64,000 nt of DNA from Laetmonice hystrix. Lineage: Eukaryota. How positions within the stretch are numbered: position 1 is the first letter of the stretch; every line of letters begins with the position of its first letter. This document shows positions 1-64,000 of the stretch, one piece after another. The DNA lies in NCBI GenBank assembly GCA_965235115.1, contig OZ249439.1, forward strand, positions 21,638,001-21,702,000, read 5' to 3'. Both the position numbers and the translations under genes were made by a program. Below the pieces are notes generated by a model, which saw only the letters and a list, made by a program, of their open reading frames with translations, had not been told where the DNA came from and searched no databases.

Positions 1-60
1 AAGACCATCTACGATCACAAAATGACGCGGAAATGTGATTTTGATGCTGTGAACTATGTA

Positions 61-555
61 GGACTACTAATTTGACGGACTACTATTTTGGCGCTTCGTG
101 GCGCCAAAATAGTAGTCCGTCAAAATTTGACGGACTACTATTTTGGCGCCAATTAATTTAATTTAATTAATATAATAATTAATAACTAATTTAATTAGTA
201 GTCCTTTCTTCCATCCAGGCTATAATTAGCTCGTGCAAGCTAGTTGAGAGTCGTAAGCCGCGGCCTGCTACCATGGCCTCCGGCTGCCTACTTAGGCTGC
301 ACCTTGGGTTCGTGTCACCTAACTTTCGCAGTGCCGTGTTATCTCAAATTAGGTTGAAAGGCCGCGGGTCTACAACTGGTGCATTTATGGACTTCTGCTT
401 TAAGTTGTTTCCATATGCGATTTCAATCCGAACTGTATTTATTGAGAACGGGCCAGTTAAACCTGGACTACTATTTTTACGGCCTCTGCTTTCGCTCCTA
501 TGGAGGCGCCCCATAGCGACTACTATTTTGGACGGACTACTATATTTGCGCCACA
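61..555. mobile_element. MITE-like/foldback element with GGACTACTA subterminal repeats
   Basis: Perfect 24-bp stem (71-94 vs 101-124) with a 6-nt loop; further copies of (TTTGAC)GGACTACTATTTT(GGCGCC) at about 126, 466, 517 and 530; the end near 555 (GCGCCACAG) is inverted relative to about 97-124. Confidence 0.5.
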
Positions 556-819
556 GATGTGCCTCGAATACCCCGTTGCGTATGCTTCTTGTCCCCCATT
601 GTAACAAAAGTCCATTTTTGAAGTACCGTAACACTCATTTGGATGCAAAATGCAACAAAGCGAATTCATGACTGTTTTAAAAAAAGATTCCTTTATTGCC
701 ATTCTGTACACGAGTAGCGGAATGTGATAGCTCACACACAGCCGTGTTTGACTCATCACTTCCCCTGCTGATCAGCTCATCTTTCCTAACCCTCTCTATT
801 TTAGTTATGGTACCCCTCC

Positions 820-1156
820 CAGGGTTCCCACGGAAATCGAACAAAATTTCATATTTCCATGACAATGTTTTCCATGACATGATATTGCTGTATGTCCTAA
901 CCTCCTCGCCCCCCCATACTTGCCATCCGATTCGCCCACAACGCCTACACCAACTATACAGTACAGAAATATTTTTGCCTTACAGTTGGGGTACATGTGT
1001 GACGGCAATATCTTCTCCTCTTGGTATTTAGTAGGCCTAGGCTACTAGAAATTAAAACAACCCGGGAGACTCAAGTAGCCAAAAAATTCTAGGACTTTTC
1101 GATGACTTTCCATGACAGAAATTTTTTCAAGATTTTCTATGACCGTGGGAACCCTG
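820..1156. mobile_element. hAT-like MITE
   Basis: Perfect 14-bp TIRs CAGGGTTCCCACGG (820-833) / CCGTGGGAACCCTG (1143-1156); subterminal TTCCATGAC repeats; flanks only an imperfect direct repeat (CCCTCC). Confidence 0.7.
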
Positions 1157-1721
1157 CCCTCCCCCACAGTTCACACCCATACCAGTGGCACTCCATGGGG
1201 CACCTTGGCCCCAATTCTCGCCTCACGAATACCTTGGTTGTTTCAGGCAACGAACTGTCAATGTTAATATGAGGAGAGGTTTGGGAACGTATACATACAT
1301 GCCCCATCGAGTCATTCTTCAGCATCGTTGTAATCAATCGGCAGAAATCATATCGTCTTCGACTACCCCCCCCCCCCCCCCAAACACACACACACTTAAC
1401 CCACATCGCGGACCCGGTCCTGGTATACACACTTCATAATGTTCACGCTCACCCCTCCTATGTATTACAGACGCCCTTAACTCTTAAGGCACAAGGCGGA
1501 CAACCACAAACCGACCATTCCAGCTTCAAACACAACCCACATTCTCTCATCGCAGCTTTAAAAACAAATGTCTTTGTCCATGATGACACAAGACCAAGTT
1601 TGGAGATTCATGCACGCAGTCTAACGTTTAAAATAAACAGCCTACCGAAGTTCCTTTCTTTACATGCAGATCTACTTCCCACATGGCAAATGATGTGCAA
1701 ACCTACTAGTGAATGTCCCGT

Positions 1722-1727
1722 TTTATT
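1722..1727 (-). promoter_or_regulatory. candidate polyadenylation signal of NUP58
   Basis: AATAAA on the minus strand about 460 nt downstream of the NUP58 stop codon. Confidence 0.4.
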
Positions 1728-2187
1728 ATAAAACAGAAAGAGGAAAAACTGCACGTTCACATGTGACAAAAACACTAACAGAGCCAGTTTCCGTCATGTA
1801 CAAAATATAGAACGCTTGGCAGAATTGGCCGCCAGCTTTTAGGGCCGTTTTAGGTTTCTGACCTGTAACTCAGAAAAGTCTACCTTACTCTCTTATGGAA
1901 AGTGTTCCTATATGCCGTTGCTGAATTTCATGAGAAACAAGATAGAAAGAAAGAGAGAGAGAAAACCCCCTCAACCGTGGAATGTCTGTCTAATCACTAA
2001 ATGAGAAATTCATTGTACCTTGATATAAAGAAAAGCGACTGTTTATACTGGTATGTTGTATTATATTATATAATATTATATAAGCTTCCATTGTAGTTGG
2101 AGTGCACACTGAGTCACTGCATACAAAACAATGGACTCTTAACCCTGCTGCCTTGTGGAAAGACACCATTAAAAACACGCTGTGGCC

Positions 2188-5100
2188 TCACGTTTTCTTG
2201 CCCTTTTTGCCGGCGGGCGGTTTCTGAAGCTGGAATGGCTGTTTGTTATCGGTGACCCCGAACCCGCCCCCCGTGGCCCCCAAGTTAAAGCCAACGGCTG
2301 GTGCTGCTCCAAACGCTGCAGTCTGGGAGGTGGCACCACCGCTCGGGTTGAATGCTGTCGTCTGGGCGCCACCTGCTGGCGAGCCAAACACTGACGACTG
2401 TATGGTGCCAACACTACCGAAACTAGATCCTGGAACAGATAAACCTGTGTATAACACCTCGACAGTCTACATAACACAGACCAAAGCAAAGTATCCTCTA
2501 GAATATAAGAATGATAACCATACATTTCAAACATTGTCATTCATGAGAGAATATTCCTTTAGTCAGACATGGATCTTATATATTCTTTTAAGTTATCTCG
2601 GTCATGAGAACACAATGTGTAAGAGAATGACTTCCAAGGACACGACAGTCGTCTATAAAATAAAGTCTTCTGGACATAGGATGACAGTAACCAGCAAAAC
2701 GACACACATATGAAAAATGGGCACACTCCTTTAGCTGCACTGCACTGGACAGCTATCTTGATGTCCAAGTTAAAACCAAACAAGAAGAGCGAGACAAAAA
2801 GCATAGAATCAAAGCAAATGCCAGTCAGCCAGCGTTCAGTGGATCTACTTACCATGACACAATTTTGATACCAAGCATGGACCGTATTCTGTATGAGGGA
2901 AGAGGATAGAAGAATTTATACCAAGCTCACTGGCAAAGGCGGTGGTGTGTGGTTGGGGGGGGGGGGGCAGTTGTTGTGGAGGAGTAGCGTAGGTGAGCCA
3001 TGTTACAGAGAGACAAAGTTGCTTACCACCACTAACCTAGAGGCCGGACAGTTGCTGTGTTTGTACTCCCAAAATTGAACCCAGTTGACCCAAATCCTGT
3101 TGACTGATTCCCTACTGCTGTACTGCCAAATCCTGTGCTGCTGCCAAATCCAGTGGTGCTGCCAAATCCTGCAAAAAAACCACCCCAGAATTCTTCATAA
3201 AGGCCCGTAAGAAAGCTCATGATAAATTATGTGTTGCAAATACATGAATGTACAAAGAATGTACAAAGAAAAAGAATGTACAAAATACTAGACCTACCCG
3301 TGCCAAGTCCACTAGTTGTGCCAGTGCTGGTGCTTCCAAACAACCCAGTACCAAGTCCAGTACCAAGTCCAGTCGTCTGGCCACCAAGCGTTCCTGTTCC
3401 CAGACCAGTGTTCAACCCTAATGTTGGAGCTCCTTGTGACACAAAACAAGACAAGATATTTAAGGGTGTGGGAAGGAATTATTGTCCGGAGTAAGTAATC
3501 CGGTAGAATCTCTGTAACCTTTCATTAATCAACCCCAAATGCTTTGAAAAGTTTCCCCAGTCTGAAGTCTGTACCTGTTGGTTGCTGTGAGCGGTTGAGG
3601 GCTGATGCCATGGCTATAGCTGCAGCGTTGGACATCCCTGTAAATGGTGTAGGGCCAACTGTGGTCGGAGGCCGATTGGACTTGGTTTTATCACACGCTT
3701 TCCGTCGCTTTTCAAAAACATCCGTTGAGTCAGCATGGAAGACTTTACGATAATTTAAGTAATGCTCCTTTTGGGCCTGAAAGGTGTAAAAACTAGCATG
3801 TACTAACATTTCAGATGCACTACAGTGAAGACCTAGAATTAACTCTTAAAATAATGAAACTTGCAGGCCAGAAGCTCTGCGAGTGTTCATATATTGGTCA
3901 CTGCATCCAACAGGAGTATTCAAACTAGCAACCTTACAACTGTAGTGCCAACTACCAAGTGATATTTATCTGGAAATCATCTTGGAAATTCTGAATTTTA
4001 TTATGATCAGCAAAGTTCTGAAGATAGATAGGAGAACATACCTTGACAGCCTCATGAACTACCTGTAACTGGGCAGCCAAGTGGATGAAACTTTCATGAA
4101 TTTTACTCAGCAGAATGGACAGCTCTGAAACAAAGAATTTTATTACCATTTTCACTGTACCTTTTCAGAATCATGTTGTAATATATTAGTAGTAACAACA
4201 TACTATTGTAAAAGTCTAACTAAACAAGGAATAGCTGGTTAAGACCTACCCTGTGGTGTAAGCATGGAGGGTTGATGTAGAGAGGCCAAGTGACTTTCCA
4301 TCTCCTCAATCTGCTGCCTGTATAGCACCATCCGTACCTCAAAATCCTCAACCAGACGCGCAAAGTACCTAGTGGGAAAGTACATAACGGTCTACTATCT
4401 GATGTCAGTGGAATTTCATCCTCAACTTCTTTTAAACCACTTTTGGTTAATTTTCTGATTCGATCATTGTGCCTCCACCACTTATGGGTTGAATTGAGGC
4501 AGTCAGCTGACTAGTAGAAATCTGGTGTAGCAAAAAGGGGATTGCTCACTGAGCCACTGAGATCTCCTTGGACCAATTTACAATAAAACAAACCAAAATG
4601 ACAGAGCAGAATAAATTATATGCGGAAACTTCAATTTTTTTAAAGGGTCATATCTGCAAACCAAAAAACGAGAGGAAAAACACAGGATTACAAATATAGT
4701 CAACCTCAATCGGTGACATACAGATTGGGTGCACCTAAGGCCTGACAAAGTCCATCAATTTTTTTCATGACAAGACGAGGACACTCACTCTGTTGGCGCT
4801 GTGTTCTCATACTGGAGTCCTGGAGGTAGGTCCTTTGTACGTTGTGCCATCTCTGCATTCTTCAGCTCCTGAGCCGACTCCTGCTTCAGCTTGTCAATGG
4901 CGATGGCATTACGCTGAAGGCCTGTCGACACCAGCGACAGCAGCTGTTTGAGCAGCGACACCTCCTCCTGCACCTTGTACATCTGCTTGGAGGACATTCG
5001 GTCAATCTCCTCACGCACACTCTTCTGCCCCTTGACATATTTCCTAGAGGTCATGAACAGCATGGGTTATATATCAGTCGGGTACAACACTGGACCACTG

Positions 5101-7530
5101 TTCTGATTCACAAGTTTAAGTAAAAAAGAAAAGATTTCCACGGCTTTTTCTCCACTAGATTTCTAGACAGGATTTTCAGGCCTGGTTATCGAATTCCATG
5201 ATTTTACAGACCCGATAAGTATAGAGGTCTTTGATGACTTTATTTGGCTGACAGTAATATATTGGTATCCCTCATCCTGGTTATATTGCCTTTCATACTC
5301 CAAACTGCCATTTACAGCCTATTGGTAGGTCAGTGTACTTACTTGAACTCCTCAACTGTGCCGGTGACCTCATTGGGCATTGGTGTGTCTTTGACAGCTT
5401 TAGAATCCCTGGAAAGACAGTTGTCTCTAATTAGAACCAACAGACATCAGAGATAACATGAATGAACTGCTTTAAACACTAACAACTGCAATAAATCATG
5501 CTGAATACATAGTTCACATTGACGCATTATTTTAACAAATACACATAACCTCATTGTTACTCTTCCACCTGGGTTAACAGCCAACAATGATGCTTCACAA
5601 TGAGAGTATTGTTAACAATTTGACACCCACCCAGGTTTGCCATTGGTGCCTGACGTGGCAGCTGCTGTCGTCTTTGGGTCAATGCCACCCAGTCCTTTAC
5701 TAGCTACGCCGGTTGTTGATGACTGGAATAAACTACCAGTGCCTGCGGCAGCAGTTGACCCACCTGAAATTAGTGAAATTAGTACCAACAGACTTTTACA
5801 ACATGTCTTGGGGTCGAGGCCATTAATAACACTCTGGTATTAGTTATGGGTATAACTTTGTACAATTAATTTCCTGATGTAGAGATGCATGATCTGATAT
5901 AGCCGAGGGTGCTGAATACACAACCACAGCTATTGATTTGCATCTTACCTAAACCGAGAGAGAACCCTGCTGTAGATGCTGTTGGGGCTGTCCCAAATCC
6001 CCCTAAGGTTAATCCTGGTTTACTTGTTGAGGTAGCTCCGAGTCCTAGACTAAATCCTTCAGACAAAACAAAATTGATGATTATAATAACAGGAAGCATA
6101 AAACAGTTTTACCTACATTTAAATAAATTATTATCAAGTACACTGCTAAAATAAAAGTGCTACAACTTTGTCATTTTCATTTTAAAGACCATATTCTAAA
6201 TTGAAAAATCCAGAAATTGTAGGACATGTGAACATTGATTTGCAATAATTCGATGACTGTGAGATGCATTGAAAATAATTATCAGAGGTCAAATTTCACC
6301 ACAGCAAATGGCATAATGCCCCCCATCTTTGCTGTAATGCCCTTAAGTTTTGTCTCTAACAGCATTACACTGAGCAGTACCGGTACCCCTTTTGGTCTCT
6401 TGCCCTGGGTGCCCTCCCTCATAGTTTGCCGTAATGTCCCTTTGGAACTTATAAATTTGCCTTGAAGTCCTTGGACAGTCACTGGAAATGCCTTGGTGCC
6501 CTTATAGGAAAGGTTGTGAACGGCAACAACTGCAGTGCCCCTTGACAAACGACCCCTGAATTATTGTGAGAGTCACTCACCAGTGTTTGGTTTGCTAGCC
6601 CCCAAAGTCTGGCCTGTTGTTGCTGTCCCTGTAGTTGATGTTGCAGCCCCAAATCCTGTTCCAAATCCAGAGGAACCTAATGTCAATCCTGTAGCTGGCT
6701 TGGCTGCTCCCCCTCCGAGTGCTCCAGTTGCACCAAATGATGAAAACCCTGTTGTGGACTGGGTAGTGGTGGTGCTTGTGCTGGCCCCGCCACTGCCGCC
6801 AAAGTTAAAGGATGAACCAGTGCCAAGGGGCAGAGCTAGACCCGTGGAGGCTGTCGTGGAGGCGGCAGTTGAACTGGCTGCACCAAACCCAGTGGCGCCG
6901 CCGAGTGTGAACCCACCAGGCTGAGTGCCCGTTGTAAGGTTCAGTCCGGTAGAACCAACTGTTGCAGTGGGTTTTACAGTGGCTGTGGCCGCACCAAACC
7001 CACTGAACCCACTGGTCGGATTGGTTGTCTTGGCCGTCTGTCCAAAGTTAAATCCACTGAAACAGATAACAAAACAATAAAAAGAACATGATGAGCGTCC
7101 TTCAGGCTTCACTGTAGGAAAGTATGTAACGAGATGCTTCTAAGAAGTTCTAAAGACTAAGTTCTATTGAGATAACAGGTTTAACGGAGATCTATACAAC
7201 TTTTTTTTATGTTTTAATCCCAGTTCCTGGACAACGGACAGAACAGGTGGATGACCAATTGAGACCGAGAGCGGCTCAACGGGGGCGCGCGGCGCGGCCG
7301 CGGGCCCGAGCGCGGGGCCGAGCGCGGGCCCGAGCGCGGGGCCGGGCCAGGCCAGTGCACGCTGACACTGTGGACCGTGTCACAGTGACAGTGTGTGTGG
7401 TAACAGCACTGGATCATCGACCTATTCGAGTTAAACCAAGTCCTAGATTTTACCTGGAACCGCCCAGACCGGTTGCCGCTTGAGTCGTGGCCGTGGCGCC
7501 GACATTTCCAAAAGAAAATCCCGTACTCAT
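2188..7530 (-). CDS. NUP58: nucleoporin p58/p45 (NUP58/NUPL1), 12 coding exons, about 675 aa
   Basis: Exons (minus): 7530-7454, 7056-6581, 6056-5949, 5763-5631, 5408-5343, 5043-4789, 4368-4250, 4124-4042, 3776-3575, 3432-3298, 3168-3037, 2429-2188. All are GT-AG with matching phases, 2028 nt in total. Starts MSTGFSFG as in human Nup58; FG-rich ends; coiled-coil core DSKAVKD...REEIDRMSSKQMYKVQEEVSLLKQLLSL...QELKNAEMAQRTKDLPPGLQYENTAPTEYF...YRQQIEEME...GPTPFTGMSNAAAIAMA; ends LQKPPAGKKGKKT*. Confidence 0.97.
6283..6558. mobile_element. MITE in NUP58 intron 2
   Basis: Termini CAGAGGTC / GACCCCTG, flanked by direct repeat AATTAT on both sides; internal (G/A)TGCCC(T) repeats. Confidence 0.55.
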
Positions 7531-7841
7531 TCTCCAAACTTTTCTTGTTTCCACTCTCCCGCAAATCAAACATGGCGGATCTCGGAGTCTCGCGGACGAT
7601 AGAGATTTACCCCCTAAAGTATAGCAAAACTAGGTCCCAAAACTATATTCGTCGTCGATTCGTTTAAATTATTTATCTTGAATACAAAGTCCCAAAAGAT
7701 ATTTTTCTGTTTGCCGTTTGAACGACGTTAGTTTACCTTTTGTTATCACGTGACTTCGAGACACACCCCCCCCCCCCCGATGTGACATGGCCGCGGAAGA
7801 TCGGCAGTGACAAGAAAGAAGCTACAAGGCCTCTCTCAAAC
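7531..7841. promoter_or_regulatory. bidirectional promoter NUP58 / MTMR
   Basis: About 310 bp between divergent ATGs; YY1-like AACATGGCG (about 7569), E2F-like TCCCGCAAA (about 7557), E-box/CLEAR-like TCACGTGAC (7746-7754), a second ACATGGC near 7784; CpG-rich. Confidence 0.8.
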
Positions 7842-7865
7842 ATGGAACACATACGAACGCCAAAG
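7842..7865 (+). CDS. MTMR6/7/8: myotubularin-related protein 6/7/8, coding exon 1 (MEHIRTPK)
   Basis: ATG GAA CAC ATA CGA ACG CCA AAG|GTACAT; MEHIRTPK matches the MTMR7 start (MTMR6 is MEHIRTTK); phase 0 joins the exon at 46422. Confidence 0.92.
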
Positions 7866-8298
7866 GTACATATGTTCGCTCTTCTATTCTAGAACGTGTA
7901 GGCCATAAACAACGGTTGTGTATATATTTTTTGGCGCTACAGTGGATAGATGTATGTTACGTGCGTTTTATCATTTTGTTTTTATTATTTTTTTGGCTTG
8001 CCCTGGCTGAGACCGGTGAGGAGGGGGTGTGTCTGGCCAGACTGACTCGGAGCCAAAATAGATGCATTTCTGCCATTTGACAGATCGACAAAACCAAATG
8101 ATCTTACAATAATATTATGTATCCATACCTTGCACTAATTGGAAATGAATGGACTGGTATTGAGGACAACGCCAGAGACCCAACGTATTACCGTCACTTA
8201 TCCTAAATTATAAAATAAATACCGGGTAGTAAAGATTTTTATTTTCAGGAATCCTGGGGTAGAACATCACTTAATTTGATTAGCCTAATGAACTCTCT

Positions 8299-8470
8299 CA
8301 GTGGTGTAGGAAGGAAAAAAATATTGGGGGGGGGGGGCAGAAGTGACGTCACAATGACTTATGCCTAGGATGCCTCTGCTTTGAGCCTGCAGTCATTTTA
8401 TAAATATTGGGGCGGGGGGGGGGGGGGGGGGGGCAGCAGCCCCCTCTGCCCCCAGCTTTCTACACCACTG
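8299..8470. mobile_element. MITE with CAGTGGTGTAG TIRs (hAT-like)
   Basis: Perfect 11-bp TIR CAGTGGTGTAG / CTACACCACTG with subterminal poly-G tracts; no clear TSD. Confidence 0.65.
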
Positions 8471-10829
8471 CCTCTTAATGTTTTATTTAAATGAAATAAA
8501 AAAATTAAATCGGAACAGCAGCCTGGGTTGGATAGAGAAATCACTAAGGAAACCATAGGTATAAAGTACTGAGTGAAAATACTAGAAAAAGAAAAAAGAG
8601 GTTGACTGAATTTGTCATAGTGTACGGGCCACTGTACGTAGCAGTAGCCCTGGAAACATTGGCCATTCTGTATACTGCACCTGCTTGTAGTAGTTAGGCA
8701 AAGTTTGTAGTCTGCTAGTGCTAGAGTAACACTTTATATAAAACCTGCATTATGAATTAAACACTTTAGGTAATATCAGTGTGAATTACTGAAATTGAAC
8801 TAATCTGATTCATACACAACCAAGTTGATATTTTAGTTAATGTTATACAGTTCTAAAATATATGCACTGCACTTTAGCCTAGAGCTGTGAAAATGTTCCC
8901 TTATAGGTTGAAACCCAGACAAAAAAAACACCTTCACTAACATTCATGACACAAAGCATATCATTCAACCATTTGTTTCATACAAGATGGACTCCCAGTA
9001 GTACGCCAGTCAAGAGGCGTACAGTTATAAACTTTCTTATTGGAAAAACTGTGATGCATCTGTGTGCATGGATGTCAGCACTGTGTCATGGGGTACCTCA
9101 ACTGTTATAACAACACTTCCACGACAAAATCATCTAAAAGTATTGATGATGAGGATGGTCATGTTTGTGTTTTGGTGCCAACTGGAGTTCATGTGGAATG
9201 CTTGAAAGACCAGGGGGAAAAGTACAGTCAACCCCCTATACTACTCACTTGCCATTTTTGTATTAAATGTTGAAGGTAAATCAACATTAAAATGCCCAAG
9301 GTTGCCAGATGGCTTCATGCAATTTCAGTACAGGTCTGAGCATTATCAGATCTTGCTGGTAGATCCTCTACCTAAGAACCATAATTCAAATTCGATGTAA
9401 TACATGTATGTATAGGAATTCATTAACGAAAATTAGAAAATTCTCTAACTGGACTATATTATAGACTGTTAACTGCTTTCAGAATCCATGCCCCTTTATT
9501 TCACCCTGTTCAGGGGATAAAGTATATACCAGAGGTGTTTCTCAATATAGCCAGAATCTGTCAAACATTACTGGAGTCGGGCGAAGAGAAACCCGAAGGT
9601 TTCCAGAATGAGTGCTACCATACAGTTTAAAGTTACATTATGATAATGTGGTACTGTTAGTGTTACAGGTGACCCAATGCACATGCATACGGTACATGTA
9701 TTTGTCAAACCAAACAAAGGCTTAAAAACATTTATATAATGAAGCTTAGTTAAGTTATTGTGTTGTTTTAACAAAAAGAATTTTTCACTTATAGTATAAT
9801 GGGAAAGAAACTAAGGAGTTTGTGTTTTAGGGGGATGAGTGACGAAAGGTGTGTCTGTTAGGTTTTGTGCAACCATAATAATTTGGAAAAGTTTCATGGC
9901 ATAATTTTTATGCAGTTTATCGACTTTGGTCTCTGTGTTTTCAGCAGATTAATCCCACTCAGGTAAATATAATTAAACAATGCCAACTTTAGAACTGCTA
10001 TCCTGTTCACATTCCCGTCATTTCCCACCGTGCTTTGAACTGCCCTGGTGGAGGGGACTCATTGTCCAGAAGGCTCCTGTTAGCAAACTACTGTATAATG
10101 CTTGAATTAATGCCCAGGCATAGACAGTGAACTCGTTTTAAGCTGAAAAAGAGGGAGTGGGCATTTATATGGATTTTGCTTTTATAAGAGCACATTATGC
10201 ATGTTGAAGTCAATGCTTAATTATAATGGACTCGTCAATAACCAATTTCACCAATAAGAATCAAATAGGGAAAGAGCATGTAAATTTATTCATTTATAGG
10301 TGGTAATAATAAATTAAGTTATAGTTTGTAAACTGGGCCGGCCCTAAATGCAAACTATCAATAGGCAATTATAATGTTGTAAAAAGGTCTGCTACAGGCC
10401 TTGTAAGTTGCTCACAGTACGGTATTTTAAGAAATGAGTGCCAATAATAAACTTACTGGTAGGTGGTTAATTTTATATCATGGTACAAAAGGACTAACAA
10501 TTCTGTAGATAATTTTGTCTGAATTTTGTCCAACGAAGCTGCAAATGTTTTTCACATGTAATATTTACAATACACGTAAGACTAGGGTATAATTCGAACA
10601 ACTCGTTTGAAAATACTGATATTTCAGTAATTTTGTTTAAATGCACAATGAATACCAAGTTTCAGTGTAGGATAACAAATAATCGAATAGTTTTCGTTTA
10701 TGTTAACCGAGAATTGTAACGTTGAAGTGAAGCACCTCAAAGTTTGAGGATGGTTGAACCATAGATATTAGATGTCCTACACATCTATGGTTGAACCGCT
10801 CTGGCGTGCCGATAATTCATAGTTAACGT

Positions 10830-10925
10830 TTTTCCCACTAGAGGCGTTTTATTGCATAGGGCCGATTAGGCTGCCACCTTGCGAGTGTTACAAACTTCGG
10901 CCTATTTACAATAGGTGGCAGCACT
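10830..10925. promoter_or_regulatory. cluster of CTCF-like motifs
   Basis: CCACTAGAGGCG (+), GCAAGGTGGCAG (-) and CAATAGGTGGCAGCA (+) within about 100 bp. Confidence 0.35.
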
Positions 10926-13349
10926 GGGATTGCTGGAATAGTGCCTTGAGTCGACCCGTACGGATTGAACACGGCCTGTGTGAACTGAAGCCAAGTCTGT
11001 TCCGATAGATTGGTTTACGTTTAGTTTTCTGAGGTAAATTATTTTACTGTTTTAAAAGGACCGTGTGTTGTCAAACTGGTGTGGCAATCAAAGTAGCCCA
11101 GAATTGTCATGTTACTCAGATGTTAAAGGCGTGTGCTAAGCATATCTGAAGTCTGAAGACCGCGATATTCAAGGAAAGTAGTATAGCAAAATGCTGATTT
11201 AGAGCGTGATGATTCAAGATGCTGTTGGGAGACACTGCCATTATTCCTCAGATACTGTTTATGTATAAAGCGGCTCAAATAATCAGGCATAAGAGTATGA
11301 TGACAAGGTTGGGAGGAGGAGGAGGGGGAAGAAGAGGAAAGGTAGGAAGAGGAGGAGAGCGTTGTCAGTGCCACCTGCAGCTTCTCCCAACCCTTACCTG
11401 TATGCCAAGACCCCGTTCATCTCCTGAGGATGGTTGGCAGACCACGGTAGATGTGTGGCCGAGATCTGCCGTATAGGTTTACTATCCGCCCTACCTCAGG
11501 GGTAGGAGACACACGTATGTTTACATTCCCTCACGTGTACTGGTCGGTAACTGACAAACGTTGTATCATGTTGTTACGTTAGTGCATCATAACATCGCCA
11601 GGGGGCGCGGTAGGTGGTAAGGTTGAATTCTTGATGGTTTCTGACAGACAGAGAGAAACTGTTTTTGTTCCTTGGTTCTGTATTATAATGCGGTGGTAGT
11701 GAGGGGTCTCTAATGCGCGTAGGGTGTGATCTATGGTATAGAACAGTTTAGACAGAAACGTTAGAACTGCTGGATGGTCTGGATTGGCCAATAGGTCTAT
11801 ACTGGAGGTCTGGCAGAGTCAGAGACCATGAATGTGATATTGAAGGTCTGGTGGTAGTGGTAGACTCCTAGCATACCGATGGTCTGGCAGACTCATAGTA
11901 CCGTCCACTGAACACCTGACAGTCTCCCGTCTTCTGAAGGCCTGGCAGAGACACGGCCTACTTAAGGTCTGGCAGAGATCCACTAGACTGAGAGCCTGCC
12001 AGAGACTCAGTCCACGGAGGGCCCTAGCTAACTCGAGGCCGGGTGGAGTCCCGGCCTATTGAAGGCTAGTCCCAGTCTACTGAAAGCTTTGCATAGTCCC
12101 AGTCTACTGAAGATTTGACAGGGTAGCAGTCTGCTGGACGCCAGGCAGAGTTCAAGTCTGCTGAGTACCAGTGAATAGTCCCTTATCAAGCACCAGTTCC
12201 CACCATGCTGAACGCTTGACGTCCACCCGACACGTGACACATCATTACCGAGTTCGTCAATTAGTGGCCTCAATGCAGCGCTGACCAGTGTGCCAGACAC
12301 TTGACCGGCGCCGTGTCACTGACACGCTGTCTGCCATGCTGGAAGCTAGAGCTGGGGTCTGCCGTCCCGTCCAGCCCTACCGATCTGACTGAATGATGAG
12401 GACTTGTGTCTCCCACCTCGGGAATCGGACTGAGTGCGGGCGGTAGTCTGTCTCCTGTCGGCACTCAAACCGTGATCGGGAGGGGGGTAGGGTGGAGAGT
12501 GTGGGGAGGCATGGCAGGTCGCGGGCCAGGGTATGTGGGAGGGTGACCCGAGGCGGGTCTGTGTGGTGCATGGAGTTCTACATGGTGTTAAACCAAAACG
12601 TAATCTCATTGTTGGTGCTGTATCAGGGGAGGGTGGGGGTGGGGTAGGACAGTCACTGTGTGGTCATGGTTGACTGGCCAGTCAGGGGGCTGCCCAGTCA
12701 GGTCTGGTCATGGTTGACTAGTCAGTCAGGGGACTGCACAGTCTATCAGACCTGGTCATAATACAGTCAGTATCCCAAGGCCGAACCCCTAACCCTAACC
12801 CCCCCCCCCCGTTCTCTATAGCTGTTAGCGGAGGGGGCGGGGAGGGTGATGATGCCATTCTGGGTACTGGCGATCGTACGGAGACAGTCTGACTATGGGA
12901 TCCTATTATTGACGTAGACCTTCTAGGGGCGCAGGTGCACAACCCGCACAGCTCGGCTGTACACCATCAATCAATCGACTGATTAGTCCAATTAATGATA
13001 GGACAGAACGGAAGATATCAACAGAAACCAACAGAAACCTGATGCCATGTGTCCGTACACAGGGATTTGGTGAGTGAAGGAAACTGTGTGTGACTAACTT
13101 GATGTATAGCAGCACATTCCAAAGATGATTACTTTGTGTGATCTACACACTGTGCCTCTATGCACATCATTGTGAAGTAAATGAATTCCAGCTGCATTGG
13201 CATATATACATTCTTATCATGTGTGTGTATAGATAGAACGTTATGATTGAATACAGATCCTGATATTATGCATGTATGCATGTATGGGCATGTGTAGGCA
13301 TGCATGCCGGTTTATTCTGTCCGACGTCGCCTGATGTATTGAGGAATTA

Positions 13350-14730
13350 GTAAGGATCCAATCAGATCGCAATCAGGGATTCTGTCCGATCGGTCGGCAC
13401 CGCGACCAAACGTCTCGTTGCCAAGCCAACATGCCGCCCAACAGGCTGTCGGGGGCGCCGTGCTATATTTAGCTCCAGCGTCCTGCCTTGGTTGCCGATC
13501 ATCACTCTGGTCGGTTCAATAGGAGGTGGGTGTGGGCGGGAGGATGGGGGGGGGGGCGTTCAGTGGAAGGGTTGAACCTCCGCTTGCTGCATGCGAAGCC
13601 GTTATTCCCTGACGAAGTTATTGCCTAGAATATCAAATGATCAGGCCTCGTCCGAATGTTGAGCATGCTAAACATCACCTTATTCATTTAGGATTGTTTC
13701 TTGTACCGTGGTATAGGTGGTATAGGTTCCCCGTTGTACCATCAGTGGGGGGAATGAGCGAGGTGGAAGTGGGGGACATGAAGGAGAGGTGCTGCTGAGA
13801 TGATCTGAGCAATGTCATGGAATGGTAGATAGATGCACAGGACAGGTGTTGTTCAGTCAAGTGACAGGTTGTCAATGAACAGTAACCACTGTTCAATGAC
13901 CAGCCCCCTCGCCTGGTACACACACCAATTCTGGGTACCAGGATATCACTGGTTTACGGGGTACCTATGTATTAAGTGTGTTTTTCTTTTTAAATGCACG
14001 GGCATCAGATGTAACCCAGTTACTTTGAGAATGTCCGGAAAGAGAAAGGTTGTACAGTATAGTCCTCTAGGCATGGAATCGAACGTGGGGGTGTGTGTGT
14101 GTGTGGGGGGGGGGGGGGTTACCAGTGTGTGGTGGGGGTGGCGGGGGGGGGGTTGGGGGGGTGTACCAGTGTGTGGTGGGGTGTGGAGGGGGGGGGGGAG
14201 GGGGTACCAGTGTGTGGTGGGGTGTAACGATGCATCAGTGGTGGAGATAATACGCCTGTGTTAGTGATGTTGAGGAAGCTGGTAGGAGACATGTTGGGAA
14301 ACCTTGGAGTACGGGGAGTTGAAGGAAACAGTTGTAGCAGACAGGTGGAGACGGTGGCAGTCGCCGCCCGCCATTCATTGGTTAACGTGTTCCCAGTGGC
14401 GGGGCCGGGTTTCATTCAGTCTGGCCGTGCATTGAGTGAATATTGATGCCCCCCCCCCCCACTCCTTCTCCTCCTGCTCACACTGAGACCAATCAATACA
14501 CATAGGGTAGGATGGAGACAGGGGTGTCCGGCAGCTAGCCGGGGCCGTGCCGTCAGAACCTAGGTCGATGAACCACCCACCCCGGTCTGGTGCAAGGTCA
14601 GCAAGGCAGACACGTGGCTACTGCATCTAGACTCTCGCTTTCCTGAGGTGAAACTCTGGTTGCTGGAGAAGTCAGCAGCACGTGGACCTGCTCTTGGTTT
14701 GAGACGCTGACCTTGGCAACACGTGACCCC
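13350..14730 (+). promoter_or_regulatory. putative internal (alternative) promoter region
   Basis: CpG-rich; CCAATCA (13358), RFX-like GTTGCCAAGCCAAC (13417-13430), TATATTTA (13464), CCTTGGCAAC-ACGTGAC (14711-14727); lies upstream of the 15468 exon. Confidence 0.4.
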
Positions 14731-15165
14731 CGTGACGCGGCGTTGTCCGCACGGAGATCACACACGCACGCACGTTCGCACGCGCCGTGTCCGTCATACC
14801 TTCAGTCAGCGTCTGCCGTGCGTCTCCTGGCGGGCACAGCGCCCCCTGCCGTCGTCCGTAGAAGATTGCGGCGGCAGGGCGCCTACCAGCATTCGGCTGC
14901 CGCGGGTTGCCGAGGGAGGATGCGGGACAGGAGAGGTGGGTGTGACTCATCGCACGAAACTCACGTTGTTATAGATGCTGGCAATAAACCAGGTGCAGGA
15001 AGAGAAGAACTGAGACTATTGGTGTTGTAGGAGCTGGCCTCTCCAGGTACTACTGTGTGAGGACAGAGAGTACTCAGTGCAAGGTAATGATCGTACTCAC
15101 AGCGCCCGCATTGTGTTATCATCACTACCAACCTACAACAACATCAGCTGGTGAAAGATAAACCC

Positions 15166-15334
15166 GTGGGCGGGTTGCTCACACGTGTAGCAGTGAATGC
15201 TACACACAGTGGGCGGGTTGCTCACACGTGTAGCAGTGAATGCTACACACAGTGGGCGGGTTGCTCACACGTGTAGCAGTGAATGCTACACACCGTGTGC
15301 GGGTTGCTCACACGTGTAGCAGTGAATGCTACAC
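15166..15334. repeat. 43-bp tandem repeat, about 4 copies
   Basis: Unit GTGGGCGGGTTGCTCACACGTGTAGCAGTGAATGCTACACACA; each contains CACGTG and the stem GTGTAGCA/TGCTACAC; the first three units also contain GGGCGG (the fourth has GTGCGG). Confidence 0.92.
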
Positions 15335-15467
15335 GATCACTGGACAGTCGGTATTGTCAGTCGGTCCCCCGCCGGACCAGCCCCTCACACCCACCAAACC
15401 ATCATCACACCATCTATTGGCAGAGGGGACGTAGGGGCGGCATGGAAGCCTGGGCTGGGCCCGGCAC

Positions 15468-15821
15468 ATGGAGTCCTCCACCGACACACTGATGCTGTCC
15501 TCTACCGACACCCTGCCGTCCTCGGGAACGTCCGCCGGGAGGGACGCCGCCATGGAGGAGGACGAGCTCTACCATCGGATATACCCGACTGAGGAGGATC
15601 AGGTTGACAAGGTACCACCAGCTCCCTCCATCAAGGATTACAAGGACCATCCGATCGGCATGGCCAAGGTGCAGGCCCAGCGACGTATGACCCAGCTCAA
15701 ACACTTGGGTAAAATCGTCGAGTGTCACTATGAGAAACGGGCGCGTAAAGTACGTCAGTTTATACAGGAGCGGATGAGTAGTGTGGACGAGGCCGACTCG
15801 ACCGCTGACACCTCCCTACAG
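15468..15821 (+). CDS. candidate alternative first coding exon of MTMR6/7/8 (118 codons)
   Basis: Coding-like ORF with GC-rich third positions, MESSTDT...MEEDELYHRIYP...ERMSSVDEADSTADTSLQ, ending CAG|GTAGGC; phase-0 donor compatible with the phase-0 acceptor at 46422. Confidence 0.6.
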
Positions 15822-16479
15822 GTAGGCCTGCCCACAGTCAGGGCTCAAACACAATGACGTCCTGGAAACTCTCAGCATAACGTATGCATGCATAGCGGGA
15901 TTACATTAAAGGGATGTGTATAGAATATATCCATTTAAAAAATTAATACGATGGCTTATGTATTGTCTCCGGGATTGGATACAAAGCCAGCACAAAATCA
16001 TCAAATTCGGGGATTAGAAGAGGACTAGAGGTTTTCTGAAGGTTATTGGTCAATATCAAATTAAATAAATACCTTCGCTGATGGTTATACGATAAAGGCA
16101 ATCCTTGATTTGGGGGATAGGTTGATGGATATATCCTTTATATCCCTTTAACTGGTATATCACCTTTGTTATATTTAGTTGTTATCATTTCGGTCTGATT
16201 TTACTGTGTCGTCCTTTTGTATTTTATATTAGTGGTCCTTGAGATTAGTGAATGATTTCTTTGCAATTTGTTACTTGGGTTTAACGGCTGTTTTGGCCAC
16301 CCTGTATACATTTTGCATGCTGAACGTGCCTCACCCGCGCTGTTTGTTTTTGTAGTTTTAGTTGTTAAAACCTTCCCTTCTCCTTGACTCATTTGTCCGT
16401 GAAGTCTCACGGATAGTAGAAAAATTAATGAAGATAATTACGATCAAGACGCGGGTGTATTATTATAAATGTTTTGGAT

Positions 16480-16950
16480 GTTATCAGCTTAATTAGGTGT
16501 TTCCCATTATGTCAGAGATTATGGGAGAGGTAAGCTAATGAAGAATTCAAAGTGGCAAACAAAAGCATGTAAGTAGGGATTACCTATCGTCAAGTAAAGT
16601 CTCTAACTCTCAAGGATGTCAAGAAAGATGACTCCAGTATCCGTATAGGTGAATGTAAAGGTCTTGAAGACATCAGCGGTATGGGCAGATATTCAAGGTG
16701 AGATTGCGTATAGTCCAGCGTCAGTACGCCAGCACTGATGTAAAGACGTTATACTGATAGATAGAACGCGTTGTCAGCGTCCCAATGACCTGGGCCACCA
16801 GCAGCTCAGCGGTACGATCGGGGATAGTAGGACTCCATGAGTAGTTTATGGAAATGGGGGCTTGGTGAAGGCGGTCTGTACGGAAGCAACTGAAGAAAGA
16901 GAGGCATGTCTAAGGTGGCTGAGAAGTCCCCCCCCCCCCAGCCACGACCA
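16480..16950 (-). mobile_element. decayed Penelope-like RT fragment
   Basis: Minus frame KTFTFTYTDTGVIFLDILES*RLYLTIGNPYLHAFVCH resembles the PLE RT pattern KFT...S+.FLD+...YL...S.HP; stops present. Confidence 0.45.
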
Positions 16951-18512
16951 AGAAAACACGATACGACGAGTAAAACATCGACGCTAGGAAGAAAAAGACT
17001 CAAAAGGCCCAAGTGGCGGAGTGGGGGGGGGAGCGGACTGTAGCGGGAGGAGGTTGTGTTGGGGACCATCAGGAGAAGGTGTGGGCCCAAGTGGTGGTGG
17101 TGGTGGTGGTGGGGGGGGGGGGTGACTGTAGCGAGAGGGGGTTGTGTTGGGGACATCCAAGGGTAGGTGTGGGCCCAAGTGGTTGTGGGGGGGGGGAGCT
17201 GACTGTAGTGATTGGTTGTGTTGGGTGGTTGTGTTGGGTGGGTAACTGTGTTAGGGACATTCAAGAGTATAGGCGAGGAGACCTGTCAAAGGGAGTGTTC
17301 GTAATGGTGAAGTGGTGTCGGGGGTCGACCTTGGTCACCGGGTCCTGATCGGAGATTTACATGTGAACGGTACTTAGCATGTTATCTGAGAGACATGAAA
17401 CTGCTCTGGCAACATGCAGTTAATCCTCCACATGACCACAGCTCGGGACAGCCGTCATTCACAGCCACACTGTACTATTTATAGCATGCTAGGTCGTAGA
17501 TCGTACGCCGAGCCAGGCCGGTTGCAGGACTTCAGACCCAAATAAAGGTCGGTACATGGACTAAATGAATAAATAAATAGGTTGGTTTATATTAGGGCAT
17601 GCCACAATCACCGTTATTTGTCCTCGGTGACCCCAGTATATTATAGATCTATGTCAGAGAGTGAGTGAAGCCGGGAGAAATTTTGAAGGGACAATTTTCA
17701 TTGTTTGATAATTCCCGGGAGAAAAACCATAGACTCCAATTCGTCATGCTGTGAGCTTTACATGACAGAGAGCTGCGGGGGACACAGCGGTAATCTCGGG
17801 TAAAGACCACCACGGGGCGCAGTCGTACAGCAAGGTCTGTTATTGAACCCGAGAGCGTCACCCGACTGCCAACACTCGCAAGTCACGATTTTGTGATTGT
17901 TGTTAGCGAACGGACAATATTTGTAAAAGGTTTGGTTTAGAGATCTTGCCCGAATCGGCAGAATCCGTTGGTCGGATTACTGGTCAGTGGCCTTCATTAA
18001 AGGAAACCTTTTTCTGAGAATGGGGGGGGGGTCACAAGTACAATAATTTTTCCCTTTAACAATGTGGGCTGTACGTGATTGTGTTTCCAAGTTAGCACTT
18101 TCACCAATACCGCCTCATCACCAGTATATCTGCCACCACATGTTCGTTTTCAATTCACGAACGATAAATGATTGATGGCTGCCAGGAATTACGAATAGGC
18201 ATATCTGATGGCGGAACCATTTCATAATCTTGAGATATGACTAACTTCGTGCTACAAGTAGGCATAACATTACCCATGCAACGGGAAATTAAACCCGGTT
18301 GTTTTGTTCGGTGCACCGAGGTCCAAATAGGGCGCTAATGTTTTATGAAATGAATATTGAATGGATCGCCCAGTTGATGATGTTGGGGATTTAGTGCGGT
18401 GTAGGCTGTTAGTACTTGGTCCAGCCGCTGTGTATTAACCTGTTCCGCTCGCTAAAATTGCCATTGAAATTTAGTGGCAATTTTAGTGAACGGGAATTTA
18501 TGCAACGGCCCT

Positions 18513-19195
18513 CAGGCTGAGTGTGTAATGTAGGGGTCCTCGGTCCAGCCAAAGTGGCCGTATTAACCTGTTCAGGCTGAGTGTGTGATGTAGGGTCCTC
18601 GGTCCAGCCGATGTTGCCGTATTAACCTGTTCAGGCTGAGTGTGTGATGTAGGAGTCCTCGGTCCAGCCGATGTGGCCGTATTAACCTGTACAGGCTGAG
18701 TGTGTAATGTAGGGGTCCTCGGTCCAGCCAAAGTGGCCGTATTAACCTGTTCAGGCTGAGTGTGTGATGTAGGGTCCTCGGTCCAGCCGCTGTTGCCGTA
18801 TTAACCTGTTCAGGCTGAGTGTGTGATGTAGGAGTCCTCGGTCCAGCCGATGTGGCCGTATTAACCTGTACAGGCTGAGTGTGTAATGTAGGGGTCCTCG
18901 GTCCAGCCAAAGTGGCCGTATTAACCTGTTGAGGCTGAGTGTGTGATGTAGGGGTCCTCGGTCCAGCCGCTGTTGCCGTATTAACCTGTTCAGGCTGACT
19001 GTGTGATGTAGGGGTCCTCGGTCGAGCCGCTGTGGCCGTATTAACCTGTTCAGGCTGAGTGTGTGATGTAGGGGTCCTCGGTCCAGCCGCTGTGGCCGTA
19101 TTAACCTGTTCAGGCTGAGTGTGTGATGTAGGGGTCCTCGGTCCAGCCGCTGTGTACTAACCTGTTCAGGCTGAGTGTGTGATGTAGGGATCCTG
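18513..19195. repeat. 59-60-bp minisatellite, about 11 copies, with an ABC higher-order block
   Basis: Unit CAGGCTGAGTGTGTGATGTAGGGGTCCTCGGTCCAGCCGCTGTGGCCGTATTAACCTGTT. Confidence 0.95.
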
Positions 19196-19369
19196 AAGGA
19201 GTCAGTGGCAAGCCTTTGTTTGTGGATCAGGTGTCATCGCTGAGGGTTGACGAGATAAGGACGCCCGCCCTATGTATATCTGCTGGTTTATGGGGTCCAC
19301 GTTTACTCTCCGCCTGACCCGCTGGTACCACAGTACATAATATATTGTATTATCGGTGGAGGTGTGCTT

Positions 19370-19450
19370 GGGGATTTTATTGATGGAGGAAACTGGGGTA
19401 CCAGGGGGAAACGCCAACCGTGTGCAGGTAACTGCCCAAGTTTTTCACAA
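19370..19450 (-). mobile_element. SINE fragment (V-domain/RUDI-like)
   Basis: GGAGGAAACTGGGGTACCAGGGGGAAAC...CAGGTAACTG resembles the related copies at about 39.9, 50.55 and 56.45 kb. Confidence 0.55.
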
Positions 19451-19589
19451 TGAAGCCAGAGACGAATGGCAAACATAGGATTGGGAGGAGGGGAAGCAAG
19501 GGAAGGAAGACGGAGCAGGAGAAGGGGGGATACCAACTTCTCGGTATCACTATTACTATATATAAGCCTCCACACTAGGTGAACGTCGA

Positions 19590-20260
19590 TGGAGTGTACC
19601 TTGTTTTCCTGGAAAAGTGACGGAGTTGTGTCCTGTTATGAACCTTGGCCCTTGTATGGCCGTTTGACCCGATACAACCATGAGCTCACCTTGTAAACAG
19701 AAGTCAGTAACCAGCGTTAATGTAGTAAGATGACCCCCAATCTCTCCTGGCTGAGCGACACCTGGAAGAGGTGTTTCCAGGTAACAAGACCTCAGTTATC
19801 TTGGACAAGTTACACATGTATCTTACTTTATACAACTCATGTAGGTCATTCGGTCAGGAGCTGGCTTCTCTCCATTCACCATTGCCTTGTGTCTTTGTTG
19901 TGGGAAGGTGCTTTGTCTACAGTGTACTATGCTGAGCGATTTACCCCTGTGTTTTTACCCAGGAAGTCCACCACACCTTTCGTCCGTAGATCGAAGTGCT
20001 GAAACTGTTCACTCCCCACCGCCCCCCCCCCACCCACCCCACCAAAAAATCCATTCATAACCAATTAATCAGAAAGCACATGCATTATTATAGTTGGGCC
20101 GGCTGCACATGTTTCCGGATGCCCACAGTCGCCTGTTGTTGTGCGTGCCGAGTGACCGTTGTTATTTGGGATGGTATAGGAAGTTACCGGCCTTTTGTCC
20201 AGACGTGGGACGACATGAACAAGCCCTGTCGGTCCGCATAGAATTGGGGTTAGCCCAGTC
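19590..20260 (-). mobile_element. decayed CR1/L2-like LINE 3' remnant
   Basis: Minus-frame pieces LVHVVPRLD, NDLHELYKV and NGHTRAKVHNRTQLRHFSRK loosely follow the CR1 C-terminal motif order; many stops. Confidence 0.3.
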
Positions 20261-20699
20261 ACCTCCAAGCGTTCGTTATATTACGGCGACGACGCGTCGC
20301 ATCTGCCAAGCTCTTGTAACGATTCATGTGAAATTTTAAAGGGACAATGCGCGATTATTCCGGATATTATTCTGATCAGACAAATGCTATGTCACCAGTC
20401 TTTAAATGAGTTGTCGTTCCTCGCGTGCCAGATTCCTACGCTAACATTATGAAATCATGACGTCATCGTTTTGTGTGGGGACACACTGGGAGTACAGAAT
20501 GTTTGCGCCTCGCATACATCTGAGGGTTGAGACTGGTAGAGAAGAATCCTTGGGGAGGGGGAGGCTTCCGTGCTCACCTGTGACTCTTGAGGTCCTTAAG
20601 TGTGCATTCATTTTTTTTACGAATGTTTAATTTTTGTACCTGGTGGTGGTATGTATCTAATTCAAAGTCAAGGTCTGTATGAAAATGGATGAAAGAGGT

Positions 20700-21500
20700 G
20701 TAGGCAAATGTTGACAGATAAGCGAAAAGTCCATACTGTCTCGTTTACCTGAAGTTATCTGCAGCATTGCACAAATAGTTTTCCTGGTATTCGAAGGCAG
20801 GACAGTGATCCGGGAAAAGATCAGTTTAGCCAATATACTGCCACTGTGGGCAGAGTCGAGTTGTTGAGTTTGTAAGGTTACGTTACCAGCCAGCGGTCAA
20901 AGTGATGGAGAGATGGCCATTTATAGGCGCCAGCAGTCCAGTGGTCGAACGATCAAAGCAAGCGAAAGGATTTACAAGTCATGGAACAGCGCCTGACCTT
21001 TATGGCTAGCAGTATAAAAGCAGTTCACTCTTTACAGTTATTGTCCTTCAGGATATGGACTCGAACGTTCTCCTGAAAAAAGAAACGAGTCAAATTTTTC
21101 GGTTGTGAAGGACGAAGCGACCGCTTGACCTTTGCAAATGCTAGGTTTATCCGTCTCCTGACTTTGAATGATGTCCAGTCGTTAATACAATGTCTTTTTG
21201 CAGATAATGTGGATATCTGCGCATGTGATTCGTTTTAGGCAAGGGATGTGGACTGAACTTCGCTCCCCAATGCAAAATACATAATTAATCTCAGTTGCAA
21301 AAGCAATACATATCCCTCAGTCAGCAGGATGTCCTTGACCAATTGCTTATCAGCCCATTGAACTGCAGTAATCAGGTAGTCCTACCCTGTATGTTTGGGA
21401 TAGACCGGCAAACTCCGAATCAGCTCTGGAACAGCTCTGAAACTCCTAATCTTACCATGCAGTCACTGCAGCCACTAAAACACTGCAGTCAGATGTACCT
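20700..21500 (-). mobile_element. decayed RTE-like LINE RT remnant
   Basis: Minus-frame VRLGVSELFQS*FGVC and KVRRRINLAFAKV resemble RTE-clade RT and post-RT motifs; frameshifted. Confidence 0.35.
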
Positions 21501-22649
21501 TCACACTAGCAGAGCGGAAACCCTCCGTGAGAATCAATGACGCGGAATAATGAAGATGAGTTATGTCACCTTAAGATACCGTTAATGAAAGAGATAAGAT
21601 TTCACTCCTAGGATTAAAAGTGCGTTTATATAGAGTGAAAGCATCAGGGTACACTTTGTGACTCAGAAAGTATTTGTGAGTGCCTATAAAACCGCTATAG
21701 TCTGGTAATACATCAGAATTACCATAATTGGAATACGGTGCCGGTAAGTGCTGTCGAGATTTTATTGCACGCTAGGTATTTAATGTACGCGGTTTTTTAT
21801 TCTTTCTTAAGTGAACTGAAACAAATTTTATTTAAGGGAAATTGTTAAAAGAGTGCTAATAACGGGCTCCTTTTTTTATAAAGCAAGGTAATATGTGATT
21901 TTTATGCAGTATGTTTCCTTGACATGAAAAAAGTCATAGTCTACGAAGGAACGAACTTTACTGAAACGTATAAGCATGACAGGAAGTATCACACTGTGTA
22001 TGGAGTGGTAGTGTACAAAGTGGAGCAATAAAGGACCCCCACCCTCCCCTGCCGGGCTCTCTGATATCTCCACTCTCACTGTATGACTGAAGGATTGCGC
22101 AGTCAGTGACTGGTCAGATAGATGACTGGTCATCAGCCCTGTCACCATGCTATCAGTCGCTGCACGACCGAGTAGAAGGACGTTCATACATCATGGACCT
22201 TCAGGAACGCCGAGTGGCACAGCCACCGTGATAACAGCTCGACGAAATCTGGTTGGGAAGATGTACAGATCGATCATTATTTCTAGCCCTACCCCGACTG
22301 TGTCATGGTTCAATAATACAGTAAAACTGTTTGCCTCAAATAGGTACAGGACACTGTCATAGTGGAGGTACAGGGACGTCAGAACTCCGACTCTCTCTCT
22401 CTAAGGTATTTTAAAAGGGATTCGCACACCAGACCATACTGATTTTAAGCACGACTTCTTTGAGTAGGCAGCAGAGACGCCCGACCTTTAGCCCTGGAGG
22501 GAGGGGGGGGGGTTCGAACCTGTGACAAACGACAGTCCCATCTTGTCCCCGAGCAGTATCTCCTCGTTTGTTAACTGGGATGGAGCCAATGAATGATTAC
22601 AACCGTTAGATATAACTCGGTTATATATTGTTCTTTTATTACTTTCCTT

Positions 22650-23360
22650 CCTACATGAAGTTCTTTCCATTTTCTTGATCATAGTTTCTATAATTTGGTC
22701 TATGCTTTTAGTTTAGATTTAAATTAGATGTCCAATGGTTTGCACTGTAATGCTGTTCAATAATGTTTTTATTTTTTGCGTTGGGCACTTGCTTATGGTG
22801 GTTTCCTGAATGGGAGTTTGTTTCATCTTTATTTTAAATGAATTTTGAACATGAAATTTGAGATGTGTCCGAAAAGAGGGGCCACACGAGACATGTTTGT
22901 ACGCGGACCGCATGCATTGCGTAATTAAAATTAAAAGTATACGATCTGTTAGAAGTGATAATAGGCCGGGGTATGTAAAATTCCAATCTGTTGAATTTTA
23001 TCGCAGCATTGCCTTTACAACTGGTGATGGTATATACCAAGTAGAAATCATCACATTAAAAATGACTGGTAGGAAGTATTTTTCTGGTGGCCATTTTTTT
23101 TTGTATATCTGCCTGTTATTTGCTGTTGATGATGTTTGATAATGGGATTCGTCGATTTGTTGTTGGCTTGTAGACGAGAGGTACAAAGCGGGGTTTAGAT
23201 GGGCTTGGCGATAGACCAGTCCGATTTAATGATGCATGGCTGCTCTTCTGCAAGGTCAGTCACTGTCACCGTGTAATACACGTCATTGGTTGTCACATCT
23301 GTGTCTCAGTGATTGCCCCTGCCTGTCAACTTTGCAGTATTCGTGTCCCGCTCTGCCGCC

Positions 23361-23397
<37 letters not shown>

Positions 23398-24000
23398 ATT
23401 GCTGTTGCTAATTTTGTTTAGAGCCTGTTGTTAATATAGTGAGCACATGTAGAAATGAATCCAGCTAACGCATTGACGGAAATGATGAAGCCGCGGCTGG
23501 ACTATTCCTGTTTAATAAACCAAAAGGTATTTTTGTGCGGATATTGATCAAGTTTTCAAAATCCGTGATATCATGATATTTTTGAGGTGATATTTTTGAA
23601 GGCAGAAGAACCAAGTTGAACAATGTAACCAAGACATTAAGATGAATTGGTTGTGTTTGACAGTGTATATTATGTATGAGCTGCTCTCCCACGTATACAG
23701 GCTGTTTATGTGATCAGTTTGCATGCCGTGATCCCAGGGCCAGAGAATATCAATAAATCGTGTTTTCCCCTCACCAGGCCTTTTTCTGACCTTTGAAGTG
23801 ATTACTATGCCTGCCACGATTTGATTAGATTTCTATTTTATCTGTCTTTCTTTTCTGGATGCCAGTTCCCCGTCATATATAGCGGTCAAATTGTCGCCGT
23901 TTTGTATGTGCCAGTCATAGCTCATGTTTGATATCGTATGGTGTGGCGAGAACTTTCTAAAATAAACATGTTCACTCCCGCTTATTTACGTAATGGATTT
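22650..24000 (-). mobile_element. decayed Penelope-like element (RT + GIY-YIG)
   Basis: Minus: KTRFIDILWPWDHG (compare W.RYIDDIF.IW.HG) at about 23750, then ITSNRSY / LILITQCMR...GPSFRTHLKFH...KQTP at about 22850-22950; RT-before-endonuclease order is correct; includes a (CTG)n tract at about 23367-23397. Confidence 0.55.
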
Positions 24001-24879
24001 TGCTTACATTATTATTACAAATATCTGAGACGGGTAAATGGTGTAGAATTTTATTTATTTGATACAACGTTTGAGACATGTACATAACCCACTTTATATT
24101 ATGTAAAATACTCCCATGACTCCCGCGAGTAAAGTGTCCTTTCATTCAAACCTAGCTATTTCTCAAATTACATTTTGATAGATTATGACATATATGTTCT
24201 AGTCTATTGTATCATATTGCATGTAATCGAGATGTCCTTTCTGCTTCTATTGCAAATGAAGAAAATTATGTTTGTTGAATGAAGGGTGAGGAAATTTCAT
24301 TTATCAAACAGCTTCACCCGATGGCTTGAAACAGAAGGAAGTTAGTCAAGAGCAATTTGCTAGCGTGACGCAGCCGTAATGTAATGTTTCTGCGAGTTAT
24401 GACGCTGTTGGTGAAGAACTGTGTGTCGCATAACGCCAAGACATGGTCTGCTGACAAGGGCACGTCCGTCTGTCTCCAGGGCAGCGCCAGTATTACTCCG
24501 ACTGGACTTGGCAGAACTCGTGAATGTATATATAGGAAGGGGTGTGGTGGGGGGGGGTGCACTCGGGGGTGAGGTGATCCTACCAGGGGTTAGAGAATAG
24601 CAGGTGTGGTCAGTGATTACATCTGCCAGACGTGATTTACATACAAAACGATAGAGAACGTTTGTTCAAGCTCTACCATTGCCTCAGAATGAAGGGAAAC
24701 CCATGCAACTCATTTTCCCGCTAAAGGTTTTCATGAGGCTTGTCGTCAGTGGCGATCTTGGTGATTGAGCGAATATGGTGCGCCAATGAGGCTGGTTAAA
24801 GGTTGCAGCAAATTCAGTATCTCATCACTGGGTTAGTGACTGTTTCTGTGCCCTCCATACCTGGGCCGACAGGTTGGGA

Positions 24880-25135
24880 AGGTCAAAGGTCATCTATTAC
24901 GGCGCCCGGCAGATTAACGACCCTCGCCTTATAACCAATATTTTCTTGGCGCCAATTTCCTACTGTGAATGAGCGTTTCCTATAAGGAAACCACAATACA
25001 GCATTTGATCCAACGTCAGGAAATTAAACCAAAGTCCCTTCCTGGCCTTTGACCCTGCCCTTTGAGGTTCCCTGCCGCTGAAACCCTATCTTTAACAGCT
25101 GCAAATCTCCACGGAACTGGACAGCTGCAAATTCA
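24880..25135. promoter_or_regulatory. nuclear-receptor DR1/HNF4-like motif cluster (candidate enhancer)
   Basis: Perfect AGGTCAAAGGTCA (24880-24892), CCAAAGTCC (25029), GGGTCAAAGGCCA on minus (25043-25055), CAAAGGGCA on minus (25056-25064), and ACAGCTGCAAAT twice (25095, 25121). Confidence 0.45.
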
Positions 25136-26491
25136 CCCCTAACTCCCGTATAGTGGGACTCCAGTGTGTTCATCACCTACCTCATTAAACAAAAGCCTGC
25201 AGAACCGAACCCACTGAAACGATTGTCTATGTTCGCATGAGGGTGTGCGTGTAATTTCAACAAGTTGTTAGTATATTGTATTATGACACTCAAAGTGCCG
25301 TCTTGTGAATGGAACACCCGGGTCTAATATTTAGTCTTATCTTGAGTGCACAGTACCCTGAGTACATGGTTAGATGTTGGGATGCAATCACTTAAGAGGA
25401 TTTAATATTGAGTAGGGGCCGGAAGTTACCGAACTATATACACGATAGGGTTTACTGGGAAGTTTCCGGAGAGGTCCATTTATACAATATGAGAATAGGT
25501 CATTCCAGAAAGGAGGGAGATGTTTCCCAGCGTTAGTGATCTAGGCAGTTGTTATAGGTGATTTGTGTCTGAAAGCCCAGTGTAACAGTAAAATGACCTG
25601 ATGGGCCAAGACGAGATGGCAGGCAGAAGTTCCCATCCAGTCAACAGGCCGTCGTACATGTATTAGGCCTTCCCCTACAGCTATCAACTCCCCCCGCCCC
25701 GGGCCAAGGTTCATTGAATGTCGTTTCCATGTACATTTATGTTATCCTCCTGCCGTGAAGAACGTTCTACTGGGACTTTTTATTGCCATGCTCATAACAT
25801 TCTGTCGATTTTTGAGCACCGTGAGATTACATCACCGCCCAATGCTCCTGGCTGTGTTTTTATCAAAGGCCGGCCGTGTCACAATATGTGTATAGATGTT
25901 ACACCCTTGCTATAATTGTCACCAGAGTAGGGCGTATTCCCGGTGTATAGGATTCCTCCTGCAGCATCTCATCAGTATTCCTCCGTCCTAAAACATTAAC
26001 AGACAGCTCACATGGTTGCCATTGATACGTGTACACACCTCAGTCGTCAATCCGGTCGCTGACCTCCGGGGCGTCAAGTCCTTCCACTTGAACAATTAAA
26101 CATTACTTGGCACTTGTTACAATAGCCAACGGGCGCAGCAGAACCGCTCGACGTTTAAACCCTTTTCTCTGCCAGCTGGAAAAGGGAATATCGAATGAGG
26201 TGACTAGGTGCGGTTTCTGTCCGCCACTAGCAGGCTTGCAGTGTTGTGATGTTTGTGAGGCCCGGCTGTTGTATAGGATTTGATAGTGTAGTGTTGTGAA
26301 GAGCAGCATTGAAGGCCAATGAGAGTTGGAGGTGTTATACATTGAAATATCTTTGCAGTCTCCAACACGCAGCGGCCTATGTTTAACGACAGCGACCCTA
26401 TAGTGCTTTGAAACACTACAAAGACAAAAACACTACAGACTACAAATCACGTAACGTTACGCCTCATTGTTTCCCACGGGACGAGTTTCAA

Positions 26492-26810
26492 TTGGCGTAA
26501 GAAGTATATGGAAATGATGCCTTGTCGCAGGCTTGGCGTAAGAAGTACATATATGGAAATGATGCCTTGTCGCAGGCTTGGCGTAAGAAGTATATATATG
26601 GAAATGATGCCTTGTCGCAGGCTTGGCGTAAGAAGTATATATGGAAATGATGCCTTGTCGCAGGCTTGGCGTAAGAAGTATATGGAAATGATGCCTTGTC
26701 GCAGGCTTGGCGTAAGAAGTATATGGAAATGATGCCTTGTCGCAGGCTTGGCGTAAGAAGTATGGAAATGATGCCTTGTCGCAGGCTTGGCGTAAGAAGT
26801 ATATGGAAAT
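26492..26810. repeat. 39-45-bp minisatellite, about 7-8 copies
   Basis: Unit TTGGCGTAAGAAG(TA)nTGGAAATGATGCCTTGTCGCAGGC; length varies through the embedded TA run. Confidence 0.95.
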
Positions 26811-27544
26811 AGGATTTTGTATCAGGCCAGATTATGAGGGCGCCTAACGGAATGTAGTATGTATCAGATGTAGCATACGAAGTGTCATTTCATCTACAAC
26901 ATAGAACGACTTCTAGCATTCTTCTGCATTAGTAGAGGAGTTGGGCGTTCCTTCAGTCTGTCATTTCTTACATTCTACTATTTACTAATATAAAACTGTC
27001 ATACAAGACACTTGTATATTATCACAGAAGTAAAAGAAGTAACACCAGATACACCAATATCTACAATAACATCAATATAAAATAGAGTCACATTATCGAG
27101 AAAATGCCTATGTCGACCTGACGGTATCTGGGGTTAAGCTCATTGTCGGTGAAAGCGTGAGCAGATGGTCCGGTTGCCATGGTGCTGGCTCGGCTACCAT
27201 GCCCAAGGTACATTTGTAGCCTTGGTATGACGAATCGCCCTGAGTTACCTATACATACTAATAACACCGGGGGCAGTTTACAGATGGTGGTCTTCACAGA
27301 GGGAGGAATCCATATCCCTGACAAATGCGAGAAGTCATGGGTTCAGGAAACTCCTATGTTGAGTCGTTCATTTCAAGGATTGTGTTGTGAAACCTGAAAG
27401 GCAGTGAAAGACACTATTCCTTTAAAAACACATCGTCAAATATAATTGATTAATAAATCTTCGTGTTGATTGGAACACTAATTAAAGGTTTATGTGCGTG
27501 TTTGTGTGTGGGGGGGACCACACTGTATGGTGGGCTATGTACAG

Positions 27545-28519
27545 TATGGGGAGGACCGTACTGGTCGGTTATATACAGTAAGGGGAGGACCACACTGGTT
27601 GGTTATATACAGTAAGGGAAGGACCACACTGGTTGGTTATATACAGTAAGGGAAAGACCACACTGGTTGGTTATACAGTAAGGGAAGGACCGTACTGGTC
27701 GGTTATATACAGTAAGGGGAGGACCGGACTGGTCGGTATACAGTAAGGGGAGGACCACACTGGTTGGTTATATACAGTAAGGGAAGGACCACACTGGTCG
27801 GTTATATACAGTAAGAGGAGGACCGGACTGGTCGGTTATATACAGTAAGAGGAGGACCGGACTGGTCGGTTATATACAGTAAGGGGAGGACCACACTGGT
27901 TGGTTATATACAGTAAGGGAAGGACCACACTGGTCGGTTATATACAGTAAGAGGAGGACCGGACTGGTCGGTTATATACAGTAAGGGAAGGACCACACTG
28001 GTCGGTTATACAGTAAGGGAAGGACCGTACTGGTCTGTTATATACAGTAAGGGGAGGACCACACTGGTGGGTTATATACAGTAAAGGGAGGACTGGACTG
28101 GTCGGTTATATACAGTAAGGGGAGGACTGGACTGGTCGGTTATATACAGTAAGGGGAGGACCACAGTGGTCGGTTATATACAGTAAGGGAAGGACCACAC
28201 TGGTCGGTTATATACAGTAAGGGGAGGACTGGACTGGTCGGTTATATACAGTAAGGGGAGGACCACACTGGTTGGTTATATACAGTAAGGGAAGGACCGT
28301 ACTGGTCGGTTATATACAGTAAGGGAAGGACCACACTGGTCGGTTATATACAGTAAGGGGAGGACCGTACTGGTCGGTTATATACAGTAAGGGGAGGACC
28401 AAACTGGTCGGTTATATACAGTAAGGGAAGGACCACACTGGTCGGTTATATACAGCAAGGGAAGGACTGGACTGGTCGGTTATATACAGCAAGGGGAGGA
28501 CCACACTGGTCGGTTATAT
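27545..28519. repeat. about 35-bp minisatellite, about 28 copies
   Basis: Unit GGGGAGGACCACACTGGTCGGTTATATACAGTAA with variants. Confidence 0.95.
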
Positions 28520-28770
28520 GGGAGGATTAGTTTCAGGATCCGCCGTCCCACCAGGTCTTGGGGTTTTTTTTGCCCCGTTGAGAAGGTCAACCCCCGCCAG
28601 TAGCACATCAGTATAATTGTATGTTAGTGTACCTGGGAATGGCTTCATACATATTTAAACGGCGTACAAAAATAGGTGACGTATGACAGCGGGGGCGACC
28701 AAAGTGTCTTCTGTGGGTCGGTAGGAGGCCCTACCTCGCCCCAACCCTCCAAGCTGTCATGGCATACCAG

Positions 28771-28945
28771 GGTGGAAGTTGTCATGACATACCTGAATAG
28801 AAGTTGTCATGACATACCAGAGTGGAAGTTGCCATGACATACCAGATTGGAAGTTGTCATGACATACCAAAATAGAAGTTGTCATGACATACCATATTCT
28901 GGTATGTCATACCAGAGTGGAAGTTGCCATGAGATACCAGAGTGC
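28771..28945. repeat. degenerate about 25-bp tandem repeat
   Basis: GGAAGTTG(T/C)CATGACATACCAGAGT repeated about 6 times. Confidence 0.7.
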
Positions 28946-31217
28946 AGGGTATTCCGTACACTTGTAGTTTACGGTAGCCGCATATACAGCTGCAGTAAAC
29001 GGCAGTCTGTGAGGGCGTCGACCACGGTGCACCAAGTCGGCAGTCGACAGGCCGAGATCGATGTTTGACTGGGCGGGATCCGCCCCCCCCCCCTCCTCCC
29101 CCCTCCACGCACATAGCCAGACGCCAGCTACAGGCCTCCATTACAACACAGTGCTGGCAGCTGACCTAATGAGCGCAGGGTGGGTTCGAGAAAATTTACA
29201 CACATAGCAAGGGAAACACCGGGCGAATTCTAGTGAAGTAAAAAAAAGAGAGAAAATAACTATTGATTTACGAGAGAGTGTCAGGCAGAGTGGATGCTGG
29301 TGTAACCTGTGAAACGGGAACACTGCCACTAGTAGGCTGTCATTGAAAGTCTGAGATAAGTAATTATCTTTGATTACGTCATGAGTTTATACCTGAAAAT
29401 AAATATCTACGTTTATTGGTTCCGTTACCGGGGTATGGTAAGAGAAGGGGTAGTGGAACAAATGCGTAACAGTGCCGATCCTGCTTAATGTGTTATATAA
29501 TACAACAAGCTAAGGCTGGATATTTAATATTAATTAGTCGTAAATCCCAGGGTGTCAATAACTCTTTGAACAACCCCATCCATGTGCAGCCATGTAGTTC
29601 GCCACCATCAGTCTGTTGTGTCCAGAAAGAGGCGGTTTATCGGCTAGCAACCGAAATATCGCTAGCTATTTCTGCGTGAACAAGCTATGTCGCCTGAGTT
29701 AGGTCGCCTCGCTATTCCGGCTGTGACCACGGTTTAGTGATCCCGAACATCGACCTCTGTCTGAACACACACTGCCGGATTAAACTATACAACGGAGGGC
29801 TGTCGGCGGCACTTCTCGCGATAAGACAGGTCGCTTCGCTGCCGGTATATCGCCTGTGTCTGAAAGCTAGGCAGAAGATCGGTAAATAGACAGGAGCAGT
29901 CGTCCGACGACAGCATAAAACACACAACAACTAGCTGCCCCACAGTGCTCACTGATTGCCAGTCATTCAACATTATTACTTCAGAACTTTTCCTTTTATA
30001 ATTCAGCGATAGAAAACATCTTGATCGTTAATTAAATCAGTAAATATTCAAAATCCAGGCAACAGAATTTATTGGGCGTATTCATTAGCGTTTTTTAAAG
30101 ACTAAGTCTCAGGACTTTTAAAGTTTTTAGTAGCAGCTGTAATTAATTCAACTGTGTGATGCCAATGACGTTAGTGTGAAGCCACTTGGAATGCTATAGC
30201 GCAATACATTGCCTAATGATTGTGTGCTACCTTCCCTAGGCACAAGGTTCTGTTTGTTCTTCAGATTCTGGACCGAGTATGCATATTGATTGTGATATTA
30301 TTTTAAACATTCATAAGGCTATTTAATCCACAGCTTATAATTGATTTTGTTTTATCATTTAAATTCACAGGAGGCTTTTGATGTATTAAAGTTACCAGCC
30401 CGTAATGCACGTATAGTTGTCTGCATAAAATTGATTTCTGTTAAACCGTGAAACTCGACTCTGATGTGCCGGAAACCAGCCCGGTCTATCCCACGAGTAA
30501 CGGATCTAACGATCGTGAAGACTAGCTAAATTCTGTGATGGAAGTCATGGTAAAATGTGTTTCAATGACTGAGAACCATAATTTGGTATGGACTATCATG
30601 ATATCTAAGTGCAAAAATTGCGTGCGGTGCGAGGCAGTTAGAGTGTTACTGTGTCTTTTTTTAAGAATCAGATATCATACCGACGTTTATGCTCATATAT
30701 CTAGAGTGTGTTTGTGACCAGTTTTCTTTTTTTTTCAGGTGGGTGCTTGCTTAATGTCTCAACAGATTGCAGATCGTCAGATAAGTTTTTCATATTAAGT
30801 GTCGCTCCAGGTGATGGCCCGATGATTTTAAGTATTACTTAACACAAAATCAGACTGCCCTGCGTTCAACTAAAATTACGCTTAAATTTTAAACGAACTC
30901 TATCTACCCTTTTTGTCCAGTCATTTTGTCGCTCCTAGCCACCTAGCCATATTGTGACACTGAGCCCTCGCCCAGCCGCTCCTCGCTCAGCCATTCTGTG
31001 GCTACCAGTCACAGCTCATGTAGCCGGGTGGTTCCCAGTCGCCCCTTAACGTTTTATGGTCATCAGCCCCCCCCCCCCCTCATCAAGACATGTCGTGCAT
31101 GGCTACCAGCCACTCACCATCAGCCCCTCACTCAACCATTTCATGGTTCCCAGCAGCCCCTCACCCTGGAGCCTATCAGCCACTGCCTGGCCAGCCATAT
31201 TGTGGCTATCAGCCGCT

Positions 31218-33078
31218 GGGGCCCGAGTCTGAGGCCGTGGTATGGACTGGGGAATGGGTTAGGGGAGTGGATTGGTTCTGGGGCCCGGGTCTGAGGCCGT
31301 GGTATGGACTGGGGAATGGGTTAGGGGAGTGGATTGGTTCTGGGGCCCGGGTCTGAGGCCGTGGTATGGACTGGGAAATGGGTTAGGGGAGTGGATTGGT
31401 TCTGGGGCCCGGGTCTGTGGCCGTGGTATGGACTGGGGAATGGGTTAGGGGAGTGGATTGGTTCTGGGGCCCGGGTCTGAGGCCTTGGTATGGACTGGGG
31501 AATGGGTTAGGGGAGTGGATTGGTTCTGGGGCCCGAGTCTGAGACCGTGGTATGGACTGGGGAATGGGTTAGGGGAGTGGATTGGTTCTGGGGCCCGGGT
31601 CTGTGGCCGTGGTATGGACTGGGGAATGGGTTAGGGGAGTGGATTGGTTCTGGGGGCCGGGTCTGAGGCCGTGGTATGGACTGGGGAATGGGTTAGGGGA
31701 GTGGATTGGTTCTGGGGGCCGGGTCTGAGGCCGTGGTATGGACTGGGGAATGGGTTAGGGGAGTGGATTGGTTCTGGGGCCCGGGTCTGTGGCGGGTGGT
31801 ATGGACTGGGGAACGGGTTAGGGGAGTGGATTGGTTCTGGGGCCCGAGTCTGAGGCCGTGGTATGGACTGGGGAATGGGTTAGGGGAGTGGATTGGTTCT
31901 GGGGCCCGGGTCTGAGGCCTTGGTATGGACTGGGGAATGGGTTAGGGAAGTGGATTGGTTCTGGGGCCCGGGTCTGTGGCCGTGGTATGGCCTGGGGAAT
32001 GGGTTAGGGGAGTGGATTGGTTCTGGGGGCCGGGTCTGAGGCGGGTGGTATGGACTGGGGAATGGGTTAGGGGAGTGGATTGGTTCTGGGGCCCGGGTCT
32101 GTGGCGGGTGGTATGGACTGGGGAATGGGTTAGGGGAGTGGATTGGTCCTGGGGCCCGGGTCTGTGGCCGTGGTATGGACTGGGGAATGGGTTAGGGGAG
32201 TGGATTGGTCCTGGGGCCCGGGTCTGTGGCCGTGGTATGGACTGGGGAATGGGTTAGGGGAGTGGATTGGTTCTGGGGCCCGGGTCTGTGGCCGTGGTAT
32301 GGCCTGGGGAATGGGTTAGGGGAGTGGATTGGTTCTGGGGGCCGGGTCTGAGGCCGTGGTATGGACTGGGGAATGGGTTAGGGGAGTGGATTGGTACTGG
32401 GGCCCGGGTCTGAGGCCGTGGTATGGACTGGGGAATGGGTTAGGGGAGTGGATTGGTTCTGGGGCCCGGGTCTGTGGCCGTGGTATGGACTGGGGAATGG
32501 GTTAGGGGAGTGGATTGGTTCTGGGGTCCGGGTCTGTGGCCGTGGTATGGACTGGGGAATGGGTTAGGGGAGTGGATTGGTTCTGGGGCCCGGGTCTGTG
32601 GCCGTGGTATGGACTGGGGAATGGGTTAGGGGAGTGGATTGGTTCTGGGGCCCGAGTCTGAGGCCGTGGTATGGACTGGGGAATGGGTTAGGGGAGTGGA
32701 TTGGTTCTGGGGGCCGGGTCTGAGGCCGTGGTATGGACTGGGGAATGGGTTAGGGGAGTGGATTGGTTCTGGGGCCCGGGTCTGTGGCCGTGGTATGGAC
32801 TGGGGAATGGGTTAGGGGAGTGGATTGGTTCTGGGGGCCGGGTCTGAGGCCGTGGTATGGACTGGGGAATGGGTTAGGGGAGTGGATTGGTTCTGGGGGC
32901 CGGGTCTGAGGCCGTGGTATGGACTGGGGAATGGGTTAGGGGAGTGGATTGGTACTGGGGCCCGGGTCTGAGGCCGTGGTATGGACTGGGGAATGGGTTA
33001 GGGGAGTGGATTGGTTCTGGGGTCCGGGTCTGTGGCCGTGGTATGGACTGGGGAATGGGTTAGGGCAGTGGATTGGTT
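31218..33078 (+). repeat. 62-bp G-rich minisatellite, about 30 copies, G-quadruplex-forming potential
   Basis: Unit GGGGCCCGGGTCTGAGGCCGTGGTATGGACTGGGGAATGGGTTAGGGGAGTGGATTGGTTCT; five runs of 3 or more G per unit. Confidence 0.97.
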
Positions 33079-33744
33079 AGAATGGAATGCATTCACTGAA
33101 GGGTGAAGGAACAAACCTCAGGGGGTTATTGGAAATCATTATCCCCGCATCACCTAACTGTGTCAACAAGCACGATGGTACGAGGTCAGGGCCAGAGGTG
33201 GGACGGTCGAGGGGCAGTGAGTGAGGGTTACATTGAGTACCCGGCCCCCGGGGGAGGGGTGGAGAGACGCCATCAGCAGGGGGTGGATGAGCGGCAGACG
33301 GGGGATATGGTGACAGCGGCCCGCCTGGGAAACCTCAATTATAACCGGGATTGTTTTAGCATGGTTGGCGATTATTTCTCTATCTGGATCATGTCAGAAT
33401 GGTTTAGGGGGCACATGGCAAGACAAAGTCCTGTAGATGTTCCAAATACGCAAATCAATGTGGAATGAATCCAGTGTAATCATTAGGGGGCCTTTCTTTG
33501 GCCACTTTTCGTATTTTTTTTAGGTTGGAATTGACGTTTTCAATTTTGTGTAACGTACGTCTGTTTACTTTGACAAAATTAATGTAACACACAGAGGTGA
33601 TTTTTGATAATTATGACAATAGATTCTTCTGCCACAAATAATAGTCTAAATGGCCAGGGACATTGAACAAACGTGGGTGGTCGTGCACTGCCACTGAACA
33701 TTGGCAATCAAACAGCAGCCGATCTGCGAACTGTGGACACACGG

Positions 33745-34558
33745 TGTTTGGTGCCATTGGAACCATCAGTAGGGTATTGGTAACCATGTTTGGTGCCATC
33801 GGAACCATCAGTAGGGTATTGGTAACCATGTTTGGTGCCATTGGAACCATCAGTATGGTATTGGTAACCATGTTTGGTGTCATTGAAACCATCAGTATGG
33901 TATTGGTAACCATGTTTGGTGCCATTGGAACCATCAGTATGGTATTGGTAACCATGTTTGGTGCCATTGAAACCATCAGTAGGGTATTGGTAACCATGTT
34001 TGGTGCCATTGAAACCATCAGTAGGGTATTGGTAACCATGTTTGGTACCATTGGAACCATCAGTATGGTATTGGTAACCATGTTTGGTGCCATTGGAACC
34101 ATCAGTATGGTATTGGTAACCATGTTTGGTGCCATTGGAACCATCAGTATGGTATTGGTAACCATGTTTTGTGCCATTGAAACCATCAGTAGGGTATTGG
34201 TAACCATGTTTGGTGCCATTGGAACCATCAGTAGGGTATTGGTAACCATGTTTGGTGCCATTGGAACCATCAGTATGGTATTGGTAACCATGTTTGGTGC
34301 CATTGGAACCATCAGTATGGTATTGGTAACCATGTTTGGTGCCATTGGAACCATCAGTAAGGTATTGGTAACCATGTTTGGTGCCATTGAAACCATCAGT
34401 AGGGTATTGGTAACCATGTTTGGTGCCATTGGAACCATCAGTATGGTATTGGTAACCATGTTTGGTGCCATTGAAACCATCAGTAGGGTATTGGTAACCA
34501 TGTTTGGTGCCATTGAAACCATCAGTAGGGTATTGGTAACCATGTTTGGTGCCATTGG
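33745..34558. repeat. 42-bp minisatellite, about 19 copies
   Basis: Unit CATGTTTGGTGCCATTGGAACCATCAGTATGGTATTGGTAAC; open in three reading frames (ORFs of 314, 327 and 337 aa). Confidence 0.96.
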
Positions 34559-34709
34559 ACCTGAAGCTGCATGGCCTCATTGGATTCAATTGAAGTTCGG
34601 GCCGATAGAAACAGCTGTATCTGCAACCATTGCACTGAAACTGAAGTTGGGGCCAATAAGTTCTAGCTATAGGTGAATCCCATAGAAACATTTTAGCTGT
34701 AACTTGGTT

Positions 34710-35596
34710 GGAACCAATAGAACCAGCTAGTTGGTCTCAACTGAAGTGAGAACCAATAGAACCAAGCAGTTGGAGCCATTGGTCTCAACTGAAGTGAGAA
34801 CCAATAGAACCAGCCAGTTGGAGCCATTGGTCTCAACTGAAGTGAGAACCAATAGAACCAAGCAGTTGGAGCCATTGGTCTCAACTGAAGTGAAAACCAA
34901 TAGAACCAGCTAGTTGGAGCCATTGGTCTCAACTGAAGTGGGAACCAATAGAACCAGCTAGTTGGAGCCATTGGTCTCAACTGAAGTGGGAACCAATAGA
35001 ACCAGCCAGTTGAAGCCATTGGTCTCAACTGAAGTGAGAACCAATAGAACCAACTAGTTGGAGCCATTGGTCTCAACTGAAGTGGGAACCAATAGAACCA
35101 ACTAGTTGGAGCCATTGGTCTCAACTGAAGTGGGAACCAATAGAACCAGCTAGTTGGAGCCATTGGTCTCAACTGAAGTGGGAACCAATAGAACCAGCCA
35201 GTTGGAGCCATTGGTCTCAACTGAAGTGAGAACCAATAGAACCAACTAGTTGGAGCCATTGGTCTCAACTGAAGTGGGAACCAATAGAACCAACTAGTTG
35301 GAGCCATTGGTCTCAACTGAAGTGAGAACCAATAGAACCAGCCAGTTGGAGCCATTGGTCTCAACTGAAGTGAGAACCAATAGAACCAACTAGTTGGAGC
35401 CATTGGTCTCAACTGAAGTGGGAACCAATAGAACCAGCTAGTTGGAGCCATTGGTCTCAACTGAAGTGGGAACCAATAGAACCAACTAGTTGGAGCCATT
35501 GGTCTCAACTGAAGTGAGAACCAATAGAACCAACTAGTTGGAGCCATTGGTCTCAACTGAAGTGGGAACCAATAGAACCAGCCAGTTGGAGCCATT
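34710..35596. repeat. 48-bp minisatellite, about 18 copies
   Basis: Unit TTGGAGCCATTGGTCTCAACTGAAGTGGGAACCAATAGAACCAGCTAG; the minus frame reads (MAPTSWFYWFPLQLRP)n. Confidence 0.96.
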
Positions 35597-37070
35597 ATAA
35601 CCTGCTCCGCTTGGAGCCATTATAGCTGGCTGAGGATTGAGCCATTATATAGCCAGCTGTAGTTGGCCCCAGATGGTTCTGAGCTCCCGGCCTGTGGAGG
35701 TGAGAGTTCTCATAAGCGGAGGCGACGGCCGAGAGACAGCTTGCTCCAACGTTGTCGGCAGATGCGCTGATGTGGGTTAATGGCACACTTAAATGACATT
35801 GACCCAATCCACTCTCACTGACTGCGGCTTAGTAACTTAACCATGTACAAAACTCGCCCTTTATCGATTAGAACCAAATCAAATCAGTAAGGCAGGTGGA
35901 ATTGGTCTCAGCCAAGCTACGCCTACACAACGGATAGGATGGAGAACTGCCACCGATCGTTACCGTCGACGTGGATTTCAGAACAGCCACAAACATGAGC
36001 ATTGACAGAGTGCTATTAAACAAGTCAATAAATAACGTCCCTAGGTTTGTTGTTTGGGCCATGGGAAGAGCACCCAGAGGAAGACATTGAAAGAGAAGAT
36101 TACCTACTCGTCTCTCTTTACACATTCATTGCCAGCAGGTTTAATACATGAAGACATCCTCCAGGAATTTGCATGACAATGGAGTCATGCCGGCGGGCGC
36201 GGTTGTTTTGCTCATGGTAATCTAAGCCTTGAGTTGTCTTGATGCCGGAGGATCTGAAAAGTGAGACTTTAGTCAGGGCGAAACCAGATAGAATTTTCTC
36301 TGTTATAGCTGAAATAGGTGAGATACAGGACACAGAATCTGTGTAGGCCCATTTATTGTGAAAACTGCTAAACTGGTTTGGTAGAGTTTGGGCAAGGACA
36401 AAGAACATACGGAAAAGCGATGTAGAATACAATAATATCCAGCAAGGCTCCGCCGTAAGAAGTGCCCAGACACGAAAACAGTTATCAAAAGACTTACATT
36501 TTTTAAGCTTCATGGCTTGAAATGTTATTGGGTAAGTTTTGATGGATATAGTCTGGAAGTCGTTTTAACGTCGACGTTAGCCGGGTCTGGTCTAGATGTC
36601 AAGGTCTGAGAGGACTCCCCACAGACCGCCTGACGTCACGCTGATGGTATTGCTGTCTGAGGTCTGCCGAGCGGAAGTATTCAAAGGATCCGATTCTGTT
36701 TTCTAGAACTTCTTTTATCGGTCCATGTTCCTGTAGAATATCAAAGAGATGTACCATCTTAGACTTAGGAACATTTTTTATTTGACCTCGGGGCTGTAGC
36801 AGCAGTGTAAGTTGTTATGTTTGCTTACAGAATGAACAATAAGAAAGACTTTCCTTTGAAAAAGCAAATTGATTTTGCCAAGTTAACTGCCTTGCGCAAG
36901 TTAAAGTGAGTGATGGATTTATAGCAGGTGTAACCCATGATGGGAACTGCCGCTGCCGTGTCTGATCAAGGCCTGGTAATTGTAAACTGATGCAAAAGGT
37001 TCTGAATCCACACCGTTATGGTGTGAGTGCTCAAATTATCATCGCCAGGTTTTCATCTCAGTCCTATTAA

Positions 37071-37235
37071 GGCCCGGTTCACAAAGTTAAGTCAACCATA
37101 AAATTCATCTGCGGTTCATAAATAGGTTTTACGGTTCGTGTCATTGACCCGAAAGTCAAGACGCCCCAAGAAATGAGAATATAAAGCCCAATTGTGTTCA
37201 TTGTAATACAGTTGACCTTGTTTGTGAATTGGGCC
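37071..37235. mobile_element. Harbinger-like MITE (diverged)
   Basis: GGCCCGGTTCACAAAGTTAAGTCAAC ... GTTGACCTTGTTTGTGAATTGGGCC imperfect TIRs; same GGCCC end as the element at 50302. Confidence 0.55.
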
Positions 37236-37371
37236 CTGGATTCTGATCGACCAGTTTTTGAGTGTGGCATACCAATTGGAAAAGGTAAAAGTGGTTTAAT
37301 GAAATTGAATCTTGATTAAAGTAGGAATTTCGCAGGAACGCCAAGCGGTTAATAAGGAGCACCGTACAGCT

Positions 37372-37779
37372 TCATATACCAGCAATAGGTATCGCCTGAC
37401 CATACAGCCTCATATACCAGCAATAGGTATCGCCTGACCATACAGCCTCATATACCAGCAATAGGTATCGCGTGAACATACAGCCTCATATACCAGCAAT
37501 AGGTATCGACTGACCATACAGCCTCATATACCAGCAATAGGTATCGCCTGACCATACAGCCTCATATACCAGCAATAGGTATCGCCTGACCATACAGCCT
37601 CATATACCAGCAATAGGTATCGCCTGACCATACAGCCTCATATACCAGCAATAGGTATCGCGTGAACATACAGCCTCATATACCAGCAATAGGTATCGCC
37701 TGACCATACAGCCTCATATACCAGCAATAGGTATCGCCTGACCATACAGCCTCATATACCAGCAATAGGTATCGCGTGA
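37372..37779. repeat. 38-bp minisatellite, about 11 copies
   Basis: Unit CATATACCAGCAATAGGTATCGCCTGACCATACAGCCT. Confidence 0.95.
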
Positions 37780-38029
37780 AGAGTGCTGCCACTATCAAAG
37801 AGAACTTCGTGCCTCAAATTGATCTGATCGTACTCTTTGGGTGTGCTGATTGATGATCTAGGTTAGTTTCTATGGTCTTTTGTCGACCCCACTGCTAACT
37901 ACAACACACAGAGGCGGTCTAACTCGCACTGTGGCAATGGCGTGCTAGCTCGACATGAGTCTGGGATTGGCCGTAGTGGAGTAGGGGGCATGCTGATTTC
38001 TGCGTGGAGTGCGATAGAATAATAAATAT

Positions 38030-38420
38030 ATCAGTAGATCAGAACATGACTTGTACGTTGATGCACTATGGAATTTGTATGTGCCAGTCGGCCCTTGCAA
38101 CGAGCAAGATCCGAATCGTATACCGTATCGAAATCAAAGGGGGAGATATTGCCACTTTGGATAAGTCCCATGAATGTTTTAATGGGAAAGAACTTATCAA
38201 CTAGCCATATTCTTCTCAAATGTAAAGTTAGATTGCAAGGAATACCGGTAAGTGATCGCAAGGAAAAATCGCTTAATGTCAATTTATAGTGAATTTGGCC
38301 ATGAACTACTCTCTAGTAGTCATTTAAAACGGGAATATGTAAGTAAGGTGGGATCAGCTGTATGTCTGTCATCAATTATTTTAGTATCTGGATATTTCAT
38401 AAGGAGGAATACCCGAAATT
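38030..38420 (-). mobile_element. decayed Penelope-like RT fragment (FDFSTLYT-type)
   Basis: Minus frame IPPYLHIPVL...RRIWLVDK...NISPFDFDTVY resembles PLE RT PY.YW.PK.H...MWI..NS...I..FDFSTLY. Confidence 0.4.
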
Positions 38421-39879
38421 ACATTGTAGATGTTGCCCAAATACACTGAGTCTGGAGTTCCCGCTCCAAATGCAATTACCGAGCTAGAACTAAGTGGGGA
38501 TACAAAAAAAACACCTACTTCCTCGTTTAACGATGGCTTATTGCCTGGAACGGAGTGTTCGATTTTTAAAATAGGCTGACCATTAAAAGTTGTTTGTTTC
38601 GTTGAAAGAGATCGTATCAGTAAGAAAACCCTACAGTTTGGACAGTTTTCGGTCTCCAATCGTGATCGAGTCGTTAGTGTGCTCTTATAATGTTGATAAG
38701 ACACTTTACAAAACAAGATTTCTTAAACACTTTGTTTCTATGGGTGGGTTTTTTAAACACTTTGGTTCTATGGGTGGGTGTATCATCTTTGCGAACCATG
38801 TCGATTTGTCGGCATAATTTGTACCTCGGTGTAGATCAGTTTGTAAACGGGGACATTTATTAACAGGGACGGCCCCATGGTAAAGTCTACCAGACTGACC
38901 ACCAGAGGGCGATTGTGTTACTGCTTGCCGAGTCGTCCCATAAAACTACCACTAGGAAGGTACGCCTTGCCTTTTAACAGTATTGGCATGCAGACAAAAA
39001 TATTGCGGTGAAAAGGTGCTTTTTGTTTACACCTAATCAATATATAGCTCCTATTAGCGTTGAGGTACATCTATTTAGTAAGCAATATATATTCCGCAGT
39101 AAAATGCTATCATATTATTCCCTTCAATATTTCAACCGCGGAACTTTCTGCGTCTATCAAGGAGAGACATATAATTTCCTGGTTAATTTTGAAGTTATAT
39201 GGAACCAGGACATGTCTGTAGATGGTTAGTTGCTTACAAAATCGCACATAATGGGATTCGAAGTGACCACTGCCTAGTGACCAGTGACAAGTGTCTAATT
39301 GAAACCGTCCTGCCGTGTGAGCCGGGCCGGGACCCCGACCCCAGCCCACTCCAAGTGGTCCCTGCTGACTCAGACCATCAGCTTTCTGATTACCACCGAC
39401 ACGTCCTGTATCCTTAGTCGTTTCTCAAGTATTAAAAGTTTGAAATAGTTTGGGGATTGCGGAGTTGATGTGTTTTGGTTCCGAATGACTACTCTGGTTA
39501 TTGCTCCCCTCAGACACCGCATAATTTCCCTTTCTTAGCGTTATTTGCCTTGTTCACGCCTGAGATGGAGAACTGAAGATGGAGAAGTGGTCCCGGAATG
39601 GCAGATCACAGACGGACAATGAGGTCTGCTGGTGTTCAGTTTATGGGAGTAGTCTAACCACCTACAATGTGCGGTCAATGAAAAGAGAACCTTGTGAGGG
39701 CTGCCCGTCTAAATATATATTTGACCGAAGCAATTTCACGCCTTGGAGTCGAATATTAAATTTCTTTATTATTGAGGACAAGACCACGTTATGTTGTGTG
39801 ACACCAAAGTCATTGCATTTCATAGGCTGAATAGAAAATAGGTATACATATATTGAATTGGGATTGTAGGTCCCCCTCC

Positions 39880-40072
39880 AACGCCAGGGTCATATTGAGA
39901 TGGTCAGTTATACTGTTGGGGGAAACCGGAGTACCCAATGAAAACCCGTCCAGCTTGCAGCAAATAATTTACAAACCTTGTCACATCCGCCACGGATGGG
40001 ATTCGAACCCCGATCATGTGAGGGGGCCTGTGATCATGAACCAGAGGCTTGCACCATTAAGGCGCCGTGGCC
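39880..40072 (-). mobile_element. tRNA-derived SINE (V-domain/RUDI-like)
   Basis: Minus strand: A-box-like GGCGCCTTAATGGT, B box GGGTTCGAATCCC, body ...GGTTTTCATTGGGTACTCCGGTTTCCCCC; no tRNA cloverleaf. Confidence 0.75.
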
Positions 40073-40267
40073 TTGTACAAATTAATTAGATGGCCTATTC
40101 ACACAGTATTGTCGCTTGCCAACTATCGATTTTGTTACGTGCGTGTGTTAAATCTGGTACGTAAGGGTATCAGTGGAAAGACCCGAGTTTGTTCGGTAGG
40201 CCGATAATTTCAAGGTCACCGTCGGACTGTGATTCCAGTGAGGATATGGCGAGAATCGGTGGTGGTA

Positions 40268-40400
40268 GGCCGCGGTGGCCAAGTTGTCTAACACTTTGGC
40301 TGGTGATCACAGAGCCTGTCATCTTTTTTGCTCGAATTCGTATTTCATCTGAGAAGGCGTGTCCGTTACTTGATGCAAGGTCTTTGGTTTTCGCCGGATA
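40268..40400 (+). mobile_element. tRNA-derived SINE 5' part, truncated by a TA-inserting element
   Basis: GGCCGCGGTGGCCAAGTTGTC (A-box-like), GCTCGAATTC (B-box-like), then ...GGTTTTCGCCGGA followed directly by TACAATGGAATCTC. Confidence 0.55.
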
Positions 40401-40535
40401 CAATGGAATCTCACCTAACGACCACCTCAGAACTAAGACCACCTCAAAATACGACCACTTTTGAGCAGTCCCAAAATTATCCCTATATTTTCAGTGTATG
40501 TATTTAAGTTTCAGAAATACGACCACCTCAGATTG
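40400..40535. mobile_element. Tc1/mariner-pogo-like MITE end
   Basis: TA-CAATGGAATCTCACCTAACGACCACCTC with repeated GACCACCTC subterminal motifs; the second end was not located. Confidence 0.4.
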
Positions 40536-43319
40536 CCCCTTCCAGGAAAACAGACGGTCTCGATGTAGCCCTGGCATAAATGTCGATTCCCAATGTAAAT
40601 CCCCTTACAGTGCGATGTAATTAGTGTGATGAGAATATGTCATATTGTATTATGTATGAAATCTTCCCGACTCAGGGCCTGTAGGCAGACACTGGAATAA
40701 ATGGAGTTATTCGCTGTCTCAGCGGTGATCATGATTCTCATACATTCACGTCCAACTTTCATGTCCCTTATAAACATCACACACGACACATTATCTACAT
40801 TTCAGCCATAAGTCGCTTCTGATCTCATTTAGCATTTGAAGATCAATCAAGACCTAATCGTAACGCAGGAGATAAAAAAAAAACAATCGTAATTAATATA
40901 AAGACGTTTCTTCCTGCATATAGGCTGCTAATTACTGTGGCAGAGGCGACCACAAAAAGAGATGACATCCGGTAGATGTAAGACATTACGGAGGTTGTTT
41001 TAGTACAATCCTTGTGATCTGAGTGAAATCAGCTCAATTTAGGACGGCCTCATAAGGTTGGGTCTATGATGGTAGCAACCCACGTCGGGTTCAATTATAG
41101 TAAATCTGGGCAGGTGACTTCCTCACCCTGGCGGCCGTCGTGGCAGTCGGCGCTGCAATCTCAACTTCACTCCTTCTTACCTACCATCGTTTCAGCGAAA
41201 TCACTCAAATAAATACAGATATATTTTAACGAAGATTTGCATATTGGTCAGTTGGGCCAATAATATCGCTTAAGTTTGAAAATGGGCTAAATTGGGACAT
41301 CATGTAAGTTCAGTTGTACCATACGTGTCCCCAGGTAAACAGTCCTACATGATGGCAGTGGCGCCCTCCTTCATTCACCCACATTCCTGAGTGGCACCAT
41401 CTCCAGATCGAGAATAAACTCGCTGTCCCATGTCACCTTGCCGAGTCCACGATAACCAAGGCAGGATCCTACCAGATTGGAATACTCACCCAATGTCACA
41501 GCTGCGCGAGACCATGCCAGGCCAGGTATCGGCTATAAATCATCGCCTGAGGATACAACCTGCATGTTTCATTTCCGTTCACTAAGCTATGCCTTCTGGG
41601 AAAAGGACGTTTGGCATAGAAAGAGAGAGAAAGAAGAAAGAAAGCCGACCTTTTAGATGTCGAACCGTGACGCTCAGACTGTGAATGTGATGCGCTGATA
41701 TTAGTAGACTAGTTTCTAACTCTAGGCTAGGGATGCCCACTCCGATTTTGTCACCCACAGCAATTCAAGATCAGTATAACACCATGCGGAGTGCCTCGAA
41801 TTGAAAGAATATTAAGTTAGAAAGGTAAGATTGTTTTTCCCAAAAGTAAAAATAACGATCCCGGGCAGAGCCTGTTTAGATGTGGAATTAATGTGGAGGC
41901 AATCGCCATAAAGTAATGGCGACACAAAAACTCGGTGTTGTAATGGTTTATGCCACGTTTTGGCCCCCAACTAGCGTAGGAATCAAAAACCCGCGTCCGG
42001 CTGCGATCTAATGTGACCTCATAAAGAAACGCTGATGAGGACGCAGATATGGCATTGGTATTGTTGTTAAGGTAATGCTTGCATCACTGCGGGTCGGCTG
42101 TCGTTACTCTTACCGTCTAGACGATTGGTTATTATCTGAGTCATTTAAAACATCCATAATCATGGTGAGATTGGTGACACCGATACCTGGACAGTATATC
42201 GTCAGTAATCGGACTCTATACAGGACGAAACCTATTAACAATCGGGCAGTCAGCAACAATTGCTGTGAAACAGGATGAAAAAGAGCAAAAGACACACACA
42301 CTGTGTGACAGTTAATTACTACGTCAGTCTTTTTATATTCCACCTAATATACTGTTCCCCATTTTGTACTAATTTTGACTATAGTGTAGTGACAACCATG
42401 TTGAAGGTCGATGTAACATAGGTGTTAAAAACACGGAATGATCGCCACCCCCGCAGCACACTTCCAAGTCTGACGACCTATTAGTAACCCGATACAAGAA
42501 CCACTTTATATAAACTACTTACACACGCCTTTTTCTCTTGCCGTACCGACCTTATTTCGTACACCAGTCGCTCATTGACGTGTTAGCCCTAGGGGGTGTT
42601 TTAGTCATTACTTACAGTGCGCTGATTTCACTGTGCCTGACTGTGCATGAGCACCAAGCCCTCCTGTGGGGCGACAGAGGGTACAGCCATTTGTATCGGC
42701 AATAGCCCAAAGTGATTCAATGCTAGATGGACGTGACATGCATTAGCTCGGACCTTCATCCGGAACTTCATATTCCATAAAACAAAATATTTCCTAAGAG
42801 CTCAGTTATCATCAGGAAAGAGTTATGAACCACAGTTGATACTTTTTCCTTCGCGTCTGATTTTCTGGCGCCGTTGGTGTAAACCTCAAGGGATGAGGAC
42901 AGATTGGCCTGGCCAGTCTGGTTGTTAAAAACCGCAATCTAATTTCTCTTCCCACTGTTCACTTTTTATGAGTGGCTTCAGCCGAACAGTTTAAATTCTT
43001 GTCGTCAAGGATACGCGCTGAAGGAATCCGTCGACCCCCCACCCTCAAAATAACCAAAGCAAGCGCACAGAGCTACAGTAGCTGTGTTTGTAAACATTCA
43101 CTAATTAAGAGCGACCAGCAGGAGGAAACATGGAACTGAAGCTGCTCTCAGCAAATGTAATTCAGCCAACGTCACCACAATTCGATTGAATGCGACTTAA
43201 ATATACACTTGAATGTTTGTTTTTTTATTAAGTGAGTATATTTGAGGTGCCTCTTCAAAGTCTGTTTCCGTTTATTATAACACGTGCAGGCATTCTTTCC
43301 GTCCTCTTCTTCCCCCCTC

Positions 43320-43492
43320 CCTTTATTCTTCGATCCTCCTGCTCCTCCTCCTCCTCCTACTGCTCCTCCTGTTGCTGCTCCTCCTGCTGCTACTCCCCCT
43401 CCTCCTCCTGCTGCTCCTCCTGCTGCTCCTCCTGCTCATCCTCCTACTCATCCTGCCCTCCTCTCCTTCCTCCCTCCCCCCTCCTCCCCTCC
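43320..43492. repeat. (CCT/GCT)n low-complexity tract
   Basis: Pyrimidine-rich trinucleotide mosaic that explains the P/A-, S/C- and R/S-rich ORFs here. Confidence 0.85.
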
Positions 43493-46104
43493 GGTCCCAA
43501 GACCTGTTCGGTGCCGCCGTTAGAGATAATGAATAATGAAAGGATGCGGTTGGTGATAACGCGTTGAAATGACGAGGAGTTGGGGGGGGGGCGTCCAGGG
43601 GCGTTTCAATATAGCCCAAAGATTTCTTTGAAAACCTCGCTGGATTGGGTAAGGGGCAGGGCACCAAAGTCCGTGGGAATTTACCGTCGGGCTGTATCAT
43701 AATCTCGGGAACTATAACGTGCCCTTTGTGTACACATCCCCGGTTGAAGAATGACGGTTGGACTACCAGCAGAATGTTAATCTATACGTTGGCCATCAGT
43801 CCGACTGCTCTCCCTATGGCCGTTATGAATTTACCAACTCGTATAGCTTCAGAGACGACGATGAAGCTTTGGTTGGTGTCCATGGCTGACCCAGAATCAG
43901 GAGGGACCATGTTGAGTGAGGTCACTGACCACAATGGCCGTCAACCCTGAGGCTGACGGGAAAGTGATTCCAGCAGGGAGCCATCTTATTTCGTTAGGAC
44001 AACCCGTACATGCCGAATGTCGTTATCTCTGGGCCATTCTCCCCCACAGCCGCCTGAGTTGACACACTGAATCATACCGTGTCATCTTTGATACATTTAT
44101 GACTGTATCTTTGCCTCTGATGTGGAGGTGGTGTATGGCATGGGTGTCCAGCCATGTAGTTCGATCACGAGCCATCCTCGAGTCGAACCCTCAGGTTCTT
44201 GGCAGCCGACCGCTGGATTATTCTAGGATAAGGCCAAACGTTGTTTTATTATTATTATTACATTTTGCAGACCGACCAACACGATTTTCCCCCAAGTGAT
44301 TTCCGACTGTTTCAGTTTCTTTATGCCCTCCCCCCGCCCCATATTGTCTTTTTTAAATTGTTAGAATCTGCTAGATTTCTTTAAGCTGTCAAATTGTGAT
44401 AGAGCGCCTATTTAAGGCGCAGTTCCTCCGATATAACCATAATACCCCATGTAGTGTGTATAGAGACGACAACAGACATACACCAACCGGTTGAGGGAAT
44501 AAATGAATAAATACGTTTTATGATCCAAACTCCGGTGAGAAATCTCCCCCCTCCCCCTCAACACTTTACGTTGATCCGTTTACGAAAGGTATAACTCGAC
44601 TTGTCAGGACACATTAGTGGTGGCGATGTGACCAATATTTAGATGTGAAATCATGAGGGTGCCCACTACCCTACCAATCTGTGCTAGCCCGGGCAGTGGC
44701 TGAGCTGATAACGCTAACAGGACCGGCCTGGCCAGGCTAAGTGCCTCCCTAAACCAGCCTCCAAACGTAACTTGAGCTGCGTATTGCCTGCTAAGTGTGC
44801 ACTGGGACCACAATCCATTAGGATAATCCATCTCAATTTGTTCTACAATAATCTACCGTTATGAATCAGAGCCTTTTGACCGAGGCTAAAAGCTTGAGGT
44901 TCTACACTCCTCCCTCCACCCCAACCAGGTCTCTGGGGAATCTGTGTGATTATATAGAAACCGTTGGTGGATACCTGATGAGTAGTTTAGGCAAAGTGTC
45001 ACCTGGATCAGGTTATATATTGTGGCGGGTTGTTTAATGCCACGATTATCTCTTAGTTCAGTGACTCCAAAATGAAGACCTGGGCCGGTAGGTTAGATAA
45101 GGTCTTAGACTACATAAATCAATACACGTACGCGCACAGAAATGGAGAAACAGGGAAAGAAGGCATTAACTTATCCGTCAAACCGGGTATTTCCTCTTGG
45201 TCATAGCTAGACCCGTAAAAATTATCTCTTGTCGGTATGAAGTGTGCCTACTTGTTGAAAACGTAAATTGATTATGCAACGTAACAGATCGATGCCGTCT
45301 TTATTTATTTATATATTTATTTATTACTTTAGCTATTCATTTTTTTCTGTCATTATCATTGTATGGTGTCACAATTGTGAGCAACCTGAACTAAGGTGTA
45401 TCATACTAGACATCACCACAGATAGGCCTATTCTATAGAAGTTTCGCTCACTGATCTCAATGTTCAGAATGCCTTTATATGGTATGTATCTGATGACATC
45501 GGGGGCTATCGCTGGGAGCTGGTACTTAATGGGTCTCGGAGAATGGCGCCCACCCGATAATAATTGACGTTGCGTGATGTAATTACGGACATATTACTCC
45601 ACTCGGCCTGTCACAGTCGGCCTCCACACTCGGAGAGAATTCTCCCTAAGTTTTGACAGATGGCATGTTGTTAACGCGTGTCCTGAGGTCCTTCATCATG
45701 TCACGTGACCGAGTGGCAGTATTTTGGCGTCACGCTGTAATATGTTGTCTCTGTGGAATGGCTATGTGCGGCACCTCATTTGCTGATGTATCATTATGAG
45801 TTTTTAGTCACTTTTAAGGAGATGTTTATGGAAGTTGAGAGATTAATAGCAGGTAGACATGTTTTGTAGGAGATAGAGTTCTGTTGTTCTGGTTAAAAAC
45901 TTATAAAGGTCATTGTTAAACGATGCGTTGCGTTTAGAACGGAGGGAAAAGTGCGCCCAAATATGGCCTGGAAATAGTGCCTGATATGATCACCATCATT
46001 AATTATTGTATGATTTTATAGTATTGAAGAAAAAATGATGTACCGGTGATTTTAGTTGCAAGGGATTTGGTTTGGAAAACTTAAGTAGTCTTTCTTTTAA
46101 AAAA

Positions 46105-46366
46105 AAATGGTTCTGAGCGGTTCAACCTTCCATATCACCAACCATTGTCTGAAGAACAAATGATACATCAAATGGTTCTGAGCGGTTCAACCTTCCATAT
46201 CGCCAACCAGTGTCTGAAGAACAAATGATACATCAAATGGTTCTGAGCGGTTCAACCTTCCATATCACCAACCATTGTCTGAAGAACAAATGGTACATCA
46301 AATGGTTCTGAGCGGTTCAACCTTCCATATCGCCAACCAGTGTCTGAAGAACAAAATGGTACATCA
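46105..46366. repeat. 65-bp tandem repeat, about 4 copies
   Basis: Unit AAATGGTTCTGAGCGGTTCAACCTTCCATATCACCAACCATTGTCTGAAGAACAAATGATACATC; ends about 55 nt before the MTMR exon 2 acceptor. Confidence 0.93.
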
Positions 46367-46421
46367 AGTTGCTTGTTTCCGTTGGGTTGTACCCGATTGA
46401 TGGTTTCCGTTTCTGTTGCAG

Positions 46422-46538
46422 GTTGAGAATGTGAGGCTGGTGGACCGTTTCAACACGCGGAAACCGGCCATCGGCACGCTCTACCTGACCACCACACACC
46501 TCATCTTTGTGGAACCCTCCGGTAAAAAGGAAACATGG
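46422..46538 (+). CDS. MTMR6/7/8: myotubularin-related protein 6/7/8, coding exon 2 (PH-GRAM domain start)
   Basis: ttctgttgcag|VENVRLVDRFNTRKPAIGTLYLTTTHLIFVEPSGKKETW|gtaagt; 117 nt, phase 0-0; matches the MTMR6/7/8 N-terminal motif GTLYLTATH.IF...KETW. Confidence 0.96.
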
Positions 46539-47799
46539 GTAAGTGGGCGTCTGTGATATATCTTCATGAGTTTAGATTCACAAATAAGTACATTGGAATG
46601 TCACTGTTGTGCTGTCTTTTAAAGAAAGGGATTGCTTGAAATACTCCCCTCGATGAAGGCGCCTAGTGGCATTCCCTGTAGATGTCAGACAAGGTGGTTC
46701 TTCCTCAGGCTCCTACGGTTCCTCGGTGATCGTGAAATACACGAGACCAGTTAAACAGAAAGGTTTTCTTTGTTCCTGACGTGGAATTAATCCCACCAGA
46801 GCTGTGTTTTGCCGACCATGTAATTTTTTATACCTCGTGTACTGAGAGAGTTAGCGGCGGGTGGTGTGGCTTGACGGCCGTGTTTGCCAGCCGGGTCTGA
46901 AGAGATAAGTGTACGGTGGGGGGGGGGGGGGGGCTCTGTGATGGACAAATCGCCCCCCCCCCTCCCCATCGTTATCGGACACGGGCAGGGATGGGTTATT
47001 TTATACACGCCTCATTTTGACCGGGTATTGACAGCATTGTTAATATCTCAGACAATAAAATTTTGTTTGATGGTGTCTTTCTTTTTCTCTTTCTTTGTCT
47101 TTTTAAAACGGTCGAGGCGCTTTTGCTGTAGCCCTATATGTGTACGATTCATTTTCTCCTTTATTTATTTACGATTACCATATATCATAATGTATGGATG
47201 TTCAGTTTAGTGTATCAAATAAGAGGTAATTATAAGAGAGTAAATACGAAGAAATAAGCAATTTGAGTATGTCATATGGGAATCGATGCTAGGTAGACAT
47301 ACACAGAAAGTCAGACTCCTGAACTCCTTATAACTCCTGAAGATTGGGAATATATAGTACTGAATTATGCATAAGACATCAGCAATAGCCGGTCCATCAG
47401 TAAATTCTGATCGTCTAGGCCCTTTAATAAATCCTGAATGGCCGGCCCATCAGTATATCTTGGTGGACTTTGTGGTGTATACAGCTTGTGGTGTATACAA
47501 CAGTTAAATAACGAAGGGCCTGATGATGTAGCTGACGTTGATTAATTAGTCAGCAACACAATATTTTACAGAAAATATGATCCGGTTTCAGAGAGGTTTG
47601 AATGTAAAGTGACAGCCTGGAATCTAATATGCCTGGGTGTTTGAAACGGTTAGGTGATCAAAGACCTCCTGGAGACTAATGAGTGCATATAGAAACCTCA
47701 CAGGGTGTTCGGAGTAACTGCGCTACGATCGGGCTGACGGTGGAGACCAGCGTTTTGCTGACAACCATTTCAGTTACGAGAGAGGCGGTGAAGTATAGT

Positions 47800-48450
47800 G
47801 GCGTGTCTCTGCATGGTTCGTGGTCACTGGGCCGCGCTCCTTTCGTACCCTCTTCCTGATGTGAGAAAGGTTGCCAGATTCTTGCTGCAGGGTCAGTGGA
47901 TATCCCCAGGTATTCCAGTTGCCTGGACCAGTCAAACTGAACGCCAGCATGTGTCCGTTGCAGCGCGTTGTAACCCCAATCCCTGGAAGATCGAGCAAGT
48001 CAGATGAAATGACATGACGCTCGGCAGTAAACGGTAATTGGCACAAGTCCTGTCATTCGATACGATGTGTGCTGTAAGCCGGTTTGGCCGGATGCCATTG
48101 TCACAACAGAGGTGCAGTGTTTCAAAGGAACCCCCGCTCCTACCCACCCCCAGAAAGGTCATGCCCAGCGAAAAAAGGTTGGACATTACAGTCCAATACA
48201 AAGAAGCCCCTTTCCCTTGTGCCTACCTTTTTGAAGGCCAGAATTTCCGTGTAAATGTCACGCTTTGCTCTGGCACCTGGGGCAGCCTCAGAAATGCCGT
48301 GTGTCGGATGTGATATTTGTTCTGATCCGGGTAGGGTCATCCGGGCTCCTGGACGATCCCAGACCCGGCTGACACCTAGCGGGTTAAATAGGAACTTTGA
48401 CATTGGTGCAAGGCCAAAGATTAGGTACATCACATATCGAGGCAGTCCAC
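47800..48450 (-). mobile_element. decayed DIRS/Ngaro-type RT
   Basis: Minus-strand motifs in Ngaro RT order: NPLGVSRVWDRPGARM (compare SPLG.VPKK.PG.FRL), GARAKRDI (compare GA..AK.DI), FFVLDC, SRQLEYLGISTDP (compare LE+LGI.+D); frameshifted. A Cys/His-rich stretch at about 49400-49470 may be a gag remnant. Confidence 0.5.
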
Positions 48451-50301
48451 GTGACTGGTGCAAAAAAAAACGGAGTATCCAGAGATGAATGTCCCACCGA
48501 ACTGCAGCAAGCTGGGACTCTGAAGATCGCCATGCGTGTGGAGAAGTTGAGAGCAGGTGTTTGCAGAGTGGGGATGGCCAACTGTCGACTCCCTGTGCTG
48601 GGTCGATCCCCCAAGGGGCCTGGTTTTTAGTTCGCAAAATGTGCTCCAAATTAAGACTTAAAATCAGGCTCAAGGTTTCGGATTGGCTGGTGTCACTGGC
48701 AGTGGCCCAGGGGTCGTTCAATAGAACGCAACATTTCGTAACGTTACGTTTAGTAACGGTAAAGCGTATGTACCACATATGTATGGTCATGATTCCCAAT
48801 ATTAATTTTAGTGGACCATGTTCAGAATTGTATGGGCATATGTAGCAAATATGTCTTTAATAAATAATTAATATCATGTGATGACCTTGTTTTTGTGAGT
48901 ACGCATTTAAACCCACCCAGCCACATTCTAAAAGTTAAATGGTTCAGTCAGATGCCCGTAAATCAAGGAGTCAACCCTATCTCTAAAAAATAAATTTAGA
49001 ATTGATAGATCATGTCGAACGAGCGAGATTTACGTTGTGGTGGCGTGAAGGAGGAGCTGGAATCACGTGACGCCACTTGACCAGCCTTAGTTAGTGAATG
49101 AGTTGGTAGTTTCACACCCGTCGGCGGTATATTCTATGACGGGGATGAAGTAAGAAAGATTCGCTCCACTTGGAGGCAAGTCACCTGCTTTTTTTGGGGG
49201 AGGGGAGGGGATATCCCAAAGGAGATTTGACAAATTTATTCGAGTTGGGGTGGGCGGGTGTGCGCTCCAGCCACACCAGCCTTGAGTCGTAATCTGCAAC
49301 AAGAATTCAGGATGCTGGGTAATTGGGTTAACTAAACCAAGATTTGCGTTACTTGTATTTGGTTTCTGAAATGGCCGCGTCGCCGATTGTCCTGGGTAAC
49401 ACTGCTTGTATTGGTGGTATTGTTGACAACAATAGGTGTTAAAACAATAGAACATTCTGGAACATGAATGCCTTGTGGAACAGAAGGTTATGGAACCAGC
49501 AGCTGCTGGAACATTATACATTCATCCATGAAATAGGAAGCAAAATGAGGAATAATGACGGTTTCGACTTGAGGAAAACATGGACAGTGACTTTATAAGT
49601 TTGTCGGAAACAATTCTACTCACAAAAGATAAAGAGGCTCATAGTTTCCCCTTATCTCACGGAAACATCCGAGTTATGATAGAGAGGTGTCGAGATAAGA
49701 TCTATCCTCGTTGGCCATGCCGCTACCAAAGCAGACACAAAGCCCCCAAAAAGGGCTTAGCTAGAGGAACCGTTGAGAAAGATTGATGAAGTCCTACGAA
49801 CCCCCCTCAAGATACGTCATGTCAGGTGGCACGCAGTCAGAATGCAGTTTTTATCCTCGGACATTAGCTTATCACCAGCCGCTAAGAAAGCCTTGCGGAA
49901 ATATTCTAGGAGAGACTTTGTATACTATTAGATAAAAGTTGATGTAATGCAAAATCTTCTCTTCTGCAGTTTTTTTAAACCTCTTTTTCTGATGGGGGGA
50001 TCATTGCAGTGGCATCAGATGTAAGATTAAAGATTACGGTAATACGCCTTGCCTTGAGGCGGGCGGTCGCTGCAATTCCAGGCTCGGTCAGCTAGGATTA
50101 CGATTCCTAGAAGGCTTCTAGGAATCTCATTGAGGTAAAGAAGAGTTCTACTTGACACGGAAAGAAAATAAACCAATTTCTGTGAATTACTGACTTGGAA
50201 GGTGACTGTGTCTTCTACTAAAAGTAAAGCGCCGACGTTAATTGGTATTGATTTTGAATTCATAAAGGAGGGGGGAAAATGTTGTCTAGTTGTGATTCCT
50301 G

Positions 50302-50449
50302 GGCCCGGTTTTTTGGTTGAGCTTGAGTCAAGTTTGAGACGAAAACCTTGTCTCAAGCTCACGGCCCTATGAGTCGATTCATAGGGTCGTAAGCTTGAGA
50401 CGAGGTTTTCGTCTCAAACTTGCCTCAAGCTCAACCAAAAAACCGGGCC
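50302..50449. mobile_element. PIF/Harbinger-type palindromic MITE, 148 bp
   Basis: Nearly whole-length palindrome GGCCCGGTTTTTTGGTTGAGCTTGAG...CTCAAGCTCAACCAAAAAACCGGGCC with a CTG target-site duplication on both sides. Confidence 0.9.
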
Positions 50450-50486
50450 CTGGACTACTTTTCTTTATACCATCGACTGACAGAGT

Positions 50487-50711
50487 ATATCAGTAACAGC
50501 CAGGGTCATATAGAGGTGATTAGTGTTAGAGGCGGTGATACCGGAGTCCCCGGGGTACCCCCAACCTCCCGGCAAGTAACTGATAAACTCTCTCACTTAG
50601 GAACCCAAGAGGTGACAGCCACGCTATCAGATCCCAAACTCTGGACCTCGTGCTGGGGTAGATTTAACGACTGACGAATCACCTCTATATGACCCTGGCT
50701 GTTACTGATAT
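50487..50711. mobile_element. SINE-derived segment bounded by a perfect 35-bp inverted repeat
   Basis: 50487-50521 is the exact reverse complement of 50677-50711; the interior GGAGTCCCCGGGG...GCAAGTAACTGATAAACT resembles the SINE copies at 39.9 and 56.45 kb. Confidence 0.75.
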
Positions 50712-52692
50712 TCTAGAAAATGATGACGAGAAAATGATAACGAGAATGACATTTTGAAACTGTTCAGGGAAAGAAATAGTCCGACTTTATGGAGGGTCAT
50801 TCGGAAATGATCTCTCTCAAGAGAGAATACGATTAGCAGAATAATTCTCTCATGAATCAAATTTATGATAGTTTTTTTTAAGATTTAGAAGCAATCAATC
50901 AATGTTCAGTTATCTTTGACATGTTAATCAATTCCCCAGTTCGTGGAAAACAGGACAAAATCTGTCTGTCCTTGCTTGCCATAAACCTTCATTGTCTGTT
51001 GTTGATTAGGATGGGATTAAATTTCAGCCTTTCAGGCCGGAAATTGAAAACGAATGACGTGATGACACGTAAGCGTGATTTGAATATTGTCAATCCGGTT
51101 TTACAAACTTGACTGAGAGAAACTGTTGTTTCTGGACGCAGCCTCACCAGTTAATTTGTTTAAAAGTGTTCATCGAAAAAACCTGTCTGCGGGATTATGT
51201 TTGGCTAACTGAACCAAGTTCAGATTAATTACATTTTGTCGAATTTTAAAGCGGCCCTGGAGTTGTAACGGTTCGTTATGGTAAATTTCCCCACACAACC
51301 CCATGGAGGCTAGCTGAACTGGGAAACATGAGATAGCGATTTCGGGTTGGTGTCAACATCAAGGGGCATATGTATTCTGTATAGTATAGCCTTCCTAGAT
51401 TTGTCGGGGTATAAGCAAAAATATTGATACGTTCACATCCATTATGAGCATTTCATTCATGGCTTTCTTTATGGTGATATTTCGGTACTGAGAACTTTCC
51501 TAATTTGATCCCACACTGATGTTACACAGCCCCCTCCGGATTCAAGGAGTTGCGGACAGTAAGAACCAAGCTAGTTAGTGTTCATTTCCACAGGGAATTT
51601 CACTTTCTGCCAAGTCTCACATGGGGGTGATCTTAAAATAGGCTATGCTGATGTTGTTGTCAGTTCCCAGGCCATGGAATGTATCAGTTTCCTACCCTTT
51701 GATTTCATTATTCACGGTATAGATACATGCCAGCAGAAGACAAAAGGGAACACAACTTCTAACACTGGCATTAAAGAGCTACATGTATCTAGTTTATCCA
51801 TCAACAACCCCCTCCCCTCGGAAAGAAACAAGAAGTGTTTCAATGGTAGCCCTCATGTCGGGGAATAGCCTAGGTTCGCATAGGTAATTATATGTCGTTG
51901 CTCTAGCAATGGCCACAAATTACGGAAGGGTTTCCAAAGGCATAGAACTGCATCGGCTGTGTATGTAAACAGTCACCAATTCGGACCGAATTGGGAGGAG
52001 TCAGCATTTATTGTTCTGAAGTTTGGGGCCACTATCAGGAAATATTATTGTAGCGAAGTAATTTCATATAAAACTACGATTGAACTGTACTATGAATTAT
52101 TTATGGGTGGTCTTGAGGGGAAGGATTTACTTCGTGTGCCTCTTTAAGGACTGTCCCTAGGTGGCGCTGGGGGCTGGGAGACCAGACACGAGTATAATTG
52201 GTTTGGAAGATGAGAGCCCTTACGGGAATCAATGCGGGGTGACAGGACCCTCCTTGGCCAGGCTCGGGTGGTAACGTCACGTGTTTAGGGGTCGTGGGCC
52301 GAGACTGAGGCACCGATAGCCCCGGGTAGAACCTGAGACGGGGATAGGGGGAGGAGGCCTGGGAGAATAGGGAGGAGGAACCTTCAGGTCTACACCGCGG
52401 GTGTTAGGGCCAGGAAGACGGTCCTTGTCGAACTTGTGTTCTGTTACCTGTGATTTCGAACGTCACTCGCTTCTCGGGAGATTTGCCCTCCGTTACTTTC
52501 GCTTCTCTACTGATTTGCCCTTCGTTTGCCCTCCGTTACTCTCGCTTCTCTGGTGATTTGCCCTCCATTTTCTCTCGCCTCTCTGGTGACCCCCCCCCCC
52601 CGTTCTGTTTCGTCGCCTTCCTCTCTTCATGCCGCCTGCCTTGGGGAGAATAGGTCCACACGTCAGGAGATAAAAATAGGTCAGTCCTTGTC

Positions 52693-53558
52693 TACCCCTT
52701 GTGGGCCTATTGTCGGGAGAGAATAGGTCCGTCCTTGTCTACCCCTGTGGGCCTATTGTCGGGAGAGAATAGGTCCGTCCTTGTCTACCCCTGTGGGCCT
52801 ATTGTCGGGAGGGAATAGGTCCGTCCTTGTGTACCCCTGTGGGCCTATTGTCGGGAGAGAATAGGTCCGTCCTTGTCTACCCCTGTGGGCCTATTGTCGG
52901 GAGGGAATAGGTCCGTCCTTGTCTACCCCTGTGGGCCTATTGTCGGGAGAGAATAGGTCCGTCCTTGTCTACCCCTGTGGGCCTATTGTCGGGAGGGAAT
53001 AGGTCCATCCTTGTCTACCCCTGTGGGCCTATTGTCGGGAGAGAATAGGTCCGTCCTTGTCTACCCATGTGGGCCTATTGTCGGGAGAGAATAGGTCCGT
53101 CCTTTTCTACCCCTGTGGGCCTATTGTCTGGAGGGAATAGGACCGTCCTTGTCTACCCCTGTGGGCCTATTGTCGGGAGAGAATAGGTCCGTTCTTGTCT
53201 GCCCCTGTGGGCCTATTGTCGGGAGAGAATAGGTCCGTCCTTGTCTGCCCCTGTGGGCCTATTGTCGGGAGAGAATAGGTCCGTCCTTGTCTACCCCTTG
53301 TGGGCCTATTGTCGGGAGAGAATAGGTCCGTCCTTGTCTACCCCTGTGGGCCTATTGTCGGGAGGGAATAGGTCCGTCCTTGTCTACCCCTGTGGGCCTA
53401 TTGTCGGGAGAGAATAGGTCCGTCCTTGTCTACCCCTGTGGGCCTATTGTCGGGAGAGAATAGGTCCGTCCTTGTCTAACCCTGTGGGCCTATTGTCGGG
53501 AGAGAATAGGTCCGTCCTTGTCTACCCCTGTGGGCCTATTGTCGGGAGAGAATAGGCC
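52693..53558. repeat. 46-bp minisatellite, about 19 copies, internal hairpin
   Basis: Unit GGGAGAGAATAGGTCCGTCCTTGTCTACCCCTGTGGGCCTATTGTC. Confidence 0.96.
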
Positions 53559-56182
53559 CGCTTTACTTAGGCCGCTCTCGTTGATCATCACACTTCTATT
53601 GCCCGCGGGGCAGTGAGAACGACAGGTATACCAGCGAGCTGATGGAGCCACAACGAATATTGGTGAGGATGGCATGAGAAGCTGACAGCGAGTATCACAA
53701 GGACATTTACTGTTCCGAAGTACGTCAGGCAGACTGATGGAATGATACTAGTGTAGAATATGTGTGTACGTCCAACTTGATAGCTTTGAACATTGTTTGC
53801 AAGAGAAAAAAGACGTCGGTCATCCCGACCAGACTTTACAATGCCTCCTGGGTATGTTAGTTACGGAGGAGATGGGAATGGACGGAGAGAGAATTGTCAT
53901 TGATGATGAAACCCAGCGTTCGGAGCGAGTGTGAGGGTTAGCACGGGCCACAACTGGCCTTCATTGGGTGGTGGTCTCTGACGTAGAGCGTTCACATAAA
54001 AAAAAACACAGAAATGGGTGAGGTACGTGGTGAGAATGGCGAATTGAGGGGACCGGGGGAGGGGGTCAGGTGAGATGGATGTCGGGATTCCGTGACTGGG
54101 GTTTTTAGCGTGGGTGGGCAGGTGGATTTGGAGGGGGTGGGGAGGGGGTGGATACCCGGAGCAGTGTACACCGCACATTTACCCGCGTTACAATCCGTGT
54201 ACGGTAGGAACATTGTCAGACCAAGGGCCGCTTCCATACCATGGCTGATCATATCTGATCATGTTCGATCATGTTTGGCCATGATGCAACCATTTTCTGA
54301 TGCAAAAGGAAAATGGCGAGCACATCTGACATGAAATAAAAGGGAAGTCCTCTTCTTCCGGTTCAATCCAGAATTACTCGAGTAGCCCTGGTGTCCAAGA
54401 GGAATTAACCACCTACGCATGCGCAAATATATTCATAAATAGGCCGTTGCTCTGAACTGCTCATGCGCGGTTATGTTCCAGAAAGACCTTGATTGGGCAC
54501 GGAATGGTAGAGGATAAGACTGACTAGCACTTGTAATATTTCTCTACTGATAGGCCTTAGGCCTAACTATTTAAGGAAATCCTAGTATATAGGAACTATC
54601 ACTTACACAACTCACAATCTGATTTGTTTGGAAATGTTTGGAGAGCTAGGTGCATGTGATGTGTATGTTGTATGAAGCTAGGTGCATGTGATGTATATGT
54701 TGTATGAATGAAACGTCTTTGGAACACTGACAAAGTGAACCTGCTTCATCCGCGTCCTCCGAATGGACGCCGCAAGGAGCTGGTACCGCTACAGAACGTG
54801 TTCTGTTTTCAGTCTAAGGATGTTGCAAACATAAAAAGCGAACTACCCAATATTGTGTCTGTGCTTCTTTTGGTCCTTATCAAGACGCAGCCAGAATGTC
54901 AACAGCAAGTTTTTCCTTTTCTGATTGCTGCATGAGTATAGTTGGTCTCGTGTACAGAAAGGCAATCATGCAGAGCGCCTTGGAAATAGTTGTTTTTTAA
55001 TGCATGTGGTTTGATAGAATCGGATCCGTGATCCGATAGTTACATTTTTCATGAACCTAGTGTCGGGCAGGAATCCGATAATCTGGGATATTAGAAGAAA
55101 CTAGCGGAAACGACTCATATTGCAGCCACATTATAGGAATTCAGATCTGTATCTTATTATAAAGTAGTGTCAACATATTCAACATTTTGACCTGGATGTG
55201 TCGATAATTTCAGAATTGTATCTCAGCGACCTGCACTGACTACGGGCGCTGGGCTATGAATGGGGCTTACTTTAAGCACTCATTATCTGTGGATACTTTC
55301 AGCGGCCGGTGGTGAGTCTGTACACGATAGAGTGATGAGTGGGAGGCCAGGATTGAGGAGTAGGGGCTAAAACTTCAGATTGAAAAGGATCGGAGCTACT
55401 TCCTCTACCCAACGGCTCAGCTTGCGGACAGTGGGAATTGGTGGGCCCTTCCTCCATGGTATCATCCCCACGGAATCCGGGGAGGAGATGTAACTTCCTC
55501 CAACAAAATTTGGTGGGATGTGATGATGGGGGATGTCAGTACCAGCTTGGTGTCAGAACACCTGGGACATTACAATGATAGGAGACCACGGAGGTGGAGG
55601 TGTTGTCAGCGTGAGGGCTGCCGACTGGCCGGATTCCGGGCCTGTGTACACGAGCCATCCGTCAACCTGGGGTGGGGTGTGTACACGAGCCATCCGTCAA
55701 CCTGGGGTGGGGATCGAGAGGACCTGCCCACTGGTGGAGCGGTGGCGAGAGGTAAGGTGTGCCCAACATGTACGCCGGGGACTAGCTGCCTCATAATGCA
55801 TCGAACGGAGACGGGAGGTGGGGGTTCAAGGTGGGCAGTGTCGCTCAGAGTAGGCGGTAGGTGGAGCCACTGATACTGTGGGCGGAGGACGAGTAGGGAG
55901 GTTACGTCAATTTGTCAATTAGTGCTCGTGACAAATACGGGGGCCGTGGTTAGGACGAAGTGATTTCGTTGAGCCTTTGAGCCAGGAGGAGAATTGGAAA
56001 CTAGATTTGAACGCAAGAAAGATTAAAGGTGAAACTTTAAGGTGGGGGTTCTTAACTGTCTGGTCATTTTGTTAGATTTCACGTCACGATGAAGGTTTCA
56101 TGGTGTGGGGAATGGTCCCGACTAAAAGTCTTATGTCTGTCTTTGCATGGGAACAAATCGCTAATGCCTGGATTTCGGCCGT

Positions 56183-56366
56183 TGTCTGTCATTGCTGTGT
56201 TGCGAGAATCACCGACGTTGGTAGGCACGGTAGCTGGCGTAGAGCTGTCTGTCATTGCTGTGTTGCGAGAATCACCGACGTTGGTAGGCACGGTAGCTGG
56301 CGTTGAGCTGTCTGTCATTGTTGTGTTGCGAGAATCACCGACGTTGGTAGGCACGGTAGCTGGCGT
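56183..56366. repeat. 63-bp tandem repeat, 3 copies
   Basis: The minus frame reads (TAMTDSSTPATVPTNVGDSRN)x3. Confidence 0.9.
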
Positions 56367-56409
56367 TAAGCTATTATAGTTTAAGTTGGCGGTTCACATC
56401 CTCAGCAAC

Positions 56410-56500
56410 AGCCATAGGTATAATCGAGACGGTCAGTTGACTGATGGAGAAACTGGAGTACCCGGAGAGACCACCAACCTTGAAGGAGGTAACTGACAAA
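56410..56500 (-). mobile_element. SINE fragment (V-domain/RUDI-like)
   Basis: GGAGAAACTGGAGTACCCGGAGAGACCACCAACC...GGTAACTGACAAACT. Confidence 0.65.
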
Positions 56501-57824
56501 ACTCCTATCTGGTAGGTGGCGATCCACTGTCAAATCACCCTGTGATCGCCTCTCCCATCAGGCCCAAAGTCTGACACTGTCGGACAGGGTAAACTCGACG
56601 TGGCTGCTCATTAGGATGGACGCTCGAACTGGTAGACAAGGTGTCGGATTTTAAGTGACAGTTCTTTGCGGGACTATTATGCAGCGTCGTGCCAGCAATG
56701 ATCGAGGGTTGACATCACTTAGGGACAGTGTGGGGTTTCACTGACAAGAGGCTCTTTGTGAAAACACATCTGTCCGCAGGGTTGGCCCTTTTGGAATGGC
56801 AGGGAATAAGACACTTGTATTATGACCATAGTACAAAAAATACTTTGATTCATGGTATCTAACAGGACATCACTCATTGGAAGTTTGATATTCAGAACAG
56901 TTCTACAAACTATTTGTGAAAAATGCACCTTTCAGCGGTTTTTCGTGGCTACTTTTAGACTGACACATCAGAAAAAGAAGTTAATCCCAAAGAAAAGGTT
57001 GATTTGTGGTATCTAAACAGATAGAAGGAGCTGGAGTTGGATCTATTATTAAAAGTATTGGCGAGAGAACAAAGGATACGAAAAACCATCCGAACTACAA
57101 AGAACACTTAGTGTAATAAAGGTCGTCGGAATTGGCAGGTAAAAAGGGCGGCCTTTGAATGTAATCAATGACTGAAACATGTAAAACTCCGGTTGTTATA
57201 TTTTATGGACTTTACCTACCGGTATGTCATGTAAACTGCTCCCCGGCAAATTGAACAGAATCTGGTACCATACGTGTTCCTGGCAAGCCTTGAAGCTCTT
57301 TCTCTGGTTGTACTTTATGTTTTCTCCTCAAACGTATTATCAGCCAGGTATAAAGTTACTGTCGACCGTTCCTGTAAAGTATATGACGCTGAAGGCAGTC
57401 GGTTCCATTAGATTTTAAACATTGCATAGCACAATAAAAGAAGTCGACAATGGGAAGGGGAGGAGGCTCGCCATGGTGACCTTGTTAGGGGAATCATCAA
57501 TAGGTCTAGAAGGTACGTGACATTGAATTCTGTCATTGCGATTCACCAAAGATCCATGACAGAGAGTTGTAATTCTCATGGCATCCAGGCCTGCTGGTAG
57601 AGAGGTTCAATGGTATCGACATGAACGGGCGTCGGGTAGGTTTGTGTGTGCCGAGCATGCAACTGCAGTCGTATAAAAACTTTATTGTATGTCCTTTTAT
57701 GTGTTCTTGTAACCACTCTCACGTATGGATCTATGTTCATGCACGTAGGTCCTTGATGGGTCTGAATACAATATTAAGAGATTCCAGGTTGTCTATAATA
57801 TGATAGGTAGCAACAGCTACTGTT

Positions 57825-58190
57825 GCCGCAGCAAGTAGTAGCAGGTTCTTGGCTTGGATTTTAGATGATGTTGGATCCGCCAAGGGCTGCCGCAGTAGGT
57901 GGAAGCAGGTTCTTGGTTTGGATTTTAGATGATGTGGGATCCGGCAAGGGCTGCCGCAGTAGGTGGTAGCAGGTTCTTGGTTTGGGTTTTAAATGATGTG
58001 GGATCCGGCAAGGGCTGCCGCAGTAGGTGGTAGCAGGTTCTTGGTTTGGGTTTTAAATGATGTGGGATCCGGCAAGGGCTGCCGCGGTAGGTGGTAACAG
58101 GTTCTTGGTTTGGGTTTTAAATGATGTGGGATCCGGCAAGGGCTGCCGCGGTAGGTGGTAACAGGTTCTTGGTTTGGGTTTTAAATGATG
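57825..58190. repeat. 64-bp tandem repeat, about 5.5 copies
   Basis: Unit GCAGGTTCTTGGTTTGGGTTTTAAATGATGTGGGATCCGGCAAGGGCTGCCGCAGTAGGTGGTA. Confidence 0.93.
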
Positions 58191-58379
58191 CGGGAGGGCG
58201 TCCAGAAGGCGCCAGTCCAACCACCCTTGTAAAACATACACTTCCTGTTCTAATCGTGTTTACCCCAGTATTTTGAAGTGAGGTTAGCGAGCGGCGGAGG
58301 TAGAGAACCGACGTTTTATTATCTGATAGGGCGGGGTCAATATCCAGGTCAGCTTCACCACTTGGGGTGTTAGACATCA

Positions 58380-58760
58380 CCGTTACCAATCAACACCATC
58401 GCCTGACCCCGTCAAGGTTGCTATAACCGGCGGGCTGCTGGCGACCATGGTATAGGGTCAGCCCGCCCCCGCCCTCCGCCCCCGGAGAACGTGGTAAGAG
58501 CCTGATGTATGTCTTGACTACTTGAAGGGCAATAACTCCAAGCACCTTAATACAATTTATGTGATTGGACCGGAGACGAAACGAAGCGACACTTGTCCGC
58601 CGACTGACTGCTGCAGTGTCCCCTGCCTTGACAAACTGCCACTGCCCCGCCGCTCGTCCCGGAAGTGGCCACTGTACGCGTGCTGACGTCATGACGTCGT
58701 AGCGGATATTCCGTGCACTGTTGTCATGGGAACGAAAGTCGGCTGGCTTCCTGTTTTGCA
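58380..58760. promoter_or_regulatory. promoter-like CpG island inside MTMR intron 2
   Basis: CCAATCA (58386), GC boxes (58461-58483), ATTGG (58564), CCGGAAGT (58659), TGACGTCATGACGTCG (58684-58699), RFX X-box GTTGTCATGGGAAC (58720-58733), CTTCCTG (58747). Confidence 0.6.
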
Positions 58761-60094
58761 TAGAATCGCTGCCTTTGCAAGAGGAAGCAGCAAATTATCT
58801 TTCCTGCACTTGACCTTGCCATATGATGGGATTCACAAAAGGCATCAATACATGGACAGGTCCTCAAGGCTTAGGAAAGTGCTGCCGTCTTCTTTGATGA
58901 GGCGTATTGATAGATGGCAGCCGAAGGCCCCGCACTTTAGGGACCACTCCACCACCCCCTGCACCCCCCACCCCCACGGCTCCTGGTTGGGCGGGAAGGC
59001 GACCAATGGGCAGTCTGATCGACGTATGATAACTGGAACTGACCAGCTCCATCAGATCTTTTCTTGACTTTATATTCAGTTTGTATATTGATTGAGAAGA
59101 AAAATTTAGAGATGGAATTGCATTGATATTTAGGGCTTCAATTTTCACCGATGTAAAAGAAAATATGCTAACAGCTGCTTGCGACTTTTGAGGCAGAACA
59201 GCTGCAAAACAGTGACACTCAAAAAACATATTTGCCTTTACAGAAGTTAATAGAGTACTTAGGCATAATGTTCCAACAAATTTGAGTGGAAGAAGGAGGC
59301 CTGAGGGTTCCACGCTGTGACTTGAAATGGAACATGAAAACCATATGCGCCCTTGGCCTGGAGCTGGCGGCTCTACCCACTGCAATGGTATCTATACGGA
59401 AGTGACCTGTAAAGGGGGATTACTGGTATTTTATATGGTTGGAGAATAGGGTGCTAAAGCTGCACACATACGTCTGTTAATGGGATCATTGAATGTTGTG
59501 TATTTCGGAAGGCGCTGCCAGTGATTACGGACTGAAGCATTGGCCCTGTGCTATAAAAAGGAATATTATGATATTGTTATGTTCTTTATTGCTTTGATAC
59601 CTGGAGCAGTCGATGGAGTGGCGCAGCATATCCATTATTGAATAGAACGTTTTGGCCTTTTGTCAGACGTTATGGGGACCGTTAATGTTCTACGTGACAG
59701 CTACGGTACTATTTGCATATAATACGAGGCCGGCGGCGGCGGCGGCAGAATGGCTGGGGGTTCACCACTGCTGAGGGCGGGCGGCATGTGGTGTAGGGAA
59801 GGGGCCGTAGACAGGGAGAGGACTGGTATAAATCTAAAACCAGAAGATACATAGTTTTATGCGTCAGCCACGGCACCACTCATTTGGATCCGACATATAA
59901 CCGTTTTTGTATATAAATGGCATGTATGAGAAGTACCAAATGAAATCGCAAGATGGCAGGTTGTTTTTTTATTGAGGAGCCCCAGAAGAGAAAAGACCTA
60001 AGGTTTGTTTGATTTTCGTGAGGTTAAAGACATTATTCACTTTTAGCGCCAACAAATCTGAGAAGGCCGTTGCTGTATTGTGACCATCCACCAG

Positions 60095-60249
60095 ATTTAC
60101 TCCGAGTCAGCTACCACTGAGTACTCGGTCAGAACCAGTCAACAGTTCGGACCATGGCTATGGTGGGACCGACATGTCCCACCTGGACATTTCCCATCTG
60201 GACATTACCACCACGACAGTCACCACGTACCAGGAAATCTATTATTCTG
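60095..60249 (+). CDS. possible orphan exon (phase 2-1), unknown product
   Basis: ccaccag|...FTPSQLPLSTRSEPVNSSDHGYGGTDMSHLDISHLDITTTTVTTYQEIYYS...G|GTTAGT; splice signals are plausible but no family is recognised. Confidence 0.25.
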
Positions 60250-61559
60250 GTTAGTGAATGTCCTGTAGGCTACCCCTACCCCATGACAGTCCTGATCACT
60301 GCCGTGTGACCGACTCCCTCCCTGGTTCTGTGTCAGGCTGATGGAGGGGTTGAATTCTAAAGACCTTCCTGAACTAAGGACGCATCACCCCGACCCCCGA
60401 GGGAAGGCTGCCTGACGTAGCGGTTCGTCATCACCGGGCGGCCAATGGTCGCCGTGAGTGTAGTTGAGGTTAGTCGGACGGTGGTTGAAGTGTGACCAGC
60501 ATGAGACATTGGACCTCCCCACTTACTGAGTCGCTCGCTCACCCAGACCAACCAACCACGGTTGGATACACACCGGCGCCTTGAGCACTCAGTACAACAA
60601 ACTGACAGATCAAACCGTCAGGCCCGTGGTCCCCAGATATTTTGTGTTGATGGTCTGTTATTTGTACTTAAACATCGGCCATATTAAAAACACCCGAGTA
60701 AAGACTAGCATACATACATGCGCAAATTGTCTCTTGATGAAAATATCAAATAAGCAAATAGCAAACTGACACAGTAGTATACTTCCATCCAGGTAAATTT
60801 GCACCTTTGGACACAAAAGAATTCCATTCTGAGCGTAATCGAGAGCGAAAGGAAGTTCCACAGCTAGCCATGCACCAAATACTTCCTGAAGAAGAATTGC
60901 TTTTATGTACACTGTGCGGAAAAAAAATTGTTTGGCTATCATAGAAGAAGATACAGCACGGTGCCTGCACCACCAGTAATTGAGTAGGGTTTTTTTCAGT
61001 TTCCAAACCTTTGCAGAACGGACCAGAAAAACGAACCAGTCAGCCTGTCCAAGATCCCAACTCGGCGCTCAATACAACCAGAGATGTCGGAGGTTCTAGC
61101 TTTCACCCCACACAATGAAGCTATTCGGCCGTGAAAGAGGCGGGTCGCCTTACCGACCTCAGGCCTGCGCTTGTAGCGTCACAATGGCACTGCCTCCTTG
61201 CTGAGGGTGCTGCTTTCAAAGAAATGTCGAGTAGATGCATATATGGAATAGTACTGGTAGAGGTCTCTCCCCGAATAGAATGAATCCGTCGTTTCGTGGG
61301 AGATGATAAAACGGATGAAGGGCGGCGGGATGGCTCCTTTAAATAGACTGGGAAGGATTGGATGACGAGTGGAGAATCGCAGCTTTATCAACATGAGAGA
61401 GCGCCAACATTGGAGTGTGGGGTGATGGGATTCCTATCGCTAGCACCACTGACCTATGGAGACCTCTGGAGGGGTGTGGTTGTGGGTTTGGGGAGAAGGA
61501 GCTGGTGATTGTACGTCCTGTCCCCAGGTGATGATACAGGAAACCGCCGCACACCGAGA

Positions 61560-61720
61560 CAACGCCCAACTCTGCGTTAGACTATATGGGAAGGGTCCTT
61601 TTACCTGCAACACTCTATATAATGAGTGTTCGTGAAGGGGGATTCAAACTCGCGAGAAGAGCCACTAGCTCGAAATGGGCCTTGACCATCCGTTCTCCTG
61701 TCTGTGCGCGTGGGTGTGTA
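61560..61720 (-). mobile_element. tRNA-derived SINE (Nin/Deu-domain-like)
   Basis: Minus: GGATGGTCAAGGC (A-box-like), GAGTTTGAATCCC (B-box-like), then TGTTGCAGGTAAAAGGACCC. Confidence 0.45.
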
Positions 61721-64000
61721 GGGAACAGATATATTACAATGACTGATAGAGAATGCCAGACCGACTTAAATAACCAATCAGTAAATAATCAGGGCATGTC
61801 GCCTATGGTGATCGCATTATCCTGTCACAGCCCAGAGGATGAGCTCAGAGAGCGTCAGGCCGAACCTTACCACGGAATTCGCTCTAACGTGTTGAAAACT
61901 CTTGCGATCAACACTGCCGGCCGGCCGCCATGATGGGGAGTTTGAGCGAGTAGACAAGGCTGACGCCACTTCTAGTAAGAACCGGTGTACGGGTGTACAC
62001 CATGGCAGTATGGTAGACAAGTGATTCTGCAACGGAATTGGACGGTTCTGCTAAGAGAAATACATTGACAGCTCCCTGCTTAATCGGATTGAGAGAAACG
62101 ACAGGCATGACGACGCCGATCCGAAAATAGCTCCCGGGGATATTTTTGTGAAAGAGTTATCCGTATTTCAGTTCTACGTGTACTAACAAGGATTGAGGGA
62201 GAAGTGTTGGCTGAGGTTGTGTTTCCAGAAATAGCCCCCCCCCCCGGATATTTTGTGAAAGATTTATAGGCATTTTCGTAATCAGACACTGGTGGCGCTT
62301 TAATAACTGCCCTGTGATCGATGAGGGGGCAAAGTGGGACGCTCGATCTAGTTCTTGTGTGGGTGTCGAGGAATTGGTTGGTTCACCCCCTGTCGACACT
62401 AACTATTGTCGGGACGAAAAGAGTACTGTGTCTTATCTCTTTGTATGGTCGGTATTAAGGTGGGATCCCGATCTTTACTCGTTTTCTCTGTTTGTTTGTT
62501 AGACTAATGAACCGTGAATGAAGTGAAGCGCATTTTGCCTGGTGTAATACTGACTAAAATCCCGTCGTACCCCTTCAGGTTTGTCTCTAACGCTGGCATT
62601 ATAATGAATTACCTTGATGCCCTCTTGTGTCATTGAGTGAGCAGGATGTTTCCTGCTAGTTTTTTTCAGCCTTACTCATAGCTGAGAGTTTGCAGTCTCA
62701 AAGAACGAACACCCCAAACGTGTTAACAGTCAGTAGAAAAGCCCTGGTTTTCCGCAGATCAGAAAACACATTCAAACCATCTCTTCCATCGCTTTTCGAC
62801 AACATACAGGTGCCGGCGCAAACACCAATGGTGTTTTTGCATATTGTTGTGATACAATGATAATGTCAGTGTGTGGGCCAAGACGGTTCCTCAGTACGGC
62901 CCCTAGCCGTACCACCCCGCGTCCGGCCGATTGGGGGAGGGGGTGGGGAGTGGTGGGGTAGGGTATGAGGATGACAAAGATGGACCGGGAGAGGAGATGA
63001 CAAGCTCACCAAGACAGGAAATCCCGGCGGCGGGGACTCAGGATGAAGGAGTAGCTCGGGAGGAATGTTTAGGCAGGGATAGTTAGCTTGTAAATTCTCC
63101 GAGCAGGATTAACAAGAGAGGTAATAGATCATGGGCTGACAGCGTACTGTTGTATACCGTGTGGGTACGTGTTCCACAAATCCGGCGTATATGGAAGGAT
63201 TGGGTTATTGTATGCCCCAGGAAAGGGTGGGCTTAAGTCAAGGCGATCGCTTCTGCTGATAGCGGAACCCGAAGCATCAGGAAAACCCGCCGACTTTGAC
63301 TGACAATCGGTCTCATCTTTGAGGAATAATAGGTCTGTTATTCCTACAGGGTCTTACTTATGGCTGAGAGTAAATCGTAGATGACTTTCCGCCACCCAAA
63401 AATAAGTCAAGGACAGGGCCAGTGGACCAGAAATTAAGACGTCCGATGTTATGTATTATGTATATATTCACTAAGCTGGGCGTTTGTCCGCCAGCTACAG
63501 CCAGCTCCAAAGGCGGCTTGGTAAGACGGTCATATACTGTCGCGCTTCAACGGGTATGCATAGGGGGTAAGAGAGGAGGCTGACTGGTTGTCAAGGCAAC
63601 CAACCATTATCTGGCTGCATATATAGTGATAAAGATATAATAGAGGACGCCAAGATGTGGGATATACCTCCCTGATGTAAGAGTGACCTGTGACCCTGTC
63701 AGTAAACCGTTTGATACCTATTGATATGTACCCCCCCCCCCCCTCCGTTTTTAATCATGATGACCGTTGACGCCACAACAAGCAGCTTAACGGCGAGTAG
63801 ACAAATTACACGTGATAAATCGCGGTTGAGTGAAACACTAAGATGTCATTAATATGAGGGAGGTAATTACCAGGCCCCTATCAATCAGTTAATTAGTCCC
63901 CGCTCCCCATCGGTCCCCCAGGATTGATCCTACCAGCATGGCCATGCGGTTGGATCAGTTAAATCAGTGCAACATGTGTCTTTGTTTGTCCAGTAAGTAG

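What the first reader, a model, noticed from the sequence alone, without database searches (positions are those of the whole stretch)
15468..15821. Candidate alternative first exon giving MTMR6/7/8 a 118-aa N-terminus instead of the 8-aa MEHIRTPK
Seen: a coding-like exon inside MTMR intron 1 ends at a strong phase-0 donor (CAG|GTAGGC), the same phase as exon 1 and the exon 2 acceptor, so ...TSLQ-VENVRLVDRF is in frame. It encodes an acidic/Ser-rich start and a basic, probably helical segment (MAKVQAQRRMTQLKHLGKIVECHYEKRARKVRQFIQERMS) that I do not recognise in MTMR proteins. Promoter-like motifs (RFX-like, CCAAT, E-boxes) lie upstream. Inference: a tissue-specific isoform with a new targeting or interaction module fused to the PH-GRAM domain.
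Basis: partly seen in the sequence, partly recalled or inferred. Interest (0 to 1): 0.75.

Follow-up and report, generated by a model that had tools for sequence, protein, structure and literature searches.

The report
Conserved alternative 5' coding exons in MTMR intron
The 118-codon exon inside the first intron of a myotubularin-related phosphatase gene is a real coding exon kept by selection in four species. A second, previously unnoticed 27-codon exon follows it, but no RNA data were available to show that the two are spliced onto the phosphatase.

Summary
Window 15468-15821 is an ATG-initiated 354-nt open frame ending at CAG|GTAGGC, in phase 0. MTMR exon 1 (7842-7865) and the exon 2 acceptor (46422) are also phase 0.

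An ORF of this size is not significant by itself: the window has 36 ORFs of 100 aa or more. Comparison with relatives makes it significant.
- Orthologous copies exist in three other species, at 59-77% amino-acid identity.
- All four keep the ATG, have lengths divisible by three, and place a GT donor at the same codon boundary.
- Only this frame is open in all four. dN/dS is about 0.09 with synonymous sites near saturation, and similarity stops at the donor.
- It is single-copy in its own genome, so it is not a transposon.

New finding: a second conserved coding exon, B (23174-23254, 81 nt, phase 0-0), lies 7.35 kb downstream in three species. The likelier path is A->B->exon 2.

In one relative, MTMR exon 1 sits upstream of A on the same strand. 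No other conserved exon was found 9 kb and 33 kb downstream of B in two relatives. No RNA data exist, so the link to MTMR is inferred (about 0.6). An independent nested gene remains possible (about 0.3).

Exon A encodes an acidic Ser/Thr-rich disordered head and a basic long helix with no known homologue.

The parts
7842..7865 (+). Canonical MTMR6/7/8-like exon 1 coding part (MEHIRTPK), donor AAG|gtacat, phase 0
   Evidence: The orthologous exon is in species 2 at L002 1234-1257, 8.8 kb upstream of its exon A.
14408..14518 (.). Upstream block conserved with species 2, containing GACCAATCAAT (a CCAAT box), about 1 kb before the exon A start. Possible promoter or enhancer element.
   Evidence: blastn gives 92% identity over 37 nt at 14476-14512, plus flanking tblastx pieces. 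Not found in species 3 or 4. The function is inferred.
15166..15334 (.).
   Evidence: There is no similarity at this position in species 2.
15442..15492 (+). Out-of-frame upstream ATG (GGCATGGAA, G at -3) opening a 16-codon uORF that overlaps the main start codon
   Evidence: An equivalent uATG lies 25-40 nt upstream in all four species. Its role is not tested.
15468..15821 (+). Exon A coding part: 118 codons, from a conserved ATG to the conserved phase-0 donor CAG|GTAGGC
   Evidence: It is single copy. dN/dS is 0.09, and 0.024 in the core. Only this frame is open in all four species.
23174..23254 (+). Exon B: 81-nt coding exon, phase 0-0, ttgtag|ACGAGAGG...TGCAAG|gtcagt, encoding TRGTKRGLDGLGDRPVRFNDAWLLFCK
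   Evidence: Conserved in species 2 (94% nt identity) and species 4 (84 nt, an in-frame 3-nt difference). Acceptor AG and donor AAG|GTCAGT are kept. Over the last 15 codons against species 4, pS is 0.84 and pN 0.06. It is single copy.
46422..46538 (+). MTMR exon 2 (start of the PH-GRAM domain, VENVRLVDRF...KKETW), phase 0 at both ends; the inferred splice target of exon B and/or exon A
   Evidence: Homologous ORFs carry Pfam PF21098, PH-GRAM_MTMR6-like. The junction itself was not observed.

Best explanation
An internal promoter in intron 1 of the MTMR6/7/8-like phosphatase gene drives transcripts that begin at exon A (15468-15821). Exon A supplies its own start codon and is spliced in phase 0 to a small cassette-like exon B (23174-23254). 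Exon B is then spliced to the common exon 2 (46422). The 8-residue MEHIRTPK is thereby replaced by about 145 residues, or 118 if B is skipped.

The added part has four segments:
- an acidic, Ser/Thr-rich disordered head (net charge -7 to -10);
- a conserved IKDYK motif;
- a roughly 45-residue basic helix (net +7, containing KRARKVR);
- an acidic tail, followed by the exon B segment with the invariant RP[VI]RFNDAWLLF.

Most likely it acts as a targeting or regulatory module placed in front of the PH-GRAM domain. For example, the basic helix could bind a partner or an acidic membrane and be masked by the acidic, phosphorylatable head.

Shown: both exons are real, coding, selected and in compatible phase, and they are syntenic with MTMR exon 1 in one relative. 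Inferred: the splice to exon 2, the internal promoter and the function.
For: Exon A:
- Orthologues occur in three other species, with 59-77% amino-acid identity to the window's copy.
- The ATG is kept. Lengths are 354, 324, 342 and 330 nt, all multiples of three. A GT donor sits at the same codon boundary (CAG|GTAGGC, CAG|GTAGGC, GAG|GTAAGA, GAG|GTAGGC). Sequence after the donor is unrelated.
- Only + frame 0 is free of stops in all four species.
- dN/dS is 0.09 overall and 0.024 in the core, with pS 0.68.
- Surrounding intron DNA is unalignable.
- It is single copy in its own genome.

Exon B:
- It has conserved AG and GT boundaries, an in-frame 3-nt length difference, and mostly synonymous changes against species 4.

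Link to MTMR:
- Same strand, inside intron 1, and all boundaries in phase 0.
- Species 2 has MTMR exon 1 8.8 kb upstream of A in the same order and orientation.
- No further conserved block was found 9 kb (species 2) or 33 kb (species 4) downstream of B. This was checked against window 23255-64000 and the next 50 kb of the genome.
- A search of 1.84 billion cluster representatives found no separate protein family containing this sequence. A distinct annotated gene would be expected to leave one. An isoform clustered with ordinary MTMR proteins could go unseen.

Module:
- AlphaFold2 predicts residues 1-60 at low confidence and one helix 62-116, with pLDDT above 90 for about residues 68-102.
- The charge blocks are kept in all four species.
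Against: - No transcript evidence exists. The only public runs holding the stretch are genomic DNA contigs.
- MTMR exon 2 was not reached in either relative, so 'the next conserved exon after B is exon 2' is shown only for the window, by position.
- Phase compatibility alone is weak evidence: about one chance in three.
- A strong-context out-of-frame upstream ATG overlaps the main start in all four species. This questions how efficiently the main ORF is translated, or where the transcript starts.
- No annotated MTMR protein with this N-terminus was seen. The searches could not have seen one, because of length limits and clustering.
Confidence: 0.6

Rival explanations
1. Exons A and B belong to an independent, so far unannotated gene. 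It is nested in the same orientation inside MTMR intron 1, with one or more further exons and its own stop codon and poly(A) site. It never joins MTMR exon 2.
For: - Exon A has its own conserved start and apparently its own upstream elements.
- The product resembles no myotubularin.
- In species 4, neither MTMR exon 1 (10 kb upstream of A) nor exon 2 (33 kb downstream of B) was seen, so linkage to MTMR is documented in only two species.
- A short last exon with a non-conserved 3' UTR would escape the comparisons made.
Against: - No further conserved coding block lies downstream of B in 9 kb and 33 kb of two relatives.
- No protein family with this sequence exists among 1.84 billion representatives, or among proteins of 65-206 aa.
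- The donor of B is strictly conserved and leaves the frame open in phase 0, exactly what exon 2 needs.
- From general knowledge, alternative first exons are far commoner than same-strand multi-exon nested genes.
Confidence: 0.3
2. A short stand-alone ORF: an unspliced 129-aa micro-protein, 15468-15857, translated without splicing.
For: The open frame continues 11 codons past the donor to a stop at 15855-15857. Gene callers reported such unspliced ORFs in the relatives (P0001, P0003, P0008).
Against: - The tails after the donor are unrelated in sequence and length in the four species (VGLPTVRAQTQ, VGQHRYG, VRPSFKSY..., VGDYVRGVVVWLV).
- The GT at the same codon boundary is invariant.
- A downstream in-phase coding exon B exists.
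Confidence: 0.04
3. A chance ORF, a transposon-derived ORF or a conserved non-coding element that merely looks coding.
For: The window holds 36 ORFs of 100 aa or more, and the intron is full of minisatellites and a SINE-like repeat.
Against: - It is single copy.
- dN/dS is 0.09 with saturated synonymous sites.
- All indels are multiples of three.
- Only one frame is open in all four species.
Confidence: 0.02

Closest known systems
Alternative promoter / alternative first coding exon isoforms of animal genes (general mechanism)
   Same: - An exon with its own ATG lies inside intron 1.
- Its donor is in the phase of the common exon 2.
- Conserved upstream elements are separate from the main promoter.
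   Different: - The junction to the common exon was not observed.
- A second small coding exon (B) intervenes.
- The added peptide has no recognisable homologue.
Canonical MTMR6/MTMR7/MTMR8 proteins (PH-GRAM, phosphatase and coiled-coil domains; PDB 2YF0 and 4Y7I)
   Same: - The host gene has the 8-codon exon 1 (MEHIRTPK) and a PH-GRAM_MTMR6-like exon 2.
- Myotub-related exons lie 87-95 kb downstream of exon 1, with the CSDGWDRT active-site motif.
- One exon is 62-69% identical to human MTMR6 and MTMR8.
   Different: From memory, the canonical proteins start directly at the PH-GRAM domain. The proposed isoform would carry about 145 extra N-terminal residues, which match nothing in Pfam or PDB.
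N-terminal extension of MTMR2 and MTM1-type myotubularins (from memory: an unstructured segment before PH-GRAM; phosphorylation of MTMR2 Ser58 controls endosomal localisation)
   Same: A disordered, Ser/Thr-rich segment in front of the PH-GRAM domain that could regulate localisation.
   Different: - There is no sequence similarity.
- This module also has a long basic helix and comes from separate alternative exons.
- The functional analogy is inference only.

Membership tests
Protein-coding exon under purifying selection | Open frame kept in relatives while the other five frames are broken | tested here: met
   + frame 0 has no stops in all four species. Every other frame has 1-7 stops.
Protein-coding exon under purifying selection | Excess of synonymous over non-synonymous change; indels in multiples of three | tested here: met
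   Exon A: pS 0.68, pN 0.15, dN/dS 0.09, and 0.024 in the core. Its lengths are 354/324/342/330 nt. Exon B against species 4, last 15 codons: pS 0.84, pN 0.06, with a 3-nt length difference.
Alternative first coding exon of the MTMR6/7/8-like gene | Lies inside the gene, on its strand, between exon 1 and exon 2 | tested here: met
   Exon 1 is at 7842-7865, exon A at 15468-15821 and exon 2 at 46422-46538, all on the + strand. Species 2 has the same order of exon 1, A and B.
Alternative first coding exon of the MTMR6/7/8-like gene | Own conserved start codon, and a donor whose phase fits the common acceptor | tested here: met
   The ATG and a phase-0 GT donor are kept in four species. The exon 2 acceptor is phase 0. 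Exon B is 0-0.
Alternative first coding exon of the MTMR6/7/8-like gene | Transcripts that join it, directly or through exon B, to exon 2 | not testable with these tools
   No RNA run holds the stretch. The three runs found are genomic contigs that run through exon and intron alike. A scan of JGI metagenome contigs for a spliced B|exon 2 junction found nothing.
Alternative first coding exon of the MTMR6/7/8-like gene | No separate downstream terminal exon of its own | tested here: inconclusive
   No further shared block was found 9 kb (species 2) and 33 kb (species 4) past exon B. Exon 2 was not reached in either relative, and a very short last exon would be missed.
Myotubularin-related phosphatase, MTMR6/7/8 subgroup (host gene) | PH-GRAM_MTMR6-like N-terminus plus a Myotub-related phosphatase domain with the CX5R active site | tested here: met
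   Homologues of exon 2 carry PF21098. PF06602 exons lie at G000:C4:21732776-21740754 on the same strand. VHCSDGWDRT is present. The best PDB matches are MTMR8 and MTMR6.
Transposon or repeat-derived ORF | Multiple copies in the genome | tested here: not met
   Exon A and exon B each match only themselves in the 627-Mb genome. By contrast, the SINE-like block at 6420-6552 has at least 40 copies.
Known structured RNA (alternative reading of the block at 23161-23270) | Match to an Rfam family, or unusually stable folding | tested here: not met
   There are no Rfam matches at gathering score in the window and none of note at E<=1 in 22900-23500. The folding z-score is -0.87.

The most novel reading that the evidence does not exclude
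A lineage-restricted, previously undescribed N-terminal module is grafted by an internal promoter onto the PH-GRAM domain of an MTMR6/7/8-type phosphoinositide phosphatase. The module comprises an acidic phospho-head, a +7 basic long helix and a 27-residue cassette with an invariant RP[VI]RFNDAWLLF. It gives the enzyme a second, differently targeted or regulated form. A conserved overlapping uORF and an unusually constrained cassette exon add translational and splicing control.
Probability: 0.5. Interest if true: 0.55.

Novelty: new variant of a known kind. Interest (0 to 1): 0.45.

Why it matters
MTMR6/7/8 phosphatases remove the 3-phosphate from PI3P and PI(3,5)P2. From general knowledge, they are thought to be directed mainly by their PH-GRAM domain and by the partner MTMR9.

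A selected alternative N-terminus of about 145 residues, with a conserved charge-block design, would point to an unknown way of targeting or switching this enzyme in the lineage concerned. It would also correct the gene model by adding two coding exons and a second promoter.

If instead the exons form an independent gene, it is a conserved protein family that none of the protein and family searches run here detected (Pfam, PDB chains, two large protein collections).

Either way, the result is a concrete, cheaply testable annotation gain rather than a new kind of biology.

Tried and rejected
**Readings rejected**
- Transposon ORF: rejected, single copy.
- Antisense gene over exon A: rejected, because all minus frames carry stops in at least three species.
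- Unspliced micro-protein: unlikely, because the tails after the donor are unrelated while the GT is invariant.
- Block 23161-23270 as an enhancer or non-coding RNA: first suspected because of 94-95% DNA identity with species 2. Rejected after species 4 showed synonymous third-position changes and kept splice sites. There are no Rfam matches and no unusual fold.
- MTMR exon 1 spliced to a possible acceptor at 15423/15424: this would be out of frame with exon A and hit a stop (reading of the sequence).

**Searches that found nothing**
- Known domain in exon A: none in Pfam, PDB or the ESM Atlas by features (best score 0.80, uninformative).
- Long ORFs at 33.6-35.6 kb: these are minisatellite arrays, and their Pfam hits are repeat artefacts.
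- RNA evidence: none on record. The three runs are genomic DNA.
- Two scans of JGI metagenome contigs, one for the spliced B|exon 2 junction and one for the exon A core: 0 matches.
- Literature searches on MTMR7 alternative first exons or isoforms: nothing relevant.

**Contig walks that stalled**
- Species 2: the remaining called genes contain in-frame stops and are not accepted by reference.
- A search with the exon 2 ORF did not return the relatives' contigs.

**Limits of the protein searches**
- Proteins longer than 206 aa could not be searched at 90% clustering.
- No spliced query can be given by reference.
- Annotated long MTMR isoforms with this N-terminus may therefore exist unseen.

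Full report
**1. The observation**

Window 15468-15857 is an ATG-initiated ORF of 129 codons on the + strand. After codon 118 the sequence reads CAG|GTAGGC (15821/15822).

The host gene was located as follows:
- MEHIRTPK is encoded once, at 7842-7865, followed by gtacat.
- VENVRLVDRF... starts directly after ...ctgttgcag at 46422 and runs to 46538, followed by gtaagt.

The ORF alone is no evidence: the window has 36 ORFs of 100 aa or more. It has no Pfam match.

**2. Is it a real coding exon? Yes.**

A scan of 1.84 billion protein representatives returned one true hit. This is P0001, an ORF called on a 466-kb ENA contig. Two word-indexed searches added P0003 (Logan contigs) and P0008 (a 4.2-Mb ENA contig). 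I fetched the DNA around all three and call these sources species 2, 3 and 4.

The four copies behave as follows:
- They share the start MESSTD.
- They have lengths of 354, 324, 342 and 330 nt.
- They end at a GT donor at the same codon boundary: CAG|GTAGGC, CAG|GTAGGC, GAG|GTAAGA and GAG|GTAGGC.
- Beyond the donor the sequences and read-through tails are unrelated.
- Only + frame 0 is free of stops in all four.
- Nei-Gojobori counts give pS 0.68 and pN 0.15 for window against species 2. This corresponds to dN/dS 0.09, and 0.024 in the core KVPPAPS...RM. Synonymous sites are saturated against species 3.
- The intron DNA around the exon is not alignable between the species.
- The exon is single copy in its own 627-Mb genome.
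- In three genomic runs of this species, the only variant listed inside the exon (15806 T>C) is synonymous, while the flanks carry several. This is a weak point, because the tool's table was truncated.

**3.

I compared 30.5 kb of species 2 with the window. Only five blocks are shared:
- the MTMR promoter and exon 1 region;
- a short block near 14476-14512;
- exon A;
- a SINE-like repeat with at least 40 genomic copies;
- a block at 23113-23290.

The core of the last block reads ttgtag|ACGAGAGG...TTCTGCAAG|gtcagt. It spans 23174-23254, 81 nt, and is open only in the frame set by a phase-0 acceptor.

Because it is 94% identical to species 2, I first suspected a non-coding element. Rfam and folding gave nothing.

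Species 4 settled it. Its copy lies 24.4 kb downstream of its exon A. It is 84 nt long, keeps the AG acceptor and the AAG|GTCAGT donor, and differs mainly at third codon positions. Over the last 15 codons pS is 0.84 and pN 0.06. The peptide ...DRP[VI]RFNDAWLLF[CS]K is conserved.

Exon B is thus a coding exon in phase 0-0. It fits behind exon A, and arithmetically also behind exon 1, and it fits in front of exon 2. The likely coding path is A->B->exon 2 (145 added residues), with A->exon 2 (118) possible if B is skipped.

**4. Which gene do A and B belong to?**

Evidence for the MTMR gene:
- Same strand, inside intron 1, and all phases compatible.
- Species 2 carries MTMR exon 1 (ATGGAACATATACGAACTCCCAAG|gtaatt) 8.8 kb upstream of its exon A, in the same order and orientation.
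- I walked 9 kb (species 2) and 33 kb (species 4) past exon B. No further block was shared with window 23255-64000 or with the next 50 kb of the genome.
- No independent protein family containing this sequence appeared among the 1.84 billion representatives. An isoform clustered with ordinary MTMR proteins could stay hidden there; a separate annotated gene should not.

Evidence against, or missing:
- No RNA data exist. The only runs holding the stretch are genomic contigs.
- Two pattern scans of JGI metagenome contigs found nothing.
- Exon 2 was not reached in either relative.
- In species 4, exon 1 is not within 10 kb upstream of exon A.

I put the MTMR-isoform reading at about 0.6 and an independent nested gene at about 0.3.

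**5. The host gene**

- Myotub-related (PF06602) exons follow on the same strand at G000:C4:21732776-21740754, that is 95-103 kb in window coordinates.
- The active-site string VHCSDGWDRT is present.
- One exon is most similar to human MTMR8 and MTMR6 among solved structures, at about 62-69% identity by eye from the alignments.
- Homologues of exon 2 carry PF21098, PH-GRAM_MTMR6-like.
- The genome gave no MHC class I match. Together with the modest identity to the human proteins, this suggests the animal is not a jawed vertebrate. That search has no positive control, so I do not lean on it.

**6. What the added peptide looks like**

AlphaFold2 was run with the four-sequence alignment. It gives low confidence for residues 1-60 and a single helix 62-116, with pLDDT above 90 for about residues 68-102.

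The charge pattern is kept in all four species:
- head: -7 to -10, with 11-17 Ser/Thr;
- helix: +7, containing KRARKVR or KRTRKVR;
- tail: -3 or -4.

There is no match in PDB, and nothing informative in the ESM Atlas.

The mechanism proposed is inference. It is a targeting or regulatory module in front of the PH-GRAM domain, in which a basic helix could bind a partner, a membrane or importin and be masked by an acidic, phosphorylatable head.

**7. Promoter claims**

- Conserved with species 2 is a block at 14408-14518 containing GACCAATCAAT.
- ATTGG or CCAAT strings lie 48-65 nt before the ATG in three of the four species.
- All four species also have an out-of-frame upstream ATG in strong context 25-40 nt before the main ATG. 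Its uORF overlaps the main start. Either it damps translation, or the transcript starts downstream of it. This is unresolved.

**8. Comparison with what is known, and verdict**

Alternative promoters and first exons are commonplace. Myotubularins with regulatory N-terminal extensions are known (MTMR2, from memory). What is new here is the particular peptide, the extra cassette exon and their conservation.

I rate this as a new variant of a known kind and of moderate interest.

Noticed in passing
window 23161-23270: Exon B and about 13-15 nt of intron on each side are almost identical between the window and species 2 (pS 0.10). Synonymous sites of exon A in the same species pair are near saturation (pS 0.68). 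This points to extra constraint at the nucleotide level, perhaps a regulated cassette exon. It remains unexplained.
   Followed up: partly
window 15442-15492; L002 about 9976; L003 about 2780; L008 about 9889: A conserved out-of-frame upstream ATG (G at -3, ATGGAA) lies 25-40 nt before the main start of exon A in all four species. It opens a 14-36 codon uORF that overlaps the main ATG.
   Followed up: partly
window 23213-23227 (exon B peptide RPVRF): The invariant RP[VI]RF string fits the PP1-docking RVxF pattern as I remember it. This is a lead from memory only and was not tested.
   Followed up: no
window 14408-14518: A block conserved with species 2 lies about 1 kb upstream of exon A and contains a CCAAT box (GACCAATCAAT). 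It is a candidate promoter or enhancer element.
   Followed up: partly
window 6420-6552: A SINE-like interspersed repeat with at least 40 copies in the genome. A copy also lies in the species 2 intron, where it mimics a rearranged conserved block.
   Followed up: yes
window 26492-28519, 31216-33078, 33745-35596, 37361-37779, 52675-53560: MTMR introns 1 and 2 are packed with large minisatellite arrays with periods of 34-62 bp and up to 30 copies. These arrays create long spurious ORFs on both strands and artefactual Pfam hits (Bim_N, Crp).
   Followed up: yes
window 7434-7593: A 160-nt block just upstream of MTMR exon 1 is 77% identical to species 2. It is probably the core promoter or 5' UTR of the canonical transcript. 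A 119-codon ORF on the minus strand overlaps it but shows no coding-type conservation.
   Followed up: partly
L002, L005, L006 (ENA ERZ26168297 contig_335): The gene calls recorded for this contig often contain in-frame stop codons under the standard code. The contig was apparently processed with a different genetic code, as if it were microbial. The calls are not real genes.
   Followed up: partly
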